Shown: positions 1-64,000 of the stretch, one piece after another
Position numbering within the stretch: position 1 is the first letter of the stretch
Layout: the number at the start of each line of letters is the position of its first letter
Assembly: GCA_963678045.2 (NCBI GenBank)
Contig: CAXXCK010000004.1
Coordinates: forward strand, 17,380-81,379
Origin: Erysipelotrichaceae bacterium
GTDB taxonomy: Bacteria; Bacillota_I; Bacilli_A; Erysipelotrichales; Erysipelotrichaceae
Length of the DNA: 64,000 bases
Direction of reading: 5' to 3'
Made by a program: the position numbers and the translations under genes
The notes under the pieces: generated by a model
What the model was told of the DNA's origin: nothing
Databases searched by the model: none
Seen by the model: only the letters and a program-made list of their open reading frames with translations

Positions 1-652
1 TGCGATATCCTTCAGGATCCAGCTCTTTACGGCGCATCATACGTCTGTGGTAAGCCTCATCGATAAAGCGATTATCCATGTATGTGGAGTGATGAGTCAG
101 AACATCCGGGTCCTGGCGATCAAAGAACGCTTTCTTGATCCAGTGTTCTTTATTAACTGGGTTGAACGTGATCTTCAGCTGATAGAAAAGACCGTCTGGT
201 AAAGCACCACGTAGACGGTCATCAAGTATTTCAAAGTTTTGTTTTGTCAGCTCGGTTCCTTCTTCACACCAGATATCCGTGATCGATCCGTTCTCAACCG
301 TGATCGACTTCAGCTTCTCCATTTCCTTTTCGCTGTTCATACCGCGAAACAAGATGCTGTTGCCATTCACGCAGCGGATCCTCAAAGGATTGGATGTTGC
401 TATAAAGTACTTTCCTAAGCCAAGCTTATTGATTGCCTTGACCATTTCGGCAAAGGTACTGTCTCTGTTGGTTACTTCTGCTTTCCTCACACACAGAAGG
501 TTTCTGCCCTTCTCAGAGAGGATTCTAAGAACATATTGCTGTGCTGTATCAACAGACTTTCCTGATCCGGCTGATCCTTTCATAATTACATACCGATGCT
601 TGCTTTTATGCACCGGTTTGAAGATTTGGTTTGACCTGACGACAACGTTCAT
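1..652 (-). CDS. terL: Terminase large subunit, N-terminal part (PBSX/Terminase_3-like). Continues beyond the window.
   Basis: My own translation of the minus strand from ATG 652..650 gives MNVVVRSNQIFKPVHKSKHRYVIMKGSAGSGKSVDTAQQYVL... with a Walker A motif (GSAGSGKS). The frame is open to position 1. The ATG overlaps the terS stop (ATGA). This ORF is not in the supplied track because it has no stop inside the window. Confidence 0.85.
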   Translation of the reverse strand, partial: MNVVVRSNQIFKPVHKSKHRYVIMKGSAGSGKSVDTAQQYVLRILSEKGRNLLCVRKAEVTNRDSTFAEMVKAINKLGLGKYFIATSNPLRIRCVNGNSILFRGMNSEKEMEKLKSITVENGSITDIWCEEGTELTKQNFEILDDRLRGALPDGLFYQLKITFNPVNKEHWIKKAFFDRQDPDVLTHHSTYMDNRFIDEAYHRRMMRRKELDPEGYR

Positions 653-1101
653 TTGTCATCATCCTCTTCCCCGTAGTCGATTGCTATATTCAGCTGCATT
701 TCGACTTTCTCTTCAACCTTGTCTGTGTACATCCCAAGATGCTTTCCGAGAAGTTCCAGGGCTTTTGTAGCACCCTTAGAATCGAATGTATATTCACCTG
801 ACTCAATCATTCTCTTTTCTTCAGAATCCCAGCGCATGACCGGCTCAGGTTCTTTCGATTTCTTCACGACATCAACTAGCTGTTGGATCACCCAATCGGC
901 AGTTATTGCCAGTCTTTCGGTCTGTTCCTTCTGCAGTTCTTTTATACGCGCGAGGACCTTAGGATTCCTTAAGAGGTCGCTTGCTTGTACATGAGCTGTC
1001 TTCATACTGTATCCAGCCCTTATTGCTGCCTGAGTACCTATGTAGTCAATAGTGTACTCACGACAGAATAGTTCATGTCTATTATTTAGTTTAGCCTTCA
1101 T
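649..1101 (-). CDS. terS: Terminase small subunit
   Basis: KLNNRHELFCREYTIDYIGTQAAIRAGYSMKTAHVQASDLLRNPKVLARIKEL matches the conserved N-terminal HTH of Firmicute phage small terminases. I moved the start to ATG 1101, which has a GGAGG 5 nt upstream, instead of the track start 1125. Confidence 0.8.
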   Translation of the reverse strand: MKAKLNNRHELFCREYTIDYIGTQAAIRAGYSMKTAHVQASDLLRNPKVLARIKELQKEQTERLAITADWVIQQLVDVVKKSKEPEPVMRWDSEEKRMIESGEYTFDSKGATKALELLGKHLGMYTDKVEEKVEMQLNIAIDYGEEDDDK

Positions 1102-1111
1102 TTTAACCTCC

Positions 1112-1137
1112 AAACAAAAAAGCACTTATTGTGCTTT
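1112..1137 (-). terminator. Rho-independent terminator after ORF 1136..1729, immediately upstream of the terS RBS
   Basis: Stem AAGCAC (1120..1125) pairs with GTGCTT (1131..1136) around loop TTATT. On the minus strand it is followed by TTTTGTTTG. Confidence 0.5.
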
Positions 1138-1729
1138 ATTTTACCGAATCCCATCTGATCAGTGCTTCGCTTTTCTTCTTATCTGTTCTAATATCGAGTT
1201 CTTTTCTCTTTAAATCAATTAAAGCTACAAAATATTTCTCAATATCTTTTAGAATATCTTTTGTTGATATCGAAATTGGGTTGTTAACCGGTCCACGCAT
1301 AGAATAATCGAATTTCATCGACTTCTCTCTAAAGTATCCAGCAAGTTGACTCAAATGAGTAAAATACTCATTTATAAAATACAGATCAATATCATAACGA
1401 CCAGTACTCCTTGATACTTCACTATGATCTTTTGTTAATCGAGTTTCTTCAAAAAACATATTCACAAGATCGTTTAGGTCTGTGCCAACTAGTTTTTCCT
1501 TGAGAGACTTTAGCTCTCTTTTGAGATCCAATATCTCACTATCACTTAATTTGATCAGTTTATCAGCGTTTTTCTGAATAGTATCATTTATTGCATTATC
1601 AATCACTTCTGAAGTAGTAGGCTTTAGGCTTAACACTAAGTTCTTTACACTTTGATTAAGTAATAATCTTATCTCATCTTGTTTTCGAATTGTTTCCGAT
1701 ATTTCCTTATCATAATCAACTGTGCTCAT
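1136..1729 (-). CDS. Hypothetical 197-aa charged, coiled-coil-like protein (prophage cargo)
   Basis: Long ORF with RBS AAAGGGG upstream of ATG 1729. The product is K/E/D/L-rich with heptad-like stretches. I recognise no family. The DNA is AT-rich. Confidence 0.6.
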   Translation of the reverse strand: MSTVDYDKEISETIRKQDEIRLLLNQSVKNLVLSLKPTTSEVIDNAINDTIQKNADKLIKLSDSEILDLKRELKSLKEKLVGTDLNDLVNMFFEETRLTKDHSEVSRSTGRYDIDLYFINEYFTHLSQLAGYFREKSMKFDYSMRGPVNNPISISTKDILKDIEKYFVALIDLKRKELDIRTDKKKSEALIRWDSVK

Positions 1730-1777
1730 TTTTTAACCCCTTTTTAAGATTATTATACATCTATTGCCAGAACATTA

Positions 1778-1806
1778 AAGCCCAACTTGTATGTTGGGCT
1801 TTTTGG
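1778..1806 (-). terminator. Stem-loop terminator between the two cargo genes; looks bidirectional
   Basis: AAAGCCCAAC (1778..1787) pairs with GTTGGGCTTT (1794..1803) around a 6-nt loop, with T/A runs on both sides. Confidence 0.55.
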
Positions 1807-1902
1807 GTGTATCACTCATTAATTGGGTGGGGGATTGAATGATACATTAGCATAATACCACACAAACTTATGCCACATGGGGCAAATAATTCCTATAACA
1901 AG

Positions 1903-2718
1903 TCAAAGTCTCATATCACTTTTAAATTCTTCAACAGATTTCCTCCATTTCAAGAAGTCATTCAAGAACGATTCATATAAAAGGGAGATTATGCTTGCTT
2001 GCATTAGGTAATTAATGCTTAGCTTTGTTATTGATATGTATAATCCTACAATCGTTACAACCAACCGAGTGAACTTTATTAAAGTGGAAACTGCAAAATC
2101 ACTAACAGAGGGTAAAACTCTAATATAGAAAGTATCATCCAGTAGCGTCTGAATCTTTTCTACAGTAATCCAGAACATAAACTCAATGGAAAGGCATACA
2201 GTTACTTTCAAATCAATTCCTAGATTAAATAGTCCAAGCGTATTGTATGGAATAATCCATACTGAGTAAGCCAAAATTGGTAGGAATGTTATTCCGAATT
2301 TTCTATATGATCTCCAGGTGAAAGTCTCAACATCCAGACCATACCAATCCATGTTGTCATATGCCATGATCACTACACTTAACGTGATAAATTTAAAGAC
2401 CCACATTATTAGCAGAATTATCGATGTATATACAAGATTATCTTTCACTAAATACAAAATTAGACCGTCAATAATCCATGTGATTGGATAAGCCAGAGAT
2501 AGAACCCATATAGTTACGAAGAAAGCCATGCCTAAAGCATCTAGTACACTTTCAATTAATCTAGAAAAAAATGTAATCAAATGCATCAATCCTTTCATAA
2601 TGTCTCCAAGTATTCGCTTTGATAAGTTAAATGTATTGATGATTATGTTAAAAGTCTTGACAATTATTTCTTTCAAAGAACACATTATCAACTCCGAAAC
2701 AACTCGAACATTTTTCAT
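1903..2718 (-). CDS. Hypothetical polytopic membrane protein, 271 aa (prophage cargo)
   Basis: The sequence is almost entirely hydrophobic helices (FFVTIWVLSLAYPITWIIDGLILYL, TSIILLIMWVFKFITLSVVIMAY, ITFLPILAYSVWIIPYNTLGLF and others). The region is very AT-rich. The start codon is uncertain because the RBS is weak. Confidence 0.6.
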   Translation of the reverse strand: MKNVRVVSELIMCSLKEIIVKTFNIIINTFNLSKRILGDIMKGLMHLITFFSRLIESVLDALGMAFFVTIWVLSLAYPITWIIDGLILYLVKDNLVYTSIILLIMWVFKFITLSVVIMAYDNMDWYGLDVETFTWRSYRKFGITFLPILAYSVWIIPYNTLGLFNLGIDLKVTVCLSIEFMFWITVEKIQTLLDDTFYIRVLPSVSDFAVSTLIKFTRLVVTIVGLYISITKLSINYLMQASIISLLYESFLNDFLKWRKSVEEFKSDMRL

Positions 2719-2761
2719 ATATTTCTATGATCCTAACTACATTTTATTGTATCTTATTCTT

Positions 2762-3196
2762 TCAATCATTTGCATTATACTTTCCCCCTTTGCTCGTTTT
2801 ATCAACTATTGAATAGTCGATTTTCCTCCAAATCGTCTTTCGATCAAAATGATATTTTGTTTCCATTTCATATATCCCAATTTTGTTGATGTACTTATCG
2901 ATCACAATGCTTCTAATCGGCTCCTCTGGCGCGTCCTCCAATGAATCTATGAAATTCGATACCAAGAAAACATTTCTTTGATTGTACTCCAACTCCTTCT
3001 CGAGTATCGTTAATCGTTCAAGATTATCATAAATCACCTCCTCCCTCTTCTTTGGATTCTCAGGAATCCTTGCTATGCTCCTACCGGCTTTGAATCTCTT
3101 TGTGTCGAGATCCTCAAGCTCAAGTTTTATTCGTTCAACCGAAGCTACGAAGTGTTCATAGTTCTCAAGTGCAATTTTTAGATCCTTTGCCTCCAT
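2762..3196 (-). CDS. Putative late-gene transcriptional activator (RinA/ArpU/DUF1492-like, sigma region-4-like C-terminus)
   Basis: It sits last in the early operon before the packaging genes. The C-terminus IRSIVIDKYINKIGIYEMETKYHFDRKTIWRKIDYSI resembles a region-4 HTH. The start was moved to ATG 3196, which has GAGGTGGTGAGG upstream. Confidence 0.45.
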   Translation of the reverse strand: MEAKDLKIALENYEHFVASVERIKLELEDLDTKRFKAGRSIARIPENPKKREEVIYDNLERLTILEKELEYNQRNVFLVSNFIDSLEDAPEEPIRSIVIDKYINKIGIYEMETKYHFDRKTIWRKIDYSIVDKTSKGGKYNAND

Positions 3197-3206
3197 CCTC
3201 ACCACC

Positions 3207-3644
3207 TCAGAACGGCAGATCATCTGGATCTATATCCAGCAATGTCTGCCCTGTTTCAAATAGCATTTCTTCTATTGATACCTCTATCTCTGATTCATAC
3301 CGGTTACAATCCTGAATGATAGCCGGTGATTGCGATTCATCTGATGCAAACTTCTCTTCATGCTGAATTTCGGTTTGTTTCGTTTTGGGAGATTTCGAGA
3401 GCCTGACGATTGCGAAGATCATTACCTGGAGCGCCCCTTCGTACCGGCTTAGGCCAACACCGGTGATCTTATCGATTGAGATTTCGTCGCCGTCTTTAAG
3501 AACAATTGAATTCGTAGCACAGACCCTCGCGTAGTTCTTCTCATCAGGTTTTTCTTTGTTGTAGTCACGAATCCCGAAGGTTGTCTTGCCCCCATTACTT
3601 GCCTTGACGTAGTTGATCCGGTACGAGTTTAATAGGTTGATCAC
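3207..3644 (-). CDS. ssb: Divergent single-stranded DNA-binding protein
   Basis: The C-terminal tail ...DIDPDDLPF matches the canonical acidic SSB tip (DDD-I/L-PF). It is preceded by a disordered acidic linker. The N-terminal ~95 aa could be an OB fold but is not a canonical SSB sequence. Confidence 0.5.
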   Translation of the reverse strand: MINLLNSYRINYVKASNGGKTTFGIRDYNKEKPDEKNYARVCATNSIVLKDGDEISIDKITGVGLSRYEGALQVMIFAIVRLSKSPKTKQTEIQHEEKFASDESQSPAIIQDCNRYESEIEVSIEEMLFETGQTLLDIDPDDLPF

Positions 3645-3838
3645 TTTGCACCTTCAAGCCACTTGATGCACTCTTCTCTATTGTCAAACTCTTCAGTCCA
3701 GGCATTGCCGTTGCAGTTGTCAATTCCAATGTATGATCCTGTTACATCCTGGACCCAGAACTTTCCGTATGGATTTCGCTTACTGATGATATTTTTTGCT
3801 TGTGCTCTTCCTACTTCTTGGACTTCTGGATTAGTCAT
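3641..3838 (-). CDS. Hypothetical small phage protein
   Basis: ORF in the operon frame. ATG 3838 has AGGGGAG upstream, and the track start 3862 is also possible. It is stop/start coupled to its neighbours. Confidence 0.5.
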   Translation of the reverse strand: MTNPEVQEVGRAQAKNIISKRNPYGKFWVQDVTGSYIGIDNCNGNAWTEEFDNREECIKWLEGAK

Positions 3839-4019
3839 GATCTCCCCTTTCAACGATTTCAATGATGTCTAAGACAACCTTTGCCTTATGATTGTTTTCC
3901 TGGATGTATGTCTGGGATCCTCCATGCTGTAGAGCTCCCAGTGCCAACATCTCATGTTCAAGCTTGTGCTCATTTAACCATTTCAGCATTTCCTCTTTTG
4001 TCGATTTCAGTCCCTTCAT
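3831..4019 (-). CDS. Hypothetical small phage protein (62 aa)
   Basis: ORF with GGAGGAAA RBS before ATG 4019, packed tightly in the operon. Confidence 0.5.
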   Translation of the reverse strand: MKGLKSTKEEMLKWLNEHKLEHEMLALGALQHGGSQTYIQENNHKAKVVLDIIEIVERGDHD

Positions 4020-4040
4020 TTTTCCTCCTTAACTGGGCTA

Positions 4041-4667
4041 TTATCCAATACGTTTAAATCCCTCACGTCTCAATCCGTCGTGTAAACGAATGATACGAAC
4101 TTCTTCTTCGGTGAGCGGTTCCGTAAATGGCTTAAGAGCAATTTGTCTAAAAGCTTCTTCGATGCTTAAGCCTGAATATCTGGCTTCAGTGCCTTCGCGC
4201 GCTTCAGCATCATAAGTATTTTCTTTATTCTCTTCATTCTTCTTATTCTTTTCATTCTTATCATTCTTGTTTGTTGTCGTTTGTTTGTCGTTTGTTTGTC
4301 GTTCGCTTGTCACTCGATTGCCGTTTTGTGTGTCGCTTTGCTTGTCTTCAAGTTCTTCCTGACTCTGATAATCTCGCCATTTTACAACGAATATTTGCGT
4401 AAATCTGTTTGTCGTTTTGCTTGTCAACTCGCTTGTCGATTTTAGCCTTTCAAGTGATGTTCTGATAGACCTTACTGACAACCCGGTTTCTTTACTTAAC
4501 TTACCTACGCTTGTAACAAACGACCCTGCTTCTATGACAATTCCACGCCATTTTGCCGGCTTATGATTTGCTTTTATAAGGCAATGCAGAAACAATTTGC
4601 TGGTATTAACATCGGTATACCACTCCCATGATTCGATCGATCTGAACAGTTTTACATAGCCAGCCAT
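4041..4667 (-). CDS. Phage replication initiator / replisome organizer-like protein
   Basis: The N-terminus YVKLFRSIESWEWYTDVNTSKLFLHCLIKANHKPAKWRG...GSFVTSVGKLSKETGLSVRSIRTSLERL is a typical winged-helix replisome-organizer domain. A low-complexity N/K/T/D linker is encoded by the iteron array. Confidence 0.55.
   Translation of the reverse strand: MAGYVKLFRSIESWEWYTDVNTSKLFLHCLIKANHKPAKWRGIVIEAGSFVTSVGKLSKETGLSVRSIRTSLERLKSTSELTSKTTNRFTQIFVVKWRDYQSQEELEDKQSDTQNGNRVTSERQTNDKQTTTNKNDKNEKNKKNEENKENTYDAEAREGTEARYSGLSIEEAFRQIALKPFTEPLTEEEVRIIRLHDGLRREGFKRIG
4269..4438. repeat. Iteron-like array; candidate phage origin inside the initiator gene
   Basis: Four tandem 11-bp units (consensus TTTGTTTGTCG) lie at 4269..4312. 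More same-orientation TTGTC(G)/GCTTGTC copies occur at 4331, 4340, 4407, 4419 and 4431. Confidence 0.5.
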
Positions 4668-4674
4668 AGGTCAC

Positions 4675-5406
4675 CTAGAACGGTTCCTTTCTCAGATCAT
4701 AGACTTGACCCGGGAGTGCAGCTGATGTTTTTATACCAGTTTGTTCACTGATTTCACGGACCATTCTTGCCTCATTTGAGTTGCTGTCAGATAGGTGAAT
4801 CAGGATGATTTCCTTTGTTTTATTCAGGTCACACAGCCTCAGAAATCGCTTAGTTGTGTCCAAATGCATGTGGTAGAGAGACGTTGTTTTCCTGCCATTT
4901 ATATTGTTTTGGTTTGCGATCTCTTCGATGTTGTTACACTCGATCATGATATAGTCAATGTTCACAAACCGGTATTCCAGATATGCGCTGTCAGTGATGA
5001 ACAGAAGCGTCTCATCGGTCTGACGATCAATGATCATGAACCCTAACGGATTTGAGGCGTTATGGACGACGTTAAACGGATAGACGAGTATTTGCTTATT
5101 GAAGTCTTCAATTAGGCCAATAGTCAAAGGATGCGTCTTTCCCGGCTTCTTAATGCTGATTGCTTCGAGAGTTTCCTTCATTGAATAAAGGGTGATTCCG
5201 ACTTCGACATACTCTTTGGCGAACCTGCAATGATCACCATGTTCATGGGTGATAAAACATCCTAGAATGTCATCCCACCTTGATGGGAACGCCTCAATGA
5301 ATTTCTTAAGAGGCGTTCCACATTCAAGCAACAATATCTTTCCGTTATCGAATTCAAGCGCGTAACCGTTACCGGTAGATGAACTTCCGAAGACGGTTAA
5401 TTTCAT
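4675..5406 (-). CDS. MBL-fold metallo-hydrolase (phage recombination-associated nuclease)
   Basis: Has the HEHGDH motif (ITHEHGDHCRF) and sits directly downstream of RecT. Confidence 0.8.
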   Translation of the reverse strand: MKLTVFGSSSTGNGYALEFDNGKILLLECGTPLKKFIEAFPSRWDDILGCFITHEHGDHCRFAKEYVEVGITLYSMKETLEAISIKKPGKTHPLTIGLIEDFNKQILVYPFNVVHNASNPLGFMIIDRQTDETLLFITDSAYLEYRFVNIDYIMIECNNIEEIANQNNINGRKTTSLYHMHLDTTKRFLRLCDLNKTKEIILIHLSDSNSNEARMVREISEQTGIKTSAALPGQVYDLRKEPF

Positions 5407-5408
5407 CT

Positions 5409-6284
5409 TTAGAACGGATCAGCCGGGCTTTCTTGCTCGGGCTTATGCTCTTCTACCGGTTCTGGGGAGATCGTTTTTGAGAAGGCAGTTTCTGGGATCA
5501 CCAGGGTTGGTTTCTCATCTTCGTCATCCTCATCATCAGAAAAATATCCAGATTCATTGAATGCTTTGACAAGGATAGGAGCATCGCTTGAAGAGTTGAT
5601 CAGCATCTTGAGGCCTCTGTTGATTACCGTCCTCATTGCCATTTGATCCGGGAATTCAGCATGAACCAATTGCTGCTTTGACTTCGATTTGTTCCATGCA
5701 GCGAGGATCTGTGAACGATCCATGATTTCCCATTTCTGCTCACCATTCTTTAGGCTTACGATGCAATATGCACCGAGAAGATTTTCTTTGGTGATGATCC
5801 GTTTGAATCGGTCTTTGCGGACGTGCGAGACTACTCGTTCCTCACCGTTAATGATTTCGGTGACAACTTCATCCCCTTCAGTAACACATTGAGCTTGTAC
5901 ACTTACGACATTGGCGAATCGTTTTGCTACCGCTGTTGTGCCAAAGTATGAACGCTGAAACGCAAGCTGCTTTCCATAGACGATGAAATACCCTTGGTTC
6001 TTATCAACGGACAATCCTTGAATGATCATATTGCGGATCGCCTTAACGATACTTCCCTGATCACATACAGCCAGAGCCGGTTGATGGTTCATATCCTCAA
6101 TGGTCAGAAGCTTTAGGTATGCTGACTGAATCGCATTCCCAACGGCGTAATCATCAGGCAAGACAAGATTACTTTCTGAGATCAGTTTCTCGATATCTTG
6201 CTTTGCATATTCGGTAATGGACAGTGCCTTTTTAGCGCCTTCTGTCGGTTTGGTAACTGCTGGAGTTTGTGTTTGTTGTGTCAT
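5409..6284 (-). CDS. recT: RecT-family single-strand annealing protein
   Basis: The core ALAVCDQGSIVKAIRNMIIQGLSVDKNQGYFIVYGKQLAFQRSYFGTTAVAKR fits the RecT pattern, and the tail is acidic. Confidence 0.75.
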   Translation of the reverse strand: MTQQTQTPAVTKPTEGAKKALSITEYAKQDIEKLISESNLVLPDDYAVGNAIQSAYLKLLTIEDMNHQPALAVCDQGSIVKAIRNMIIQGLSVDKNQGYFIVYGKQLAFQRSYFGTTAVAKRFANVVSVQAQCVTEGDEVVTEIINGEERVVSHVRKDRFKRIITKENLLGAYCIVSLKNGEQKWEIMDRSQILAAWNKSKSKQQLVHAEFPDQMAMRTVINRGLKMLINSSSDAPILVKAFNESGYFSDDEDDEDEKPTLVIPETAFSKTISPEPVEEHKPEQESPADPF

Positions 6285-6296
6285 TTTGTCCTCCTT

Positions 6297-8255
6297 TTAT
6301 GACTGTTTTAAACTTGAATAGCGATCATCCGCATACATACTGATGGTTTGCGAGATCATCGGAACCGGTAAGGTCAGTGACTCTCTGTTGTCAATCAGAA
6401 CCGGAGCCTGGGTATCGTAAACAACTTGGAAACATTTAATGATGTCACAACCAGTGAAGATTCTCTCACCGGTAGATTGAGCGTCATAGGGCTTTCCATC
6501 CAGCAGCGGATCACAGACTTGCTGATATCCTCCGTTGACTTGTTGTTTGAATAGGCGCCATTTGATCCGGCCGAAGTGTGAGCTCAGCTGCTGCTCGATG
6601 ACTTCGTTCTTATCTCTTTCAAACTGTTCACACTGGAACACCAGCGTTTTATACCGGTTCTTTTCAGATACCAACACCGACTCAATTTTGGTAAGTTCAT
6701 CAATTCGAGCTAGTGTTTCTTTCTGTGCATTCAAGGCTCCAAGACGTTGATTGTTGTCACTGATCAAGGCTTGAAGTTCCAGTTTGCGAATCGATTTTCC
6801 AACGTCTTCTGTATTGTTTGACAAGGCAAAGTAGTATGAGTCAACAGTAGATTTTAATGCGGAGATCTCTTTCTGAAGTTCATCAACTTTTGCCTGATCC
6901 ACGAAGTCAGCCGGGGTCATCAGTGAAACATCCGGGAGTGCCGACAGCTTCATCCGCAACTCATCGATCTCTTTTTCAAGATCATCAATGCGTTTTTTGT
7001 TCGTGATCTGTGTAGCTTTATAAGCATCAATGCGTTGCGCAATCTCTTTACCATCAGCGATCGTTTCATTCATGCTCATTGCACGATTTTGCTCAAAATT
7101 GAGTTTATCGTCCGCCAGTAACTTGTCGATATTCAGATCTGGGAGTGACTGATGACAGACTGGACAATTGGTTTCGACAATCGGTGCGATCCAAGTGTCG
7201 TTCTTGATTCTTCCGTATTTGGCTAGCAAATCAGCCTTCTTGTATCCGAGTTGAACGATGTTTCGTTCATCGCTTTCAATGTCATTTTTAAGCAAAGTAA
7301 TCTTGCTCTCGAGACTGGCAATACGGTACTCATGGTCCTGTTTGATACTGGCCGTTTCTGAGCGTTTTGAGGAGTATTCATCGTTTGCCTTGTCAACAAT
7401 CGCCTTGTGAAGTAAGGTCTTTTCGTAGTGTAGGCGTTCGGCATCAATGATGTTTTGCGGCTTCTCTGATGGCCTCGTTTCAGTGAGTTGCGACAACTCT
7501 TTTGAATAACCATTGATCAGAGATTTAAGCGTTAATTCATCCGGGAGTTCCTTTATCGTTCGTTTAAGTTCATCGATCTGATAAGGCAAACGGTCGATTT
7601 CATCCTGGTTTTGTTTTGCCTTCTGTTTCATGGTTTCGAAGAGTTGGCCAAAGGTTTTGTTTTGATTTAGGTCCTTCTTCCATTCAGCATCCAGGATGAA
7701 GTATTCACTTTTATTCCGGATCGAGTTTTCGATATCGGATTCATTCCCAACCAATCGTAGTAGAATCTCGCGACGCTTTTTATAGTCGATCTGAGTCATG
7801 AAGTACATAGGATTTGTCAAAAGTTTGAAAGACTCTTCATCAACAATGTCACTGACTGCTGCATCGTATTCTTTTGTCTTAAGCTTTGATTCGTTGTAAT
7901 ACAGAGACTGAACGTTTCCCTCCATGACCGGATCAGTAGATCCGCGTTTTGTTACCCAGTCTTCCTCTTGTAATCTACGGAATATATGATGAATTCCGTT
8001 GATGCTCAGATCTAGACTTACATCAACGATGATGTTGTGAATGTCATTGCCCATCGCATCTTTGCGCTTGACTGGGAAGTCTTTAGCGCCGTTGGAATCT
8101 TTGTTAAATAACACCCACCAGACAGCATCAGCAATTGTTGTCTTACCGGTACCATTGGCTCCTCTCAATGAGGTCATGGAATCAAATATGATGGTTTGCT
8201 TTTCTATTCCCTTGAAGTTGGAAATCTCAAGTTTATTGAATTCAATCGTTTTCAT
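6297..8255 (-). CDS. Rad50/SbcC-like AAA ATPase with coiled coil and CxxC hook
   Basis: N-terminal Walker A (GANGTGKTT), long coiled-coil middle with CPVCHQ, and C-terminal signature plus Walker B (STGERIFTGCDII...APVLIDNRESL). Confidence 0.75.
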   Translation of the reverse strand: MKTIEFNKLEISNFKGIEKQTIIFDSMTSLRGANGTGKTTIADAVWWVLFNKDSNGAKDFPVKRKDAMGNDIHNIIVDVSLDLSINGIHHIFRRLQEEDWVTKRGSTDPVMEGNVQSLYYNESKLKTKEYDAAVSDIVDEESFKLLTNPMYFMTQIDYKKRREILLRLVGNESDIENSIRNKSEYFILDAEWKKDLNQNKTFGQLFETMKQKAKQNQDEIDRLPYQIDELKRTIKELPDELTLKSLINGYSKELSQLTETRPSEKPQNIIDAERLHYEKTLLHKAIVDKANDEYSSKRSETASIKQDHEYRIASLESKITLLKNDIESDERNIVQLGYKKADLLAKYGRIKNDTWIAPIVETNCPVCHQSLPDLNIDKLLADDKLNFEQNRAMSMNETIADGKEIAQRIDAYKATQITNKKRIDDLEKEIDELRMKLSALPDVSLMTPADFVDQAKVDELQKEISALKSTVDSYYFALSNNTEDVGKSIRKLELQALISDNNQRLGALNAQKETLARIDELTKIESVLVSEKNRYKTLVFQCEQFERDKNEVIEQQLSSHFGRIKWRLFKQQVNGGYQQVCDPLLDGKPYDAQSTGERIFTGCDIIKCFQVVYDTQAPVLIDNRESLTLPVPMISQTISMYADDRYSSLKQS

Positions 8256-8546
8256 CTATGCACCTTTCCTTTGGAAGTATGGATCTTCCGGATGATTCTT
8301 TAAGTGGTTCATGCAATCCTGACACAACTCAAATTCAGGATCCTCAGTGGTCGATATGTCGAACTTCTTACCACAGCGGATGCAGGTTTCAAGGTATGTG
8401 TTTCGTGGTGCCTTGATATGAATAAGTTGTTTTGCCAGTTGGTCCTCCAGTCGATTCTGGCGTGTTGCTTCAACCCAGTAGGCCATAAACGTCATTCCCA
8501 GATAGAAGCAAACAAGGCCGACTACCGACACTTCGATAATGTTCAT
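8256..8546 (-). CDS. Small membrane-anchored zinc-ribbon protein
   Basis: One N-terminal TM helix and CxxC...CxxC (CIRCGKKF...CQDC). The start overlaps the upstream stop (ATGA). Confidence 0.5.
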   Translation of the reverse strand: MNIIEVSVVGLVCFYLGMTFMAYWVEATRQNRLEDQLAKQLIHIKAPRNTYLETCIRCGKKFDISTTEDPEFELCQDCMNHLKNHPEDPYFQRKGA

Positions 8547-8785
8547 AGTTGATCCTCAACCCCTTCCTGGTCTTGTGATGTCTTAGATTTCGCTGGTGAA
8601 AATAAGAACATTAGATTGATAAGTAGTGAGATAATCAGTACCGAGATCGTCAACAGCAAAGAAATTCTTAGTGCTTGCGTTTCACTCGATCTGCGGTATA
8701 ATTTGGGTGTCTTATATGCAGTTTTAAGGGCACCGTTTGCAGACGGTGTTTTTATTTCGTCATCAAGAAATCTTATAAATTTCAT
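8543..8785 (-). CDS. Small membrane protein (80 aa)
   Basis: Has a central hydrophobic helix (LRISLLLTISVLIISLLINLMFLF). It lies in the operon frame. Confidence 0.45.
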   Translation of the reverse strand: MKFIRFLDDEIKTPSANGALKTAYKTPKLYRRSSETQALRISLLLTISVLIISLLINLMFLFSPAKSKTSQDQEGVEDQL

Positions 8786-9101
8786 TCATTGTACCTTCAA
8801 GTCGGCCGTGGTTCTTTTGGCCAACTAGGTCCTGACTGATATGATCGATCGGTAACTTCGTATCGAAGTAGTGATGTTTGAAACGGCTGTCTTCAGAATG
8901 CTGGTAGCGTTTGATTTCTTTTTCTGATGCATGCTCTTTTCTAACATAAACACCGGTGCCAATATCCGATTTGATAAACACGATGCCCTCTTTCACCAGG
9001 GCTTTGATTGCCCTACGGACCGTTCGTTCTGATTCATAATCGGTTTTGTAAATGATTCTTAAAGTTCTGAATAATTCTTTATACTCCTGCAGTTTGCTCA
9101 T
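8763..9101 (-). CDS. Hypothetical early protein, possibly winged-helix
   Basis: I moved the start to ATG 9101 (MSKLQEYKEL) with AAGGAAG upstream. The track start 9188 would lack an RBS. Confidence 0.5.
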   Translation of the reverse strand: MSKLQEYKELFRTLRIIYKTDYESERTVRRAIKALVKEGIVFIKSDIGTGVYVRKEHASEKEIKRYQHSEDSRFKHHYFDTKLPIDHISQDLVGQKNHGRLEGTMNEIYKIS

Positions 9102-9255
9102 GGAGTTCTGCTTCCTTTCTTTTCTGTCTACAATCATCCCGGTACGCATCAATGAACAGCTGCGCGACTTGAGTGAACTCCTCTTCACTCATTACTCGGA
9201 CATGGATGTTGAATTGGCGACCTCTGGTTCTTTTGTTTGGTTTTGTTTCGTTCAT
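9079..9255 (-). CDS. Possible 58-aa basic small protein, below the track cutoff
   Basis: My translation is MNETKPNKRTRGRQFNIHVRVMSEEEFTQVAQLFIDAYRDDCRQKRKEAELHEQTAGV, with AAGAAGG 4 nt before the ATG. It resembles a ribbon-helix-helix protein, but only loosely. Confidence 0.3.
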   Translation of the reverse strand: MNETKPNKRTRGRQFNIHVRVMSEEEFTQVAQLFIDAYRDDCRQKRKEAELHEQTAGV

Positions 9256-9315
9256 ATGCCTTCTTTCTGATTTGCACCAAGTCAGAAAGATATAATTGAC
9301 TTGGAGGATTTACGA

Positions 9316-9549
9316 ATGTTCAAAGTCTATGCTTGCCTTGCTGGCCAGTGGATCTGTACCAGTGGTGATCCGGAGTGCCGATATGGAAATGATCTTAAGA
9401 CATTGGATGAATGGTGGTTATCCGGATGCCCTTTAACTTCGCCCGGATCAATGACTCAGAAGTCACTGATTGATGTACCTTACGTTGATATTCACTTTCA
9501 AGGATCGAGATATCGCGTTCACCCAAGTCTGATCCAGTTTGTTGAATGA
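9316..9549 (+). CDS. Hypothetical 77-aa Cys/Trp-rich protein on the opposite strand to the early operon
   Basis: ATG 9316 has GGAGG 8 nt upstream. The competing minus-strand ORF 9395..9580 has no RBS. Confidence 0.4.
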   Translation: MFKVYACLAGQWICTSGDPECRYGNDLKTLDEWWLSGCPLTSPGSMTQKSLIDVPYVDIHFQGSRYRVHPSLIQFVE

Positions 9550-9623
9550 TCTGATCCGCTGATTCACTATGAACACCCATTTATGTGTTGTATAATTTGC
9601 TCAACTATCTAGGGGGGGCCATA

Positions 9624-9995
9624 ATGAAGCTTAATCACGATTGCGTTAGAGACGTATTATTAGCTATTGAAGCATTACCTTATGATTCGGTAGTTACTAT
9701 TGATGAACTTAATGTTTCCGGATATGATCAGGATGCTATTCGATACATCGTTTTACGGCTCCACGAAGCTGGGTTCATTGATGGAAGTGAGGCTTCAAGT
9801 AATGATGAGTACGAATGTCTGATCCGTTCACTCACCTTTGTTGGTCATGAGTTTCTCGATAATATTCGACCACAAGAGACATGGGATAAGACAAAGGCTA
9901 TAGCATCTAGAGTTGGATCCGCGTCTCTCGATGTTATGGCAAACATTGCTGCCCAAGTAACAACTAGTCTGATTTCAAAGATGATGGGATTATGA
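9624..9995 (+). CDS. DUF2513-like winged-helix protein
   Basis: MKLNHDCVRDVLLAIEALPYD...IRYIVLRLHEAGFIDG...FVGHEFLDNIR matches my memory of DUF2513. ATG 9624 follows a G-rich RBS, and a TATAAT lies at 9591..9596. Confidence 0.6.
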   Translation: MKLNHDCVRDVLLAIEALPYDSVVTIDELNVSGYDQDAIRYIVLRLHEAGFIDGSEASSNDEYECLIRSLTFVGHEFLDNIRPQETWDKTKAIASRVGSASLDVMANIAAQVTTSLISKMMGL

Positions 9996-10131
9996 TTTGT
10001 TGTATCTCTAGAGTCGCTATTTCTTTGTACTGGTGAGTAAACTTTACACCGATCAATCGATCAACCTTCACACCATTTATATATACTTCAGTCTTCGATC
10101 CATCACTGATGATCTTTAGTTTGTCTTCCAT
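9964..10131 (-). CDS. Possible 55-aa small protein downstream of cro, below the track cutoff
   Basis: My translation is MEDKLKIISDGSKTEVYINGVKVDRLIGVKFTHQYKEIATLEIQQIIIPSSLKSD. A strong RBS (AGGAGGGAAGG) precedes ATG 10131. Confidence 0.35.
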   Translation of the reverse strand: MEDKLKIISDGSKTEVYINGVKVDRLIGVKFTHQYKEIATLEIQQIIIPSSLKSD

Positions 10132-10174
10132 CCTTCCCTCCTTTCTACAGCTCCTCCTGTTGATCTACAGAGTC

Positions 10175-10405
10175 TTAAACTTCTTTTCTTGAGAAGAAGT
10201 AAGAAGGCGCTTCTTCAAGCGGAATTTTCAACAGTTCACATGCTCTGTGCATTTCCGGGCTGTCGAATCCGATTTGATTATTCAAACGCTTAGAAAGAGA
10301 AACTGAGGAGATACCTAATGCTTTCGCAAAAGACATTTCCGTATGGTAAACCTCTTTGATTCGACCTCTAAGTTTTGAATAGTCAAACCTTACTACGATG
10401 GTCAT
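10175..10405 (-). CDS. cro: Cro-like HTH regulator
   Basis: HTH SFAKALGISSVSLSKRLNN, divergent from cI. I moved the start to ATG 10405, 8 nt after AAAGGAG. Confidence 0.7.
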   Translation of the reverse strand: MTIVVRFDYSKLRGRIKEVYHTEMSFAKALGISSVSLSKRLNNQIGFDSPEMHRACELLKIPLEEAPSYFFSRKEV

Positions 10406-10422
10406 TAACATCACTCCTTTCA

Positions 10423-10533
10423 CTTAAGTTATCTTAAGTTATCTACATTATAGTCTTAAGATATCTTAAGTCAATAGGGATATTTTAGATTTCTTAATTA
10501 TTTTTACTATTTATGTTGATAAGAATTAAGAAA
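10423..10533. promoter_or_regulatory. Operator set of the lysis/lysogeny switch
   Basis: CTTAAGTTATCTTAAG lies at 10423..10438. The perfect 16-bp palindrome CTTAAGATATCTTAAG lies at 10455..10470. A 10-bp inverted repeat, TTTCTTAATT (10490..10499) and AATTAAGAAA (10524..10533), is also present. That gives six CTTAA half-sites in total. Confidence 0.55.
10447..10474 (-). promoter_or_regulatory. Leftward early promoter (cro side)
   Basis: On the minus strand, TTGACT (10474..10469), a 16-nt spacer, then TATAAT (10452..10447). The perfect palindrome fills the spacer. Confidence 0.5.
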
Positions 10534-10543
10534 TGTTTATAAT
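10516..10543 (+). promoter_or_regulatory. Rightward promoter for the cI operon
   Basis: TTGATA (10516..10521), a 16-nt spacer, TATAAT (10538..10543), then RBS GAGGTGA and GTG 10562. Confidence 0.55.
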
Positions 10544-10561
10544 GTGGGTTGAGGTGATACA

Positions 10562-11209
10562 GTGGAAACATTTGCAGAGAGACTACAACAAGCACTACAG
10601 TTCAGAAATATAAAGCCTTCTGAGCTCGCAACAAAGACGGGCCTAAGCCAATCTCTGATTTCACAATATTTAAGCGGAAAATTCGAAGCTAAGAATGACA
10701 AAATCAGTGCTATAGCAACAGCACTTGAAGTTAATGAGTCTTGGTTAGCTGGATTTTCTTCTGTTATTGATAATAAAGAGACTGTTAAGGCGATCTTACC
10801 CGTTAAAGTCATGACCAACAAGATACCGGTATACGGTCGGATTCCTGCAGGCGTTCCGTTCGAAGCAATCCAGGACATCCTCGAAGATGTCGAGATCCCC
10901 AGCTGGCTGGCTGAAAAAAAAGACCTGTTCGGTCTCAAAGTAGTTGGTGATTCAATGAATAAGGTTATTCCGGACGGGGCCATAGCGGTCCTCCAAAAGA
11001 CGGAGCACCTTAACAATGGTGAGATCGGGGCCATCCTTGTAAACGGGTTTGACGCCACGCTGAAGAAATTCTACAAGCTTACGGACAGTATCGTCCTGGA
11101 ACCACTCAGCTACAACCCATCCTACGAACCCATGGTAATAAAAGAAAATAGCCAGGATGTAAAGGCGATCGGTAGACTCGTCTGGTTTTGTGCTGCGGAG
11201 GCAATGTAA
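10562..11209 (+). CDS. cI: CI/LexA-like repressor (XRE HTH + S24 peptidase)
   Basis: N-terminal HTH (ELATKTGLSQSLISQYLSG). The C-terminal S24 domain has GDSM and LKKF catalytic Ser/Lys motifs. Confidence 0.85.
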   Translation: METFAERLQQALQFRNIKPSELATKTGLSQSLISQYLSGKFEAKNDKISAIATALEVNESWLAGFSSVIDNKETVKAILPVKVMTNKIPVYGRIPAGVPFEAIQDILEDVEIPSWLAEKKDLFGLKVVGDSMNKVIPDGAIAVLQKTEHLNNGEIGAILVNGFDATLKKFYKLTDSIVLEPLSYNPSYEPMVIKENSQDVKAIGRLVWFCAAEAM

Positions 11210-11212
11210 ATT

Positions 11213-11461
11213 ATGCACATTTTCTTCATGACACGAAGAGATATTTATGAAGCAATGGACATTGCACCATCAATGGCAACAAAGATGATCAAGCTCTACA
11301 ACGAAGACGTAACTAAACGTGGATACACTCTAATCAACAATGGCACAGTTCATATAAAGACGTTTTGTGAGTTTCACCATATTGATCATGATCAGTTAGT
11401 TGAGAATATTCTAGAGATTAGAAAAATCAGACCGAAGTACTCAAGAACGAGTCCTCTATAG
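11213..11461 (+). CDS. Small protein, possibly DNA-binding (excisionase/DUF3173-like)
   Basis: It starts 3 nt after the cI stop. RRDIYEAMDIAPSMATKMIKLYNEDVTKRGY resembles small HTH proteins found next to recombinases. The assignment is weak. Confidence 0.4.
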   Translation: MHIFFMTRRDIYEAMDIAPSMATKMIKLYNEDVTKRGYTLINNGTVHIKTFCEFHHIDHDQLVENILEIRKIRPKYSRTSPL

Positions 11462-11470
11462 GTCCAAGAT

Positions 11471-12487
11471 ATGAAAATATTCAACCCAGCAGGTTCAAGA
11501 CAAAGCAAGAAAGGAAGAAGAGAAAGATTAGTTGATTTTTCGATTAAGCATCCCTATATCTTTTCATTTGCTTTGATTGTATTGGAGATATCGACATTCA
11601 GTAATAACAATTGGGTCATCGCTGTTATAAATGGATTGATGACACTTACTTGCATCATTTTAGTATTTGCACTAAATAAAACAAAGGATAGTTCGGATGT
11701 TTTTTATAGTCTGACCATAATCTTGGCACCACTATTTCTTATTATCACTTACATAATGACGCTTATTGGAAAGTTCCTTATACCTGTGATTTTTCAGATC
11801 GGATCCATTGAATCATGGATAGGCTTTGCCGGATCGATATTAGGAGGAACTATTACTATGATAGCTGTCTCCTACACTATAAGTAGTGAATCAAGACTAA
11901 AGAGAAAAGAAATAGCACTGACATCGATGCCTAATTTGCTTATTGGATTATCTGGTTCATACGCGCTTGGTATAAGCTCAACCACTCTTAATGGAGAGCA
12001 AGTTCAAGACGATTTCTACTCTATTCATATAGAACCAACTATCGAAAATATATCAGCATATCCAGCCCAGAACCTAAAATTCACTCGTGCAGAAGTAATG
12101 ATTCACGAATCATTTCTCTATGGTCTTGATAAGAAGACCAAGCCAGTGAGTCTGATATCCAAACTCGATCAATTCAATGCCGATAAGATAGTGAATATTT
12201 TTATTCAAAAAGAAAATAAGATTTCGTTCCCAATCATGTTTGATTATCCAATACCAAAAGATAAAAATGATGACGTGAACATGGTACTAATAGAAATTGA
12301 CTTTGAATATCAAGATATGATGCAATGCTTTACACATAAGAAGAAATGTAAGATCGAATTTACTCCAGGTTTTCCTAAACCAGATAGAAAGTCAAAAAAG
12401 AAAGTACACCCAATAATTATTATCCCAGAGATTACGAACACACCTTTGAAAAATGAAGAACTTGCAGATGCATTTAAAACACACTGA
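11471..12487 (+). CDS. Hypothetical membrane protein: 4-5 N-terminal TM helices plus a ~190-aa soluble C-terminal domain
   Basis: Hydrophobic helices occupy residues ~25-150, followed by a mixed beta-like domain and a Lys-rich tail. It starts 9 nt after the preceding gene. The DNA is very AT-rich. I recognise no family. Confidence 0.6.
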   Translation: MKIFNPAGSRQSKKGRRERLVDFSIKHPYIFSFALIVLEISTFSNNNWVIAVINGLMTLTCIILVFALNKTKDSSDVFYSLTIILAPLFLIITYIMTLIGKFLIPVIFQIGSIESWIGFAGSILGGTITMIAVSYTISSESRLKRKEIALTSMPNLLIGLSGSYALGISSTTLNGEQVQDDFYSIHIEPTIENISAYPAQNLKFTRAEVMIHESFLYGLDKKTKPVSLISKLDQFNADKIVNIFIQKENKISFPIMFDYPIPKDKNDDVNMVLIEIDFEYQDMMQCFTHKKKCKIEFTPGFPKPDRKSKKKVHPIIIIPEITNTPLKNEELADAFKTH

Positions 12488-12581
12488 TGGGGCCAGGGTG
12501 TCGTGTAGCAATCTTCAGGAAAGGAGAATGACTACATAGACATCATAGTATAATTACAGAAAATAACAATTGGGAGAAACC

Positions 12582-13562
12582 ATGAAGGAAAAGCCATTCT
12601 TAACATTTAATTCACAGATGAAGTATCTAAGGGATAAGAAAAAAATTGAATGCTATGGTAGCAACCATAAAACTTTCTTAATAAAGTATGGTTATTTCAA
12701 TCTCATAAATGCCTATAAATTCCCTTTTGTGAAAGGATTCGATACAGATGGAGATCACATCTATATTGGTGGAACCAGTATTGAGCATTTCGTTTTACTA
12801 AAACAATTTGATGATAACCTTAGAATTCTTCTTCTACAAACACTTACCAGAGTTGAAGAAGAAATCAGAAATTTGGTTTCGTATAAACTAGATCATACAA
12901 ACGGTAAATCACTTGAATGGTATGATGTTCAATCTTATAACCCAAGAAAAGATACTCAAGATATTATAAGAGTAATTTCGAGGTGCTTCAGTTCTATTGA
13001 TAAAATGAAAAACGATTACGTTTCGCACTACACCGATAAATACGGAAAGGTCCCAACATGGATCTTCACTAAAGTAATAAAGTTCTCAGAGCTAATTGAT
13101 GTTATTGGAATATCTCGTGTTGAAATTCTGGAAGCATTGTGCACTCTCTATAATCTCAAGGATAAAAGGGGGATTAACAAACACAGCCTTCTAATAAACT
13201 CTCTACATACTATCAGATCAGTTAGAAACTCTTGTGCTCACAATGAAAGAATAGTATTCTTTAGAGATCCTGACAGCCGAATGAATTTGCCATTTGAAAC
13301 CTTCATTGTTAGTCCCAATAGATATAAAAATGACCGTGATAAACTTTTAATCGACTTGATAGTATCGCTAAAGTATTTCATGGACTCGAGAGATTATGAA
13401 AGTTTAATTAATCAGATTATCTCAATGCTTGATAGCCTAGCCACTCAGATAAATCCAAGCGCCTTTGATGCAATAAGAGGTAGTCTTGGCATTAAAAGAA
13501 TGACAGATTTGGTCTTCCTGAGGGATCAAAACCGCAATAAAATCCTCTATAACAATTTCTAG
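12582..13562 (+). CDS. Abi_2 (AbiD/AbiF-like) abortive-infection protein with a HEPN Rx4H motif
   Basis: N-terminus KPFLTFNSQMKYLRDKK...YGYFNLINAYK and the motif IRSVRNSCAHNERI (DNA 13221..13250), where RNSCAH is the Rx4H signature. I moved the start to ATG 12582, after GGGAGA. Confidence 0.75.
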   Translation: MKEKPFLTFNSQMKYLRDKKKIECYGSNHKTFLIKYGYFNLINAYKFPFVKGFDTDGDHIYIGGTSIEHFVLLKQFDDNLRILLLQTLTRVEEEIRNLVSYKLDHTNGKSLEWYDVQSYNPRKDTQDIIRVISRCFSSIDKMKNDYVSHYTDKYGKVPTWIFTKVIKFSELIDVIGISRVEILEALCTLYNLKDKRGINKHSLLINSLHTIRSVRNSCAHNERIVFFRDPDSRMNLPFETFIVSPNRYKNDRDKLLIDLIVSLKYFMDSRDYESLINQIISMLDSLATQINPSAFDAIRGSLGIKRMTDLVFLRDQNRNKILYNNF

Positions 13563-13571
13563 GAATATCAA

Positions 13572-13600
13572 TTGACGGTCAATATTGCCTATGATAATAT
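13572..13600 (+). promoter_or_regulatory. Candidate sigma-A promoter between abi and int
   Basis: TTGACG (13572..13577), a 17-nt spacer, then TAATAT (13595..13600) with an upstream TG at 13592..13593 (extended -10). Confidence 0.4.
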
Positions 13601-13632
13601 GTATTTGTGAGATATCCAGTGAACGCTGGATG

Positions 13633-13672
13633 AAAAACCACAGTACATAGTATTGTGGTTTTTCGCTTTTTT
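13633..13672 (+). terminator. Rho-independent terminator 16 nt upstream of the int start codon
   Basis: AAAAACCACA (13633..13642) pairs with TGTGGTTTTT (13654..13663) around an 11-nt loop, followed by CGCTTTTTT. Confidence 0.6.
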
Positions 13673-13688
13673 AGAGTAAGGAGTAAGT

Positions 13689-15257
13689 ATGAAAAAAGCT
13701 GCCGCATACGCTCGCTTCAGTAGTGACAATCAGCGCCAGGAAAGCATCGATGCTCAAGTAAGGGCCATTCAGGACTACTGTGCAAAGTGTGAACTCCATC
13801 TGATCAAGATTTACCAGGACGAAGCGATGAGCGCCACTAACGATCAGCGGGATCAGTTCCTTCAGATGATTGATGACGCAAAGAAGCATGAGTTCGAGTA
13901 CGTAATCGTCCACAAGCTGGACCGATTCGCGCGTAACCGGTATGACAGTGCGTTTTACAAACGCGAGCTGAGGGTTCAAGGCGTCAGGATCTTGTCGGTC
14001 CTCGAGAATCTAGATGACAGCCCGGAATCGATCATACTTGAATCAGTTCTGGAGGGCATGGCCGAATACTACTCAAAGAACCTTGCCCGGGAAGTTCGCA
14101 AAGGCCAAAAAGAAAATGCTCTAAAGGGGATCCACAACGGTGGCATTCCTCCATTTGGATATAGCGTGGTCAATAAGATTTTAGCGATCAATGAGCAGGA
14201 AGCTGAGATCGTCCGGATGATCTTCAAGCTATATAATGAAGGCAGCGGGTATACAACGATCAGTGATACCCTGAATTCTTTGGGATATAAGACGAGAGCC
14301 GGAAGACCGTTTTCAATCAATAGTCTCTATGATCTGATCCGGAACGAGAAGTATACCGGCACTTACGTTTTCAACAAGCGTGAGTCTAAGAGCACCGGTA
14401 ATCGAAAATACAAACCGGATGATCAGATCGTAAGAATAGAGGGCGCGTTCCCTGCTATCATTTCAAGAGAACTTTGGGATATGGTTCAAGAGATCATATC
14501 AAAGAAAACGAACGTGCGGAGGCTGGCAACCAGAGAGTACTTGCTCAAAGGGAAGATCGTTTGTGCTATCTGTGGCGGTACCTATGTCGGCAGCGGCTAT
14601 GTTCTTCACAATGATAGTGATCACTACACCTATTCATGTTCAACCAGAAGAAGATCCAAAGAGTGTGATAACAAACCGGTTTATGCCGGCTATCTTGAAG
14701 ATTACATAGTCCACCATATTATTGGTAACTTCATGACAGACCAGTACATTGAGAATGTCACCAAGAAATTCAATGAGGATAGTGCAAAAGAACTTGATGA
14801 GAACATGGCTATTCTGGCCAGAGTGGATAAGCAAACTGCTAAACAACAACAAAAAGAAACCAAGCTCTGGGAACTTTTCTATGATGGGATCATCACGAAA
14901 GCAGTGTTCCAGGAGAAACAGGTTGAGCTTGAGAACGAGCTTAAGGATCTGGAAAAAGTAAAATCGGAAGTAATGAACAAGAAGGTCGTTAAGACAATGT
15001 CGCCGGAGTCCTTCACAGAGTTTTTGCTTGATCTGCAGAACAAAGCTAAGGATGATAATCAAAACACAAAAAAACTGCTCATTGCAGCTTTTGTCGACCG
15101 TGTCGTAGTCAATAAGGAAATAATTGATCTCCATTTCCGAGATTATATCAAGGAAACAAAGACCAATTATAGTGATGCGACTGGTGGAGATGAGGGGAGT
15201 CGAACCCCTGTCCAAATTGCGTCCACATTCAACCCTCTACAGTTTAGTCTGAGGTGA
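13689..15257 (+). CDS. int: Large serine recombinase (phage integrase)
   Basis: It has a resolvase N-terminal domain (AAYARFSSDNQ...VHKLDRFARN), a recombinase domain, and a zinc-ribbon (CAICGG...YSCSTRRRSKECDN). A coiled coil follows. The last 76 nt overlap ssrA in antisense. Confidence 0.9.
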   Translation: MKKAAAYARFSSDNQRQESIDAQVRAIQDYCAKCELHLIKIYQDEAMSATNDQRDQFLQMIDDAKKHEFEYVIVHKLDRFARNRYDSAFYKRELRVQGVRILSVLENLDDSPESIILESVLEGMAEYYSKNLAREVRKGQKENALKGIHNGGIPPFGYSVVNKILAINEQEAEIVRMIFKLYNEGSGYTTISDTLNSLGYKTRAGRPFSINSLYDLIRNEKYTGTYVFNKRESKSTGNRKYKPDDQIVRIEGAFPAIISRELWDMVQEIISKKTNVRRLATREYLLKGKIVCAICGGTYVGSGYVLHNDSDHYTYSCSTRRRSKECDNKPVYAGYLEDYIVHHIIGNFMTDQYIENVTKKFNEDSAKELDENMAILARVDKQTAKQQQKETKLWELFYDGIITKAVFQEKQVELENELKDLEKVKSEVMNKKVVKTMSPESFTEFLLDLQNKAKDDNQNTKKLLIAAFVDRVVVNKEIIDLHFRDYIKETKTNYSDATGGDEGSRTPVQIASTFNPLQFSLR

Positions 15258-15525
15258 TAATCACCGGGTTTGCGTCAGACAGGCTCCCGATGATTTGTTC
15301 TACTGGTGTTTAGCTAAGCTTTGTAAGAACGACTGGCTTAACGATCCCATCTTTTTTGTGCCGTCTATAAACCCAATGGGCAGGGTTCAAAGAGACAGCT
15401 GCGCTCCGCTAGGAGACTAAGCAGCGAAACTTAATTTGTTTCCGTTTAAAGTTTTTTGGCAATTAGGTCGCCACTCCACTGCAGATTGAATCCAACAGAC
15501 AACCTGTCGAAACCATGACACCCCC
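15182..15525 (-). ncRNA. ssrA: tmRNA (SsrA)
   Basis: On the minus strand the 5' end is GGGGGTGTCATGGTTTCGACAGG and the 3' end is GGACAGGGGTTCGACTCCCCTCATCTCCACCA (T-arm, acceptor and CCA). The tag frame reads ...AAC GGA AAC AAA TTA AGT TTC GCT GCT TAG, which is ...NGNKLSFAA-stop. Confidence 0.9.
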
Positions 15526-15536
15526 ATGGCACAATT

Positions 15537-15565
15537 ACTATAACGCTAAGATACAGTCTTGTCAA
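15537..15565 (-). promoter_or_regulatory. ssrA promoter
   Basis: On the minus strand, TTGACA (15565..15560), a 17-nt spacer, then TATAGT (15542..15537). It lies 11 nt upstream of the mature 5' GGGGG. Confidence 0.6.
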
Positions 15566-15620
15566 TGAAGATGTCCATGATCTTGGTCATGAGAAAGTTT
15601 GGATATGATATCATAATGTC

Positions 15621-16142
15621 ATGAAAACAAAAGCTGTTATTGTGCTGCCTTATGATCCGCAGTGGGCACTTGAGTTTGAAAAGTTGCGAGCTTTCCTTAG
15701 TTCAGTATGCGGTCCATTGATCGTCGAAATCCATCATGTGGGCAGTACTTCTGTTGAAGGGCTATCCGCAAAACCGATCTTAGATGTCGATGTTGAAATA
15801 CGATCCCTTGATGACTATGAGGCAATCAAAGCCAAACTCGCGGATGTGGGATACTGTCATGAAGGCGATCTGGGAATAACTGGCCGTGAAGCTTTCAAAT
15901 ATGATCACAGTGACTTTATGGCACATCATCTGTATGTCTGTACCAGTGATGCGGATGAACTGAAACGGCATCTCGCTTTCAGAGATCATCTGAGAACTCA
16001 TGGTCAAGACCGCGATACCTATGCCTTAATCAAATTGAATGCAGCTTTGGCCCATCCTTTCGATATCGATGCCTATATGCAAGATAAAAACGAGATCATT
16101 CAAACGCTCTACAGAACAATCGAAGATGAGAAAACGATTTAA
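15621..16142 (+). CDS. GrpB-family protein
   Basis: YDPQWALEFEKLRAFL...IHHVGSTSVEGLSAKPILDVDV is the GrpB signature. Confidence 0.8.
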   Translation: MKTKAVIVLPYDPQWALEFEKLRAFLSSVCGPLIVEIHHVGSTSVEGLSAKPILDVDVEIRSLDDYEAIKAKLADVGYCHEGDLGITGREAFKYDHSDFMAHHLYVCTSDADELKRHLAFRDHLRTHGQDRDTYALIKLNAALAHPFDIDAYMQDKNEIIQTLYRTIEDEKTI

Positions 16143-16199
16143 TTTAATATAAACTAGAATTGACAGAAAAATTGTCATTCAAGACAATATGGAGACACC

Positions 16200-16634
16200 A
16201 TGAACACACTCAATCTAAAAACGATGAGACTAACAGATTATCCACTTCAGACCCAAGACAAAGTCCGATACAGCGATACGGACCGTCAGGGCCATGTGAA
16301 CAATGCCGTTTTTTCCTGTTTTTTGGAGACAGGGCGGGTTGAGCTCTTGTATGATCCAACTCGATTGCTGGCAGCAGAGGGGTGTTCATTTGTCATCGCC
16401 AGTCTGTCGATGAACCTGCTATCTGAACTGAAATGGCCCGGAACGGTTGAGATCGGGACGGCTGTCGTCAAGATCGGAAACAGTTCCATTTCGATGGTTC
16501 AAGGTCTTTACCAAAACAATACTTTGGTAGCCACGGCAGAGACCGTTATCGTTCAGTCCAGTTCGGAAACCAAACGATCTTATCCCTTGTCCACGGAAGC
16601 AAGAGAAATTCTTTCCTCGCTCCTGTTGTCTTAA
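16200..16634 (+). CDS. Acyl-CoA thioesterase (4HBT/YbgC-like hotdog)
   Basis: VRYSDTDRQGHVNNAVFSCFLETGRVELL is a typical 4HBT motif. Confidence 0.75.
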   Translation: MNTLNLKTMRLTDYPLQTQDKVRYSDTDRQGHVNNAVFSCFLETGRVELLYDPTRLLAAEGCSFVIASLSMNLLSELKWPGTVEIGTAVVKIGNSSISMVQGLYQNNTLVATAETVIVQSSSETKRSYPLSTEAREILSSLLLS

Positions 16635-16658
16635 GCTAACTTAAAGAAAAGCCACGGG

Positions 16659-17471
16659 TCATTGACCGGTGGCTAATTTTTTACGAATGCGTCCTGAGAA
16701 ATAATCAATGACCAAAATCACGACGATCAAACCAAACAACAAGGTCCCCGCGTCTTTCCAACGATAGGCGCCCATGGCCGCAATGATCGGATAACCGATC
16801 CCGCCGGCCCCGACCAAACCCAGGATCGATGCGTTTTTGACGTTGATCTCAAAGCGGTAAATGGCGGTGGAAACAAAGTTGGTCATCAGCTGAGGAATGA
16901 TCCCGTAACGGATCTTTTGGACGGTGTTACAGCCTGAGGCATTCAAGCCTTCGATGATGCCCATATCGAGGTCTTCAATCGATTCCGTGAAGAGTTTGGC
17001 CGTCATCCCAATGCCTGACACCGCCAGAGTCAATACCCCGGTAAAAGGACCAGGTCCGGTAACACGGATGAACATCAAACCATAGACGAAAGGCGGGAAC
17101 GTACGGATCACCGCTATGACAAAGGTCCCAACATGAGCCAGCCACTTCGGTACGATGTTTCGGGCAGAGAGAAAGGCAAACGGCAAGGCAAAGAGTGCTC
17201 CGATCAACGTTCCCAAGAAAGCGATCGCGATCGTTTCAAGCAAAAGATAAGGCAAGGCGTTTTTCTTGAAATCCAGGAAATAGCTGAGGTCGGGCTGTGT
17301 GATCCCGTACAGGATACTCTTGGCGATGTTGATGCTTTTCTCTTCGATGCCTTTAAAGGGAATATAAGGAATAGCGGCATAAAAGATGAGACAGATAAAC
17401 AGGAAGATACTGATGTTGAAGATCCAGGTCTTGGGTCTTTTTTTATAGGCTTGAAGAATGGTGTCTTTCAT
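16659..17471 (-). CDS. phnE: Phosphonate ABC transporter permease
   Basis: PhnE-type permease sequence (ETIAIAFLGTLIGALFALPFAFLSARN), in an operon with phnC and phnD. Confidence 0.8.
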   Translation of the reverse strand: MKDTILQAYKKRPKTWIFNISIFLFICLIFYAAIPYIPFKGIEEKSINIAKSILYGITQPDLSYFLDFKKNALPYLLLETIAIAFLGTLIGALFALPFAFLSARNIVPKWLAHVGTFVIAVIRTFPPFVYGLMFIRVTGPGPFTGVLTLAVSGIGMTAKLFTESIEDLDMGIIEGLNASGCNTVQKIRYGIIPQLMTNFVSTAIYRFEINVKNASILGLVGAGGIGYPIIAAMGAYRWKDAGTLLFGLIVVILVIDYFSGRIRKKLATGQ

Positions 17472-17472
17472 A

Positions 17473-18297
17473 TCAGCTCAGCTTCTTTCTGATCAAACGA
17501 CTCAAGGATTCAATGGCGTAGACCGTGACCAAAAGGGTCAATAAGATCATCCCCACTTTATCGTATTGTCTCCAACCCAGTTTTTCATTCAGCAGTAAGC
17601 CGATACCGCCAGCCCCGACATACCCTAAGATGGCTGCAGAACGGACATTCATTTCAAAGTTATACAGGATGAAGGAAACGTATTGGCCCAGGATCTGAGG
17701 CAGGATTGCCACTCTGAAGGCTTTCAGACGACTGGCTCCGCTGGACTCTACCGCTTCAAAGGGTCCCATATCGACCGTTTCAATCAATTCATACAGCATC
17801 TTGGTCATGATTAGCCAGGTAAAGAAAGCGATCGCCACTGTACCCGCAAAACTGCCTAAACCAAAGATGTATTTCGCCAATAAGGCAATGATCAAGATCG
17901 GCAGTGTTCTGATGACACTGAAGACAAACCGATTGGTCCATAAGAAGATCTTGTTTTTGATGATGTTGTCAGAAGACAGGAAAGCCAAAGGCAAGGCAAA
18001 GAAGGCGCCTACCAAAGTCCCTACGATCGACATCATGATCGTTTCGATCATCGGCGGGACGAGTTTGGGGATAAAGCCAAAATCCGGCGGGATCATTCGT
18101 TTGACGATGACAAAGAATTGATATCCGCGCGTAAACAGAACCAAGAGGCTGAAATTCGTGAGATCCATCGAGATCCAAACCAAAACCACCAGGATCGGAA
18201 CGATGTAGACCATCGAACTGCGTTTAGGGGTCACGCTTTTTCCGTTGGCTAAGACGAAGGTCGAGGGAAAAAGGATTTCTTTAAGCCAGGCTCTCAT
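17473..18297 (-). CDS. phnE: Phosphonate ABC transporter permease (paralogue)
   Basis: Paralogous to 16659..17471 (ETIMMSIVGTLVGAFFALPLAFLSSDN). Its start overlaps the phnC stop. Confidence 0.8.
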   Translation of the reverse strand: MRAWLKEILFPSTFVLANGKSVTPKRSSMVYIVPILVVLVWISMDLTNFSLLVLFTRGYQFFVIVKRMIPPDFGFIPKLVPPMIETIMMSIVGTLVGAFFALPLAFLSSDNIIKNKIFLWTNRFVFSVIRTLPILIIALLAKYIFGLGSFAGTVAIAFFTWLIMTKMLYELIETVDMGPFEAVESSGASRLKAFRVAILPQILGQYVSFILYNFEMNVRSAAILGYVGAGGIGLLLNEKLGWRQYDKVGMILLTLLVTVYAIESLSRLIRKKLS

Positions 18298-19064
18298 CAG
18301 TTGATTCCCTTAAGCTCATCGTGCTGTAAACTTCTTCCGTAAATGTTGGTCAGATCATCATTGGTGATGCTTTGGCTGGGACCGTCAAAAACGATCTTGC
18401 CGGCTTTGATCCCAATGATCCTTCGGGCGTATTTCTTGGCGATGTCGACATGATGCATGTTGGCAACGACGGTTATGTTGAATTCCTGATTGATCTTGAC
18501 GAAGTCTTCCATGACTTGCTGAGAAGTCAAAGGATCCAAAGAAGCCACCGGTTCATCGGCTAAGATGATATCCGGTTTCTGAGCCAAGCAGCGTGCCAAA
18601 GCAACGCGTTGGGCTTGTCCGCCCGATAAGGTATCGGCACGCAGATAAGCTTTATCCAGGATACCGACATTATCCAAAGCCGTGAGCGCCAACAGTTTGT
18701 CTTCTTTGGTGTATAAGCCAAGCAGGCTTTTCCCCATAGACATGTCTGCGACTCTGGCCGTCAACACATTCTTGATGACGGTGGTTCTTTTAACCAGATT
18801 GAACGACTGAAAGACCATCCCGATCTTTCTGCGGAATTGCCGTAATTCATTGCCTTTGAGTTTGGAAACATCAAAACCGTTGACGATGATCTCGCCGGAG
18901 GTAATGGTGTGCATCTGATTGATGCATCGGATAAAAGTACTTTTACCGGCACCTGATAATCCGATGATGGCCACGAATTCACCTTGTTCGATCGTACACG
19001 TGACCCCTTGCAGGGCTTTCACGTTTCCGGGGTATGTTTTAACGACATTTCTGAATTCAATCAT
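18297..19064 (-). CDS. phnC: Phosphonate ABC transporter ATP-binding protein
   Basis: Walker A GLSGAGKST, signature LSGGQAQRV, Walker B ILADEP. Confidence 0.85.
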   Translation of the reverse strand: MIEFRNVVKTYPGNVKALQGVTCTIEQGEFVAIIGLSGAGKSTFIRCINQMHTITSGEIIVNGFDVSKLKGNELRQFRRKIGMVFQSFNLVKRTTVIKNVLTARVADMSMGKSLLGLYTKEDKLLALTALDNVGILDKAYLRADTLSGGQAQRVALARCLAQKPDIILADEPVASLDPLTSQQVMEDFVKINQEFNITVVANMHHVDIAKKYARRIIGIKAGKIVFDGPSQSITNDDLTNIYGRSLQHDELKGIN

Positions 19065-19083
19065 GAGTCTTCTCCTTTATAGA

Positions 19084-19117
19084 TAAAAAAAGAGAACGAG
19101 GGAAAACCTCGTTCTCT
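19084..19117 (-). terminator. Stem-loop between phnD and phnC (intra-operon attenuator/terminator)
   Basis: AGAGAACGAGG (19091..19101) pairs with CCTCGTTCTCT (19107..19117). On the minus strand it is followed by TTTTTTA. Confidence 0.5.
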
Positions 19118-19132
19118 TGAAAAACGGTCTAA

Positions 19133-20167
19133 TTACTTACCTGCAACAACGGCTGCTGCAGCACGGGCTGCATCATAGTCGGCATCGGTGACATCTGCGG
19201 TATAACCTTTGTGGCTATAGATCGCGATGGCTGCCTTACCGGCCTCTGTCTTGGCCAATTCGATGAAGGCAACTTTAAGCGCTGCAATGATCTTAGGGGT
19301 CAATTCTTTATTATTGGCAGAATAGGAGATGGTATCATTCATGACGCCAGGCGTAACGAAGATAACTCCGGTTTCATCCCAGATCGGTTTTGTGCGGTTG
19401 AAGCCGCTGTCCGCTGTGGTCTGTGTCCATTTTGTAGCGAAGTCTCTACGGAAATCGGCATAACCCGGAGCGATATCACAAACACCGGCAGCCAAATCAG
19501 CAGCAGCGCCGCCGTAACCGCCAGTGGTCTGATAGTGGTTAGGAAGATCAGCAATGGTCTTTCCAAATTTTTCTTTCAGCCATACGGAAGGATAAATATA
19601 ACCTGAAGCGGAAGTCGTTGAAGAATGGCACCAGATTGCAGTGCTGACATCTTCCCAAGTCAAGGCTGTTCCAGCATTAACTTTGGCTAATAAAGCTTGG
19701 CCCTTAACGGACGGTCCAACGATACCCAAAGAACGGTAATAGGTGACTTGTTCAGTGGTCGGTGTGGTTGCTTTTCCATCATTCCAGTCTTTGGCATTGG
19801 CAGAATCTTTGCTCAAGCCATCGCGTGTCGCAGCCAACAGCAGTTCTGCGCCATCCGTGTGATAAGCAATATACGTATTCGCAGGAATAAAGGCCAAGTG
19901 AGCAGTCCCTGAAGACAGGGCTTCACCCGCGGCATTGTAGTCTGCCGAAACAGAGATATCGACTGAGTTGATCGTGAAGCCTTGTTTGTCCATCTCGTCA
20001 ATGATGAGCTGTTTCAACGGTTCGACAGCGGTCAAAATCGTTGCAGCATCCTTACTAGGAACGAAAATAACGGTCAACTTATCAATCTTCTTGGATTCTG
20101 CAGGTGCACAGGCAGTCAAGCTGACAATGACCATCAGAATAGCGGCTAATCCCTTCAAAAATTTCAT
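19133..20167 (-). CDS. phnD: Phosphonate/phosphite ABC substrate-binding lipoprotein
   Basis: Lipobox LTAC and a PhnD-like core (LTVIFVPSKD...AHLAFIPANTY). Confidence 0.8.
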   Translation of the reverse strand: MKFLKGLAAILMVIVSLTACAPAESKKIDKLTVIFVPSKDAATILTAVEPLKQLIIDEMDKQGFTINSVDISVSADYNAAGEALSSGTAHLAFIPANTYIAYHTDGAELLLAATRDGLSKDSANAKDWNDGKATTPTTEQVTYYRSLGIVGPSVKGQALLAKVNAGTALTWEDVSTAIWCHSSTTSASGYIYPSVWLKEKFGKTIADLPNHYQTTGGYGGAAADLAAGVCDIAPGYADFRRDFATKWTQTTADSGFNRTKPIWDETGVIFVTPGVMNDTISYSANNKELTPKIIAALKVAFIELAKTEAGKAAIAIYSHKGYTADVTDADYDAARAAAAVVAGK

Positions 20168-20275
20168 AATTACCCTCCTGTAAATGAGCCATTTACAGTT
20201 TAATTTTACACTACCTCACAGTCACTTACAATCAATACCCCAATAACTTTTTGTAAATTTGATATAATAAAACCA

Positions 20276-21793
20276 ATGAAAAAGTTACTGAAAATTTACA
20301 TCACGACTGATGTGCACGGAACCCTGCAAACCCTTTCTTATGCGGATGGTTTTGATCGGTTCCAAGGCTTGGCCCGTTATGCCAGCGCACTGAAAAATGA
20401 ACGCAAACATCATGATGTTTTGGCTTTGGATAATGGGGATATTCTTCAAGGTTCTCCCCTTTTGACCTACTTTCAAAAGAAGCACAGAGCGCCTCATTTG
20501 CTGGCAGAAACGATGAATCTGATCGGGATCGATTACTTCAATCTGGGCAATCATGATTTCAATTACGGAAAGCCCATTCTGAATCAGTTTCTGCATGACC
20601 TCAAAGCCCCTTGTCTGACTTCCAACATCACCCTTAACGGCTCCCCTTTCGGTCACTCTCAGATCCTTACCTGGGAAGGTCATTCGATTGGACTCATCGG
20701 AGTCTGTACTGACTATATCCCTCACTGGGAAAGACCCCAACACATCGCAGGCATGACCTTCATCGATCCGATATCAGTTGTGAAGCAGGAACTTGAACGA
20801 ATCAGAGCTCAGGTCGAACTTGTGATCGTGCTGTATCATGGCGGTTTAGAACGGGATCCGCTGACCGGACAAGCCACCGAAGTCCTAACTGGCGAAAATG
20901 TCGGTTATGCCTTGGCCCAACTCGACGGGATCGATCTGTTGATCACGGGTCATCAGCATCGCTCCTTCATCACCACCATCAACAACACCCTGATCACGCA
21001 ATGCGCCTATAATGCCACGGAATTTGCCAAAGTCGAAGTTGACTTCACTTCTATCCCGACCCTTCAGGCCTCTTTAGTCAAGATGAAGGATTTCCCTCAA
21101 GATGAGACCGTCTTGGATTTGATCCAAGACTGGCAAGATAAGACCCAACGCTGGCTTGATCAGCCCGTCGGACATTTAGAAGGCCATGATTATCTCATTC
21201 ATGATCCCTTTGAAGCCAGGCTGCACAAGCATCCGCTGGTCTCGCTGATCAACCAAATTCAATTGGAAGCTTCCGGAGCACAGTTGTCCGGAGTATCCCT
21301 CTTTAATGACCCGGTGGGTTTTAATTCAAACGTGACGACGCGCGATCTTGTCTCCACCTATGTTTATCCAAATACCTTGGTCGTCAAACAGATCAACGGT
21401 GAAAAACTCAAACTTTATTTGGAGAAGTGTGCGGAATACTTCACCCTTGATAAGGACCTGATCACAGTCAATCCGGAATATGACGCACCCAAAGCGCAAC
21501 ACTTCAATTACGACATGGTCGACGGGATTACCTACACATTGAAGATAGGCAATCCGATCGGTCAGCGGGTGATCGCTTTGACCTATCAAGGTAAGCCTGT
21601 CTTGCCTGCAGACACCTTCTCCTTGGTCATCAACAATTACCGGGCCAATGGCGGAGGCAACTTCGACATGATCGTATCCTGCCCCACTTTAGCGGAGATC
21701 AATCAGGATATGACCGACATCATGGCCACCTACTTCGAATTGCATCCAAGCCTTACGCCAAGCCATCAAAACAACATTGTTATCATTCCGTGA
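20276..21793 (+). CDS. Bifunctional metallophosphatase/5'-nucleotidase family protein, with no signal peptide
   Basis: Motifs TTDVHG, DNGDILQG, GNHDF, YHGG and GHQH, plus a C-terminal 5'-nucleotidase domain. Confidence 0.75.
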   Translation: MKKLLKIYITTDVHGTLQTLSYADGFDRFQGLARYASALKNERKHHDVLALDNGDILQGSPLLTYFQKKHRAPHLLAETMNLIGIDYFNLGNHDFNYGKPILNQFLHDLKAPCLTSNITLNGSPFGHSQILTWEGHSIGLIGVCTDYIPHWERPQHIAGMTFIDPISVVKQELERIRAQVELVIVLYHGGLERDPLTGQATEVLTGENVGYALAQLDGIDLLITGHQHRSFITTINNTLITQCAYNATEFAKVEVDFTSIPTLQASLVKMKDFPQDETVLDLIQDWQDKTQRWLDQPVGHLEGHDYLIHDPFEARLHKHPLVSLINQIQLEASGAQLSGVSLFNDPVGFNSNVTTRDLVSTYVYPNTLVVKQINGEKLKLYLEKCAEYFTLDKDLITVNPEYDAPKAQHFNYDMVDGITYTLKIGNPIGQRVIALTYQGKPVLPADTFSLVINNYRANGGGNFDMIVSCPTLAEINQDMTDIMATYFELHPSLTPSHQNNIVIIP

Positions 21794-21861
21794 ATATTTT
21801 GTCAAGGTCATGAAAATGCCTTATAATAGGGATATAGTTTAACCACAACAGGAGGTTACAT

Positions 21862-22419
21862 ATGGATTATTTAGGATACATCATTCTAGCTGTCGTCGTT
21901 GTCATCGCATTTTGGGTGATGGGAGCTTACAACGGCCTCATTACCATCAGAAACAAAGTTGAAGAAGCCTTCTCTACGATGGATGTGTATTTGGTCAAAC
22001 GTTATGATTTGATCCCGAATCTGGTTGAAACCGTCAAAGGGTATGCCAAGCATGAAAGAGAAACGCTGGATGCGGTCATCAAAGCCCGTAATGCGGCTCA
22101 GTCTTCCGGAACCATTGACGAAAAGATCGCCAACGAAAACGTTTTGGCTGGTACCTTAGGAAAATTGTTTGCCTTAGCTGAAGCCTATCCGGACCTCAAA
22201 GCCAATGCCAACTTCATGGATCTTCAAGGACAATTGAAATCTTTGGAAGAAGACGTTGCCAATGCCCGCAAATACTACAACGGCGCTGTCCGTCAGTACA
22301 ACACCCAGATTCAAGTCTTCCCGACCAACATCTTGGCTGGACTGTTCAAATTTACAAAGAAACCGTTGTTTGAAGTTGAAGAAGAATCTCAACGCAAGGC
22401 TGTCAAAGTTCAGTTCTAA
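21862..22419 (+). CDS. lemA: LemA family protein
   Basis: N-terminal TM helix followed by YNGLITIRNKVEEAFSTMDVYLVKRYDLIPNLVETVKGYAKHE. Confidence 0.85.
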   Translation: MDYLGYIILAVVVVIAFWVMGAYNGLITIRNKVEEAFSTMDVYLVKRYDLIPNLVETVKGYAKHERETLDAVIKARNAAQSSGTIDEKIANENVLAGTLGKLFALAEAYPDLKANANFMDLQGQLKSLEEDVANARKYYNGAVRQYNTQIQVFPTNILAGLFKFTKKPLFEVEEESQRKAVKVQF

Positions 22420-22441
22420 AAAGGGAGCCACTCCCTTTTTT
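22418..22441 (+). terminator. Stem-loop after lemA, ending 6 nt before the next start codon
   Basis: AAAAAGGGAG, loop CCA, CTCCCTTTTTT. Confidence 0.5.
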
Positions 22442-22447
22442 ATCACC

Positions 22448-24364
22448 ATGAAAAAGATAGCACTTGCGCTTAGTGTCTTGCTTGGTTTGTTCTTTTCTAC
22501 CCTCAGTGTTTCTGCCATTGATACCGGGGCCGCCATCAATACGATGACTGTCACGATGGATGTCAATGAAAACGGCTTGGTAACCATTGACCAGACCATG
22601 GTCATCGATTTTACCGGCAGCAACATCCATGGGCCTATCGTCGTCCTTCCTCAGTCCTATGACACCACATGGACGATCAACGGGGAAAACATTCAAAGAA
22701 GTTATTACTTTCCGGTCAGAAACATCACTGTTTATGATAGGCCTTATAAAACGGAATCCGGCAACAACGATAACTTTCTGATTTACATCGGTGATGAAAA
22801 TCAGACGGTCAGCGGAATCCAGAATTATCATTTCTCTTATACGATTCAACTGCGTGATTTTGACCTTAACGGTCTACAGGCATTTTATATGAACATCGTA
22901 GGAACCGGCTGGCAAGATCCGATCGGGGTGGTTAATTTCAGCATCACCTTGCCTAAGACCTGGCCAACAGATCCTAAGTTCTATGCCGGTCCGCAAGGAA
23001 GCAACACCGAAGTCGATGTCAACCCGGTCTTCAGTAACGGTAACAGAACCCTTTCCGGATCGTATGATTTGGGAATGACGGTCTATAACGGTCTTACGGT
23101 TTATGAATATCTTACGGATCAGGGTGATTATTTCACGTTCATCGCAGCCCCTGATTATACACCCTTTGCTTTGATCGTTCTGGCAGGCTTGACCCTCATT
23201 CTGTTTCTGGTTTTCCAGAAATTCGGAAAAGACGATAAACCGGTCATCACGGTCGAATTCAATCCGATCAAGGGGCTCAGTTCTTCTCAAGCCGGTTATA
23301 TCTATGACGGAACGGTTGACACACGGGATGTCGTTTCACTCATCATCGAGTGGGCCAACAAAGGCTATCTGGACATCACCGAGGATGAGAATAAGAAAGA
23401 AAACTTTACCCTCACCAAATTGAAAGAAATGGATGAGTCTGAAATCAGAGCCGAAAAGACCCTCTTTAAAGCCTTGTTTAACGGACGACAGAGCGTCACC
23501 AACAAGCAGCTTCAAAATACCTTCTATCAAAACGTGGCCAACGCAAAAGCGGATATTGCCCGATACTTCTACGGAAATGCGCAACATGCGATCTTCAGTA
23601 AGAAAGCCACCGCTTTCAAACTCCTGTTTGGGATCTTAACGATGATTCCGGCAGCGCTGATCATTGCCTCCTCCGTGTATTCCGCCACTTACCGCGAAGA
23701 AATCGCGCTGGTATCTGGCGTTGCCATCTTTGTCTTGGGGACGATCTTAGTCTTTCTCTGGTCTTTGACCGCCAAACGCTGGCCGTCATTGCGTAAGTTT
23801 GAACGTTTCCTATCGATGTTCAGCTGCATCGCGATCTCAGTGATCTTCGGATTGATCTTCATGATGATCCCGCTGTTTTCCGGGTATAAATTCGATACCT
23901 TGTTTATGATCAAACTCGTGGTGACCTTCGGCTTTAGTGCCGTCAACATCGCCATGGTGGCGTATATGGATAAGCGTACCCCCTTGGGTGTCGAGTATCT
24001 TGGAAAAGTCTTGGGCTTGAAACAATTCATCGAAACGGCTGAAAAAGACCGTTTGGAAATGCTGGTTCAGGATGACCCATCTTATTTCTATAAGTTATTG
24101 CCTTATGCCTATGTCTTCAACGTGACCGATGTCTGGAGCAAGAAGTTTGAATCGATCGCGATCGAACCGCCTAATTGGTATCATGGCGGAAACAATTTGA
24201 ATACGATGTTGTTTATGAGTCGTTTCAATCACACGATGACCACCATGAACAGAAGCATGACCAGTATGCCGCAAGCCAGAAGCAGCGGCGGTGGCAGCTT
24301 CGGCGGTGGCGGTGGCGGCTTCTCCGGCGGCGGTTTCGGCGGCGGCGGCGGCGGTCACTGGTAA
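22448..24364 (+). CDS. DUF2207-like membrane protein with a Gly-rich C-terminal tail
   Basis: It has a signal peptide (MKKIALALSVLLGLFFSTLSVSA), an extracellular domain and several TM helices. The tail is SSGGGSFGGGGGGFSGGGFGGGGGGHW. I moved the start from track 22256 to ATG 22448. Confidence 0.75.
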   Translation: MKKIALALSVLLGLFFSTLSVSAIDTGAAINTMTVTMDVNENGLVTIDQTMVIDFTGSNIHGPIVVLPQSYDTTWTINGENIQRSYYFPVRNITVYDRPYKTESGNNDNFLIYIGDENQTVSGIQNYHFSYTIQLRDFDLNGLQAFYMNIVGTGWQDPIGVVNFSITLPKTWPTDPKFYAGPQGSNTEVDVNPVFSNGNRTLSGSYDLGMTVYNGLTVYEYLTDQGDYFTFIAAPDYTPFALIVLAGLTLILFLVFQKFGKDDKPVITVEFNPIKGLSSSQAGYIYDGTVDTRDVVSLIIEWANKGYLDITEDENKKENFTLTKLKEMDESEIRAEKTLFKALFNGRQSVTNKQLQNTFYQNVANAKADIARYFYGNAQHAIFSKKATAFKLLFGILTMIPAALIIASSVYSATYREEIALVSGVAIFVLGTILVFLWSLTAKRWPSLRKFERFLSMFSCIAISVIFGLIFMMIPLFSGYKFDTLFMIKLVVTFGFSAVNIAMVAYMDKRTPLGVEYLGKVLGLKQFIETAEKDRLEMLVQDDPSYFYKLLPYAYVFNVTDVWSKKFESIAIEPPNWYHGGNNLNTMLFMSRFNHTMTTMNRSMTSMPQARSSGGGSFGGGGGGFSGGGFGGGGGGHW

Positions 24365-24429
24365 TTGACCATATTAAAAGCAGGATCCAAACGTGAAGTA
24401 GTAAAGGAAAAGTAGACAATTTAAGAAAG

Positions 24430-25269
24430 CTAGAACCCCTGTTCAAATTTGTATTGAATAGGGGTTTTATACTGTAGTGAAAATGCAGGTCTGCAGTGGT
24501 TGAAATGATAAATATAGTCATTGATCGTTTGATAGATGTTTTCCGATTTATAACTATTGAAGTCATAATATAGTTCCTCTTTGACCCATCCATTAATGGC
24601 TTCTATGATTGGGTTATCAGTCGGGGTCCCGCTTCGACTCATTGAACGAATGATGTTATACTTTGAATGAGCCTGATTAAAGGCTCGGCTGGAGTAGACT
24701 GCCCCTTGGTCCGTGTGAAAGATTGTGGGGTAGGCTATTCCTTTTATTTGGTTTATAAGCTGATTTAAACAGTCAAAATAGGGTTTTCTGTCACCTCTTT
24801 TTGCTGAGAGTGATGATGCTATGATCTCATTGTTAAAGGTATCCAAGATATAAGTCCATTCGTATAAATTTCCTTTGTTTCTAATGATCGTCATATCCGA
24901 TACTACGATCTCCAACGGCTTTAAAGCACTCCAGTTCCCTTGAACTAAGTTCTTGTATCTTAGATGCTCTTCGCCTGTATTCTTGTATTTGTAATGGTTT
25001 GCTTTTGATTTTATACCCAGGTATTTTGCGCACTTATGCACTAATAAATCTGAAACCATCCATCCCGTTTCTTCCCTGATCCGTGTTGAAATCCGATGAT
25101 ATCCATAAGTCCTGTGTCGCTTATGCTGCTGCTGGATAAGCAGGCTGAGATCTTGGCGATCCTGTTCGAATCGATTGATTTTATCTCTTCGTTTTAACCA
25201 CTTGTAATATCCAGCTCGTTTCAGCCCCATTTCTTTCAAAATATGACTTATCCTGTATTTCCTTGTCAA
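24430..25269 (-). CDS. IS3 transposase OrfB (DDE/rve domain), expressed as an OrfAB fusion by -1 frameshift
   Basis: Integrase core (HTDQGAVYSS...SRSGTPTDNPIIEAING). The -1 frame is open from the A7 site, as I confirmed by translating ...KKRIPSERSWFTQGIRYHIRQEYQIAYTLTRKYRISH. Confidence 0.85.
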   Translation of the reverse strand: MTRKYRISHILKEMGLKRAGYYKWLKRRDKINRFEQDRQDLSLLIQQQHKRHRTYGYHRISTRIREETGWMVSDLLVHKCAKYLGIKSKANHYKYKNTGEEHLRYKNLVQGNWSALKPLEIVVSDMTIIRNKGNLYEWTYILDTFNNEIIASSLSAKRGDRKPYFDCLNQLINQIKGIAYPTIFHTDQGAVYSSRAFNQAHSKYNIIRSMSRSGTPTDNPIIEAINGWVKEELYYDFNSYKSENIYQTINDYIYHFNHCRPAFSLQYKTPIQYKFEQGF

Positions 25270-25277
25270 TGTGTAAG

Positions 25278-25646
25278 CTATTTGATACTCTTGCCGGATA
25301 TGGTAACGTATTCCTTGTGTGAACCAACTCCTTTCACTTGGTATCCTTTTTTTAGGCGTTCAATCTCGATCTCTTTCTTCATCAGTTCGAGTTTTAATCG
25401 CTCAACCTCACTGAGATGCTTACTGATGTGTAAGGCTGCGAAGGGATTGCCTCGTTTCCTTGGTTTAAGTCCAATTTCACCCTCGCTAAGGTATCGTATG
25501 AGCCATTTCTCATACAAACTGGTACTTAAATTGTACTCTTCCATAACGTCTGCTTTTGTATACCCTCCTTCAAGATGTTTCTTAACCACCATAACTTTAA
25601 ACTCGATGCTGTGTTTTCTGTTTTTGCCACCTTTGGGTCTTCCCAT
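25278..25646 (-). CDS. IS3 transposase OrfA (HTH)
   Basis: MGRPKGGKNRKHSIEFKVMVVKKHLEGGYT... followed by a leucine zipper. The slippery site A AAA AAG lies at 25347..25353 (minus strand). Confidence 0.85.
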   Translation of the reverse strand: MGRPKGGKNRKHSIEFKVMVVKKHLEGGYTKADVMEEYNLSTSLYEKWLIRYLSEGEIGLKPRKRGNPFAALHISKHLSEVERLKLELMKKEIEIERLKKGYQVKGVGSHKEYVTISGKSIK

Positions 25647-25742
25647 ATTTTTCCTCCTAAAGAAAAAGTAGACATTCTTTTTCTCAAATGTCTACTTTTA
25701 CATTACTACTTCACAAACGGATCCTGCTTTTTTCATGGTTTC

Positions 25743-26540
25743 TTACTTGAGTACTGATACAACGACCGGATAGTAGTTGGCCGCAATGTAATCCTTAACA
25801 GTTTGTGAAGAGAGCGTCTCGATCAGCACTTTCGTTTTGGCTGAGGTTTCATTGCCTGCTTTGACTGCCAGGATGTTGGCATAGGTTTGAGCCGCAACAG
25901 AATCGGTATCTTCTGTCGCCAAGACTTTATCGGTGATCTTGCCTTCTAAAGCGTAGTTACCGTTGATGACCGCAAAGTCGACATCCGGTAAAGTCACAAC
26001 CAGGTTTTCCGCAACGATTTCGATGAATTCGATGTTGTGAGGATTGGAAGTGATGTCTAAGATCGTGGCTTCCGCTGTTTTAGCCGGATTGACCGTGATA
26101 AGATCCAAGGATTCGAGCAGTGCCAAAGCACGGGCTTCATTGGTCGCATCATTGGGAATGGCGATCTTGGCGCCGTCTTTGATGTCAGCCAAGGATGCCG
26201 TTTTACCCGGATACAGACCTAAAGGTTCAAAGTGGACAGCCAAGACAGAAACGATGTGGGTGCCGTTCTTTTCGTTAAAGTAATTCAGATAAGGCACATG
26301 CTGGAAGTAATTGGCATCCAATTCGCCTTCTTCTACATTCGTGTTAGGGAAGACATAATCAGTGTATTCTACAATTTCCAAAGTATAACCAGCTTTTTCG
26401 ACCAAAGGCTTGATGACTTCCAGGATTTCAGCGTGAGGCGCCGGAGAGGCACCGACACGGATGACTTTCGCATCTTTGCTGGTGCAAGCCCCCAGGGTAA
26501 CAGACAGAAGCAAGGAGATTAAAATGAGTATTTTTTTCAT
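25743..26540 (-). CDS. metQ: Methionine ABC substrate-binding lipoprotein
   Basis: Lipobox LGAC and an NlpA/MetQ core (IRVGASPAPHAEILE...DANYFQH). Confidence 0.85.
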   Translation of the reverse strand: MKKILILISLLLSVTLGACTSKDAKVIRVGASPAPHAEILEVIKPLVEKAGYTLEIVEYTDYVFPNTNVEEGELDANYFQHVPYLNYFNEKNGTHIVSVLAVHFEPLGLYPGKTASLADIKDGAKIAIPNDATNEARALALLESLDLITVNPAKTAEATILDITSNPHNIEFIEIVAENLVVTLPDVDFAVINGNYALEGKITDKVLATEDTDSVAAQTYANILAVKAGNETSAKTKVLIETLSSQTVKDYIAANYYPVVVSVLK

Positions 26541-26552
26541 GAGTTGTTCCTT

Positions 26553-27212
26553 TCATCGCGCTCGTTTATCGAGGCGTTTAACTATGAGATGGGAGGAAGT
26601 CTGAATGACTTCAACCAGGATGATCAGTAAGATCAAACAATAATACATGACTTGATAATTGAATCGGTAGTATCCGTAACGGATCGCAATGTCGCCTAAG
26701 CCACCGCCGCCCATCAGTCCGGCCATGGCCGAATAGCCTACCAGCATGATCATGGTGACAGATAAACCGGAAAGCAAGGAAGGCAGGGTTTCTTTCAGCA
26801 GCATCTTCACGACTTGAAGTTTTGTCGCACCCATCGTAATGACCGCATCGACCACTTCCCCATCCACTTCATGAAGGGTATTTTCAGTCAGTCTGGCCAC
26901 AAACGGAATCGCGCCGACCGATAAGGCAAAGATGGTGGCTTTGATCCCGATCGAAGTCCCGACCACAAACCGTGACAGCGGCATCAGTGCCACCACCAGG
27001 ATGTAAAACGGAATCGACCTAAAGACATTCACGAAGCGATTCAAGACCAGATACAAGACTGGCTGAGGATAGAGCCCATCCTTGTTGGTGAGGGTCAAGA
27101 TGATCCCCAGCGGAAACCCGATCAAGGTTCCAAAGAAGGTCGATCCGCCTAAGATCCATAGACTGTCGAAGAAGCCTTTGGTCAATAAACTGAGGATTTG
27201 AGCGTTAGTCAT
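26553..27212 (-). CDS. metI: Methionine ABC permease
   Basis: MetI-like TM protein that overlaps the metN stop. Confidence 0.85.
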   Translation of the reverse strand: MTNAQILSLLTKGFFDSLWILGGSTFFGTLIGFPLGIILTLTNKDGLYPQPVLYLVLNRFVNVFRSIPFYILVVALMPLSRFVVGTSIGIKATIFALSVGAIPFVARLTENTLHEVDGEVVDAVITMGATKLQVVKMLLKETLPSLLSGLSVTMIMLVGYSAMAGLMGGGGLGDIAIRYGYYRFNYQVMYYCLILLIILVEVIQTSSHLIVKRLDKRAR

Positions 27213-27951
27213 AGGACTCCTTCAGACCCAGCAGTTCTTGCGTGATCGCATGACTCGGGTTCTTAAAGACGGTTTTGACCGGACCTTCTTCGACAAAGCG
27301 TCCGTCTTCCAAGACCAAGACCCGTTCACATAAGGCATCGACCACATTGAGTTCATGGGTGATGATCAGAATGCTTAAGTCACGGTCTTTGTGGATCTCC
27401 TTCAAGAGTTGGATGAGTGAGCGTGTGGTCACAGAATCCAAAGCACTGGTCGGTTCATCCAGAAGCAACAGATCCGGATTGCTCACCAAGGCACGGGCTA
27501 TGGCGACGCGTTGTTTCTGTCCGCCGGAAAGTTGAGCCGGATAAACCTGCGCTTTATCTTCCAGCTTGATCAGTTTCAACAAGGCTTTTACTTTAGCGTC
27601 GATCACCGCTTTGTCGGTGTTCTCCAAACTTAAAGGGTAAGCGATGTTGTCGTAAACGGTGCTTTGTTTCAGCAGCGGACTGCTCTGAAAGACGACGCCG
27701 ATCCGTTTACGATACTGACGCATTCGATTCTCGTCCGCCAAAACAAGATTGACCTTGTTGAGGCTGATGCTGCCTTCATCCGGTGTTTCCAACAGGCTCA
27801 AACAGCGTAAGAGTGTGCTTTTTCCGGCTCCGCTCTTCCCGATGATCCCTAAGATCTCTTTGGACTGAAGGGTAAAACTGACCCCTTTCAGTGCTTCCAC
27901 TTTGGACTCTTTCAGATGAAACGTTTTGGTTAATCCACTGATTTCGATCAT
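27205..27951 (-). CDS. metN: Methionine ABC ATP-binding protein; short form lacking an obvious NIL domain
   Basis: Walker A GKSGAGKST, signature LSGGQKQRV, Walker B LLLDEP. Confidence 0.85.
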   Translation of the reverse strand: MIEISGLTKTFHLKESKVEALKGVSFTLQSKEILGIIGKSGAGKSTLLRCLSLLETPDEGSISLNKVNLVLADENRMRQYRKRIGVVFQSSPLLKQSTVYDNIAYPLSLENTDKAVIDAKVKALLKLIKLEDKAQVYPAQLSGGQKQRVAIARALVSNPDLLLLDEPTSALDSVTTRSLIQLLKEIHKDRDLSILIITHELNVVDALCERVLVLEDGRFVEEGPVKTVFKNPSHAITQELLGLKESYD

Positions 27952-27961
27952 ACTTCTGACC

Positions 27962-28237
27962 TCCTAGATATAAAAAGCCCTCATCCTAAGGACGAGGGCT
28001 TTACCCGTGTTACCACCTTTGTTTATGAGCTTGTCGCCAAGTTCACCTTTTCAAGTACGCTTACCGAAGCAAGTTATACTCTAGTGCTGTAACGGGCACC
28101 CCCGATGCGGCCTACATTTCGACCGTACAACTCTGAGACCATGTTCAATCACTTCTGTGCTGTCTGTTTACACCACGACCAGACTCTCTGTAAGCAAGGA
28201 GATGACCTACTCTTCTCTTCGACGTTTTTATGAATAC
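27962..28237 (-). promoter_or_regulatory. T-box riboswitch leader, probably Met-specific, with terminator, upstream of metNIQ
   Basis: On the minus strand: stem I start GAAGAGAAGAGTAGG, and a candidate specifier AUG at 28142..28140 in ...GAUUGAACAUGGUC. The T-box core is AAAGGTGGTAACACGGG (complement of 28004..28020). The terminator is AAAGCCCTCGTCC-TTAG-GATGAGGGCTTTTTAT (27972..28002). The promoter is TTGACA (28272..28267), 17 nt, TAAACT (28249..28244). Confidence 0.7.
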
Positions 28238-28274
28238 GTTGACAGTTTAACTGATAATTCAGACCCTGTCAAGC

Positions 28275-28727
28275 CTATCTCTTGTTTTTCATGGCCTTGT
28301 CGATTTCACGCTGAGCGTCCCGTTCTTTATCGGATTCTCGCTTATCGTGGATATTTTTACCTTGGGCCAACGCGATCTCAAGCTTGGCTCGGCCATCTTT
28401 TAAATAGAGGGTCAGCGGAACGACTGTGAAGCCTTTCAGTCTGACTTTCTTTTCAAGTTTGCTGATTTCATAATCATGAAGCAGGAGTTTTCTTTCTCTG
28501 GTTTCCTCATGATTGAAGCGATTGCCTTCTTCATAAGGCGCAATGTACATCTCTTTGATGAAGGCCTCATGGTTGACAAATGAGACATAAGCGTCTTTAA
28601 ATTGGACCGAGCCTTTACGGATCGATTTGATTTCAGTGCCCATCAAAACCATCCCGGCTTCAAATTTCTCGAGAATTTCATAATCATGGAGGGCTTTTCG
28701 GTTAAAGGCTACTTGTTTTATAGACAT
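28275..28727 (-). CDS. smpB: SsrA-binding protein
   Basis: NRKALHDYEILEKFEAGMVLMGTEIKSIR...LLLHDYEI. Confidence 0.9.
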   Translation of the reverse strand: MSIKQVAFNRKALHDYEILEKFEAGMVLMGTEIKSIRKGSVQFKDAYVSFVNHEAFIKEMYIAPYEEGNRFNHEETRERKLLLHDYEISKLEKKVRLKGFTVVPLTLYLKDGRAKLEIALAQGKNIHDKRESDKERDAQREIDKAMKNKR

Positions 28728-28730
28728 TTT

Positions 28731-30791
28731 CTAGAATCTCTTTCTAGATTCTACCACAACAAAGTCGATCGTGGCTTTCTCTTTATCAGCACCGATGACT
28801 TTGATCTTGACCTTTTGTCCGATCGCATAGGATTTATGGACGGAGCGCAAAACCAGACGGGTTTCATCAAAGGTATAGTAATCATCGAGGTTACGGACAT
28901 GGACCAAGCCTTCGACGCTGTTGGGTAACCGGACAAAGAATCCGAATTTCGTAACGGCAGCGATCAGTCCATCAAAGGTTTCCCCGATGTGTTTGGTCAT
29001 GTATTGGGCTTGTTTCATGTCTTCAGAATCGCGTTCAGCTTCAACGGCGCGCTGTTCGCCCAAAGAACATTTGAGTCCCATCAATTCGACCCAGCCTTCA
29101 TCATTCTTCAAATCGGCATGAGTGTGTTCAAACGCGTATTTTCTCAGCATGCGGTGGACGATCAGATCCGGATAACGACGGATCGGCGAGGTAAAGTGAC
29201 AGTAGTTTTCCAGAGCCAAACCATAATGGCCCATCGGACGGAAATCGTATTTGGCTTTACTCATGGAGCGTAAAAGCATTTCATTGACGACTCCGAATTC
29301 TTCTTTACCTTTGAATTGTTCAATGACTTTTTGAATGACGGTGGAAGAGTATTCGGCTCCTTTGAGTTTGACACCAAAGGCCAGCATGACTCTAGAAAAT
29401 TCAGCCAGACGCTTTTTCTGCGGGGCATCATGGACTCGGTATAAGACCGGGATATCCAGATATTTCGCATGGGTCGCCACGGTTTCATTGGCTTTAACCA
29501 TGAAGTCTTCGATCAGGTTTTCAGCTTCTCCGCTGACTCTGGGCTGAATGTCGATGACATCGCCATGCTGATCCACGGTGAATTTGGATTCAACGGTATC
29601 AAAATTGATGGCACCCTTGGCTTCGCGGCTTTGACGGATTTGATGGGCCAGTTCCAAGCCCAGTTTCAGCATTGCCTGAATATTTCCCGGGATATCATTG
29701 GGTTCATTGTTAAATAAGGCATTGACCTTGGTGTAGGTCAGGCGCTTTGAAGAACGGATCACGGAAGGATGGATATCATAGTCGATGACCGTGCCTTGAT
29801 CATCCAGGATCATCTTACAGGTCAAGGTCAAACGATCCTCGCCTTCCATCAAAGAACACAGTCCGTTAGAAAGTTCAAAAGGCAACATCGGAACGACCCG
29901 GTCGACCACATACACTGATGTCGTACGGTTTTGGGCTTCCAAATCGATGGGATTGTTTTGGGTCACATAATGGCTGACATCGGCAATATGCACATACAAA
30001 GCCGTGCCTTTGGGTTCTTTGGTCACATGGATCGCATCATCAAAATCTTTCGCGTCTTCGCCGTCGATCGTAACGATGGTGGCTTGACGATAATCCACAC
30101 GCCCTTGTAAGTCTGCTTCAGTGACACTCAGGCTCATTGAGTCGATGGCTTTGGTGACGGCTTCAGGAAACTCCAGCGGGATCCGGTGGGTCATCAGAAT
30201 GCTTAATACGTCAGCACCCGGATCATTCTCATGACCAAGTACTTTATTTAGCTTAACTTTCAGCACTGCCCCGTAACTGGCCACATCCAAAAGGACCATT
30301 TGTCCTTCACCAAATCCGTGTTCAGTTTCAAGTTCGATCGGGACCAAGATGCGTCTGTCTTTGGGAACCAGGATATGGTCATGATAGACTGCCACCAGTT
30401 GAGTCAGGTTGCGTTTGAGGATCTTCTTGATTTCACCCATGGTGGAACCATCGGGCAATTCTTTGACTTTGACCAAGACTTCATCCCCATGCATGGCCGT
30501 GTGGAATTTTTCTTCATGGACATACACGTGTTGATCTTCGCTATCGACAAAGCCATAGCCTTTCGGATTGACAGAGAGGATGCCTCGGATGAAATCCGCA
30601 TCTTCGATCATTACGATCTTTTGTTTGTTGGTGTAGGTGATGATGGCTTCTTCTTCCATATGATGGATCATCATGATGAAATCATGGAACTCTGATGAAT
30701 ACTCAAGGTTCAGTTGTGAAGCCCATTCTTGGGCGGTATACGGTTTATTCTGTTTTTGGATCAAAGCCAGAAAGGCATCTTGTGTGATCAT
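28731..30791 (-). CDS. rnr: Ribonuclease R
   Basis: RNB domain (TIDGEDAKDFDDAIHV...FTSPIRRYPDLIVHR) and a C-terminal S1 domain. Confidence 0.9.
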   Translation of the reverse strand: MITQDAFLALIQKQNKPYTAQEWASQLNLEYSSEFHDFIMMIHHMEEEAIITYTNKQKIVMIEDADFIRGILSVNPKGYGFVDSEDQHVYVHEEKFHTAMHGDEVLVKVKELPDGSTMGEIKKILKRNLTQLVAVYHDHILVPKDRRILVPIELETEHGFGEGQMVLLDVASYGAVLKVKLNKVLGHENDPGADVLSILMTHRIPLEFPEAVTKAIDSMSLSVTEADLQGRVDYRQATIVTIDGEDAKDFDDAIHVTKEPKGTALYVHIADVSHYVTQNNPIDLEAQNRTTSVYVVDRVVPMLPFELSNGLCSLMEGEDRLTLTCKMILDDQGTVIDYDIHPSVIRSSKRLTYTKVNALFNNEPNDIPGNIQAMLKLGLELAHQIRQSREAKGAINFDTVESKFTVDQHGDVIDIQPRVSGEAENLIEDFMVKANETVATHAKYLDIPVLYRVHDAPQKKRLAEFSRVMLAFGVKLKGAEYSSTVIQKVIEQFKGKEEFGVVNEMLLRSMSKAKYDFRPMGHYGLALENYCHFTSPIRRYPDLIVHRMLRKYAFEHTHADLKNDEGWVELMGLKCSLGEQRAVEAERDSEDMKQAQYMTKHIGETFDGLIAAVTKFGFFVRLPNSVEGLVHVRNLDDYYTFDETRLVLRSVHKSYAIGQKVKIKVIGADKEKATIDFVVVESRKRF

Positions 30792-30826
30792 GAATCTCCT
30801 TTAGAAACAAAAAGACCTTTCGGTCT

Positions 30827-31078
30827 TTAGATTATTTGTACAACGATAACCAGAACAAAGAACAAGATGCCAAGGACCAGGGTCGCTCTTGAGATGAATT
30901 TCTCGGCGCCGCGTTCTTTAACGTTAGCAAACAAGTTCAAGCCGCCGCTTCCTGAAAAGGCGCTGGAGATCCCGTCTGACTTCCCGCTTTGAAGCAAGGA
31001 GAGCAGAATCATGGATACGGCAACCAACATCAGCAAGACATCCAATAATTGAGTAAAGATTTTTACGATAGTCGTCAT
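30827..31078 (-). CDS. secG: Preprotein translocase subunit SecG
   Basis: Two TM helices and LLQSGKSDGISSAFSG. Confidence 0.85.
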   Translation of the reverse strand: MTTIVKIFTQLLDVLLMLVAVSMILLSLLQSGKSDGISSAFSGSGGLNLFANVKERGAEKFISRATLVLGILFFVLVIVVQII

Positions 31079-31151
31079 GGAACAACTCCTTAATAGTGCT
31101 TACTCATTATAAACTAAACAATCCCTTTTGACAAGGCGTGTTATGTTTGTG

Positions 31152-31544
31152 TCAAGCCAAGCTTTCATCATAGAAAAACGGTCCCCACATGTGTCCGTCA
31201 GGATCACTGAAACTGCGTCCGTACATGTACGGATACTCTTCTTTGGGACTGGGTTCATCCGAGCCTAAGGTAAAAGCTTTCTCAACGATGCGATCGACTT
31301 CTTCACGGGAATCCACCGAAAACGAAAAGATTGCCTGCACTTCCTGATGCGGATCAACCAGACGTTTCGAAGTAAAATCCAAGAAGCGTTTGTGCTCCAG
31401 GATCATCAGGGTGATATCCCCCAGTCGAAGTCCCGCGGATTGATCACTGAGAAACTCAGGGACCACAGTAAAACCAACTCCGGTATAGAATTCAATCGAT
31501 CGTTTCAGATCGGAAACTGGCAAGTTTAAATAGATTTTAGTCAT
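31152..31544 (-). CDS. VOC/glyoxalase-family protein
   Basis: YLNLPVSDLKRSIEFYTGVGF...SFSDPDGHMW. I moved the start to ATG 31544 (RBS GAGGTG). The track start 31700 would overlap eno and its terminator. Confidence 0.7.
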   Translation of the reverse strand: MTKIYLNLPVSDLKRSIEFYTGVGFTVVPEFLSDQSAGLRLGDITLMILEHKRFLDFTSKRLVDPHQEVQAIFSFSVDSREEVDRIVEKAFTLGSDEPSPKEEYPYMYGRSFSDPDGHMWGPFFYDESLA

Positions 31545-31604
31545 AAGGTTCACCTCTAAACTCACTATAGCACTGTTCACCATATTCAAAAATTCGGATG
31601 ACCA

Positions 31605-31637
31605 GAAAAAATCCCTGCGATGAAGCAGGGATTTTTG
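31605..31637 (-). terminator. Rho-independent terminator after eno
   Basis: ATCCCTGC (31611..31618) pairs with GCAGGGAT (31625..31632). The minus strand has a T run after the stem. Confidence 0.65.
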
Positions 31638-31638
31638 A

Positions 31639-32946
<1,308 letters not shown>

Positions 32947-33693
32947 TTATGCCTTCAGCGCATCAATGATCGCTGTGAATGAATCTACTTTAAGGGATGC
33001 TCCGCCGATCAGGGCGCCATCAATATCTTTTTCTGCGAGGTATTCTTTGATGTTTTCAGGTTTGACGCTGCCGCCGTATTGGATACGCAGTGCTTCTGCC
33101 GTGGATTTGCCGTAGTGTGTTTCAACTTCGTGACGGATGACGGCACAGGTATTCTGAGCGATTTCTTTGGTGGCATTCTTGCCGGTGCCGATGGCCCAAA
33201 CCGGTTCATAAGCCAAAACCAGTTTTGCGACTTCTTCAGCGCTTAACCCATTCAAAGCTGCGGCTGTCTGAGTCCGAACGACCTTTTCAGTGTCGCCGGC
33301 TTCAAACTGAGCCAAGGTTTCCCCGACACAGATGATCGGAGCAAGCCCGTTTTTAACGGACAACAAGACTTTCTTATTGACGGTTTCATCGGTTTCTCCG
33401 AAATACTGTCTTCTTTCAGAGTGTCCGATCAGGGTCCATTTGACTCCGATTTCCTGAAGCATGGCCACGGAAACTTCACCGGTAAAGGCGCCGCTTTCCG
33501 CAAAAGCCACGTTTTCAGCCGAAACGATCAATTTTTTGGCAGCCTTGACGGATTGTTCAAGGGCCAGATAAGGGGCTGCGATGCCAAAGTCGGCATGATC
33601 ATGAACCAAAGGTTCGATCGCGTTGATGAAGCTGACGGCTTCCGCGATGGTTTTATTCAACTTCCAATTTCCGATGATGATGGGTTTTCTCAT
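32947..33693 (-). CDS. tpiA: Triosephosphate isomerase
   Basis: IIIGNWKLN...IGHSERR...AYEPVWAIGTG. Confidence 0.95.
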   Translation of the reverse strand: MRKPIIIGNWKLNKTIAEAVSFINAIEPLVHDHADFGIAAPYLALEQSVKAAKKLIVSAENVAFAESGAFTGEVSVAMLQEIGVKWTLIGHSERRQYFGETDETVNKKVLLSVKNGLAPIICVGETLAQFEAGDTEKVVRTQTAAALNGLSAEEVAKLVLAYEPVWAIGTGKNATKEIAQNTCAVIRHEVETHYGKSTAEALRIQYGGSVKPENIKEYLAEKDIDGALIGGASLKVDSFTAIIDALKA

Positions 33694-34890
33694 TTATTTG
33701 TCTTGTATGACCGCGATGCCAGGCAACGGGTTTCCTTCCATGAATTCCAGTGATGCGCCGCCTCCGGTGGAGATGTGGCTGAAGCCGTCTTCAAAGCCGT
33801 TTTCAATGGCTGCTGCCGCAGAATCGCCGCCGCCGATGACGGTATAAGCGCCAGGCAGTGAAGACATGACTCTGCAGATGGCGATGGTGCCGATGGCGTA
33901 AGGCTTCATTTCGAAGACGCCCATCGGACCGTTCCAAACGACCGTCTTGGCCCCTTGAAGTTCTTTTTCAAATAAAGCAATCGTCTTAGGACCGATGTCC
34001 AAGCCCATGTAGTTGGCCGGGATGTGGTCCGCATCGACCACATAATGGTCAGCGTCTTCCGCAAACGCCGCCGCAACCGTGAAGTCTACCGGCAAGATGA
34101 TCTTGTCGCCGTTGGTGTCTAAGAAGGATTTCGCCAAGTCGACTTTATCGGCTTCCAATAAGGAAGTCCCGATTTCTTTGCCTTGGGCTTTTAAGAAAGT
34201 ATAGGCCATGCCGCCGCCGATGATGACTTTATCCGCGATCGTCAACAGGTGTTCGATGACTTTGATTTTATCTGAGACTTTAGCTCCGCCCAGGATAGCC
34301 ACAAAAGGTTTTTCCGGGTCATAGACAGCCTTGGTCAACATCTTGACTTCTTTTTCAACGAGGAAACCTAATGCGCTGGGCAAGAGTTGAGCAATTCCTA
34401 CGGTTGAAGCATGGGCTCTGTGTACGGAACCAAAGGCATCCGTCACGAAGAGTTCACCCAGGGATGCCCAGTATTTGGACAGTTCCGGATCATTCTTTTC
34501 TTCGCCCTTTTCATAACGGGTATTTTGAAGTACGACGATTTCGCCGTCTTTCAAGTCTGCGACTGCTTTTTCAAGGGCTGCGCCGCGGGTTTCAGCGACG
34601 AAGGTGACCTTGGTCTTTAAGTGTCCAGCCAATTTCGCTGCGACAGGAGCCATGTTGTTTTTGGCCTTGTCGGACTCGGTCTTGGCAGGATCCTTATGAT
34701 CAACTTTGCCTAAGTGGGACAAGAGGATGATTCTTGCGCCATGTTCTACCAAATAATTGATGGTGGGTAATGCCTGTACGATGCGGTTTTCGTCCTTAAC
34801 AACGCCGTCTTTGATCGGAACGTTGAAGTCGACTCTCACAATGACACGTTTACCTTTTACTTGCAAATCGTTTACGGTCTTTTTTGCCAT
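33694..34890 (-). CDS. pgk: Phosphoglycerate kinase
   Basis: [12 protein letters not shown]...ILLSHLG...GGGDSAAA. Confidence 0.95.
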
Positions 34891-35001
34891 TTTGGGTTCC
34901 TCCTAATGCATTAAGATTATACCATTATGACTGGTTTATCTCAACGCTTTTTGCCCAGTTTGTTAATGGATTCACAGAGAAGACAAAAGGGATTTCTCCC
35001 T

Positions 35002-36435
35002 TTATTTCAGTCTTTTATGGATGAGTTTGGCGTACGCTTTGGCAGATTTATCCCAGGAAACATCTTTCTTCATGGCTTGTCTGATCATGCCTTTGAAGTC
35101 ATCGCGTCTAAAGGTATAGACCTCATAGGCCATCCACAAGACATGTTTGAAATCTTCGACACTGAACGGACCAAAGGTAAACCCGGTCCCTTCTTTGGTA
35201 TGCTCATTATAGGGGATCACGGTATCTTTCAAGCCTCCGGTCTCTCTGACCAAAGGCAAGGTGCCGTAATGCATGGCAATGAGCTGCGAGATCCCGCACG
35301 GTTCAAACAGCGACGGCATCAGCAAGATATCCGCCCCGGCATAGATCTTATGGGCCATGGCTTCATTGTAGCCGCAATAGAAGACGGCTCTATGCGGGAA
35401 ACGGTATTCGATCGATTTGAGTTGGCCTTCGACATGCTGATCGCCGGTTCCCAAGATGATCAGCTGGATATCCCAGCCCATGATTTGGGTCAGCGACTGC
35501 AGTAAAAGCCAGATGCCTTTTTGATCGGTCAGACGGGAAACCATCGCCACCAGCATGACGTTGGGATCCTGACGAAGCCCGAGTTCTTGCTGAATGGCCA
35601 GTTTGTTGGTCTGTTTGCCTGTGGCAAAATTTTTGGTTGAGTAATTGGCGATCAGGGATTTGTCGTCGGAAGGATCCCAGTCTTTGAGATCGATCCCGTT
35701 GACGATCCCAAACAGATCGTGTTGACGCAGTTTCAAGACTTCTTCCATGTTTTCCCCAAATTCAGGGGTCAGGATCTCAGAGGCATAGGTTTCCGAAACT
35801 GTGGTAACCAGATCTGCATACAGAATCCCGGCTTTCATGAAACTGATGCCGTCTTTGAAACGCAAGGTTCCATCGAAGTAATAGCTGTTGGGCAAGCCCA
35901 CGCAGCTTTCCAGCATCGAATACGGGAAACAGCCTTGGAAAAACAGATTGTGGATCGTGAAGAGGGTCAGCGGGGCTTTGATCCTGGTCTTATAGAGCGT
36001 CTTGACCAAAAGCGGAATCAAGCCGGTATGCCAGTCATGGGCATGCAGGACATCCGGTTCGATGATCTTTTCTTCGATCATCCGCATGACCGCATGCTGG
36101 AAAAAAGCAAAGCGTTCTCCGTCATCCGGATAGCCGTAATAGCCTTCCCGTTCGAAGTAAGCCGCATGTTCAATCAGATAATAATCGATCTCATCGATGG
36201 TCTTTAAATAGACCGTGGCAATGGTATCAAAGATCCCTACCTTGACTTTATAGGTCTTGACCTTGGTCAGCGAGGCATGCATCGTCTTAGCCGTCTTCAA
36301 ATACAGAGGCATGACCACGCTTACACTGAACCCTTCACGATGAAGAGCTTGAGGTAAAGATCCGATGACATCTGCTAAGCCTCCTGTTTTTACAAACGGA
36401 AGCCCTTCTGAAGCGACAAAGAGGATTTTTTTCAT
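35002..36435 (-). CDS. glgA: Glycogen synthase
   Basis: MKKILFVASEGLPFVKTGGLADV... and the C-terminal GT1 motifs. Confidence 0.9.
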   Translation of the reverse strand: MKKILFVASEGLPFVKTGGLADVIGSLPQALHREGFSVSVVMPLYLKTAKTMHASLTKVKTYKVKVGIFDTIATVYLKTIDEIDYYLIEHAAYFEREGYYGYPDDGERFAFFQHAVMRMIEEKIIEPDVLHAHDWHTGLIPLLVKTLYKTRIKAPLTLFTIHNLFFQGCFPYSMLESCVGLPNSYYFDGTLRFKDGISFMKAGILYADLVTTVSETYASEILTPEFGENMEEVLKLRQHDLFGIVNGIDLKDWDPSDDKSLIANYSTKNFATGKQTNKLAIQQELGLRQDPNVMLVAMVSRLTDQKGIWLLLQSLTQIMGWDIQLIILGTGDQHVEGQLKSIEYRFPHRAVFYCGYNEAMAHKIYAGADILLMPSLFEPCGISQLIAMHYGTLPLVRETGGLKDTVIPYNEHTKEGTGFTFGPFSVEDFKHVLWMAYEVYTFRRDDFKGMIRQAMKKDVSWDKSAKAYAKLIHKRLK

Positions 36436-37547
36436 TAAATGATGTCCTTTCGTTTAACGTAAATGATCTTATCGGTTTCTCCGATGAGCTCGACACGATG
36501 GTTGATCTTGGCGAATTTATCGACTACGACGTTTTTGAGATGAACATTCTCATGGATCTTAACGTCGGCCAAGATGACGCAATCTTCGACGACAGCCCCT
36601 TTATGGATCTCGACATCACGTCCGATGACACTGTGTCTGACGGTGCCTTCGATCAGGCAATTGTTGGCTACGACGGAAGAACTGATGTCGGCAGTCGAGG
36701 TATAACGGCTTGGACAAGAGTCATTGGTACGGGTATGAACCGGCCAATCCGGATCAAACAGGGTTTTGGATACGGCATAATCCGTCAACTCCAAGGATAC
36801 CCGATGATATTCTTCCAAGGTATTGATACAAGCGACATAACCTTTGACCGGATAGGCCTGTACATTCATCATCGGCAATTGATCTTTAATGATGTCTCTT
36901 AAGGTGTACAGACTGGAAGTCTGGTTGGCCAAATGAATCAGGTTGATGAAGATTTCTTTGCTCATGACATAGGTCGATAAAGAAATGTGTCTGTTTTTAT
37001 ATTTGCCCTGATTGGTTTCAATGGCGACGACTTTACGCGGCTTATCGATGGACAAGGTCGCAACACGGGCAAAGGAAGTATCCGCATTATCGACGGTTTT
37101 ATACAACATGGTGATGTCGGCTTTGCTTTCGATGTGGCTTTGCAGCACTTCTTCGAAGTTGGCTTTGTAGATCATATAGCTTGGGGCGATGATGACATAG
37201 TCCTGGTTGGTTTCCTCGATGAACTGCATGTTGGCCAGATAGGCTGAGACATCGTGATGATAGATCTCATTGGAGACATTGGCTTCTCCGGTCAGGATAC
37301 GCAGTTTGCCGCTTTTGGAATTGATGTTGTAATGACGGCCGGTCCCAACGTGTTCGATGACTGATCTGGGTTTGGATTTCACATAGACCTGTATGTTGGA
37401 AATGTCGGAATTGGTCATGTTGCTGAGAATGAAGTCGATCAAACGGTAACGGCCTAAAAACGAGACAGCAGGGATGGGACGTGTGTCCGTCAGCCCGGGA
37501 ATTTGAACAAAATCATCGTAACTGACGATGCCAAGTGCGTTACACAT
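36435..37547 (-). CDS. glgD: Glucose-1-phosphate adenylyltransferase regulatory subunit GlgD
   Basis: A GlgC paralogue that lacks the GGxGxRL loop (PAVSFLGRYRLIDFILSN). It lies between glgC and glgA. Confidence 0.85.
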   Translation of the reverse strand: MCNALGIVSYDDFVQIPGLTDTRPIPAVSFLGRYRLIDFILSNMTNSDISNIQVYVKSKPRSVIEHVGTGRHYNINSKSGKLRILTGEANVSNEIYHHDVSAYLANMQFIEETNQDYVIIAPSYMIYKANFEEVLQSHIESKADITMLYKTVDNADTSFARVATLSIDKPRKVVAIETNQGKYKNRHISLSTYVMSKEIFINLIHLANQTSSLYTLRDIIKDQLPMMNVQAYPVKGYVACINTLEEYHRVSLELTDYAVSKTLFDPDWPVHTRTNDSCPSRYTSTADISSSVVANNCLIEGTVRHSVIGRDVEIHKGAVVEDCVILADVKIHENVHLKNVVVDKFAKINHRVELIGETDKIIYVKRKDII

Positions 37548-37549
37548 GG

Positions 37550-38680
37550 TTAGACCCCCTTGATGTCATGGGCGACAAGTTCGATTTCGCCCTTACTGTT
37601 GCCAACGACTGAATTCTCTCCGATAACGATGTTTTCATCGGTGATGATACGCTGGACCTTTGCACCGGATTTGACTTTGGTGAACGGCATCAAAACACTG
37701 TCCGTCACTTCTGCGCCTGCCTCAACGATGACACCGGTGAAGAGCACGGAGTTGGTGACCTTACCGTTGACGACACAGCCTTGATTGATGTAGGCATTGG
37801 AAACTTTGGCTTTGGCTCCAAAAGTTTGAGCCGGTACCGTTTTATCTTCGGTATAGATCTTCCAGCTGGGATCAGCCAGATTCAACTCTTCTGAACGGTA
37901 TAAAAGATCCATGTTGGCTTCCCATAAGGAATCAATGGTCCCGACGTCTTTCCAATAGCCTTTGAATCGATAGGCAAATAATCGTTTGTCCGTATTCAGG
38001 AATCCCGGAATGATATCTTTACCGAAATCATGACTGGAGGATGGATTTTTAACATCCTCGATCAACGCTTTTCTGAGTTGTTTCCAATTGAAGATGTAGA
38101 TCCCCATGGAAGCCAGATTGCTCTTTGGCTGTTTTGGTTTTTCTTCAAATTCGACGATCCGATCGGTTTCATCCGTATTCATGATCCCGAAGCGGCTGGC
38201 TTCTTTTAACGGTACTTCCAAAACGGCGATCGTGGCATCCGCATTATTTTTGTGATGGCAATCCAGCATCTTGGAATAATCCATTTTATAGATGTGATCT
38301 CCTGAAAGGATCAACACGGTTTCCGGATCATACTGATCCAGAAAATCGATGTTTTGTGTGATCGCATCTGCCGTTCCCCGATACAGTCCGAAGCCTTCTA
38401 TTTTTTCGCGCGGAGGCAAAACATAGATGCCTGAGTCCTTCGCATCCAAGCCCCATAAGGACGCTTTGGCCACATAGGAGTTCAGTAAAACAGACTCATA
38501 CTGAGTCAAAACACCCACCACATCGATGCCTGAATTGGCACAGTTGCTTAGCGGAAAATCGATGATACGATATTTCCCTCCGAAATACACTGCCGGTTTA
38601 GCGACCTTATTGGTCAGGTCCAACAATCGAGTTCCTCGACCACCTGCCAAGATCATCGCTACCATATTATTTTGGCGCAT
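37550..38680 (-). CDS. glgC: Glucose-1-phosphate adenylyltransferase
   Basis: [39 protein letters not shown]. Confidence 0.9.
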
Positions 38681-38844
38681 AATTAACCCTCCACTTGTAC
38701 CTTTATTATACTTGATTTAGGTGTTTGAAAAGTAAAAAAACAGTGAATAATCACTGTTTCAGAAATTAGAATTGGCACTAAGTCTTACGGCAAAATAAAT
38801 CGATCATAACGACTATACAGCTTGTATTCACACGGGTAAACTGA

Positions 38845-39966
38845 TCACAAAACCGTCAAGCGGCGATAAATGTCTTTAAAGTTGTCGAGTTCAGCCAATA
38901 AGGCCGATACACAGTCAGGATCAAACTGATACCCTGATTGCATCTCGATGTATTCGACGGTCTTATCGATGGTCCAGGCGGGTTTGTAGACACGGTGATT
39001 GGTCAAGGCATCAAAGACATCGATCAGCGACATCATACGCGCTGACAATGGAATGTCTTCCCCTTTTAATCCATCCGGATACCCGCTGCCGTCAAAGTGT
39101 TCATGGTGGTAGCGGACGATGTTCATGGCTTCTTTGAAGAATTCCATCGGGATGGAATCCCCGCTGGAATTCAGCAGATCTTTCAACACCGAGTTTTCTA
39201 CGGCTCTTTGGATCGAACGGTAACCGATCATGACATGTTCTTTCATCAGGTCAAATTCTTCTGTTGTCAAAATACCGGGTTTCAACAGGATCTGATCTGA
39301 AATACCGACTTTACCGATGTCATGCAGCGGACAGGCTTTAACGATACGGTCAATGAAAGCCTCTGTGATGAGTTCCTCATACTTCGGATTCATGGCCATA
39401 CGGCGGGCCAATCGTTCCATATACGCTCGGGCACGGGTGATATGATGGGCTGTTTCTTCATCACGGGTTTCAACAAGCTGGGTCACGATGTCCATCGTAA
39501 TGTCGAAAACCAACTGATTCTCACGGAAGCGTTTGGCAACTTCCTTTTCAAGGTACGTGTTTTCGCGTTTCAAGGCATCGCGGGCAACTTTCAGTTCCAG
39601 TTGGACTCTGACTCTTGCCAAGATGATTTCAGAGTGGAAGGGTTTAGAAATGAAATCGACTGCCCCTTTCATGAGCCCTTTTTCTTCATCCTGGATCGTA
39701 TCCAGAATGGTAATGAATATGACGGGGATGTCTTTGTTTTTTCGGTTCTCGTAAAGGCGGTCAATGACGTCAAATCCGCTCAGATCAGGCATGTTGATGT
39801 CCAGTAAAATAAGGTCCGGTTTTTTACCGGCTTCGATCTGTTTTAATGCCTCGATCCCAGACTTAAAAACACTGACGGTATAGTACGGTTTCAGTATTTC
39901 ACTCAGGACTGAGATATTGACGACTTCGTCGTCGATAATCATAATTTCATTTTTCTTGTCTAACAT
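38845..39966 (-). CDS. Response regulator with HD-GYP output domain
   Basis: REC domain (IIDDE...LLDINMPDLSGF) plus HDIGK...HHEHFDGSGYPDGL. Confidence 0.8.
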   Translation of the reverse strand: MLDKKNEIMIIDDEVVNISVLSEILKPYYTVSVFKSGIEALKQIEAGKKPDLILLDINMPDLSGFDVIDRLYENRKNKDIPVIFITILDTIQDEEKGLMKGAVDFISKPFHSEIILARVRVQLELKVARDALKRENTYLEKEVAKRFRENQLVFDITMDIVTQLVETRDEETAHHITRARAYMERLARRMAMNPKYEELITEAFIDRIVKACPLHDIGKVGISDQILLKPGILTTEEFDLMKEHVMIGYRSIQRAVENSVLKDLLNSSGDSIPMEFFKEAMNIVRYHHEHFDGSGYPDGLKGEDIPLSARMMSLIDVFDALTNHRVYKPAWTIDKTVEYIEMQSGYQFDPDCVSALLAELDNFKDIYRRLTVL

Positions 39967-40085
39967 AAGTCACCTTTTCCTTATTATACACCAGACTGGC
40001 AAAGCAATCCGCATTTTGTGAACTTACCTTTACATCTCAGGGGATAACCGATACAATAAGGTTACGCATATAGCGTATATAAACC

Positions 40086-41312
40086 ATGCCAAAACGAAAC
40101 AAGACCGACTTTAATACACTTTTAGCCAATGCCTTAACCGAAACCGAAAACCTCGGTCTTTTAAAAGCCCCTGAACAAGGCATCCGGCTTTATCAGCTGG
40201 TTGCGGTCATTTCAAAGATCATGCTGAAATCATCCTATGAAGGACTGCCTCAAGCCTTTGACCGGAGCTTAAAATACATCGGAGAATTTTTGGATGTTGA
40301 TCGGGTCTATATCTTTACGCTTAGCCCTGACGGCAAAAAAATGAACAATGATTATGAATGGTGTAATGAAGGCGTGGAACCGGCCATCGAGATGCTTCAG
40401 GATCTGGATGTCAACATATTCCCGTGGTGGATCCAACAGCTCAAGCAGGAACAGATCATTCAGATTGAAGATGTGAACGGGATGGATGACAATCAGCTGG
40501 CGGAACGTGAGATCCTGCAGGCTCAGGGCATCCGTTCGGTTTTGGTCGTCCCCTTGTTTCTTGAACATCAGCTCAACGGCTTTTTGGGCTTTGACTATGT
40601 CAGACTGATGAAAAAATGGACAACCGAAGAAATAAACAGTCTGGTCTTCCTCAGCGATATCTTCAGTTCTTCATACAGAAGACAAAAACAGGAAACCAAG
40701 ATCCGGGACTCCGTGATTCAATTGGAACGCCTCTTGAATCAAACCGTGGAATCCTTTGGAACCATCATCGGGATCAATGATCCCTATACCGTCAATCATC
40801 AGGTCCGTGTCTCTCAGCTGGTCGTTGCCATCGGGAAGCAGCTCAACCTTGATCCGCAAGTCATTGAAGGGATCAAACTGGCTGCCATGATGCATGATGT
40901 CGGGGTCATACATTTCCCCAGTCAGATCATCAACAAGACCAGTGCCCTTACTGATAAACAATATGCCTTGATCAAAACTCATCCCTTGCGCGGTTATGAG
41001 ATCGTCTGTAAGATCGACTTTCAACAGCCTGTTGCCCAAATCATCCTCCAACACCATGAAAAACTCGATGGGAGCGGTTATCCTTACGGACTAAAAGGGG
41101 ATGAGATTCTGCTTCAGGCCAAGATCCTGAGTGTGTGCGATACCTATGAAGCCATGGTTTCTGATCGGCCCTGGCGCAAGTCCCACAGTTCTGAGTTTGC
41201 CTTGAATTATCTGAAAGAAAACAGCGCAACGCTGTTTGACCCCAAGGTCGTAGAAGCCTGCGTGACCTTGGTCAACGAAAAAGGCTTTGTTTTCTGGGAA
41301 ATCGAAGATTAA
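40086..41312 (+). CDS. GAF-domain HD-GYP phosphohydrolase
   Basis: GAF-like N-terminus (VDRVYIFTLSPDGKKMNNDYEW...RSVLVVPLF) plus MHDVG...HHEKLDGSGYPYGL. Confidence 0.75.
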   Translation: MPKRNKTDFNTLLANALTETENLGLLKAPEQGIRLYQLVAVISKIMLKSSYEGLPQAFDRSLKYIGEFLDVDRVYIFTLSPDGKKMNNDYEWCNEGVEPAIEMLQDLDVNIFPWWIQQLKQEQIIQIEDVNGMDDNQLAEREILQAQGIRSVLVVPLFLEHQLNGFLGFDYVRLMKKWTTEEINSLVFLSDIFSSSYRRQKQETKIRDSVIQLERLLNQTVESFGTIIGINDPYTVNHQVRVSQLVVAIGKQLNLDPQVIEGIKLAAMMHDVGVIHFPSQIINKTSALTDKQYALIKTHPLRGYEIVCKIDFQQPVAQIILQHHEKLDGSGYPYGLKGDEILLQAKILSVCDTYEAMVSDRPWRKSHSSEFALNYLKENSATLFDPKVVEACVTLVNEKGFVFWEIED

Positions 41313-41314
41313 AT

Positions 41315-41344
41315 AAAAATGAGACGTATTGGTCTCATTTTTTT
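41315..41344. terminator. Bidirectional terminator between convergent genes
   Basis: ATGAGAC (41319..41325) pairs with GTCTCAT (41332..41338), with an A run before and a T run after. Confidence 0.6.
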
Positions 41345-41352
41345 GATCCTGA

Positions 41353-41832
41353 TCAGGCTTTTGTATCCTGATGTCTTTTTCCTGTATAGTCAGACACAAC
41401 GATCTTCCAGACCGTGACCGCTGCAGCTTCCTTGTCGTCAAAACTGAAGTCTTTCCCGGTCTGATGTTTCATCAAGATCCGTAAGCCGTCTTTTTTTTCT
41501 TGAAGATCAGAAACGATGAGGGCGGATCCTTTACCGATGATGCTGTCGAAGGCAAAACCGTAAGCGCAGGCTTGATCCGCTTCGATGAGCCGATGTTGGC
41601 CATCCATCTCAAAGGCAACTTGATCGTCTTTTTGGATGGCACTCAACTTACGTCCGCTTTTCGCCGAATGAAAATACAAGATCAGTTGATCTTCTTGAAA
41701 CTCATAACCAAAATTCAACGGGACGATATAAAGTCCTTGTTCGTCCTTTAAGGCTATTCGACAGATCTTGCACGCACTGAGGATGCTGATGAGTTCTGCA
41801 CGATCAGTCACTTCACGTTCTTTTCTTCTCAT
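41353..41832 (-). CDS. Pyridoxamine 5'-phosphate oxidase-family (split-barrel flavin-binding) protein
   Basis: MRRKEREVTDRAELISIL..CKICRIAL...LYIVPLNFGY is typical of the PNPOx/Nim-like family. Confidence 0.7.
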   Translation of the reverse strand: MRRKEREVTDRAELISILSACKICRIALKDEQGLYIVPLNFGYEFQEDQLILYFHSAKSGRKLSAIQKDDQVAFEMDGQHRLIEADQACAYGFAFDSIIGKGSALIVSDLQEKKDGLRILMKHQTGKDFSFDDKEAAAVTVWKIVVSDYTGKRHQDTKA

Positions 41833-42653
41833 GGTTTACCTTGACGCATGAGGCGTCTCAAACTTTGACTGATGAAATAGGCCAAAAACGTATTCAGGAC
41901 GACCGAGAAACTGGCTTTGACGCTGCGGATGATGACTTGGATCTCAACGGGGATCCCATAAAGCTGATTGATCCAGATCGGGGTCAAAATCACATTGATC
42001 AATATCTCGATCAGAATGACGGATAAAAGCCAGGATAAAAAGAGGGTCTGTTCAAGGACTTTGTGTTTCATGGATCGATAGACAAGATACGTGATCGGCA
42101 AAATGGCCAAGGTAAGTGCGATCAAAACCGCTTTGACCGGCCAAGTCAAGGCATAGGTGACTTGTTGGGCACTCACGGAATCGGTGTTCAAGATAAACAG
42201 GATGCTGGCCCCATAGAGTAGGGTGACACAGGTGATGATGAGTGGTTTCAATCGTCGCGGATGTCTATTGGCCATCAGGAAAATCACCCCGGGAATGATC
42301 CCAAGCAGCGCTTTGTTGAGGGTAAATCCGATGTAAGGCGAGGCAATCGTTCCGCTGGCCAATTCCAGCAGATCTTCAAGGACCCCGGCAACCATGCCCC
42401 ACCACGGTCCAAACAAGGCCCCGGAAATCATGATCGGCAGTTGAGAAAAACCAAACTTCAGCGAAGGAAACCCAAACAAGGGGATAAAGACAGAAAGATA
42501 AGCGGCTAAAACCATCGACAATAAACTCAGGAAACTGACGATGACCATCGTTTTGAGTTCAAAACGGGTCTTGGTGCTCACATGAACAACAACGATCAAG
42601 GCAACCAAAGCCAGACAAATCATGATGATGTATTGCAGATTGGCAGTGTTCAT
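41829..42653 (-). CDS. folT: ECF-transporter S component, folate family-like
   Basis: Six TM helices and the motif FGFSQLPIMISGALFGPWWGMVAGVLEDLL. It overlaps folC by 4 nt. Confidence 0.6.
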   Translation of the reverse strand: MNTANLQYIIMICLALVALIVVVHVSTKTRFELKTMVIVSFLSLLSMVLAAYLSVFIPLFGFPSLKFGFSQLPIMISGALFGPWWGMVAGVLEDLLELASGTIASPYIGFTLNKALLGIIPGVIFLMANRHPRRLKPLIITCVTLLYGASILFILNTDSVSAQQVTYALTWPVKAVLIALTLAILPITYLVYRSMKHKVLEQTLFLSWLLSVILIEILINVILTPIWINQLYGIPVEIQVIIRSVKASFSVVLNTFLAYFISQSLRRLMRQGKP

Positions 42654-43906
42654 AATGTCCTCTTGAGGAGTTCAGGCAGGATCTGCTGTCTGACCGCGGA
42701 TATGAAGTATAACGAACCGGTAATCAGTAAACTGCCGCCTCGGGATCGTTCTATGCCCTGTTGAATGGCCTTTTTGGGATCCTTGATCTTTTCGACCGGG
42801 AATCCTTTGGCCATCAGATCGACTTTGGATGCCCGATAGAAATCAAATTCCGTGACGATCAGGTGTGAGGTCACATCCAGCAACCCATGGATCATCTTAT
42901 CAGTCTCCTTATCTTTTAGAGCACTGAAGACGACAAAGATCGGTTTGGGCAAATGCTTGGCACTTTCTTTGAGTGCCGCGATCCCATGGGGATTATGAGC
43001 TCCGTCCAGGATGATCAGCGGATCATCGCTTACTTTTTCGAAACGGCCTTTCCAATGGGCATCCACCAAGCCTGATACGATGGCGTCATCCGCGATCGCA
43101 AAGCCCAGTGTTCTTAAATAGAGCACTGCTTCAATGGCCAGGGCTGAGTTCTTCACTTGATATAGTGCCAAAGTATCCAGTTGGATCTTTAGGCCGTTGT
43201 AGGTATAGGTGACTGAGTCCTCGATCTGAATGGCTTTGATTTTGGACAGACTGATCATCGGGCACTCTAGTCTTGTGCAGAACTCGGTAAAGACAGCCAG
43301 ACAGACCTTTTTGGGTTCAGCCGTCAATAAAGGCACTTTGGGTTTGATGATGCCTGCCTTTTCAGCGGCGATGAGCTTTAATGATTTACCCAACAGTTCC
43401 ATGTGGTCAAAGCCGATGGTGGTGATGATTGAAAGCAGCGGGGTCACGATGTTGGTGGCATCGAGTCTGCCGCCCAAACCGACTTCATACAAGGCAAAAT
43501 CGACTTGTTGTTCTTTAAAGTAGATGACCGCAAAAAGCATGTCGATCTCAAACATCGACAGATTATTGGTTTCAATGAATTCGTAGAAACGATTTGCATA
43601 ACTCAGCAATTGTTCATCACTGATGTACACATCGTTGATGCGGATACGGTCGTTGTGGACGATAAGGTGCGGGGAGGTAAAAGTTCCGACTTGATACCCC
43701 GCATTCTGCAGGATGCTTCTGAGGTAATTGGTGGTGGATCCTTTACCGTTGGTCCCGGCGATATGGATGCACGGGATGTCATTTTGAGGATTGCCCAAAC
43801 TGTCCATTGCCTTTTTAAAGTGCTCGAATCCAAAACGGCCTTTGGCCATCCGGGCTTCTGAATAGGCGATGAATTCTGCGATGTGAGTAAAGGTCATAGG
43901 CACCAC
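42650..43906 (-). CDS. folC: Folylpolyglutamate synthase / dihydrofolate synthase
   Basis: IHIAGTNGKGST...VGLGGRLDATN...DGAHNPHG. Confidence 0.85.
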   Translation of the reverse strand: MVPMTFTHIAEFIAYSEARMAKGRFGFEHFKKAMDSLGNPQNDIPCIHIAGTNGKGSTTNYLRSILQNAGYQVGTFTSPHLIVHNDRIRINDVYISDEQLLSYANRFYEFIETNNLSMFEIDMLFAVIYFKEQQVDFALYEVGLGGRLDATNIVTPLLSIITTIGFDHMELLGKSLKLIAAEKAGIIKPKVPLLTAEPKKVCLAVFTEFCTRLECPMISLSKIKAIQIEDSVTYTYNGLKIQLDTLALYQVKNSALAIEAVLYLRTLGFAIADDAIVSGLVDAHWKGRFEKVSDDPLIILDGAHNPHGIAALKESAKHLPKPIFVVFSALKDKETDKMIHGLLDVTSHLIVTEFDFYRASKVDLMAKGFPVEKIKDPKKAIQQGIERSRGGSLLITGSLYFISAVRQQILPELLKRTL

Positions 43907-44544
43907 ACGATTTCTTTCCTGCCGTTTTTTTTCAAAAAGGCATTGGCTTGTGAGAAAGGTTTTGAACCGAAAAAGCCGCGATAGACAGATAAGGGAGAAG
44001 GATGAGGCGCAAACAGGATCAGATGTTTGGGGTCAGTAATCAAGGCTGCCTTGGCTTGGGCGGTTTTACCCCACAACAGGAAGACACAGGGTTCAGGATG
44101 GGCATTGGCCGTGCTAAGGATCGTATCCGTGAAGATTTCCCAGCCTTTGTTTTGGTGAGAAAGCGGCTTGTTGACTTCTACGGTCAAGACGGTATTCAAA
44201 AGCAGAACGCCTTGTTTGGCCCAAGGAATAAGGGATCCCGATGACGGCGGCGGACAGCCAAGATCATCACAGAGTTCTTTAAAGATATTTTGAAGGCTGG
44301 GCGGATAAGCGACTCCCGGATTCACCGAAAAACTTAAACCATGGGCCTGATGGGGCTGATGGTAGGGATCTTGTCCGATCAGAATGACCTTGAGGTCTTG
44401 ATAATCAAAATAGGAAAAGGCATTGAAGACCTGTTCTTTAGGGGGATAGACCGTGGTATTTTGATAGGCCTGCTTCAGAAATTCAGAAAGTGATTTGAAG
44501 TAAGGCTGTTCAAATTGTTGGGTAATCAGATCGTGCCAGTTCAT
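43894..44544 (-). CDS. ung: Uracil-DNA glycosylase
   Basis: VILIGQDPYHQPHQAHGLSFSV...LLLNTVLTV...HPSPLS. I moved the start to ATG 44544 (MNWHDLI), 1 nt after the MFS stop. Confidence 0.9.
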   Translation of the reverse strand: MNWHDLITQQFEQPYFKSLSEFLKQAYQNTTVYPPKEQVFNAFSYFDYQDLKVILIGQDPYHQPHQAHGLSFSVNPGVAYPPSLQNIFKELCDDLGCPPPSSGSLIPWAKQGVLLLNTVLTVEVNKPLSHQNKGWEIFTDTILSTANAHPEPCVFLLWGKTAQAKAALITDPKHLILFAPHPSPLSVYRGFFGSKPFSQANAFLKKNGRKEIVWCL

Positions 44545-44545
44545 G

Positions 44546-45751
44546 TCAGGCCCTTTTAAACTGATCTCTTTTGGAATGATAATGATTGGCGTACAGAACC
44601 AGGATCGGTGCAAAAATAGCAGAGGCAAAAACTGCCACGATCATATACAGGTTCTCCGGCAAGAGTCGGTATGCGATGACGATGAAAGCCATCCCAGTCA
44701 AGCGTCCAACATTCAGCATCACTTCTTTGATGATCATGTGGCCGTAAACCGATCCGGTTTCCATATAGTCCTGCATGGCATTCATGACGATGATGGAGTA
44801 AGGATTGATGAAAAACGGGGCTGCTAAGGCATTGACGGTCCCATAAATCAAAGCCCCGACCAAATTGGGACTCAGTACCAAAACCATCGCTGCCCCAAAC
44901 AAGGCAAAAGCGCCATAGGTATACAGAGCCATCCGATTGTCTCGTTTTTGGATCTTGCGCACGATGGTCGAACCAACGATACCCAAAATAGAAAAGACGA
45001 TCAACAAGGTCGAATACAAGGACCCGGCTGAACCCAAGGCATTATAAAGCAACAGACCCATGATGACCAGAGTCGCAGAATCACGGATCCCAAACAACAA
45101 GTGTGAGGTCATCATGTAGCGCCACTGGGCATCGTTTCTGATTTTGAATTTATCCAATAGCGTATACGGATTCTTGTTGGCGGAAACTGTGATCTTGGAA
45201 GAGAGCCAGGCCGTAATGGTATGCAGAATGATGACCAGCTGAAAAATCAAAAGATACCCTTGGGTATCCGTTTTGGAGAAACTGACGATAATGGCGGCGA
45301 TCGTAGGCGCCAAGACGGTAGAAACGGCGTTGGTGATGCTCATGGTGGTCACGAATTTGGCACGGGTCTTCTTCTCGGAGACAGCCAGGGACAAATTGTT
45401 GGCTGAAAACCAATAGAGACCTTCTCCGGTCCCAAAGGCGACCCCGATCAAATGGATATAGTAATAATGCGTACTAAACAAACCGTTAAAGGTCAGTAAG
45501 AAGCCCAGGGTCCCGATGATGATCAACAAACCGATGGTCAACGAAGTTGCCAAACGTGTCCGACGGCTAAGATAACCGCCCAATAAAAATCCCAATGGAA
45601 AAAAACCGAAACGGACCATCGCATAAATGGTCATTTCTACCAGTGAACCGGTAAAGGCATACAAATAGACATTCACAAAAACACTGCTCATCGTGCTCGA
45701 CAAGAAGTAGAGCGCATTGACGATCAAGAGCGTTTTTTCATTTTTGGTCAT
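44546..45751 (-). CDS. MFS transporter (12 TM)
   Basis: Twelve hydrophobic segments with MFS-like loops. The start overlaps the upstream SBP-like gene's stop (ATGA). Confidence 0.8.
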   Translation of the reverse strand: MTKNEKTLLIVNALYFLSSTMSSVFVNVYLYAFTGSLVEMTIYAMVRFGFFPLGFLLGGYLSRRTRLATSLTIGLLIIIGTLGFLLTFNGLFSTHYYYIHLIGVAFGTGEGLYWFSANNLSLAVSEKKTRAKFVTTMSITNAVSTVLAPTIAAIIVSFSKTDTQGYLLIFQLVIILHTITAWLSSKITVSANKNPYTLLDKFKIRNDAQWRYMMTSHLLFGIRDSATLVIMGLLLYNALGSAGSLYSTLLIVFSILGIVGSTIVRKIQKRDNRMALYTYGAFALFGAAMVLVLSPNLVGALIYGTVNALAAPFFINPYSIIVMNAMQDYMETGSVYGHMIIKEVMLNVGRLTGMAFIVIAYRLLPENLYMIVAVFASAIFAPILVLYANHYHSKRDQFKRA

Positions 45752-47076
45752 TGAGTAACGACCTCGGGCGTATTCAGTTCCGTAATGACACGGGTGGCTT
45801 CATCGACCATTTGGGTTTGGGCTTCTTCCACACTCAGCGTCCCATCCCACAAGGCTTGGATGGTGCTCATGAACTTCATACGGTAAAGCGTTTGAATGGC
45901 CAAGGTAGACGGATTATCAGGAAAGGCGATGATCGGTTCGCTGACCGACGTGCGGTAAGCCATGGCCAGTTCTTTGCGATGGGGGTCTGCAAAAGTCAAA
46001 AACTCAAGCAAAGCATCATTGACTAAAGGCGTCAGTGTCGTATTGTCGACCAGAAGCTGAATGCCCTTGATCGATTTCAGGATACGGATCAATTCATGGG
46101 CAGCACTGGGATAAAGCGTGTTCCCATTGATCGCAAACCCGCTGGTTTTGATCATTGGGGCCAGCTCGTTGTTCTGATAAGTCGGGAATTTCGAAACGAC
46201 CCAGTCACTGGGGGTCTGCAGATCATTGGCACTGATGTCCATCCAAGGACCCGCCAAGGTAAAGACAAAGTCATCCTTGATCAAGGCATCATCCAGTTTC
46301 CACGGATAGGTCTCTGCTTTGTTTGATTCACTGTGATTCCAGTTGATTTCAGAAAGAGATTTAACGAAAGACAAACCGGTTTTAAAGGCTTCAGTCTCAA
46401 ACCCCGGATTCATAGCATCATACGAATCAAACAGGGAGAAACCGCCGGCCGTTAAGAAAGGATAAAACGAATAAGGTTCGTTGAGGGGAAGCGGGAAAAC
46501 ATTGACCTGTAAGGATTCCCAGGTCGATTTGAGGGCGAATATTTTTTCAAACGTATCGATGCTGTCGATCAATCCGTCTGAATTCAGATCTTGTGTCGAA
46601 AGACCGGCTTCTTCCAGTCTTGTCTTATTGACCAAAAAAGCAAATCCGTCCGCCGAAACCGGCAAATAGGTCAGGGTGTTGACGTTGAGGGCATAAACTT
46701 TATCGATATCGATGTTTTTAGACAGGTTCTCATCCAAGGGGTACAAGGATTGAAAAAGAGCACCGGCTTGAACTTGCGTAATGAAGAGCACATCTTGTGA
46801 ACCGGAAGTGCTCGAGACCACTTCATAGGTCACGATACCGGCGGCTTCTGGATGATACCAGTCCCAATACTCGACCACAGCCTGGCCGTATGCACTGTTG
46901 GGAACCAAGATTGAGAGACGGGCATGGGCTTCGATCTTATAGGCATTTTTCTGCGCAACAAAACAAACGGTCAATCCGTCAGTAACACAGGGATCGGCTT
47001 TTACAGCGATCCCAGCGCCAAAGCTGGTGATCATCAGGATCAGGATCAAAGTCAGTTTCATAATTCTTGTGTCCAT
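45748..47076 (-). CDS. Secreted MalE-like solute-binding-protein paralogue
   Basis: It has a signal peptide and aligns by eye with the MalE-like lipoprotein at 58289..59704. Compare AVVEYWDWYHPEAAG.VTY / AIVALWDTTHPEAKGKVTF, and DGFAFLVNKTRLEEAGLST.D.N.DGL / DGMAFVWNKTMLTTLGLSTADANNDNL, and DTFEKIFAL / DTWEKIFTL. Confidence 0.65.
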   Translation of the reverse strand: MDTRIMKLTLILILMITSFGAGIAVKADPCVTDGLTVCFVAQKNAYKIEAHARLSILVPNSAYGQAVVEYWDWYHPEAAGIVTYEVVSSTSGSQDVLFITQVQAGALFQSLYPLDENLSKNIDIDKVYALNVNTLTYLPVSADGFAFLVNKTRLEEAGLSTQDLNSDGLIDSIDTFEKIFALKSTWESLQVNVFPLPLNEPYSFYPFLTAGGFSLFDSYDAMNPGFETEAFKTGLSFVKSLSEINWNHSESNKAETYPWKLDDALIKDDFVFTLAGPWMDISANDLQTPSDWVVSKFPTYQNNELAPMIKTSGFAINGNTLYPSAAHELIRILKSIKGIQLLVDNTTLTPLVNDALLEFLTFADPHRKELAMAYRTSVSEPIIAFPDNPSTLAIQTLYRMKFMSTIQALWDGTLSVEEAQTQMVDEATRVITELNTPEVVTQ

Positions 47077-47147
47077 AAGTGCGTCCTTATTCTACCAAAT
47101 ATGACCTCTGCTTTCAAATAAAGACTGCATTTTCATGCAGTCTGGTT

Positions 47148-48074
47148 TTAAAGATGTTTTTTAACGGCTGCGATGATTTCTTTCGAAGTCAGGCCATATT
47201 TTTCAAGCAAGGCATTGGGTGTTCCGCTTTCACCGAAGGTGTCATTGATGGCAACCACTTCCATGAGCGACGGACATTTCGCACTCAGGACTTCCGCAAT
47301 GGCAGAACTGAGTCCGCCGAATTTGGAGTGTTCTTCGGCTGAAATGACGACTTTGGACTGCTTAGCGAGTCTGACGACGAGTTCTTCATCCAAAGGCTTG
47401 ATCGTATGGATGTTGACGACGGTGATCTCGGTGCCTTCCGCTTTGAGGGCTTCATAAGCAGCCAAGGCTTGTTGAACCATAACGCCTGTCGCAAAGACAG
47501 TGATATCTTTGCCTTCTCTGAGCACGACGCCTTTACCCAACTGCCATTGGTAATCAGGGCTGTTGACAGTATCCACGGCGCCTCTGCCCAAACGGACATA
47601 GAACGGACCGTTGATGTTGGCGATCGCATGAATGACCTGATCGGTTTCGATGTCATCGCAAGGCTGAACGACACTCATGCCGGGGATGCCTCTCATCAAG
47701 GAAATGTCTTCAATGGACTGATGTGATGCCCCGTCTTCACCCAAGGTGATTCCGGCATGCGTCGCACAGATCTTGACATTCAAATGAGTATACCCGATCG
47801 AATTACGAACGATTTCGTAAGCACGGCCGGCCGCAAACATCGCAAAGGATGAGGCATATACAGTATTGCCGCAGGTCGCTAAACCGGCAGCGATGCCCAT
47901 CATGTCGCATTCAGCGATCCCGACATTGAAATGCCGTTGCGGACAAACCACTTTCGCATCATAGGTCTTGGTGGATTTAGACAGGTCGGCGTCTAAGACG
48001 ACTACGCTTTCATTTTTAACGATAAGGTCTGCCAATGCTTTCCCGTATGCTTCACGGGTTGCCATTTTTGCCAT
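47148..48074 (-). CDS. Transketolase, C-terminal (pyrimidine-binding) subunit
   Basis: TREAYGKAL...FNVGIAECDMMGIAAGLA. Confidence 0.9.
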   Translation of the reverse strand: MAKMATREAYGKALADLIVKNESVVVLDADLSKSTKTYDAKVVCPQRHFNVGIAECDMMGIAAGLATCGNTVYASSFAMFAAGRAYEIVRNSIGYTHLNVKICATHAGITLGEDGASHQSIEDISLMRGIPGMSVVQPCDDIETDQVIHAIANINGPFYVRLGRGAVDTVNSPDYQWQLGKGVVLREGKDITVFATGVMVQQALAAYEALKAEGTEITVVNIHTIKPLDEELVVRLAKQSKVVISAEEHSKFGGLSSAIAEVLSAKCPSLMEVVAINDTFGESGTPNALLEKYGLTSKEIIAAVKKHL

Positions 48075-48075
48075 A

Positions 48076-48888
48076 TTAAACGAGCTCCTTCAAGGCTGCT
48101 TCGGCCTGTTCCGGTGTCGGGGCTACCCCGTGCCATCCGGCTTGATTTTCCATAAAGCTGACGCCTTTTCCTTTGACGGTCTTGGCGATGATGATGGTTG
48201 GCTGTCCCTTGATCGTTTTAGCCTTGTCATAGGCTTCAAACAATTGGTTGTAATCGTGGCCGTTGGCATACAGGACATGCCAACCGAACGCTTTGAATTT
48301 TTCATCCAAAGGCAAAGGATTCATGACCTTGGTGATGTCTCCGTCGATCTGAAGTCCATTTTGATCCAAAACGACCAACAGGTTATCCAACTTGAAGTGG
48401 GCTGCAGCCATGGCGGCTTCCCAGATCATGCCTTCCTGACTTTCACCGTCACCGACGATCGAATAGACTCTGAAATCTTGATTGTGGATCTTATACGATA
48501 AAGCCATACCGACGGCAGCGGACAAACCTTGTCCTAAGGAACCGGTCGACATATCGACCCCATCAACATAGTTCATGTTGGGGTGGCCTTGAAGTTTTGA
48601 GTTGATTTTTCTAAACGTCATCAATTCTTTTTCTTCCAAGAAGCCTTTTTCACACAGAACAGCGAAAAGAAGCGGGGAAGCATGACCTTTAGACAAGACG
48701 AATTTGTCTCTGCTCTTGTCTTTTACGTTTTCTTTGTTGATATTCATTTCATCAAAATACAGACTAACTGCGATTTCGGTTGCCGAGAAAGAGCCGCCGA
48801 CATGACCTGATTTGGCCTCTGTCACCATCTTGATGATGTTTCTGCGGACTCTTAAGGCGATTTCCTGAAGGGCTGCTATATTGCGCAT
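48076..48888 (-). CDS. Transketolase, N-terminal (TPP-binding) subunit
   Basis: GHVGGSFSATEI...LSKGHASP...GSLGQGLS...GDGESQEG. I moved the start to ATG 48888, after AAGGAG. Confidence 0.9.
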   Translation of the reverse strand: MRNIAALQEIALRVRRNIIKMVTEAKSGHVGGSFSATEIAVSLYFDEMNINKENVKDKSRDKFVLSKGHASPLLFAVLCEKGFLEEKELMTFRKINSKLQGHPNMNYVDGVDMSTGSLGQGLSAAVGMALSYKIHNQDFRVYSIVGDGESQEGMIWEAAMAAAHFKLDNLLVVLDQNGLQIDGDITKVMNPLPLDEKFKAFGWHVLYANGHDYNQLFEAYDKAKTIKGQPTIIIAKTVKGKGVSFMENQAGWHGVAPTPEQAEAALKELV

Positions 48889-49012
48889 GGTGTTCTCCTT
48901 AACATCCTTATTATACACAGGACAAGCACCGTTTGTCACAACTGGAACAAATAATCCTAACCTGGTCTGTAAGCGCTTTTTTATGATAAACTTAATAAAA
49001 GAGGAGAAAAAA

Positions 49013-51088
49013 ATGAGTAAAAACCTACGTAAAATCGCAGAGTCCCTCCATAAGCAAGGGAAGGCTAACCCGGGACTGATGAACTATGCGATCCCTGATC
49101 TATGGTTTACAGCCAAAACCAAAACCGAGCATTTGGTCGTCCATGACGGCCATGTGTTGGTCAATCCATACCAGTTCTTCGAATCCGTCATCAATGAGGT
49201 CTTTTTATCCAAAGAGGACAAGGATCTGCAGCCTTATTTCCTTGACCATAAAGTTGAAAAGAAACTCTCTAACGGCAACTGGATCAAAAAGAGCAATGTC
49301 TATTCGATGATGATCCGTTCATCCGGATCATTCGATCATGACCGTACCGGGGCTTTGGAAGAAACCAACCTGAACGGCTTGAAAGACACAGGGACCTTCA
49401 TCAAGACTTTGGCTTATCTGCCGACTTTAAAGAGGATCGGGGTCGATGTCTTGTATCTCTTACCGATCGCAAAATACTCGCTGAAAGACAAAAAAGGCGA
49501 ATTGGGATCCCCATACGGAGTTTCCAATTTCTTCGCCTTGGATAATTTGTTGAAAGATCCAATGAGCCCGGATACGACTGTCGAGGAAGAATTCAAGGCC
49601 TTCGTCGAAGCTGCTCATCTGTTGGACATGAAAGTCATCATCGACATCATCCCCAGAACCAACAGTGTCAACTCCGACATGATCCTGGATCATCCGGATT
49701 GGTTCTACTGGATCGGCTTGGATGATCTGCCTGGCTATAAGCCGCCGATGGCGGAAGGCTTAAAGGCCTGTTTACCGCCGAAAGTAGAGTATTTCAAAGA
49801 ACTTTTCAAATCACCGGAAGTTGAAGAACACCTGCATAAATTCAAAAAGAATCCCAAAGACACCAATCCAAAAGCCTGGGCCAAACTGGTCAAGAGTTTT
49901 GATCCTTCCAAGCAAGAGATCCTGGATGCGGTACGCGACCAGTTCAAACTGACCGTAGCCCCAGCTTTCTCCGATCACATCAATGATCCGCAGCCAGCCT
50001 GGAGCGATGTGACCTATTTCAGATTGTATCTGGATCATCCAATCAACTCTCAGCCGTATTTGAATGAACTGGGCAACTTTGAACCTTATGTGTTGTTTGA
50101 TGTCGCCAAGAGTTCGCTCAACCCGGGCCTCAAACCCAATAAACCTTTGTGGGACATGTTGGCAAGCATCATTCCGTTTTATCAAAATACCTTTGGTATC
50201 GATGGGGCCCGTATCGATATGGGTCATGCCTTACCGCCTGAACTTATCAACATGATCATCACCAACGCCAGAGCCGTTGATCCCAACTTCTGTTTCATCG
50301 CTGAAGAACTCGATCCGGTCAATGCGAAAGCATCCATTGAAAAGGGCTACAACATGATCATCGGTAACGGCTTCATGATGGAACCGCGTGTCGATCAGGG
50401 CAGCTTCAATGAATTTGTCTATTCAGCCAAAGACTTGGCTTCTGCGGTCTTTGCCTGCGGCGAGACGCATGATACCCCGCGTTTGGCCAACCGTAAGGGC
50501 AATGAAGTCTTAAGCAAGATGCTGAGTGTCTTCAATCTGTTTATCCCCAATACGATCCCTTTCCTCAACAGCGGTCAGGAAGTCTTTGAAAGACAACCGA
50601 TGAATACCGGTCTAGACAGTTCGCCAGAAGATCTGTTTGCTTTACCGCCTACTGATCCCCTATTCAAGAAACTGGCCTTGTTTGATCGTTATGCCTTCCA
50701 CTATCTGCATCCTCAACGCTGGGAAATGATTGAGATCCTGGAAGAAGCCAGCAAGATCCGCAAGTCCATTCTCACCGACATCATCGATCTTAAGAAGTCT
50801 TACTATGTCGGATTCGGAGCCCCTTGGGATACGGCTGCAGGTGTCGCTTATGAATCCAAGGACAAACTGACCTTGGTCATCGCCAACACCGATTGTTTCA
50901 ATGATAAGCAGCATCAGATCCGCTGTGCGACCTTGCCTGCACAATTCCTTGGAGAAGACATCCAAGTCAGACAGATCTTCTCTTCAGAAAAAATCGAACA
51001 AGAACCCCTCTTCATGGATTTCGCCAATAACCTTTGGGTCAACTTCAAAAAAGGCGAAGTCAAGATTTTTGAAATTACCTTATCATAA
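49013..51088 (+). CDS. GH13 alpha-amylase-family protein, maltodextrin glycosyltransferase-like
   Basis: GH13 regions VIIDIIPRT, GIDGARIDMGHA, FIAEEL and ETHDTPR, with no signal peptide. I moved the start to ATG 49013, after GAGGAG. Confidence 0.7.
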   Translation: MSKNLRKIAESLHKQGKANPGLMNYAIPDLWFTAKTKTEHLVVHDGHVLVNPYQFFESVINEVFLSKEDKDLQPYFLDHKVEKKLSNGNWIKKSNVYSMMIRSSGSFDHDRTGALEETNLNGLKDTGTFIKTLAYLPTLKRIGVDVLYLLPIAKYSLKDKKGELGSPYGVSNFFALDNLLKDPMSPDTTVEEEFKAFVEAAHLLDMKVIIDIIPRTNSVNSDMILDHPDWFYWIGLDDLPGYKPPMAEGLKACLPPKVEYFKELFKSPEVEEHLHKFKKNPKDTNPKAWAKLVKSFDPSKQEILDAVRDQFKLTVAPAFSDHINDPQPAWSDVTYFRLYLDHPINSQPYLNELGNFEPYVLFDVAKSSLNPGLKPNKPLWDMLASIIPFYQNTFGIDGARIDMGHALPPELINMIITNARAVDPNFCFIAEELDPVNAKASIEKGYNMIIGNGFMMEPRVDQGSFNEFVYSAKDLASAVFACGETHDTPRLANRKGNEVLSKMLSVFNLFIPNTIPFLNSGQEVFERQPMNTGLDSSPEDLFALPPTDPLFKKLALFDRYAFHYLHPQRWEMIEILEEASKIRKSILTDIIDLKKSYYVGFGAPWDTAAGVAYESKDKLTLVIANTDCFNDKQHQIRCATLPAQFLGEDIQVRQIFSSEKIEQEPLFMDFANNLWVNFKKGEVKIFEITLS

Positions 51089-51089
51089 G

Positions 51090-51117
51090 AAAAATGAGCG
51101 AAAGCTCATTTTTTTAC
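51090..51117. terminator. Bidirectional terminator shared by convergent genes
   Basis: AAAAATGAGC (51090..51099), loop GAAA, GCTCATTTTT (51104..51113). The NYN-like ORF stop (51106..51108) lies inside the hairpin. Confidence 0.6.
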
Positions 51118-51711
51118 TACCTTTGGAAGATTGTACTTAATTGTCCCATTTTCTTCGTAGACATATTTCTTGATGAAAAGTTCTTCGATAATACTGTTGA
51201 TCTCATTTTGTTTTGTACCATTAAGTCTTGGTCCAATAAAACTGGAAAGAGTCTTTCTTCTTTTTGGCCGACCAATTGATTTCATTGTTGACAGCATCTC
51301 AATTGCTTTTGTGAGATTTGGATCTGTTGTTTTGGGCGTATCACTCTTTTCGAGCTCTTGAAAACTGACGATCCTTCTTGCATCTATTTTCTTTGACTTG
51401 AGATGTTCTATGAGAGGATCGTAACCCGTGTCTTTTGAGTATATGGTAAATTTCTTATCTTTCTCTGTGGCACTCGCTTTACCGATATAAAATGCAATAA
51501 AAAAATCAAGTGCGTTCTTACCCTTCCCCTCAACTTTGATCCATTCAACAGAATCTCCATACTTCTGTGTTTTTGAAACCAAGTCGAATGGAATGTTTTT
51601 CTGGTCCTGTCCAACGATGATTTTAACTTTAGTGGTCTCTTTGATGTACTTTACGTTAACATCTTGTACATTCTCAAAATCGATATATAAGTATTCGTTA
51701 TAAGGTATCAT
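51106..51711 (-). CDS. Orphan NYN/LabA(PIN)-like domain protein with a C-terminal small basic/winged-helix-like domain
   Basis: YLYIDFENV...VEGKGKNALDFFIAFYIG...TIYSKDTGYDPLIEHL follows the NYN pattern (D-x-E-N, GKNAxD, S-x-D-x-D/Y). The DNA is AT-rich. Confidence 0.55.
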   Translation of the reverse strand: MIPYNEYLYIDFENVQDVNVKYIKETTKVKIIVGQDQKNIPFDLVSKTQKYGDSVEWIKVEGKGKNALDFFIAFYIGKASATEKDKKFTIYSKDTGYDPLIEHLKSKKIDARRIVSFQELEKSDTPKTTDPNLTKAIEMLSTMKSIGRPKRRKTLSSFIGPRLNGTKQNEINSIIEELFIKKYVYEENGTIKYNLPKVVKK

Positions 51712-51906
51712 GAAGTCTCCCCAGTTCCTTTAGGCTTTCTTTGATATGGATCGTATTCACTGCTTCATTGATTAAAATTTATCACTTTTCATTTCTAAAA
51801 ACAACAACGTTGTTTGATTACTAAAAAAAGCTCCCGTAAAAGGAACTTTTGTTTGCAACAAGATGAACTTACATCGTAATGTAAACCAACTTATTCATCG
51901 TTATGA

Positions 51907-53196
51907 TTACTTACAATTTTTCGGGATCGAGAAGATGATGGGTCGGTTTTCTAAGGCAATGACCCCGTGACGGATCTCAACAAGCTCACCGGTGATACAG
52001 TGCTTATACTGACCTTCAGGCAAGCTGACATTGATAACGCCCTTCTCATCTCCGACATTGAAGATCCCGACTCGGATCTCTTTGTCGTTTTCGTATTCAA
52101 AATGCAAGACATCCAGGGTATGGGATACGATCTTATAATGATCGTCCTGGCCAAAGATCGGGTCTTTTTTCATCTTAGCCAAACCCTTGATCCATTTAAC
52201 CATCTCTAGATCGAGTTTGGTCCAATCAACGGGATCTTTCTCAAACAGGCGCGACAAATGATCCGTGCCGGTTTCTACGCCGAAGTGTAAAAAAGCTATG
52301 CCTTTGGCGAAGAAGACGTAACCCAACCAGTTCATGGTTTTATCATAGGATTGTGTATAGAAACGAATACGCGCATTGTCGTGATTTTCCACATTTCTGG
52401 CTTTGACATAGTTTCTAGGATAGATGATATCCTGTAGGCGGTAACGGTTTCTGAGTTCTTCCAGACTGCTTTCGCCTTTGAGGTAACCCAGGAACTTTTC
52501 CTGATTGTCATAGTCATATTCGAAATCAAAATACTTAAAGACTTCCCCATCGCTCAGACAGGTATAGCCTTCATAACGCAGGAAACTCAAGAACCAAGGA
52601 TCGACGCTTTCAGCCAGGAAAACCAGCTTCGGATTGACTGCTCTCAGTTTTGGGAATGCCCTTTGATAAAAGACTTCAGGGATCATGGGGGCCACATCGA
52701 AGCGGAACCCGTCAACGCCCAGATCGACCCAATACAATAAAGCTTCAGTCAACAGGTCGATCAATAAGGGATTGTTTTCGAATTCAAAATCGGCAATGTC
52801 GGTCCAGTCCCCGATCTTATTGGTGAGATGTCCGTCTTTCCAATGATAGAATTCAGGATGTTCCTTGACCCACGGATGATCCGGGGCCGTATGATGATAC
52901 ACAACGTCCAGCATCAGTTTCATGCCTCTGTCGTGGGTTGCTTTGACAAGCGTTTTGAAATCGTCTAGGGTACCCAAATCTTCCGAAATGCCTTTGTAGT
53001 CTCTGATGGCATAGGGTGATCCGTAAGCGCCTTTGCGTTCTTTGATCCCGATGGGGTGGATCGGTAACAGATACAGAATGTCGGTTCCCAGGTCTTGGAT
53101 CCGATCCAGGTCTCTGATCAGGGCTTTGAAGGTACCTTCTTCAGAATAGTTTCTGACGAAGACCTGATAGATGAATTGATTGCGGTATGGGTTCAT
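51907..53196 (-). CDS. Cytoplasmic GH13 alpha-amylase-family enzyme
   Basis: GTDILYLLPIHP..., LMLDVVYHHT, GVDGFRFDVA, LAESVD, VENHDNAR. Confidence 0.8.
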   Translation of the reverse strand: MNPYRNQFIYQVFVRNYSEEGTFKALIRDLDRIQDLGTDILYLLPIHPIGIKERKGAYGSPYAIRDYKGISEDLGTLDDFKTLVKATHDRGMKLMLDVVYHHTAPDHPWVKEHPEFYHWKDGHLTNKIGDWTDIADFEFENNPLLIDLLTEALLYWVDLGVDGFRFDVAPMIPEVFYQRAFPKLRAVNPKLVFLAESVDPWFLSFLRYEGYTCLSDGEVFKYFDFEYDYDNQEKFLGYLKGESSLEELRNRYRLQDIIYPRNYVKARNVENHDNARIRFYTQSYDKTMNWLGYVFFAKGIAFLHFGVETGTDHLSRLFEKDPVDWTKLDLEMVKWIKGLAKMKKDPIFGQDDHYKIVSHTLDVLHFEYENDKEIRVGIFNVGDEKGVINVSLPEGQYKHCITGELVEIRHGVIALENRPIIFSIPKNCK

Positions 53197-53237
53197 TTTT
53201 CTCCTTAAAAAACCCGAGAAAACTCGGGTTCATTGAT

Positions 53238-54329
53238 TTAGATGATGGCCTTCTGTGTTTCTTTATCGAAGAAGTGCAGTTTGGTGACATCCATAGCTAA
53301 TTTGATGGTTTCATGAGCGTGGACATCGACTCTGGCTGATACTTTCGCCAAGATCGGCTGATCACCGAAACGTCCGTGCAGGATGAATTCATGACCCAAG
53401 AGTTCGGAGACTTCGATGTTGAAATCAAACGGGGTATCGGGGAAGGTTTCCGCAACGATGCCTTCATAGTGGATGTCTTCAGGACGGATGCCCAAGACGA
53501 GGTCTTTGCCTTCTTCCGACTTCAGGGCATCGTGGAACATCTTAGGAACCATAAAGGATTTGTTGTCGACTTCGAAACGGCCGTTGATGTATTTGCCGGT
53601 GATGAAGTTCATGGCCGGAGCCCCGATGAAGTTCGCAACAAACATGTTGTTGGGATGATTATAGATTTCTTTTGGGGTACCGATCTGTTGGATATAGCCG
53701 TCTTTCATGACGACGATACGGGTAGCCATGGTCATGGCTTCAGTCTGGTCGTGGGTAACATAGATGGTCGTCGCATTGAGACGTTCATGCAGTTTGATGA
53801 TTTCGGATCTCATCTGGACACGCAGTTTGGCGTCCAAGTTGGACAAGGGTTCATCCATCAAGAAGACTTGAGCATTACGAACGATGGCTCTTCCCAAGGC
53901 AACACGTTGACGTTGGCCCCCGGACAGCGCTTTCGGTTTACGATCCAGGAAGTTTTCGATTTCCAGGATTCTGGCGGCTTCTTTGACGCGTTCGTCGATT
54001 TCATGTTTCGGCAGCTTTTTCAAACGGAGACCGAAAGCCATGTTTTCATACACGGTCATGTGCGGATACAAGGCGTAGGACTGGAAGACCATCGCGATGT
54101 CTCTGTCTTTAGGGGCGGTCAGATTGGAGAACTTGTCATTGATGAACAGTTCACCGGAAGAGATTTCTTCCAGACCGGCGATCATTCTTAAGGTGGTGGA
54201 TTTACCGCAGCCGGAAGGTCCGACCAAAACGATGAATTCTCTGTCTTTGATGTCAAGGTTGAAATCAAAGACGGCTTGGACATTATTGTCGTAGATTTTG
54301 TTGATGCCTTTTAATTGTAGTGTTGCCAT
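53238..54329 (-). CDS. msmK: Sugar ABC transporter ATP-binding protein (MsmK/MalK type)
   Basis: [44 protein letters not shown], plus a C-terminal TOBE-like domain. Confidence 0.9.
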
Positions 54330-54391
54330 AGTTTTACCTCGTTTTTATTGTACACCCTAATTTTTGAATAGATTTGTGCATTGTGCACAAA

Positions 54392-54952
54392 TTAAGATAT
54401 TGATTGTTCAAGCGTGAAATAGATGTGCAGTACATAGGCATTCCCGGGTTCTCTGAGATCGATGCGGGTCTGATCAATGAACTTGACCAAGCGATAAGTA
54501 AAGGTGTTGCGGTGGACATACAGAAGTTGAGCTGCCTGAACCGAATTTCCGCCGGTCAAAAGATACATTCTGGCGGTTTCCGAGACTTCTTTGCTTATCC
54601 CTGACAATTTGATGGCCAGTGCTTTCAATAAGCGATTGTCGCCTTTTTGCGAGCCCAGTAGCATGACGTCTCCGATCTCCATGATTTTCCCGGCATACTC
54701 TTCTGAGGCACAAGCCAAGGCCAGCCTCATCAGGGCTTCATCATTGAAACCGATGACCATGGTCATCTTGATGCCCAAATCGTCTCTGAGGGGTTCATAC
54801 AGGACCCTCAACTGGATGGCTTGAGCTTTTGCGATGGTAAACTTGGCAGTATATTCATCCAGCCAGATAAAATCGCTGCCGTAACTCAGACAGAAATGCT
54901 CAATGTCTTTTTCGCGATGGGTTTCGCTGGTATACAGATAGATACTGAGCAT
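54392..54952 (-). CDS. Short PucR/CdaR-type regulator with a C-terminal HTH only
   Basis: TARMYLLTGGNSVQAAQLLYVHRNTFTYRLVKF is the PucR C-terminal HTH signature. The start abuts the stop of the upstream amylase gene. Confidence 0.6.
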   Translation of the reverse strand: MLSIYLYTSETHREKDIEHFCLSYGSDFIWLDEYTAKFTIAKAQAIQLRVLYEPLRDDLGIKMTMVIGFNDEALMRLALACASEEYAGKIMEIGDVMLLGSQKGDNRLLKALAIKLSGISKEVSETARMYLLTGGNSVQAAQLLYVHRNTFTYRLVKFIDQTRIDLREPGNAYVLHIYFTLEQSIS

Positions 54953-56527
54953 TCAATTGACCTCGATGATCAGCGTCGACTGGGCACTGAAAGTCGCAGT
55001 AGACCCATTGACGTTCACTGTCTTGTGGGTGAAGACTACGCTTCCTGTTTGAGGAAGAGTGAACACTTCTTGTGAAGCGGACACATTATGGATGACGATC
55101 CAGGTCTTGTTGTTGTAGGTTCTTGAGAAGGCGATGAATTTATAGGTCGAATCGATCTTCTTCAGATCGCCAAAACGCAGGACTTCACTGTTCTTTCTGA
55201 GTTGGATCAAAGTCCGATAGAGCTGAAACATCGAGTTTGGATCAGAGACCTGTTCTTCATAGGTTGGGGTATCGTTGTTGTAGAGGTTGGTTACCCAGTC
55301 TGCCATGGGGGGTTGGTTGCCTTTGTTCCATACAAAGGGTTCACGGATGTGTTCATCCGGTTTGATGCCCGACATACCGAGTTCCTCGCCATAATACACA
55401 AACGGGATCCCCGGCAAGGTAAACAGGATGTTGGCTGCCAACTTCGCTTTATCCAAATCTCCTGAGACTTCGCTCATGATTCTGTTTTGATCATGGTTGG
55501 TCAAAAAGATCGCATCGACATAATGATCGGTCTTGGTCTTGAACACGGTTTGTCCGTTAAGATAATTGTCGATGAAATTGGCTGAACTGCCGTTTTTAAC
55601 AGCAGTGACGATGCCCAGTGCCAAATCAAAATTGAAGAGGGAGTCAAAGCCGGGCGCATAGGAAGCGGCCAAATTGGCACCTACCCAGGCTTCCCCAACG
55701 GTATAGACATCTTTGTCTTTGGATTCGATGTATTCCTTCATCTCCATCCAATACTGCTTGCTTAAGGCTAAAAGCGGGGTTCCCTTAGGATATTCATTGA
55801 GCGCATAGATTTGAGTGACCGCATCGAAGCGGAAACCATCGACGCCCAGTGCCATCCAAAAATCCAAGACCCCTTTCAGTTCAGTTCTGACCAGATCGCT
55901 TTCCGCATTCAAGTCAGGCATTTCATTCCAGAATCCGGCAAAATACATTCTTGAGTTCTTTCCGTACCAGCCTTGATTGCTTGGGTAATCGCTCATTTTG
56001 ATCTTGGTTTTGATCATGTAGTATTCATCGAAGGGCGACTTTCCGGCTATCCCTTGGGTAAACCAAGGATGGGTGTCGGAAGTATGATTGAAAACCATAT
56101 CCAGAATGATCCTGATCCCACGCTGATGGGCTTGGGCGATCAGTTGTTTAAAGTCATCCAAAGTCCCGAAATCTTTATCGATGGCCTTGTAGTCATTGAT
56201 GTCGTACTTGTGGTAGGTATCAGAAGGATAGATCGGGTTGAACCAGACCGCATCGATCCCCAGATCGGTGCTGGTCCCAGGGTCATTGTCATTGAGATAA
56301 TCCAGTTTACTGATGATGCCTTGAAGATCCCCCTTGTTGTCACCGTTTGAGTCCGCAAAGGCGATGGGGAATAAACTATAGGCTGTGGAAACGGCTTGGT
56401 TAAAGTCACTCGCATCCGCGTCTTTCAGAAGCACCGCCAGTTCTTCCACTGTTTTGCGGGTTACCGGTTCAACTTTCGGCGTACAGGCACTCAGCAACAG
56501 TAAGAAGACAATCAGTGTTTTTTTCAT
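54953..56527 (-). CDS. Secreted GH13 alpha-amylase lipoprotein
   Basis: Lipobox LLSAC and GH13 regions ILDMVFNHTS, GVDGFRFDAV, VGEAW and LTNHDQNR. Confidence 0.8.
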   Translation of the reverse strand: MKKTLIVFLLLLSACTPKVEPVTRKTVEELAVLLKDADASDFNQAVSTAYSLFPIAFADSNGDNKGDLQGIISKLDYLNDNDPGTSTDLGIDAVWFNPIYPSDTYHKYDINDYKAIDKDFGTLDDFKQLIAQAHQRGIRIILDMVFNHTSDTHPWFTQGIAGKSPFDEYYMIKTKIKMSDYPSNQGWYGKNSRMYFAGFWNEMPDLNAESDLVRTELKGVLDFWMALGVDGFRFDAVTQIYALNEYPKGTPLLALSKQYWMEMKEYIESKDKDVYTVGEAWVGANLAASYAPGFDSLFNFDLALGIVTAVKNGSSANFIDNYLNGQTVFKTKTDHYVDAIFLTNHDQNRIMSEVSGDLDKAKLAANILFTLPGIPFVYYGEELGMSGIKPDEHIREPFVWNKGNQPPMADWVTNLYNNDTPTYEEQVSDPNSMFQLYRTLIQLRKNSEVLRFGDLKKIDSTYKFIAFSRTYNNKTWIVIHNVSASQEVFTLPQTGSVVFTHKTVNVNGSTATFSAQSTLIIEVN

Positions 56528-58222
56528 TTAGACCTCCACGATCATCGCTTCATAAGGTTTCAGATGAAGCACTTTATGGATATGGGCATTTTGATAATTG
56601 TTGAAGATGACATGTTTATAGCGCTGCGGCAAAGTGAAATCCTGAGCTTCTTTACTGAAGTTACAGATCACCATGATCTGCTGATTATACAAAGTCCGTG
56701 TGTAGGCAAAGACATCCGGATCTTTGGGATGGATCAATTTGAAATCCCCATAGATCAAGGTCTCCGCATAGCGGCTTTCCTTGCGTAAACGGATCAGAAA
56801 CTTATAGGTATTCAAAATGGAATCCTTTTCAGCTTGCTGTTTTTCAACATTGATCAATGGATAATTGCCGACGTTTTTTTGATGAGGCTCATGAGTCGAG
56901 AACCCGGCATACGCTTGATCATTCCACTGCATCGGGGTCCTTGCGTTGTTTCTGGAAGTCCGTCTTAGATGAGAAAGGATATGTTCTTTCGTCAGGTGTT
57001 TGATGGCTTGTTTGTAGTAGTTCTTTACCCAGACATCGGTGAAGTCATCGATCGAAGTGTAATCGACATTGGTCATCCCGATTTCTTCTCCGTTGTAGAT
57101 GAAAGGCGTTCCGGGCAAGGTCAACAGGATCGTGCCCAGCATCGTTCCGGATTCACGATGGAAATGTTTGGGGTCACCATATTGGCTCATGACTCGGGGA
57201 TGATCATGATTGAGCCAGTAATGGGGCATCCATCCTTTGCCTTTCATGCCTTGGATCCATTTATCAAAGGTCTTTTTCATATCCAGGACATCGATCTTGA
57301 TGTCTTCGTCTTTCAAGTTATCATTGCCGAAGATGTTGTTTTTCCAGCAGGTATCGAAATTAAAGACCATGTTAAAGATGTGTGAATCATATCCGGCATA
57401 CTTGACTCCGGCATCCACAGAGGCGCCTCCGCCGACTTCGCCGACTGTCATACAATCATAGTGGCGTAATACCTTTTCGTTGAATTCTTTCAGATAGTCA
57501 AAGAGTTCAGGGCGATTGGAAAACTTGCCCCAATCCGGGGCCACATGATGGCTGTTTAAAGGCATGGTCGAATCGGTAAAAGAAAGATCTCTGGCCAAGT
57601 GGGCAATCGCATCGACTCTGAATCCGTCAATGCCCTGATCAAGCCACCATCGGGCCATCTTAAACATTTCTTCTCTTAAAGCCGGGGATGCCCAGTTCAA
57701 ATCAGGCATCTTATCGGAAAAGATCTTCATGTAGTACTGATGGGTGATGGGATCCAGATTCCAAGCGGAACCTTCGAAGAAACTGCCCCAATTGGTTGGA
57801 GCATGAAGGTGGCCATGGACATCTTTTTTCCCGTCTTGCCAGATGTAATACTCCCGTTTGGGATTGGTAAGTGAGGATCTGGATTCGATGAACCAAGGAT
57901 GTTCATCGGAAGTATGGTTTAAAACCAGGTCGAGAATGATCTTGATGCCGCGTTTATGTGCTTCCGCAATAAGATCTTTGGCATCCTGCAGGGTCCCAAA
58001 CAAAGGATCGACATCAAAGAAATCACTGACATCATAACCGTTATCATCCATTGGCGACTTATAGAACGGTCCGATCCAAATCAAATTGATACCCAAGTCT
58101 TTGATATAGTCGAGTTTGGCAATGATGCCTTTCAGATCTCCGACGCCGTCTCCGTTGGTATCATAAAAAGATTTGGGATAGATCTGATAACCCACTGCAT
58201 TCTTCCACCATGTTTTTTCCAT
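56528..58222 (-). CDS. malL: Oligo-1,6-glucosidase / alpha-glucosidase (GH13_31-like)
   Basis: WWKNAVGYQIYPKSFYDTNGDGVGDLKGI...ILDLVLNHTSDEHPWF...GIDGFRVDAI...VGEV...LNHDHPR. Confidence 0.85.
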   Translation of the reverse strand: MEKTWWKNAVGYQIYPKSFYDTNGDGVGDLKGIIAKLDYIKDLGINLIWIGPFYKSPMDDNGYDVSDFFDVDPLFGTLQDAKDLIAEAHKRGIKIILDLVLNHTSDEHPWFIESRSSLTNPKREYYIWQDGKKDVHGHLHAPTNWGSFFEGSAWNLDPITHQYYMKIFSDKMPDLNWASPALREEMFKMARWWLDQGIDGFRVDAIAHLARDLSFTDSTMPLNSHHVAPDWGKFSNRPELFDYLKEFNEKVLRHYDCMTVGEVGGGASVDAGVKYAGYDSHIFNMVFNFDTCWKNNIFGNDNLKDEDIKIDVLDMKKTFDKWIQGMKGKGWMPHYWLNHDHPRVMSQYGDPKHFHRESGTMLGTILLTLPGTPFIYNGEEIGMTNVDYTSIDDFTDVWVKNYYKQAIKHLTKEHILSHLRRTSRNNARTPMQWNDQAYAGFSTHEPHQKNVGNYPLINVEKQQAEKDSILNTYKFLIRLRKESRYAETLIYGDFKLIHPKDPDVFAYTRTLYNQQIMVICNFSKEAQDFTLPQRYKHVIFNNYQNAHIHKVLHLKPYEAMIVEV

Positions 58223-58288
58223 ATTGTTCCTCTCTTAAGAAAAGTGAGCGTCTTTCGACGCTCACTTTGACTGTTTTGTCTTAACGAC

Positions 58289-59704
58289 TTACGGAGCTAC
58301 GTTAGCAGCGGCAAGTGCAGCATCAGATACAGTGATCAAATCAGCGATGGCTTGATCAATCGTCTTGGTGCCGTCCCAAACTGCGATCTGAGCATCATTC
58401 AAGAATGATTGGTAATAAGCAGCGCCCATAGCGGTCTGGTTCTTGTTCTTAGGCAATGTTCCAACATATTCAGAAGCACTGTATAAGAAGCCCTTCATCA
58501 TTTGTTCTTGGACACCGCCAGCGGCCAATGTCGGAACTAAAGCGGATCCATCAGCGAGTGACGGCGGATAAGCAGTGTGATCAACCATAGCCTGGAATCC
58601 AGCCATAGAATACATCAGTCTGGCTAATTCATGCGCAGCACTCTGGTATTTTGTATAGGCATTGATAGCGATACCTTTTGTCTTAACGAAAGTAGCTTGG
58701 TGATTGCCCTTGTATGTCGGCAAAGCGGAAACGATGAAATCAGATCCGGTGCTGGTTTCAGCAGCGGCCAAATTCATCCAAGTACCCAATAAGCCAAACG
58801 GAGCAGATTCACTATTGATAACATCATCCCATCTCCAGCCCATACCGGCACCGGCAGTCAGAGTTTCAACTCCGGTTTCGGAGATGTCGACTGAGATGAA
58901 TGCTTTTTTGGCATCTTCTGTGAATTGGAAGCCAGCTTTGAATTCAGGATCGTCATATCCAGGATCCAACGGGCCATTTTTGAAAGGAACCCAACCAGCT
59001 GATGACAGGTGGTGGAAATCCGACCATTGGTTATTCAAAGTCAACGGGAATACGATCTTGATCGGTTTGCCCTTGTATACAGGACGGGTGCCTGTGTGCC
59101 ATGAAGCAGACAGCGTGAAGATTTTTTCCCATGTATCAAAAGCATCTGGCAAGTTGTCATTGTTGGCATCAGCGGTGCTTAAACCGAGGGTGGTCAACAT
59201 GGTCTTGTTCCAAACGAAGGCCATTCCATCATACAGCATCGGAGCATACACAGTGACTTCACCGGTATTGCCTGTCTTATAGTATGTTTCTACGGAGTTG
59301 TCTTTAACGATTTTCGCAAGTGTTGCTTCAAACGGCAGCAAGTGTTGAGCGTTTCTGGTGATTTCACCATCGATGGCGTTAAATACGTCAGCATATTCGC
59401 CTAATTGAGTAGCAAGACGATCTGTTGACCCTTGGCTACCATCATTAACGAAAGTGACTTTACCTTTTGCTTCAGGATGTGTTGTATCCCATAACGCAAC
59501 GATAGCTGCTCCCCAATCGTTATTATCAACGCTAACCACGATCTTGGCATCGGTTTCAACGGCGTATTGTTTCAATTTTTCGTCGTAGCAAGCGATGGTT
59601 CCATCCAAATCAGCAACCTTGCATGTTTTTAATGCACGGCCACATCCGGTCAATGAACCGATGATCAGGGCGGAAAGCAATACAAAGCTAAATAATTTCT
59701 TCAT
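58289..59704 (-). CDS. Maltodextrin-binding lipoprotein (MalE/MdxE-like)
   Basis: Lipobox LTGC, an SBP fold sequence, and a position upstream of malF/malG-type permeases. Confidence 0.8.
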   Translation of the reverse strand: MKKLFSFVLLSALIIGSLTGCGRALKTCKVADLDGTIACYDEKLKQYAVETDAKIVVSVDNNDWGAAIVALWDTTHPEAKGKVTFVNDGSQGSTDRLATQLGEYADVFNAIDGEITRNAQHLLPFEATLAKIVKDNSVETYYKTGNTGEVTVYAPMLYDGMAFVWNKTMLTTLGLSTADANNDNLPDAFDTWEKIFTLSASWHTGTRPVYKGKPIKIVFPLTLNNQWSDFHHLSSAGWVPFKNGPLDPGYDDPEFKAGFQFTEDAKKAFISVDISETGVETLTAGAGMGWRWDDVINSESAPFGLLGTWMNLAAAETSTGSDFIVSALPTYKGNHQATFVKTKGIAINAYTKYQSAAHELARLMYSMAGFQAMVDHTAYPPSLADGSALVPTLAAGGVQEQMMKGFLYSASEYVGTLPKNKNQTAMGAAYYQSFLNDAQIAVWDGTKTIDQAIADLITVSDAALAAANVAP

Positions 59705-59763
59705 ATTTCCTCCTAAATTGTCTCCATGTGGAGCATCTTCAATTTATCACAAATCTTTCACAA

Positions 59764-59777
59764 TGTAAACGATTACA
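59764..59777. promoter_or_regulatory. cre (CcpA) / LacI-type operator overlapping the promoter of the binding-protein gene
   Basis: TGTAAACGATTACA matches the cre consensus TGWAANCGNTNWCA at 14 of 14 positions. On the minus strand its TTTACA doubles as a -35, 16 nt before tgtgATAAAT. Confidence 0.6.
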
Positions 59778-59833
59778 ATTCGTTTTTATTTAATAAATTG
59801 CCTAATTTCAGCCACTTACAGACGAAATCGGTT

Positions 59834-60610
59834 TCACTGCTTGATGCGAATATAGGTTCTGTACAACAATAAAAATCGTAAAGTCAGTACGATCGGGAAA
59901 GCCACGACGGCCATTCCGGGATTATACATTCCGATAAAAGCACTCAACAGGGCCGGCGAAAACATCATCTGAACGTTGATGGAGATACTTTCCATAAAAC
60001 TGAGCTTCTTTTGGGATTTCCAGCCAAATCCGATGAACAAGGCCGCCCCTAAAACAAAGACATAGATCAGGTTCTGGAAGAACAACATCAGATATTGTCT
60101 CAGCATGTTTGAAGACAATTCACTCAAAACAAGATCTTTGACGATGATGTTGAGGACTTCTGGGTCGGTTTTCATTTGGGCATACAGAGCGCTGAAACTG
60201 GTGGCTCCGATATTTTCATAGGAACCGCTCACCATGATGACCGATTGCGCGTTGGTGATGATGACGCGATCCGCCAAGATCACGATTTCCTTGGCTTTGT
60301 ATTCTGTGTGAGCCGTAGGCTGAATATAAATGGTATACCCGTTTGAGATCCAACTCATGTTTGGATCCTGACAGGTCACGCTCCCATCGAGTTCACACCC
60401 TGATTTTTCAAACACCTCCAACAAGGCCGGTTTGAGACCTTCGTTGTTGGCGAATAGGCTTTCAACGCTCATGCTGAAGTACCCTACGAAATAAGGAACC
60501 GAAACCAAAAAATTAATCAGAAAAAAAAGGGGGATAAGCACAAGAACCCCTAATTTTTTATACTCAATCAGTTTCTTTTGACTGTAAGTCGTAATAATCC
60601 ATTGCGTCAT
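59834..60610 (-). CDS. Membrane protein conserved in maltodextrin operons (YvdJ/DUF1189-like)
   Basis: Position directly after malG, TM helices at both ends. The family assignment is from memory only. Confidence 0.45.
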   Translation of the reverse strand: MTQWIITTYSQKKLIEYKKLGVLVLIPLFFLINFLVSVPYFVGYFSMSVESLFANNEGLKPALLEVFEKSGCELDGSVTCQDPNMSWISNGYTIYIQPTAHTEYKAKEIVILADRVIITNAQSVIMVSGSYENIGATSFSALYAQMKTDPEVLNIIVKDLVLSELSSNMLRQYLMLFFQNLIYVFVLGAALFIGFGWKSQKKLSFMESISINVQMMFSPALLSAFIGMYNPGMAVVAFPIVLTLRFLLLYRTYIRIKQ

Positions 60611-60611
60611 T

Positions 60612-61481
60612 TTAGCCTTTTTCTGCTCCTGAGGTCAAACCGTAAACCATATACTTCTGCATGAAGAATTGAACGACCATGACCGGGATGGCAATCAGCA
60701 GCGCACCCGCCATGAAGGTCAAGGGATTATAGAACATGGTATTGAATGGGTCAGTCGTACGATACAGCCAAACCGCCACGGTCATCTGATCTTTGGCAGG
60801 CAACATGACGTTTTGCAGCATGAAGTCCAACCACGGCGCCATAAAGGCACTGACAGCGATGAAACCAATGATCGGCACGATCAGCGGGAACAAGATCATA
60901 CGCAGGATCTGCAGATTGGTAGCCCCGTCTATGGCAGCCGCTTCATCCAAGGATCTCGGTATGTTTCTCATGAATCCGCGAACCAGGAAGGTGTTGTACG
61001 GAATCGATCCGGCTGTGTAGATCAAGGCCAGATACAAAGGCTGATTCAACCAACCGAAGGTTCTGAAAATCAAGAATAAGGCAATCATCCCCATGAAAGA
61101 CGGGAACATCTGCAAGACCATCATCGTCAGTAAGAGTTTCTTCTTTCCGATGAAGTTCAAACGGGCAAAGACGAAACCGGTGATGACCCCAAAGAAGACA
61201 ACCCCGATCGTGTTAACGACCGCGATCGATAAGGTTCTTAAGAAGGCTCCCGGATAATCAGCCATGGTTTGAGAAGAGGTCGACATATAGGTAAACAGAT
61301 ATTTGAAGTGTTCCAAGGAGAACTTGGATGGATCCGGAAACAGAGGAACGCCGCTGAGCAGAATGCCTTTTGAGAAAGCCGCAACGACCATCCAGATGAT
61401 TGGAACCAACACAACGACCACCCCAAACAGCAACCAAAGGTAGGCCGCAAGCGATGCGAGAATCTTTTTAAAGGTGCGCAT
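60612..61481 (-). CDS. malG: Maltodextrin ABC permease (MalG/MdxG-like)
   Basis: EAA loop (DEAAAIDGATNLQILRMILFP). I moved the start to ATG 61481, which overlaps the malF stop (TAATG). Confidence 0.85.
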   Translation of the reverse strand: MRTFKKILASLAAYLWLLFGVVVVLVPIIWMVVAAFSKGILLSGVPLFPDPSKFSLEHFKYLFTYMSTSSQTMADYPGAFLRTLSIAVVNTIGVVFFGVITGFVFARLNFIGKKKLLLTMMVLQMFPSFMGMIALFLIFRTFGWLNQPLYLALIYTAGSIPYNTFLVRGFMRNIPRSLDEAAAIDGATNLQILRMILFPLIVPIIGFIAVSAFMAPWLDFMLQNVMLPAKDQMTVAVWLYRTTDPFNTMFYNPLTFMAGALLIAIPVMVVQFFMQKYMVYGLTSGAEKG

Positions 61482-63034
61482 TAATCGTCCTCCCAAAGTC
61501 CCTTAGATTTGGACAAGTTATAGACTGAGATGAATCCGATAAACAGGAAAATGAGGATCGAATAAACTGCCGCAATATTATAGAGCTGGGCATTGTTGTT
61601 GAAGGACAGTTTGTAAATCCATGAAATCAGGATGTCCGTCTGTCCGGGCACACCGCCGCTGACATACATCGAGGTCGGTATTTGAGCCGTCGGCCAGCTT
61701 GGGCCGCCGCCGGTCAGGAAGTAAATGGCCCCGAAGTTATTGAAGTTAAAGGTAAAAGTCATGATGATGGCCGGCAATGTTGCCCTGATGATCAAAGGCA
61801 AGGTGATGCGTCTGAAACTCTGTAAAGCCGTTGCCCCATCGATCGAGGCTGCCTCATAGAGATCTTTCGGTAAAGTCGTTAAGACCCCGGTGATCAGCAT
61901 CATGAAATATGGAGCACCCAGCCACAGGTTGACCACAAGGATCACTGCTTTGGCTAAATTGCCGTTTTCAGGAATGATGAACCAATAAATCGGATCTCCG
62001 ACCACCCCTTGAAGTCCCACGGTATGAAGGAAATTGGAGACTGGTCCCATGATTTTCAGGGTCGACAGCAATTGATTGGCCAAGCCGTTCAAATCGAAGA
62101 CATTTCTGAACACCATCAAACTGATCATGGACGGGATCGCCCAAGGTACAATCAGTAAGGTTCTCCAGAACTTTTTGGCTTTGACATATCTGGACTCGAT
62201 GACCAAAGCATTGATCATCCCCACGACATAACAGGTAAAACTTGCCATGATGGCATATAGGAAGGTCCATGCGATGACCGACAGGAAAATCTTGACCCAT
62301 CCGGCATCACTGGCAATCTTGGTGAAGGTCGCCAACCCGTTCCATTTGATCAGATCCAGCGGGACCTTGACCGCATTGGTGTAGTTGGTAAAAGCCAACA
62401 AGAAGGAGAACAAGAACGGAATAACAATAAAGAACAAAACCATGACCAGGGTCGGCAACAGAATGATAAACGGAAACATTTCGACCCAGATGCGTCTGAT
62501 GTATTCTTTTCCGCTTTCAACTTTACCCGATTTCAGGATGGTGATTTTAGACGTAAAGGCATCACGGATGCTGGTGATCCAAACACCCACATACAATGAA
62601 AACAAAATCAAAGCAATCAGACCATTGCCCAACAGGGTCACGGAATTGTCCGCAGATAACCACGGGATGATCTTGTTGAAGGCTGAAACCAACTGTCCGC
62701 GATACATGGTTTGGGCGGTAACTTTACCTAAGGTGACCAAGCCCCAAATCCCTTTTGAGAAGATGCCCCCATAATCTCTGATCAAGTAAATCTTATCGCC
62801 AGGATAGGTTTGCAGTTCAGTGAAGATATAGACATAACCCCCTGTTGCAAACTCTACCAGAATAAAAATAAGGAATACACCGAAGAAAACCGCTGCTTTA
62901 ACCTTTTGCTTGTTTCTGAATTGGCCTAAACCTGGAACGAACACAGAAAGTAAGCCGGATTTGAATGCGTCCGGGTTGGCTTTGATGTTGGCAAGTGATG
63001 CTTTGATTCGATCCATTAGCTTCTTTTTCTTCAT
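61481..63034 (-). CDS. malF: Maltodextrin ABC permease (MalF/MdxF-like) with an extended N-terminal membrane domain
   Basis: EAA loop (YEAASIDGATALQSFRRITLPL) and eight or more TM helices. Confidence 0.85.
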   Translation of the reverse strand: MKKKKLMDRIKASLANIKANPDAFKSGLLSVFVPGLGQFRNKQKVKAAVFFGVFLIFILVEFATGGYVYIFTELQTYPGDKIYLIRDYGGIFSKGIWGLVTLGKVTAQTMYRGQLVSAFNKIIPWLSADNSVTLLGNGLIALILFSLYVGVWITSIRDAFTSKITILKSGKVESGKEYIRRIWVEMFPFIILLPTLVMVLFFIVIPFLFSFLLAFTNYTNAVKVPLDLIKWNGLATFTKIASDAGWVKIFLSVIAWTFLYAIMASFTCYVVGMINALVIESRYVKAKKFWRTLLIVPWAIPSMISLMVFRNVFDLNGLANQLLSTLKIMGPVSNFLHTVGLQGVVGDPIYWFIIPENGNLAKAVILVVNLWLGAPYFMMLITGVLTTLPKDLYEAASIDGATALQSFRRITLPLIIRATLPAIIMTFTFNFNNFGAIYFLTGGGPSWPTAQIPTSMYVSGGVPGQTDILISWIYKLSFNNNAQLYNIAAVYSILIFLFIGFISVYNLSKSKGLWEDD

Positions 63035-63091
63035 ACACCCCTCCTATTACATTTAATTATGCCCTGTTTTAACTAAAACATCAAGCGAAAT

Positions 63092-63153
63092 AGTAAGCGT
63101 TTACAGAGTAGGAAATCGGGTGTCAAATTGACTTTTCTCCCACAGCGTTTACA
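63092..63153. promoter_or_regulatory. Two cre/LacI-operator-like sites in the divergent malF / neopullulanase intergenic region
   Basis: AGTAAGCGTTTACA (63092..63105) matches cre at 13 of 14 positions. CCACAGCGTTTACA (63140..63153) gives TGTAAACGCTGTGG on the complement, a 12 of 14 match. The two share the 10-mer AGCGTTTACA. Confidence 0.45.
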
Positions 63154-63171
63154 ATAAGACTGAGGTCACTT

Positions 63172-64000
63172 ATGAACATAGCCGCGTTTACCCATCAAAT
63201 CACATCACCCTGGTGTTTTCCCGTTTCCAAGACTCAGGTTCAAATCAAACTGCGTACCGGAAAAGACATCACTCAGGTCATTTTAACTTATGGCGATCCG
63301 CACCAAGGTCATCACACTGGCAGTCAGTGGGCTTGGGCAGGTCATCATGTGGTCATGACCTTAAGCGGATCGGGCGAACATCATCGTTACTGGACTTCGA
63401 TCGTGACCCCGCCTCAAGGCCGTCTGAAATACAACTTCATGATCACAGACGGACTCGATTCGGTGATTTATGGAGAACGATCGATCCTGGCTCATGATGA
63501 AAAACCGGATAATTTCAACTATTTCTTTTATCCTTATTTACACGAAGAGCCCCTTTATCAAGCTCCCGAATGGGTCAAAGAGACCATCTGGTATCAGATC
63601 TTTCCCGATCGTTTCAACAGCGAACCCAAAAAGCAACACTGGCCGCTGGGTCCGGTCACCAATGCGACCCATTATGGCGGCAACCTCAAAGGCATCATCG
63701 AAAAGTTACCCTATTTGGCAGAGTTGGGCATTACCGGACTTTATCTGACCCCTGTTTTCGAATCCCCTTCTACCCACAAATACGATACGACCGATTATTT
63801 CAGGATCGATCCCGGATTTGGCACGATGGACGATCTCAAAGCGCTGGTCAAACTGGCCCATGAACTCAAGATCAAGGTCATGCTGGATGCGGTATTCAAC
63901 CATGCCGGGCTTCATTTCAACCCGTGGCTCTTGGCGAAATCCGATCCGAAAAGCCCCTATCGGTACTGGTTCTTTTTCAATGAAAACGGCTATGAGACCT
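63172..64000 (+). CDS. Neopullulanase / cyclomaltodextrinase-type GH13 enzyme, N-terminal part; continues beyond the window
   Basis: My own translation from ATG 63172 (RBS TGAGGT) gives MNIAAFTHQITSPWCFPVSKTQVQIKLRTGKD...ETIWYQIFPDRF...GGNLKGIIEKLPYLAELGITGLYLTPVFESPSTHKYDTTDYFRIDPGFG...VMLDAVFNHAG. The frame is open to 64000. It is not in the track because there is no stop in the window. Confidence 0.85.
   Translation, partial: MNIAAFTHQITSPWCFPVSKTQVQIKLRTGKDITQVILTYGDPHQGHHTGSQWAWAGHHVVMTLSGSGEHHRYWTSIVTPPQGRLKYNFMITDGLDSVIYGERSILAHDEKPDNFNYFFYPYLHEEPLYQAPEWVKETIWYQIFPDRFNSEPKKQHWPLGPVTNATHYGGNLKGIIEKLPYLAELGITGLYLTPVFESPSTHKYDTTDYFRIDPGFGTMDDLKALVKLAHELKIKVMLDAVFNHAGLHFNPWLLAKSDPKSPYRYWFFFNENGYET

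What the first reader, a model, noticed from the sequence alone, without database searches (positions are those of the whole stretch)
1136..2761. AT-rich two-gene cargo (polytopic membrane protein + coiled-coil protein) wedged between the phage late activator and terS
In Firmicute siphophages a RinA/ArpU-type late activator normally sits directly upstream of terS. Here about 1.6 kb is interposed. It holds a 271-aa protein made almost entirely of hydrophobic helices (1903..2718) and a 197-aa charged, heptad-rich protein (1136..1729). I can place neither in a known family. Spot GC counts by hand give 15/60 (25%) for line 2401..2460, against 30/60 (50%) for line 5401..5460 in the recombination module. 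Each gene ends in its own stem-loop (1778..1806 and 1112..1137). The second gene has its own TATAAT (complement of 1752..1757). They therefore look like separately expressed morons rather than packaging genes. Position, composition and a membrane plus soluble pairing fit a horizontally acquired exclusion/defence cassette or a lysis-timing cassette that has not been described.
Basis: partly seen in the sequence, partly recalled or inferred. Interest (0 to 1): 0.6.

Follow-up and report, generated by a model that had tools for sequence, protein, structure and literature searches.

The report
Orphan cargo genes before phage terminase
Two real but family-less genes, one for a multi-pass membrane protein and one for a helical soluble protein, sit as foreign AT-rich cargo in a prophage slot where related phages carry other extra genes; this is an ordinary kind of phage cargo and its function is unknown.

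Summary
Two minus-strand ORFs (1903..2718, 271 aa; 1136..1729, 197 aa) fill 1.66 kb between a late-regulator-like gene and terS. Their GC is 32% (GC3 26-34%), against 39-45% in neighbouring genes and 46.7% in the genome. That puts the block in the lowest 0.08% of genome windows.

Both ORFs are far too long to arise by chance. Neither has any detectable relative. Pfam, PHROGs, NCBIfam, PADLOC, PDB sequences and 50,697 phage genomes gave nothing. A 5.8-billion-cluster word search returned only the proteins themselves. For the membrane protein, an exhaustive phmmer run over 1.84 billion representatives also found only itself. Single-sequence AlphaFold models are all-helical but unreliable.

Homology to the nearest relative stops at window 2826, inside the regulator's last codons, exactly where GC drops. 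In ten related prophages the same slot holds 0-5 unrelated genes, so it is a swappable cargo slot. Earlier notes of this scan report the same slot in other genomes.

A 173-nt spacer with a strong hairpin separates the two genes, which argues against an obligate pair. A defence or exclusion role is plausible but has no direct support. A lysis role is unlikely, because the lysis genes lie at the far end of the prophage. Verdict: new members of a known kind (prophage morons), of modest interest.

The parts
2762..3223 (-). Late-regulator-like gene. The likely true start is the ATG at 3196 (MEAKDL...), where all homologs begin. Its last ~19 codons (below ~2826) belong to the foreign AT-rich block.
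   Evidence: PHROG 36 'transcriptional regulator' matches all 7 aligned family members (best 3.4e-7), and PHROG 248 'transcriptional activator' matches 3 of 7. The gene is the last one before the packaging genes in every relative. hhalign against 80alpha RinA is collinear over the full length but weak (probability 17%, E 1.5e-3). DNA homology to L003 ends at window 2826.
1903..2718 (-). orf271, an orphan polytopic membrane protein. The public gene call is the 260-aa form starting at M12 (ATG 2685, with GGAG 6 nt upstream). A third possible start is M41 (ATG 2598, GGAG 5 nt upstream).
   Evidence: Searches give the ORF and its possible starts. Hydropathy peaks lie at about residues 58-80, 96-119, 166-186 and 208-230, with weaker ones at 141-163 and 236-250. 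The AlphaFold model shows six long helices at pLDDT 54. The protein matched only itself among 1.84 billion representatives.
1778..1806 (.). Strong 10-bp hairpin in the 173-nt spacer between the two genes. The U-run lies on the plus-strand side, so it is a bidirectional or antisense-oriented terminator-like element.
   Evidence: -15.7 kcal/mol (z -4.3) on the minus strand and -19.0 kcal/mol (z -3.9) on the plus strand, where UUUUU follows the stem.
1752..1757 (-). TATAAT (-10-like hexamer) 22 nt upstream of the orf197 start, with only a poor -35 (TTTAAT). An AAGGGG ribosome site lies at 1741..1736.
   Evidence: The promoter scan did not list it as a two-hexamer site.
1136..1729 (-). orf197, an orphan soluble, charged, predicted all-helical protein with one heptad-patterned stretch (about residues 50-85).
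   Evidence: The near-length word search found only the protein itself. The longer-length search found nothing. Nothing turned up in 60 relatives, in 399 genomes of the class, or in viral and metagenome contig scans.
1112..1137 (-). Weak intrinsic-terminator-like hairpin (7 bp) plus a U-run. It overlaps the orf197 stop codon and ends just before the terS GGAGG.
   Evidence: -7.4 kcal/mol, z -1.55, and 15 of 200 shuffles fold as well.
649..1101 (-). terS (small terminase). The likely start is ATG 1101, behind GGAGG at 1110..1106. GC returns to 43% here.
   Evidence: Pfam Terminase_2 2.6e-27 and PHROG 51 7e-42.

Best explanation
The block from about 1102 to 2826 is dispensable, horizontally acquired cargo. 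It sits in the swappable slot at the boundary between the regulatory module and the packaging module of a temperate siphophage. The prophage is integrated at ssrA in a 2.04-Mb, 46.7%-GC genome.

Shown: both ORFs are real coding sequences. Their composition is foreign to both phage and host. Neither has a detectable relative anywhere searched. The homology break to the nearest relative coincides with the GC drop. Related prophages carry 0-5 different genes at this position.

Inferred, about 60:40: these are two stacked, independently expressed morons rather than one two-part system. orf197 carries its own -10-like box, a strong ribosome site and a leaky terminator. orf271 is probably read from upstream transcription.

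Inferred mechanism, about 1 in 3: orf271 inserts into the cytoplasmic membrane with 4-6 helices. Several of these contain buried D, E, K or R residues, as in channel- or pore-type proteins. It would act in phage-phage conflict, either by blocking DNA entry of a superinfecting phage or by collapsing membrane potential as an abortive-infection effector. orf197 would be a cytoplasmic helical protein that either senses or regulates this, or does something unrelated.

As both terminator-like hairpins are weak or lack a sense-strand U-run, the late transcript that must reach terS probably reads through both genes. They would then also be made late in the lytic cycle.
For: The ORFs are real. GC and GC3 are foreign, in the lowest 0.08% of genome windows. 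No family, phage or protein-database match exists beyond self.

The joint lies at 2826, inside the regulator's 3' end, and coincides with the GC drop. Slot content in relatives varies. L024 has an empty slot with a ~140-nt gap. L022 and L012 have a metallophosphoesterase. L010 has a metallophosphoesterase, a TIR-like protein, an HNH, a 252-aa protein and a 4-TM protein. L013 has a 276-aa protein plus a 4-TM protein. L014 has a 153-aa protein plus a TM-TPR protein. L023 has a low-GC 200-aa gene. In phage 80alpha, rinA and terS are only 186 nt apart.

A TIR-like gene in the same slot of a same-genus prophage (PADLOC TIR effector 5e-8) shows that conflict-type genes do land there.

Identical copies of the block, with the same flanks, occur in metagenome runs of two studies, so it is not an assembly artefact.
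Against: No functional evidence of any kind exists. There is no defence-family hit, and no LexA box or phage operator in the block. Promoter-like sites do not exceed chance. The structure models are too poor to compare (pLDDT 47 and 54; fold searches empty). No RNA data are available.

Classic Gram-positive exclusion genes sit near the repressor or integrase, not here. The genes point the same way as the late operon and abut terS, which would also fit a late phage function. orf197 was not searched exhaustively, because only one such job was allowed.
Confidence: 0.6

Rival explanations
1. The two genes form one two-component system, a membrane effector plus a cytoplasmic sensor or regulator. 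It would be functionally analogous to RexAB or Kiwa-type membrane defences, with the gene order reversed.
For: The genes are adjacent, co-oriented, similarly AT-rich and apparently arrived in one block. Pairs of a soluble protein and a polytopic membrane protein recur in the same slot of same-genus prophages: L010 has 252 aa plus a 161-aa 4-TM protein, and L013 has 276 aa plus a 173-aa 4-TM protein. Earlier scan notes report Rex-like pairs in this slot in other genomes (these are unchecked leads).
Against: A 173-nt spacer with a -15.7 kcal/mol hairpin, a separate -10 box and a separate ribosome site lie between the genes. The pairs in L010 and L013 overlap instead. GC3 is 26% in one gene and 33.5% in the other. 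No sequence similarity to lambda RexA/RexB or to the relatives' pairs was found. Sizes and order differ from Rex: the membrane protein is 260-271 aa and comes first, and the soluble one is 197 aa. There is no PADLOC hit.
Confidence: 0.2
2. They are late phage-function genes, read as the first genes of the late operon. Examples would be a lysis-timing, antiholin or membrane-remodelling protein, or a packaging accessory.
For: They have the same orientation as the late operon and lie directly upstream of terS. There is no room for a late promoter between orf197 and terS (34 nt), so late transcription must cross at least part of the block. Both terminator-like elements are leaky or lack a sense U-run.
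Against: The holin-like, 220-aa and Rz/XhlA-like genes lie at the normal place at the far end of the prophage (G000 C4:554-1969). The two genes were found in none of the related prophages and terL-related viral contigs fetched here, although essential late functions are usually conserved. Their composition is foreign. There is no holin, spanin or packaging family hit. At 260-271 aa, orf271 is far larger than typical holins.
Confidence: 0.12
3. They are decaying or non-functional leftovers of a recombination event, open by accident and without a role.
For: They have no homologs anywhere, so purifying selection cannot be shown. The copies in two studies are identical and give no variation to test.
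Against: Open frames of 197 and 271 codons in 32%-GC DNA have chance probabilities of 1e-6 and 5.5e-9. The other five frames are closed. Ribosome sites are well placed. orf197 shows the GC1 > GC2 ~ GC3 coding signature.
Confidence: 0.08

Closest known systems
Morons of temperate phages (Hendrix/Juhala sense: extra genes with their own promoter and terminator, inserted between conserved genes)
   Same: The extra genes are present in one phage and absent at the same position in relatives. Their base composition deviates strongly. They are inserted at a module boundary. orf197 is flanked by a -10-like box and a terminator-like hairpin.
   Different: Expression from the repressed prophage is untested. 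orf271 has no recognisable promoter of its own, and its downstream hairpin lacks a U-run in the sense direction.
Cargo directly downstream of a late regulator, as with the stx genes between Q and the lysis genes of lambdoid phages (from general knowledge, not tested here)
   Same: Accessory genes are placed just after the late regulator, co-oriented with the late operon. Late transcription is therefore likely to read through them.
   Different: The regulator type (activator-like, not the Q antiterminator), the host group and the gene content are all different. There is no toxin similarity.
Lambda RexA/RexB exclusion pair, and the Rex-like pairs (soluble protein plus 4-TM protein) that earlier notes of this scan report in the same slot
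   Same: A membrane protein sits next to a cytoplasmic protein as prophage cargo, and the slot is the same as in those notes.
   Different: There is no Pfam RexA/RexB hit and no sequence similarity. The order is reversed. The membrane protein is almost twice the size of RexB, and the soluble protein is 197 aa against 279 aa and is predicted all-helical. The genes are not overlapping but 173 nt apart.
Gram-positive superinfection-exclusion and abortive-infection membrane proteins (Sie2009, Ltp, AbiC/AbiP-type)
   Same: These are prophage-borne membrane proteins of low GC with no enzymatic domain.
   Different: Those proteins are small (1-2 membrane helices or lipoproteins) and usually sit by the repressor or integrase. 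No PADLOC or Pfam match was found here.

Membership tests
Phage moron | The gene(s) are present in one phage and absent at the same position in related phages | tested here: met
   The slot holds 0-5 unrelated genes in 10 related prophages. None resembles orf271 or orf197. terL-related viral contigs also lack them.
Phage moron | Base composition differs from the surrounding phage genome | tested here: met
   GC is 32% against 39-45%, and GC3 is 26-34% against 43-51%. The block lies in the lowest 0.08% of genome windows.
Phage moron | Own promoter upstream of the gene | tested here: inconclusive
   orf197 has a TATAAT at 1757..1752 but a poor -35. orf271 has none that is convincing. Promoter-like sites number 8 against 11.1 expected in shuffles.
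Phage moron | Own factor-independent terminator downstream | tested here: inconclusive
   orf197 is followed by a weak hairpin plus a U-run (z -1.55). orf271 is followed by a strong hairpin (z -4.3), but its U-run is on the opposite strand.
Phage moron | Expressed from the repressed prophage | not testable with these tools
   No RNA run holding the stretch was listed.
RexAB-type exclusion system | Sequence membership in RexA (PF15969) and RexB (PF15968) | tested here: not met
   No Pfam hit at E <= 0.1. BLASTP and phmmer against lambda RexA/RexB gave chance-level scores only.
RexAB-type exclusion system | Architecture: a ~280-aa soluble protein followed by an abutting ~145-aa 4-TM protein | tested here: not met
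   The membrane protein (260-271 aa) comes first. The soluble protein is 197 aa. A 173-nt spacer with a hairpin separates them.
RexAB-type exclusion system | RexA-like fold of the soluble partner | tested here: inconclusive
   The single-sequence model has pLDDT 47. Foldseek against the PDB gave nothing with E <= 0.001.
Known anti-phage defence systems (PADLOC-DB 2.0) | Match to any defence-protein model | tested here: not met
   No families at E <= 1 for either protein.
Holin / lysis cassette | Holin-family match, small size, and position next to the endolysin | tested here: not met
   No Pfam or PHROG lysis hit. The protein is 260-271 aa. The holin-like and Rz/XhlA-like genes lie at the far end of the prophage.
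   The position criterion is met in all relatives. PHROG 36 matches 7 of 7 and PHROG 248 matches 3 of 7. No Pfam or NCBIfam hit. hhalign against 80alpha RinA gives 17% probability and E 1.5e-3.

The most novel reading that the evidence does not exclude
orf271 and orf197 together form a previously unseen two-part membrane-based phage-exclusion or abortive-infection system. It would be unrelated in sequence to RexAB, Kiwa or any catalogued defence, and would be carried in the regulator-terS cargo slot.
Probability: 0.12. Interest if true: 0.6.

Novelty: new member of a known kind. Interest (0 to 1): 0.3.

Why it matters
This adds one more well-delimited case, with an exact joint and a census of relatives, to the picture that the gap between the late regulator and terS in Firmicute-type temperate phages is a swap-in slot for accessory genes. 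The slot is therefore a sensible place to mine for new phage-conflict genes. The two proteins are true singletons. The membrane protein has no relative among 1.84 billion representative proteins. If either gene gave a phenotype, it would define a new family. Without homologs, a usable structure model or expression data, nothing here makes an open question testable beyond the routine experiment of cloning the genes and challenging with phages.

Tried and rejected
Family and sequence searches.
- Pfam, PHROGs, NCBIfam and PADLOC gave nothing for either protein.
- tblastn and megablast against 50,697 phage records gave nothing.
- The word-indexed search of 5.8 billion clusters found only self hits, and the 'longer' search for orf197 found none.
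- Exhaustive phmmer for orf271 found only itself. Only one such job was allowed, so orf197 was not searched this way.
- Six-frame searches of 60 relatives with both proteins, and of 399 genomes of the class with orf197, gave only chance-level matches, with E 7e-4 to 9e-3 per genome.
- Viral and metagenome contig scans gave nothing.
- The PDB sequence search gave nothing: the best hit was E 0.1 for orf197, and orf271 had none.

Structure.
- Single-sequence AlphaFold models had pLDDT 47 and 54.
- Foldseek against the PDB gave no hit with E <= 0.001. These results are treated as meaningless.

- The ESM Atlas could not read the sequences.

Rex lead from earlier notes.
- No sequence similarity to lambda RexA/RexB was found, for this pair or for the L010 and L013 pairs.

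Regulation.
- No Cheo/LexA box and no copy of the phage's CTTAAG-type operator lies in the block.

Insertion marks.
- No flanking direct repeats, tRNA relic or Rfam match was found.
- There is no second copy of the block in the genome.

Late promoter.
- No motif is shared between the region downstream of the L003 regulator and this block.

Expression.
- No RNA holder was listed.
- The contigs laid on the stretch only show identical copies in metagenome runs of two studies. No cargo-free variant was seen.

Literature.
- Two literature searches found no paper on this slot.

Host.
- The host taxon was not identified. The anonymised tallies suggest class Bacilli, since 0.8-Mb genomes that read TGA as a codon fall in the same class.
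Full report
What is there.

All phage genes in the first 10 kb of the window lie on the minus strand. Read in their own direction, the order starts with a recombination and replication set: a Rad50-like ATPase, RecT, an MBL-fold protein and a DnaD-like loader. Three small genes follow, then a 153-aa regulator-like gene (2762..3223). Next come orf271 (1903..2718), a 173-nt spacer and orf197 (1136..1729). terS (Pfam Terminase_2, 2.6e-27) and terL (Terminase_3, 7e-50) close the series.

The window is G000 contig C4:17380-81379. The rest of the prophage lies to the left on the same contig. It comprises portal, capsid and tail genes and a lysis set at C4:554-1969. A serine recombinase abuts the tmRNA gene at 15182..15525.

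Check of the observation.

The two genes have 31.5% and 32.2% GC, with GC3 of 26% and 33.5%. Flanking phage genes have 39-45% GC and GC3 of 43-51%. The genome has 46.7% GC. Only 0.08% of 1626-nt genome windows are as AT-rich.

At this composition a stop-free run of 197 codons has probability 1e-6, and one of 271 codons has probability 5.5e-9. In 2000 shuffles the longest open run was 159 codons, against 273 observed. Both are therefore real genes, or were until very recently.

Two descriptions are overstated. First, orf271 has about four clear and up to six possible membrane helices, not a fully hydrophobic chain. Its N-terminal ~57 residues and C-terminal ~33 residues are amphipathic. Second, orf197 is charged and predicted helical, but only residues ~50-85 show a heptad pattern.

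The start of orf271 is uncertain. The ATG at 2718 has a poor ribosome site. The ATGs at 2685 (the public 260-aa call, P0001) and at 2598 both have GGAG at a good distance.

Signals.

The hairpin at 1778..1806 is strong (-15.7 kcal/mol, z -4.3). Its U-run follows the stem on the plus strand; in the sense direction only UUUAAUGUU follows. It is thus a bidirectional terminator at best, or an element that blocks antisense transcription. I could not explain its orientation.

The hairpin at 1119..1137 is weak (z -1.55) but has a U-run. It sits between the orf197 stop codon and the terS ribosome site. Only 34 nt separate orf197 from terS. A late promoter therefore cannot lie between them, and late transcription must cross at least part of the block.

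orf197 has a TATAAT (1757..1752) and an AAGGGG ribosome site. Over the whole region, however, promoter-like sites are no more frequent than in shuffles. No LexA box and no copy of the phage's own operator occurs in the block.

Are there relatives?

None was found for either protein.
- Pfam, PHROGs, NCBIfam and PADLOC gave nothing.
- The 50,697 phage genomes gave nothing.
- The word-indexed search of 5.8 billion clusters gave only the proteins themselves.
- PDB sequences gave nothing.
- Viral and metagenome contig scans gave nothing.
- Six-frame searches of 60 relatives, and for orf197 of 399 genomes of the class, gave nothing.
- For orf271, phmmer over 1.84 billion representatives returned only itself.

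With no alignment to draw on, the AlphaFold models are poor (pLDDT 47 and 54). Fold searches gave nothing usable.

Is the slot variable?

Yes. The regulator has homologs in six loci: L003 (74% identity), L010, L011, L012, L013 and L014. terS has homologs in L022-L025. Between the regulator-like gene and the packaging genes these loci carry the following.
- L024: nothing, with a gap of about 140 nt.
- L022 and L012: one metallophosphoesterase gene. In L012 an HNH gene follows.
- L023: one low-GC 200-aa gene.
- L025: two genes.
- L014: three genes, including a membrane-anchored TPR protein.
- L013: a 276-aa protein plus an overlapping 173-aa 4-TM protein.
- L011: a metallophosphoesterase, a DUF6941 protein and an XhlA-like protein.
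- L010: a metallophosphoesterase, a TIR-like protein (PADLOC TIR effector 5e-8), an HNH, and a 252-aa protein plus an overlapping 161-aa 4-TM protein.

None of these proteins resembles orf271 or orf197. Thirty terL-related viral contigs also lack both genes, and they differ in what precedes terS. For reference, rinA and terS of phage 80alpha are 186 nt apart.

The joint.

DNA homology with L003 runs through the regulator gene and stops at window 2826. That is about 19 codons before the regulator's stop codon, exactly where GC falls. The foreign block therefore replaced the regulator's C-terminal tail and extends to the terS ribosome site, spanning about 1102-2826.

There are no flanking direct repeats, no tRNA relic, no Rfam match and no second copy in the genome. 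This looks like recombination at a module boundary rather than a site-specific insertion. The packaging module here is of the Terminase_2/Terminase_3 type. The regulator's closest homologs precede HNH/Terminase_4 modules instead. This position is thus also a mosaic joint between modules.

Same-genus genomes and their prophages have 30-37% GC. A phage of a lower-GC relative is therefore a plausible donor; this is an inference.

Independent occurrence.

The block, with identical flanks, is present in metagenome assemblies from two studies. One of these may be the source of this genome. No variant without the block was seen, and no RNA run was listed.

One system or two genes?

The 173-nt spacer, the strong hairpin, the separate -10 box and ribosome site, and the different GC3 values argue for two stacked genes. 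The soluble-plus-membrane pairs in L010 and L013 overlap, as coupled genes usually do. An earlier follow-up on the other cargo island of this same prophage (11213-13562) also concluded that it was stacked cargo (an unchecked note). I put stacked against paired at about 60:40.

Function.

Nothing measured bears on function. The position, the foreign composition, the membrane protein with charged residues inside its hydrophobic helices, and the TIR-like gene in the same slot of a relative all make a role in phage-phage conflict the single most likely class. I put that at about 1 in 3.

A late phage function is about 1 in 8. The gene orientation favours it. The lack of conservation and the presence of a normal lysis set elsewhere argue against it.

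Earlier notes of this scan report the same swap-in slot in at least six other genomes, including Rex-like pairs. I tested that lead by sequence only and found no similarity to lambda RexA/RexB. The architecture here also differs from Rex.

Verdict.

This is a new member of a known kind and is of modest interest.

Noticed in passing
L010:5098-6338 (G007, same genus) and L013:2871-4164 (G003, same genus): In the same regulator-terS slot, two same-genus prophages carry a soluble protein (252 or 276 aa) whose gene overlaps that of a 4-TM protein (161 or 173 aa). None has a Pfam, PHROG or PADLOC hit, and they show no sequence similarity to each other or to lambda RexA/RexB. The architecture matches the 'Rex-like' pairs that earlier scan notes report in this slot.
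   Followed up: partly
L010:3693-4553: A 286-aa protein in the slot matches the PADLOC 'TIR effector' model (5.4e-8) and weakly matches Pfam nucleoside 2-deoxyribosyltransferase. It also matches PHROGs 10872 and 3634, both of unknown function, at about 1e-39.
   Followed up: no
L010:2482-3603, L011:1584-2807 (-), L012:2712-3893, L022:4284-5432: A 373-407-aa protein with a calcineurin-like metallophosphoesterase domain directly follows the regulator in several related prophages. This looks like a semi-conserved first gene of the late region.
   Followed up: no
window 1778-1806: The strong hairpin between the two cargo genes has its U-run on the plus strand, antisense to all nearby genes. No plus-strand gene or Rfam RNA explains it.
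   Followed up: partly
window 2762-3223 and 649-1125: The longest-ORF starts are probably wrong for both flanking genes. Regulator homologs all begin at MEAKDL/MTTDD (ATG 3196). terS most likely starts at ATG 1101, behind GGAGG, not at GTG 1125.
   Followed up: partly
L003 (JAAXWV010000306.1, 2.3 kb): The closest relative of the regulator (74% identity) lies on a short contig binned into a 'Candidatus Roizmanbacteria' MAG. The contig carries Firmicute-type phage genes (methylase, HNH and homologs of window genes 3207-3862), so it is probably mis-binned phage DNA. After the regulator it has a terminator-like hairpin and a different 54-aa ORF.
   Followed up: partly
G000 C4:554-1969 (left of the window): The prophage's lysis region holds a 151-aa holin-like protein (PHROG 14914, 3e-4), a 220-aa protein with no PHROG hit and a 92-aa membrane protein (weak Rz-like/XhlA-like hits). 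The contig starts about 550 nt beyond this region, and no second att copy was found in the genome.
   Followed up: partly
The phage therefore carries at least two AT-rich cargo islands.
   Followed up: no

Follow-up and report, generated by a model that had tools for sequence, protein, structure and literature searches.

The three genes that lie between the repressor and the integrase of this Erysipelotrichaceae prophage are, judged from sequence comparisons, very probably stacked and independent modules, and the middle one (orf338), which encodes a membrane protein of 338 amino acids, is best read as a stand-alone gene whose family, made up of membrane proteins coupled to the repressor, had not been annotated before. 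Gram-positive temperate phages keep lysogen-protecting genes in the slot between repressor and integrase, and in gut Bacillota most of the genes in this slot are unannotated. The locus was analysed within a window of 64,000 nucleotides, which is the whole stretch of DNA under consideration, and comprises the following features:

10175-10423, minus strand: DUF739 Cro-like gene (DUF739 match 1.3e-18)
10474-10447, minus strand: divergent promoter-like partner of the following site, facing the DUF739 Cro-like gene (promoter scan)
10516-10543, plus strand: promoter-like site TTGATA-16-TATAAT ahead of cI (11 of 12 consensus matches)
10562-11209, plus strand: cI-type repressor gene (HTH_3 and Peptidase_S24; Pfam, PHROG)
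11209-13679, plus strand: low-GC cargo cassette, the stretch without DNA similarity to the sister prophage L022
11213-11461, plus strand: orf82, 82 aa, 3-nt gap after cI
11471-12487, plus strand: orf338, 338 aa, 9-nt gap after orf82
11816-11911, plus strand: codons of the best-conserved part of the orf338 family, the outer-loop end and the Gly-rich TM4 (WIGFAGSILGGTITM...)
12497-12544, plus strand: stable hairpin (z = -4.1), tied to an element of about 60 nt at 12477-12536
12549-12554, plus strand: TATAAT hexamer ahead of Abi_2, with a poor -35 (ATGACT, 15-nt spacer)
12582 (ATG, preferred) or 12570 (TTG) to 13562, plus strand: Abi_2 gene, 326 aa from the ATG
13224-13241, plus strand: HEPN Rx4H motif RNSCAH in Abi_2 (motif search, homologue alignment)
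13631-13665, plus strand: intrinsic terminator, 16-pair stem and T run (terminator scan), common to L012
13689-15257, plus strand: integrase gene, a large serine recombinase (Pfam, PHROG), with L022 homology back from 13680
15182-15525, minus strand: tmRNA gene, its 3' end overlapping the end of the integrase ORF

The literal readings in the original prediction, that is the ORFs with their 3- and 9-nt gaps, the RNSCAH codons, the TATAAT ahead of Abi_2 and a count of 17 G+C in the 60 nucleotides of 12241-12300, were all borne out by the ORF coordinates and a recount. Over whole genes, the G+C content is 36.5% in orf82, 33.9% in orf338 and 33.3% in Abi_2, as against 45.2% in cI and 44.6% in int. 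The three-gene cassette starts exactly where cI stops and runs exactly to the ribosome-binding site of int, and the overlap between the tmRNA 3' end and the integrase ORF places the prophage attachment site there. Megablast of positions 10000-15500 against GenBank phages returned no match.

A direct comparison is offered by the sister prophage L022, which is 92.5% identical to the window at the nucleotide level through 11208 (the cI stop) and 84.6% identical from 13680 (int) on, and whose cI-int interval holds one gene only, separated from its neighbours by gaps of 3 and 2 nt. The product of that gene, of 330 aa, matches the orf338 family profile (1.5e-68) and shares 29% identity with orf338 over 108 aa. 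Near-identical prophages with different cargo at exactly the same junctions constitute a clean natural experiment. On a wider scale, neither an Abi_2 gene nor orf82 was found in any of 15 further loci with orf338 relatives, and none of six Abi_2 loci holds an orf338 relative. Reciprocal profile searches likewise gave no overlap, the Abi_2 profile (A6) matching the six Abi loci only, the family profile (A1) the 15 family loci and the window copy only, and orf82 its own copy only. Because the parts never co-occur in these other loci and L022 has the relative alone, the three genes are read as not forming one system, and the cassette at 11209-13679 is probably a mosaic of separately acquired prophage morons in a variable repressor-integrase slot.

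These data bear on the two readings that had been put forward for the locus. The first was a multi-component, Rex-like sensor/effector system, in which orf82 would be the DNA binder or regulator, orf338 a RexB-like membrane sensor/effector and Abi_2 the HEPN effector. The three genes do share a strand with very short gaps after cI and orf82, they form one low-GC block with a single plus-strand terminator located after Abi_2, and their position is analogous to that of lambda rexA-rexB after cI. Against this stand the absence of co-occurrence in all 15 family loci and 6 Abi_2 loci, which was the check proposed for a joint system, the presence of the membrane-protein relative alone in L022, the streptococcal phages in which Abi_2 is the sole gene separating cI from int, the separate DNA ancestry of the Abi_2 module from its ATG to its terminator, the orphan status of orf82 and the lack of any RexA/RexB or other Pfam/PADLOC match. 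We consider a joint system very unlikely. Of the second reading, according to which the int-cI hotspot has a stack of two exclusion systems, the stacking gains support from the exact junctions and from the independent occurrence of the parts elsewhere.

Transcription signals were surveyed over the same interval. From the promoter-like site ahead of cI to the end of Abi_2 the terminator scan found no plus-strand terminator, the only one being that at 13631-13665; the only two sites within the span, at 10706-10725 and 10920-10936, are both on the minus strand. Judged from spacing alone, it is plausible that orf82 and orf338 are co-transcribed with cI. The TATAAT at 12549-12554 is absent from the list of the promoter scan. 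The element of about 60 nt to which the hairpin at 12497-12544 belongs also occurs 27 nt before int in L016, and the hairpin is not conserved upstream of Abi_2 homologues; on these grounds it was rejected as an Abi-linked RNA. A SAM-III riboswitch match at 11779-11860, which lies within an ORF and scores 25.5 bits where the gathering score is 45, was dismissed as chance.

The third gene is, by its domain matches, an ordinary AbiD/AbiF-type HEPN abortive-infection gene and a predicted RNase, in agreement with its earlier assignment to the Abi_2 family. Its Abi_2 domain (PF07751) is matched at 1.1e-35 (124 bits, cut-off 25.6) with 182 of 184 profile positions covered, PADLOC returns AbiD (8.9e-36) and PHROG phrog_2158 (2e-57), and all the named residues of the R-N-x-C-A-H motif (R, N, C, A and H) are invariant among 20 homologues. 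It is therefore a full-length member of the AbiD/AbiD1/AbiF group, to which copies from pneumococcal and other streptococcal phages and AbiF(Cd) also belong, and the earlier view of such proteins as single-gene systems was upheld, since neighbours differ in all six homologue loci and no protein partner is conserved. The closest relative among these, in L012 (73% at the amino acid level), lies in a chromosomal defence island beside IS21; DNA similarity to it, 73% identical, extends over 12582-13663, which corresponds to the Abi_2 ORF plus terminator, and starts exactly at 12582. The terminator at 13631-13665 was assigned to the Abi_2 module because it is common to L012, and the module appears, from this alignment, to have been inserted ahead of int. 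Further homologues were found in L013 (61%, adjoining an R-M system) and L014 (49%). Identity to copies in GenBank phages is 20-28%; one of these phages, Streptococcus phage IPP38, has its Abi gene between cI and int as in the window, with no other gene in between, and an IMG/VR scan with Abi_2 gave no confirmed match. The abiF RNA motif (RF03085) has been described upstream of AbiF(Cd)-type genes.PMC12373285 AbiF(Cd) of C. difficile phi027 has this abiF RNA motif/RCd22,PMC12373285 whereas neither the motif nor an RCd22-like antitoxin RNA was detected upstream of five Abi_2 homologues or, at E <= 10, in positions 11000-14000 of the window; moreover, the C. difficile gene sits in the lysis module and the window Abi_2 outside it. 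In itself, the Abi_2 gene is one more prophage copy and brings nothing new.

The description of the small first protein as HTH-like proved soft, there being only an NCBIfam match to the ICEBs1 excisionase model NF047858 (20 bits, E 4e-4), which aligns residues 5-53 with positions 2-49 of the 61 in the profile, and a match to phrog_989 (E 1e-4), with no Pfam HTH match. Membership of the ICEBs1 Xis family was rejected on score, the cut-off being 100 bits. Searches for homologues by tblastn against GenBank phages and by an IMG/VR scan were empty, and the gene occurs only in copies of the same phage, so that on present comparisons orf82 is an orphan passenger. It has also been considered whether it could serve the phage as its excisionase (recombination directionality factor) or regulate the cargo genes. 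Its small size, its location near int and the NCBIfam match would fit an excisionase, but the score is far under the cut-off, a Pfam HTH match is lacking, homologues are found nowhere, and the gene is absent from this interval in L022, whose integrase is more than 90% related; in addition, co-transcription with cI would oppose lysogeny. Such a role is regarded as quite improbable.

The family to which orf338 belongs was recovered by exhaustive HMMER search (a k-mer protein search gave only orf338 and one relative) and comprises at least 129 clusters at 50% identity, from gut MAGs of Erysipelotrichaceae, Clostridia and Oscillospiraceae. Genomic context was examined in 15 loci out of the at least 129 cluster representatives, a small sample skewed to close relatives of the query. 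In 8 of these 15 loci the relative follows an S24 cI repressor gene, either immediately (L005, L008, L016, L020, L021, L022) or at a distance of one or two genes (L007, L019). Three types of cI are represented among these cI-linked loci; the integrase that accompanies them is a serine recombinase in L007, L008, L016 and L022 and a tyrosine recombinase in L005. With the window counted, the membrane protein is encoded between cI and int in nine loci. No partner gene is kept across the 15 loci, the family member standing alone in L022 and L005 and being stacked with DUF4041+T5orf172 in L007. Five loci (L001-L004 and L006) encode shorter forms with two transmembrane (TM) helices, as single genes or tandem paralogues in MAGs, without an adjacent repressor, and some of them have the appearance of chromosomal loci, so that not every member of the family is cargo of a prophage. 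A tblastn search with orf338 against GenBank phages (50,697 phage records) found no match, and IMG/VR scans with the family alignments A2, A3 and A4 gave no confirmed one.

With regard to the protein itself, the original prediction of a membrane protein with N-terminal TM helices and a C-terminal domain was confirmed by an AlphaFold2 model built on a 27-sequence alignment (pLDDT 78.7, pTM 0.62), which has four TM helices (28-44, 48-70, 74-103 and 113-151) followed by an Ig-like beta-sandwich at residues 156-325. Averaged over 27 family members, the number of K+R residues is 5.0 (N-terminus), 0.4 (loop 1-2), 3.0 (loop 2-3), 1.4 (loop 3-4) and 4.1 (after TM4); from the positive-inside rule together with the model we infer an N-in/C-in topology, in which the C-terminal domain would be cytoplasmic. 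Conservation is concentrated in residues 104-147 (loop and TM4), where mean pairwise identity is 42.5% as against 17-21% elsewhere, TM4 being rich in small residues with the pattern GxxGxxxGG. The C-terminal domain, at 17.6% mean pairwise identity, is by this measure a fast-evolving, predicted cytoplasmic beta-sandwich.

The 27 family members analysed have no consistent Pfam, PADLOC or PHROG match (PADLOC gives weak single-member matches only, to CARF_TM in 1/27 and to a 2TM effector in 1/27), there is no NCBIfam match, and the family profile finds nothing at E <= 1 among PDB sequences. Foldseek returned Ig-like folds of a generic kind only, with probabilities of 0.9-1.0 (Kir/KirBac and ApaG-type). 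A prediction of the C-terminal domain structure had been called for, and this domain was also modelled alone to sharpen the fold search; the isolated model again found generic Ig-like sandwiches only (ApaG, GH2 Ig domains, Spo0M, YjhA), with no match reaching E <= 1e-3. The ApaG match corresponds to the generic sandwich only (TM 0.6 normalised to ApaG). Kir/KirBac proteins share TM helices and a cytoplasmic Ig-like sandwich with orf338, which however has no selectivity filter, and a Kir-type channel was rejected (TM-score about 0.2, rmsd 17-23 A, no GYG/GFG filter).

In lambda, rexA-rexB lie downstream of cI, and RexB has four TM helices; orf338 resembles this arrangement as a same-strand gene downstream of cI, probably made in the lysogen, with four TM helices of its own, but differs from it in having neither a conserved partner protein nor conserved neighbours and in bearing its own 190-aa cytoplasmic domain. 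Neither orf82 nor orf338 has a Pfam, PHROG or PADLOC match to RexA/RexB. The CBASS effector Cap15 consists of 2TM and a beta-barrel, and orf338 shares with effectors of this type an arrangement in which TM helices at the N-terminus precede an all-beta domain in the cytoplasm; on the other hand, no cyclase or other signal generator lies near orf338, and its sandwich is Ig-like rather than a barrel. In Gram-positive temperate phages, the int-repressor interval is a known site of superinfection exclusion (Sie) genes,PMC7693887,PMC3952083 and SieA of P22, which is one protein of the inner membrane and whose allelic types share less than 30% identity,PMC10883804 lactococcal Sie2009 and S. thermophilus Ltp are all prophage-expressed, membrane-associated and encoded in or near the lysogeny module.PMC10883804,PMC7693887,PMC3952083 As a single membrane protein of the lysogeny module with strongly divergent alleles, orf338 is alike. 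However, SieA has about 162 aa and 3 TM helices (orf338 has 338 aa and 4 TM plus a cytoplasmic beta-sandwich), Sie2009 is a small protein whose one hydrophobic segment is N-terminal, and Ltp is an external lipoprotein (orf338 has no lipobox). The 27 members have no homology to SieA, Sie2009 or Ltp in PHROG, Pfam or PADLOC searches, nor to any other known Sie or Rex family.

It is about evenly balanced, in our judgement, whether orf338 is an anti-phage exclusion or defence protein. Its position just downstream of S24 cI genes, with probable co-transcription or translational coupling, suggests that it would be made in the lysogen, where it could act as a single-protein exclusion or defence determinant at the cytoplasmic membrane. 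The variable cytoplasmic domain might then recognise a component of an incoming phage, after which the conserved TM part would act by pore formation or depolarisation, or by blocking the DNA-entry route, a Rex/Cap15-like logic within one polypeptide; this sensor-effector sub-model is favoured but tentative. Abi_2 would have arrived later, between the 'int-leader' element and int, bringing its own terminator. Among the observations on this protein, the absence of similarity to known Sie, Rex, Abi or PADLOC families and the generic nature of the fold match point away from a defence reading.

Almost as likely as the favoured sensor-effector sub-model is a SieA-type mechanism that does no more than block injection. 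According to this explanation, which we rate as somewhat unlikely, orf338 would resemble SieA or Sie2009 in stopping, from the cytoplasmic membrane, the DNA entry of related phages, with neither killing nor sensing. It would agree with a polytopic membrane protein located in the lysogeny module and cI operon, with near-identical prophages having highly divergent alleles, as among the SieA types,PMC10883804 and with a conserved outer loop and TM4 that could contact a conserved host entry factor. Yet orf338 has twice the length of known Sie proteins, and over half of that length belongs to a cytoplasmic domain for which an injection block has no obvious need; its external loops are tiny, and neither by sequence nor by profile does it resemble any Sie family.

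It is unlikely, to a greater degree, that orf338 is not anti-phage at all, serving instead in lysogenic conversion or housekeeping (bacteriocin immunity, envelope stress) or modulating, from the membrane, induction or the stability of the repressor. The occurrence of family members away from repressors, as single genes or tandem paralogues in L001-L004 and L006, would fit such a function, as would the lack of a match to any defence model and the use of cytoplasmic Ig-like domains as generic interaction modules; the recurrent tight coupling to three cI lineages, the allele replacement at the same slot in sister prophages and the stacking with defence-type genes (Abi_2 in the window, DUF4041+T5orf172 in L007) argue against it.

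In conclusion, this locus reveals a protein family that is recurrently joined to the repressor gene and has no consistent annotation. It is possible, at a strength no greater than tentative, that prophages of gut Bacillota have in this family a new anti-phage system of one gene, a repressor-coupled membrane protein whose fast-evolving cytoplasmic Ig-like sensor would control a conserved glycine-zipper TM effector, so that the logic of RexA and RexB would be fused, with allele exchange at the cI-int slot serving to shift specificity. Should the family prove to exclude phages, it would represent a new single-gene, membrane-acting defence or superinfection-exclusion family, and would also provide a handy marker of the lysogeny module for metagenomes.

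The cI-linked cargo of the prophage had been read either as a Rex-like multi-component system or as two stacked exclusion systems. Orf82, orf338 and Abi_2, the three cargo genes between the cI repressor gene and the large serine recombinase gene (int), do not constitute one system, and form instead a lysogeny-module cassette assembled from independent modules. The gene positions of the original prediction, including the gaps of 3 nt and 9 nt, were confirmed, as were its RNSCAH motif (13224-13241), its TATAAT (12549-12554) and its GC count of 17/60.

Features of the cI-int locus (window coordinates)
10562-11209, + strand: cI repressor, HTH_3 and Peptidase_S24 (2e-24)
11213-11461, + strand: orf82, 82 aa, 3 nt after cI
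11471-12487, + strand: orf338, 338 aa, 9 nt after orf82
12477-12544: conserved element of about 60 nt with a stable hairpin, directly after the orf338 stop (MFE -25.8 kcal/mol, z = -4.1)
Ending at 13562: Abi_2 gene (Pfam 1.1e-35; PADLOC AbiD 8.9e-36; phrog_2158 2e-57)
13689-15257, + strand: large serine recombinase
15182-15525, - strand: tmRNA gene (ssrA), tag peptide GNKLSFAA

The tmRNA gene overlaps, on the opposite strand, the final 76 nt of the serine integrase ORF, so that the window contains the right end of a prophage seated in ssrA; the integration site is the 3' end of this gene, which the integrase frame enters. GC content is 33-37% in all three cargo genes, compared to 45% in both cI and int. 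A divergent promoter pair was located by promoter scan between cI and the DUF739 Cro-like gene, and the only + strand intrinsic terminator from the cI promoter to int lies at 13631-13665. Between the Abi_2 stop and this terminator there is a promoter-like site (13572-13600, + strand; TTGACG-17-TAATAT with an upstream TG) which, if real, would require terminator read-through to reach int.

The borders of the cassette are defined by L022, a sister prophage from a metagenome contig of 4.3 kb. Its identity to the window is 92.5% as far as the cI stop (11208) and 84.6% from 13680, shortly ahead of the int start, to past the tmRNA gene, which places the cassette at exactly 11209-13679. The two prophages have the int/tmRNA junction in common (85% identity) and demonstrate allele replacement: the L022 slot contains a single gene of 330 aa, separated from cI by 3 nt and from int by 2 nt. 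This gene is matched at 1.5e-68 by the orf338-family profile (the family being the membrane-protein relatives of the 338-aa product), although its protein and orf338 share only 29% identity over 108 residues. A family member can therefore fill the cI-int slot alone, which speaks against a joint system.

Co-occurrence was assessed by profile searches across all stop-to-stop ORFs of the collected loci, a small and biased context sample of 15 independent family loci (seven from GTDB genomes, one from JGI metagenomes and seven via cluster representatives) and six loci with Abi_2 homologues. Reciprocal exclusion was complete, in that the Abi_2 profile matched Abi loci only and the family profile family loci only; the two never occurred together, and orf82 matched only a second copy of the same phage among these ORFs. 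The idea of a three-gene system is thus not upheld, while that of separate genes stacked in the int-cI slot agrees with the independence of the modules.

The third cargo gene is a genuine Abi_2/HEPN gene and adds a new member to a family that, like its location here, is already well known. Its nearest relatives have unrelated neighbours: the 73% identical gene of L012 lies in a chromosomal defence island beside IS21, the 61% identical gene of L013 adjoins a restriction-modification system, and the 49% identical gene of L014 is surrounded by small unknown genes, while in Streptococcus phage IPP38 the Abi_2 gene is the sole gene between cI and int. DNA similarity to L012 (72.6%) runs from 12582 (ATG) through the terminator to 13663, which fixes the start codon at 12582 and makes the terminator part of the Abi_2 module. 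The protein would most likely work like other AbiD/F HEPN proteins. In contrast to C. difficile AbiF (PMC12373285), no abiF RNA motif is recognisable upstream of the gene.

The hairpin element preceding Abi_2 is 79% identical (12477-12536) to a sequence located at 6952-7013 in L016, another family locus, between a terminator and the integrase ATG, 27 nt from the latter. The simplest reading of this resemblance is that the Abi_2 module was inserted between an older int leader and int, and the element could serve int as a leader or regulatory sequence, now separated from it by this insertion.

As far as the searched libraries show, the orf338 family is undescribed. A k-mer search with orf338 gave almost no matches; when 1.84 billion cluster representatives were searched exhaustively with HMMER, at least 129 matched at E <= 1e-3, mostly of 250-350 aa. 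None of Pfam, PADLOC and PHROGs matched orf338 or 27 aligned members consistently; NCBIfam gave no match to orf338, and PDB sequences gave none to the family profile. The public NCBI/ENA gene call (protein record P0001) is truncated to 209 aa: it starts at Met130 and so lacks TM1-TM3, together with the beginning of TM4, which make up most of the TM region. The complete 338-aa product is recorded only from another ENA assembly (P0131). A sub-threshold SAM-III (SMK box) riboswitch match inside the coding sequence (11779-11860, + strand; 25.5 bits, gathering score 45, E 0.0066) is probably due to chance.

AlphaFold2 models of full-length orf338 (pLDDT 78.7, pTM 0.62) and of the C-terminal domain alone (pLDDT 80.8, pTM 0.79) predict four TM helices, where 4-5 had been proposed, the last prolonged as a long helix and followed by a beta-sandwich, the fold now predicted for the previously unassigned C-terminal domain. 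The folds retrieved by Foldseek were all Ig-like sandwiches of a generic kind (ApaG, GH2 Ig domains, Kir C-terminal domains and Spo0M), and the likeness to Kir channels is one of architecture only (TM about 0.2). Mean Lys+Arg across the family (N-terminus 5.0, loop 1-2 0.4, loop 2-3 3.0, loop 3-4 1.4, after TM4 4.1) fits an N-in/C-in topology, which would render the beta-sandwich cytoplasmic. Conservation is focused on a short outer loop and TM4 (P....GS.D.WIGFAGSILGG..TM.A), with mean pairwise identity of 42.5% versus 17.6% in the C-terminal domain.

Genomic context demonstrates that this family, whose relatives derive from gut Erysipelotrichaceae and Clostridia MAGs, is coupled to repressor genes. 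The family gene follows an S24 cI directly, 0-20 nt away, in six loci (L005, L008, L016, L020, L021, L022), cI being identified on short contigs by its directly readable C-terminus. One or two cargo genes intervene in L007 (2626-3897, 423 aa, DUF4041 and T5orf172/MUG113; Erysipelotrichaceae MAG) and L019 (52 aa and 123 aa); five loci (L001-L004, L006) carry shorter 2-TM forms without repressor linkage, and two were too short for linkage to be read. The linked repressors comprise at least three C-terminal sequence types, and integrases are of the serine (L007, L008, L016, L022) or tyrosine (L005) type. The intervening L007 gene adds a further gene typical of defence islands to those stacked in the cI-linked slot. 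A 122/123-aa protein (MTQ.ET.LLNWMIDFYKKC...) with no Pfam match recurs beside family members, downstream in L008 (9076-9444) and upstream in L019 (518-889), as a second recurrent cargo gene of the slot. Tandem family paralogues occur in L006 (7956-8753 and 8925-9806; Oscillospiraceae MAG) with no repressor nearby. The early region of the window encodes a 652-aa SMC/RecF-like AAA ATPase (6297-8255, - strand), with homologues in the corresponding place of the prophages L008 and L016, indicating a common backbone with differing cI-int cargo.

Orf82 and orf338 are presumably co-transcribed with cI, which would place orf338 in the membrane of the lysogen, where it may act alone against incoming phages. 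Functionally, this arrangement recalls lambda rex as well as the Sie genes found in phages of lactococci and streptococci (PMC7693887, PMC3952083), but tests of membership placed neither orf82 nor orf338 in the former, nor the family in the latter. A SieA-like block of DNA entry (cf. PMC10883804) is nearly as likely as the favoured sensor-effector model, and a non-defence role is possible. Under the favoured model, the variable cytoplasmic domain would detect some component of the phage, upon which the glycine-rich, conserved TM part would act. The family itself appears, within the libraries searched, to be a new one among the membrane proteins of prophage lysogeny modules.
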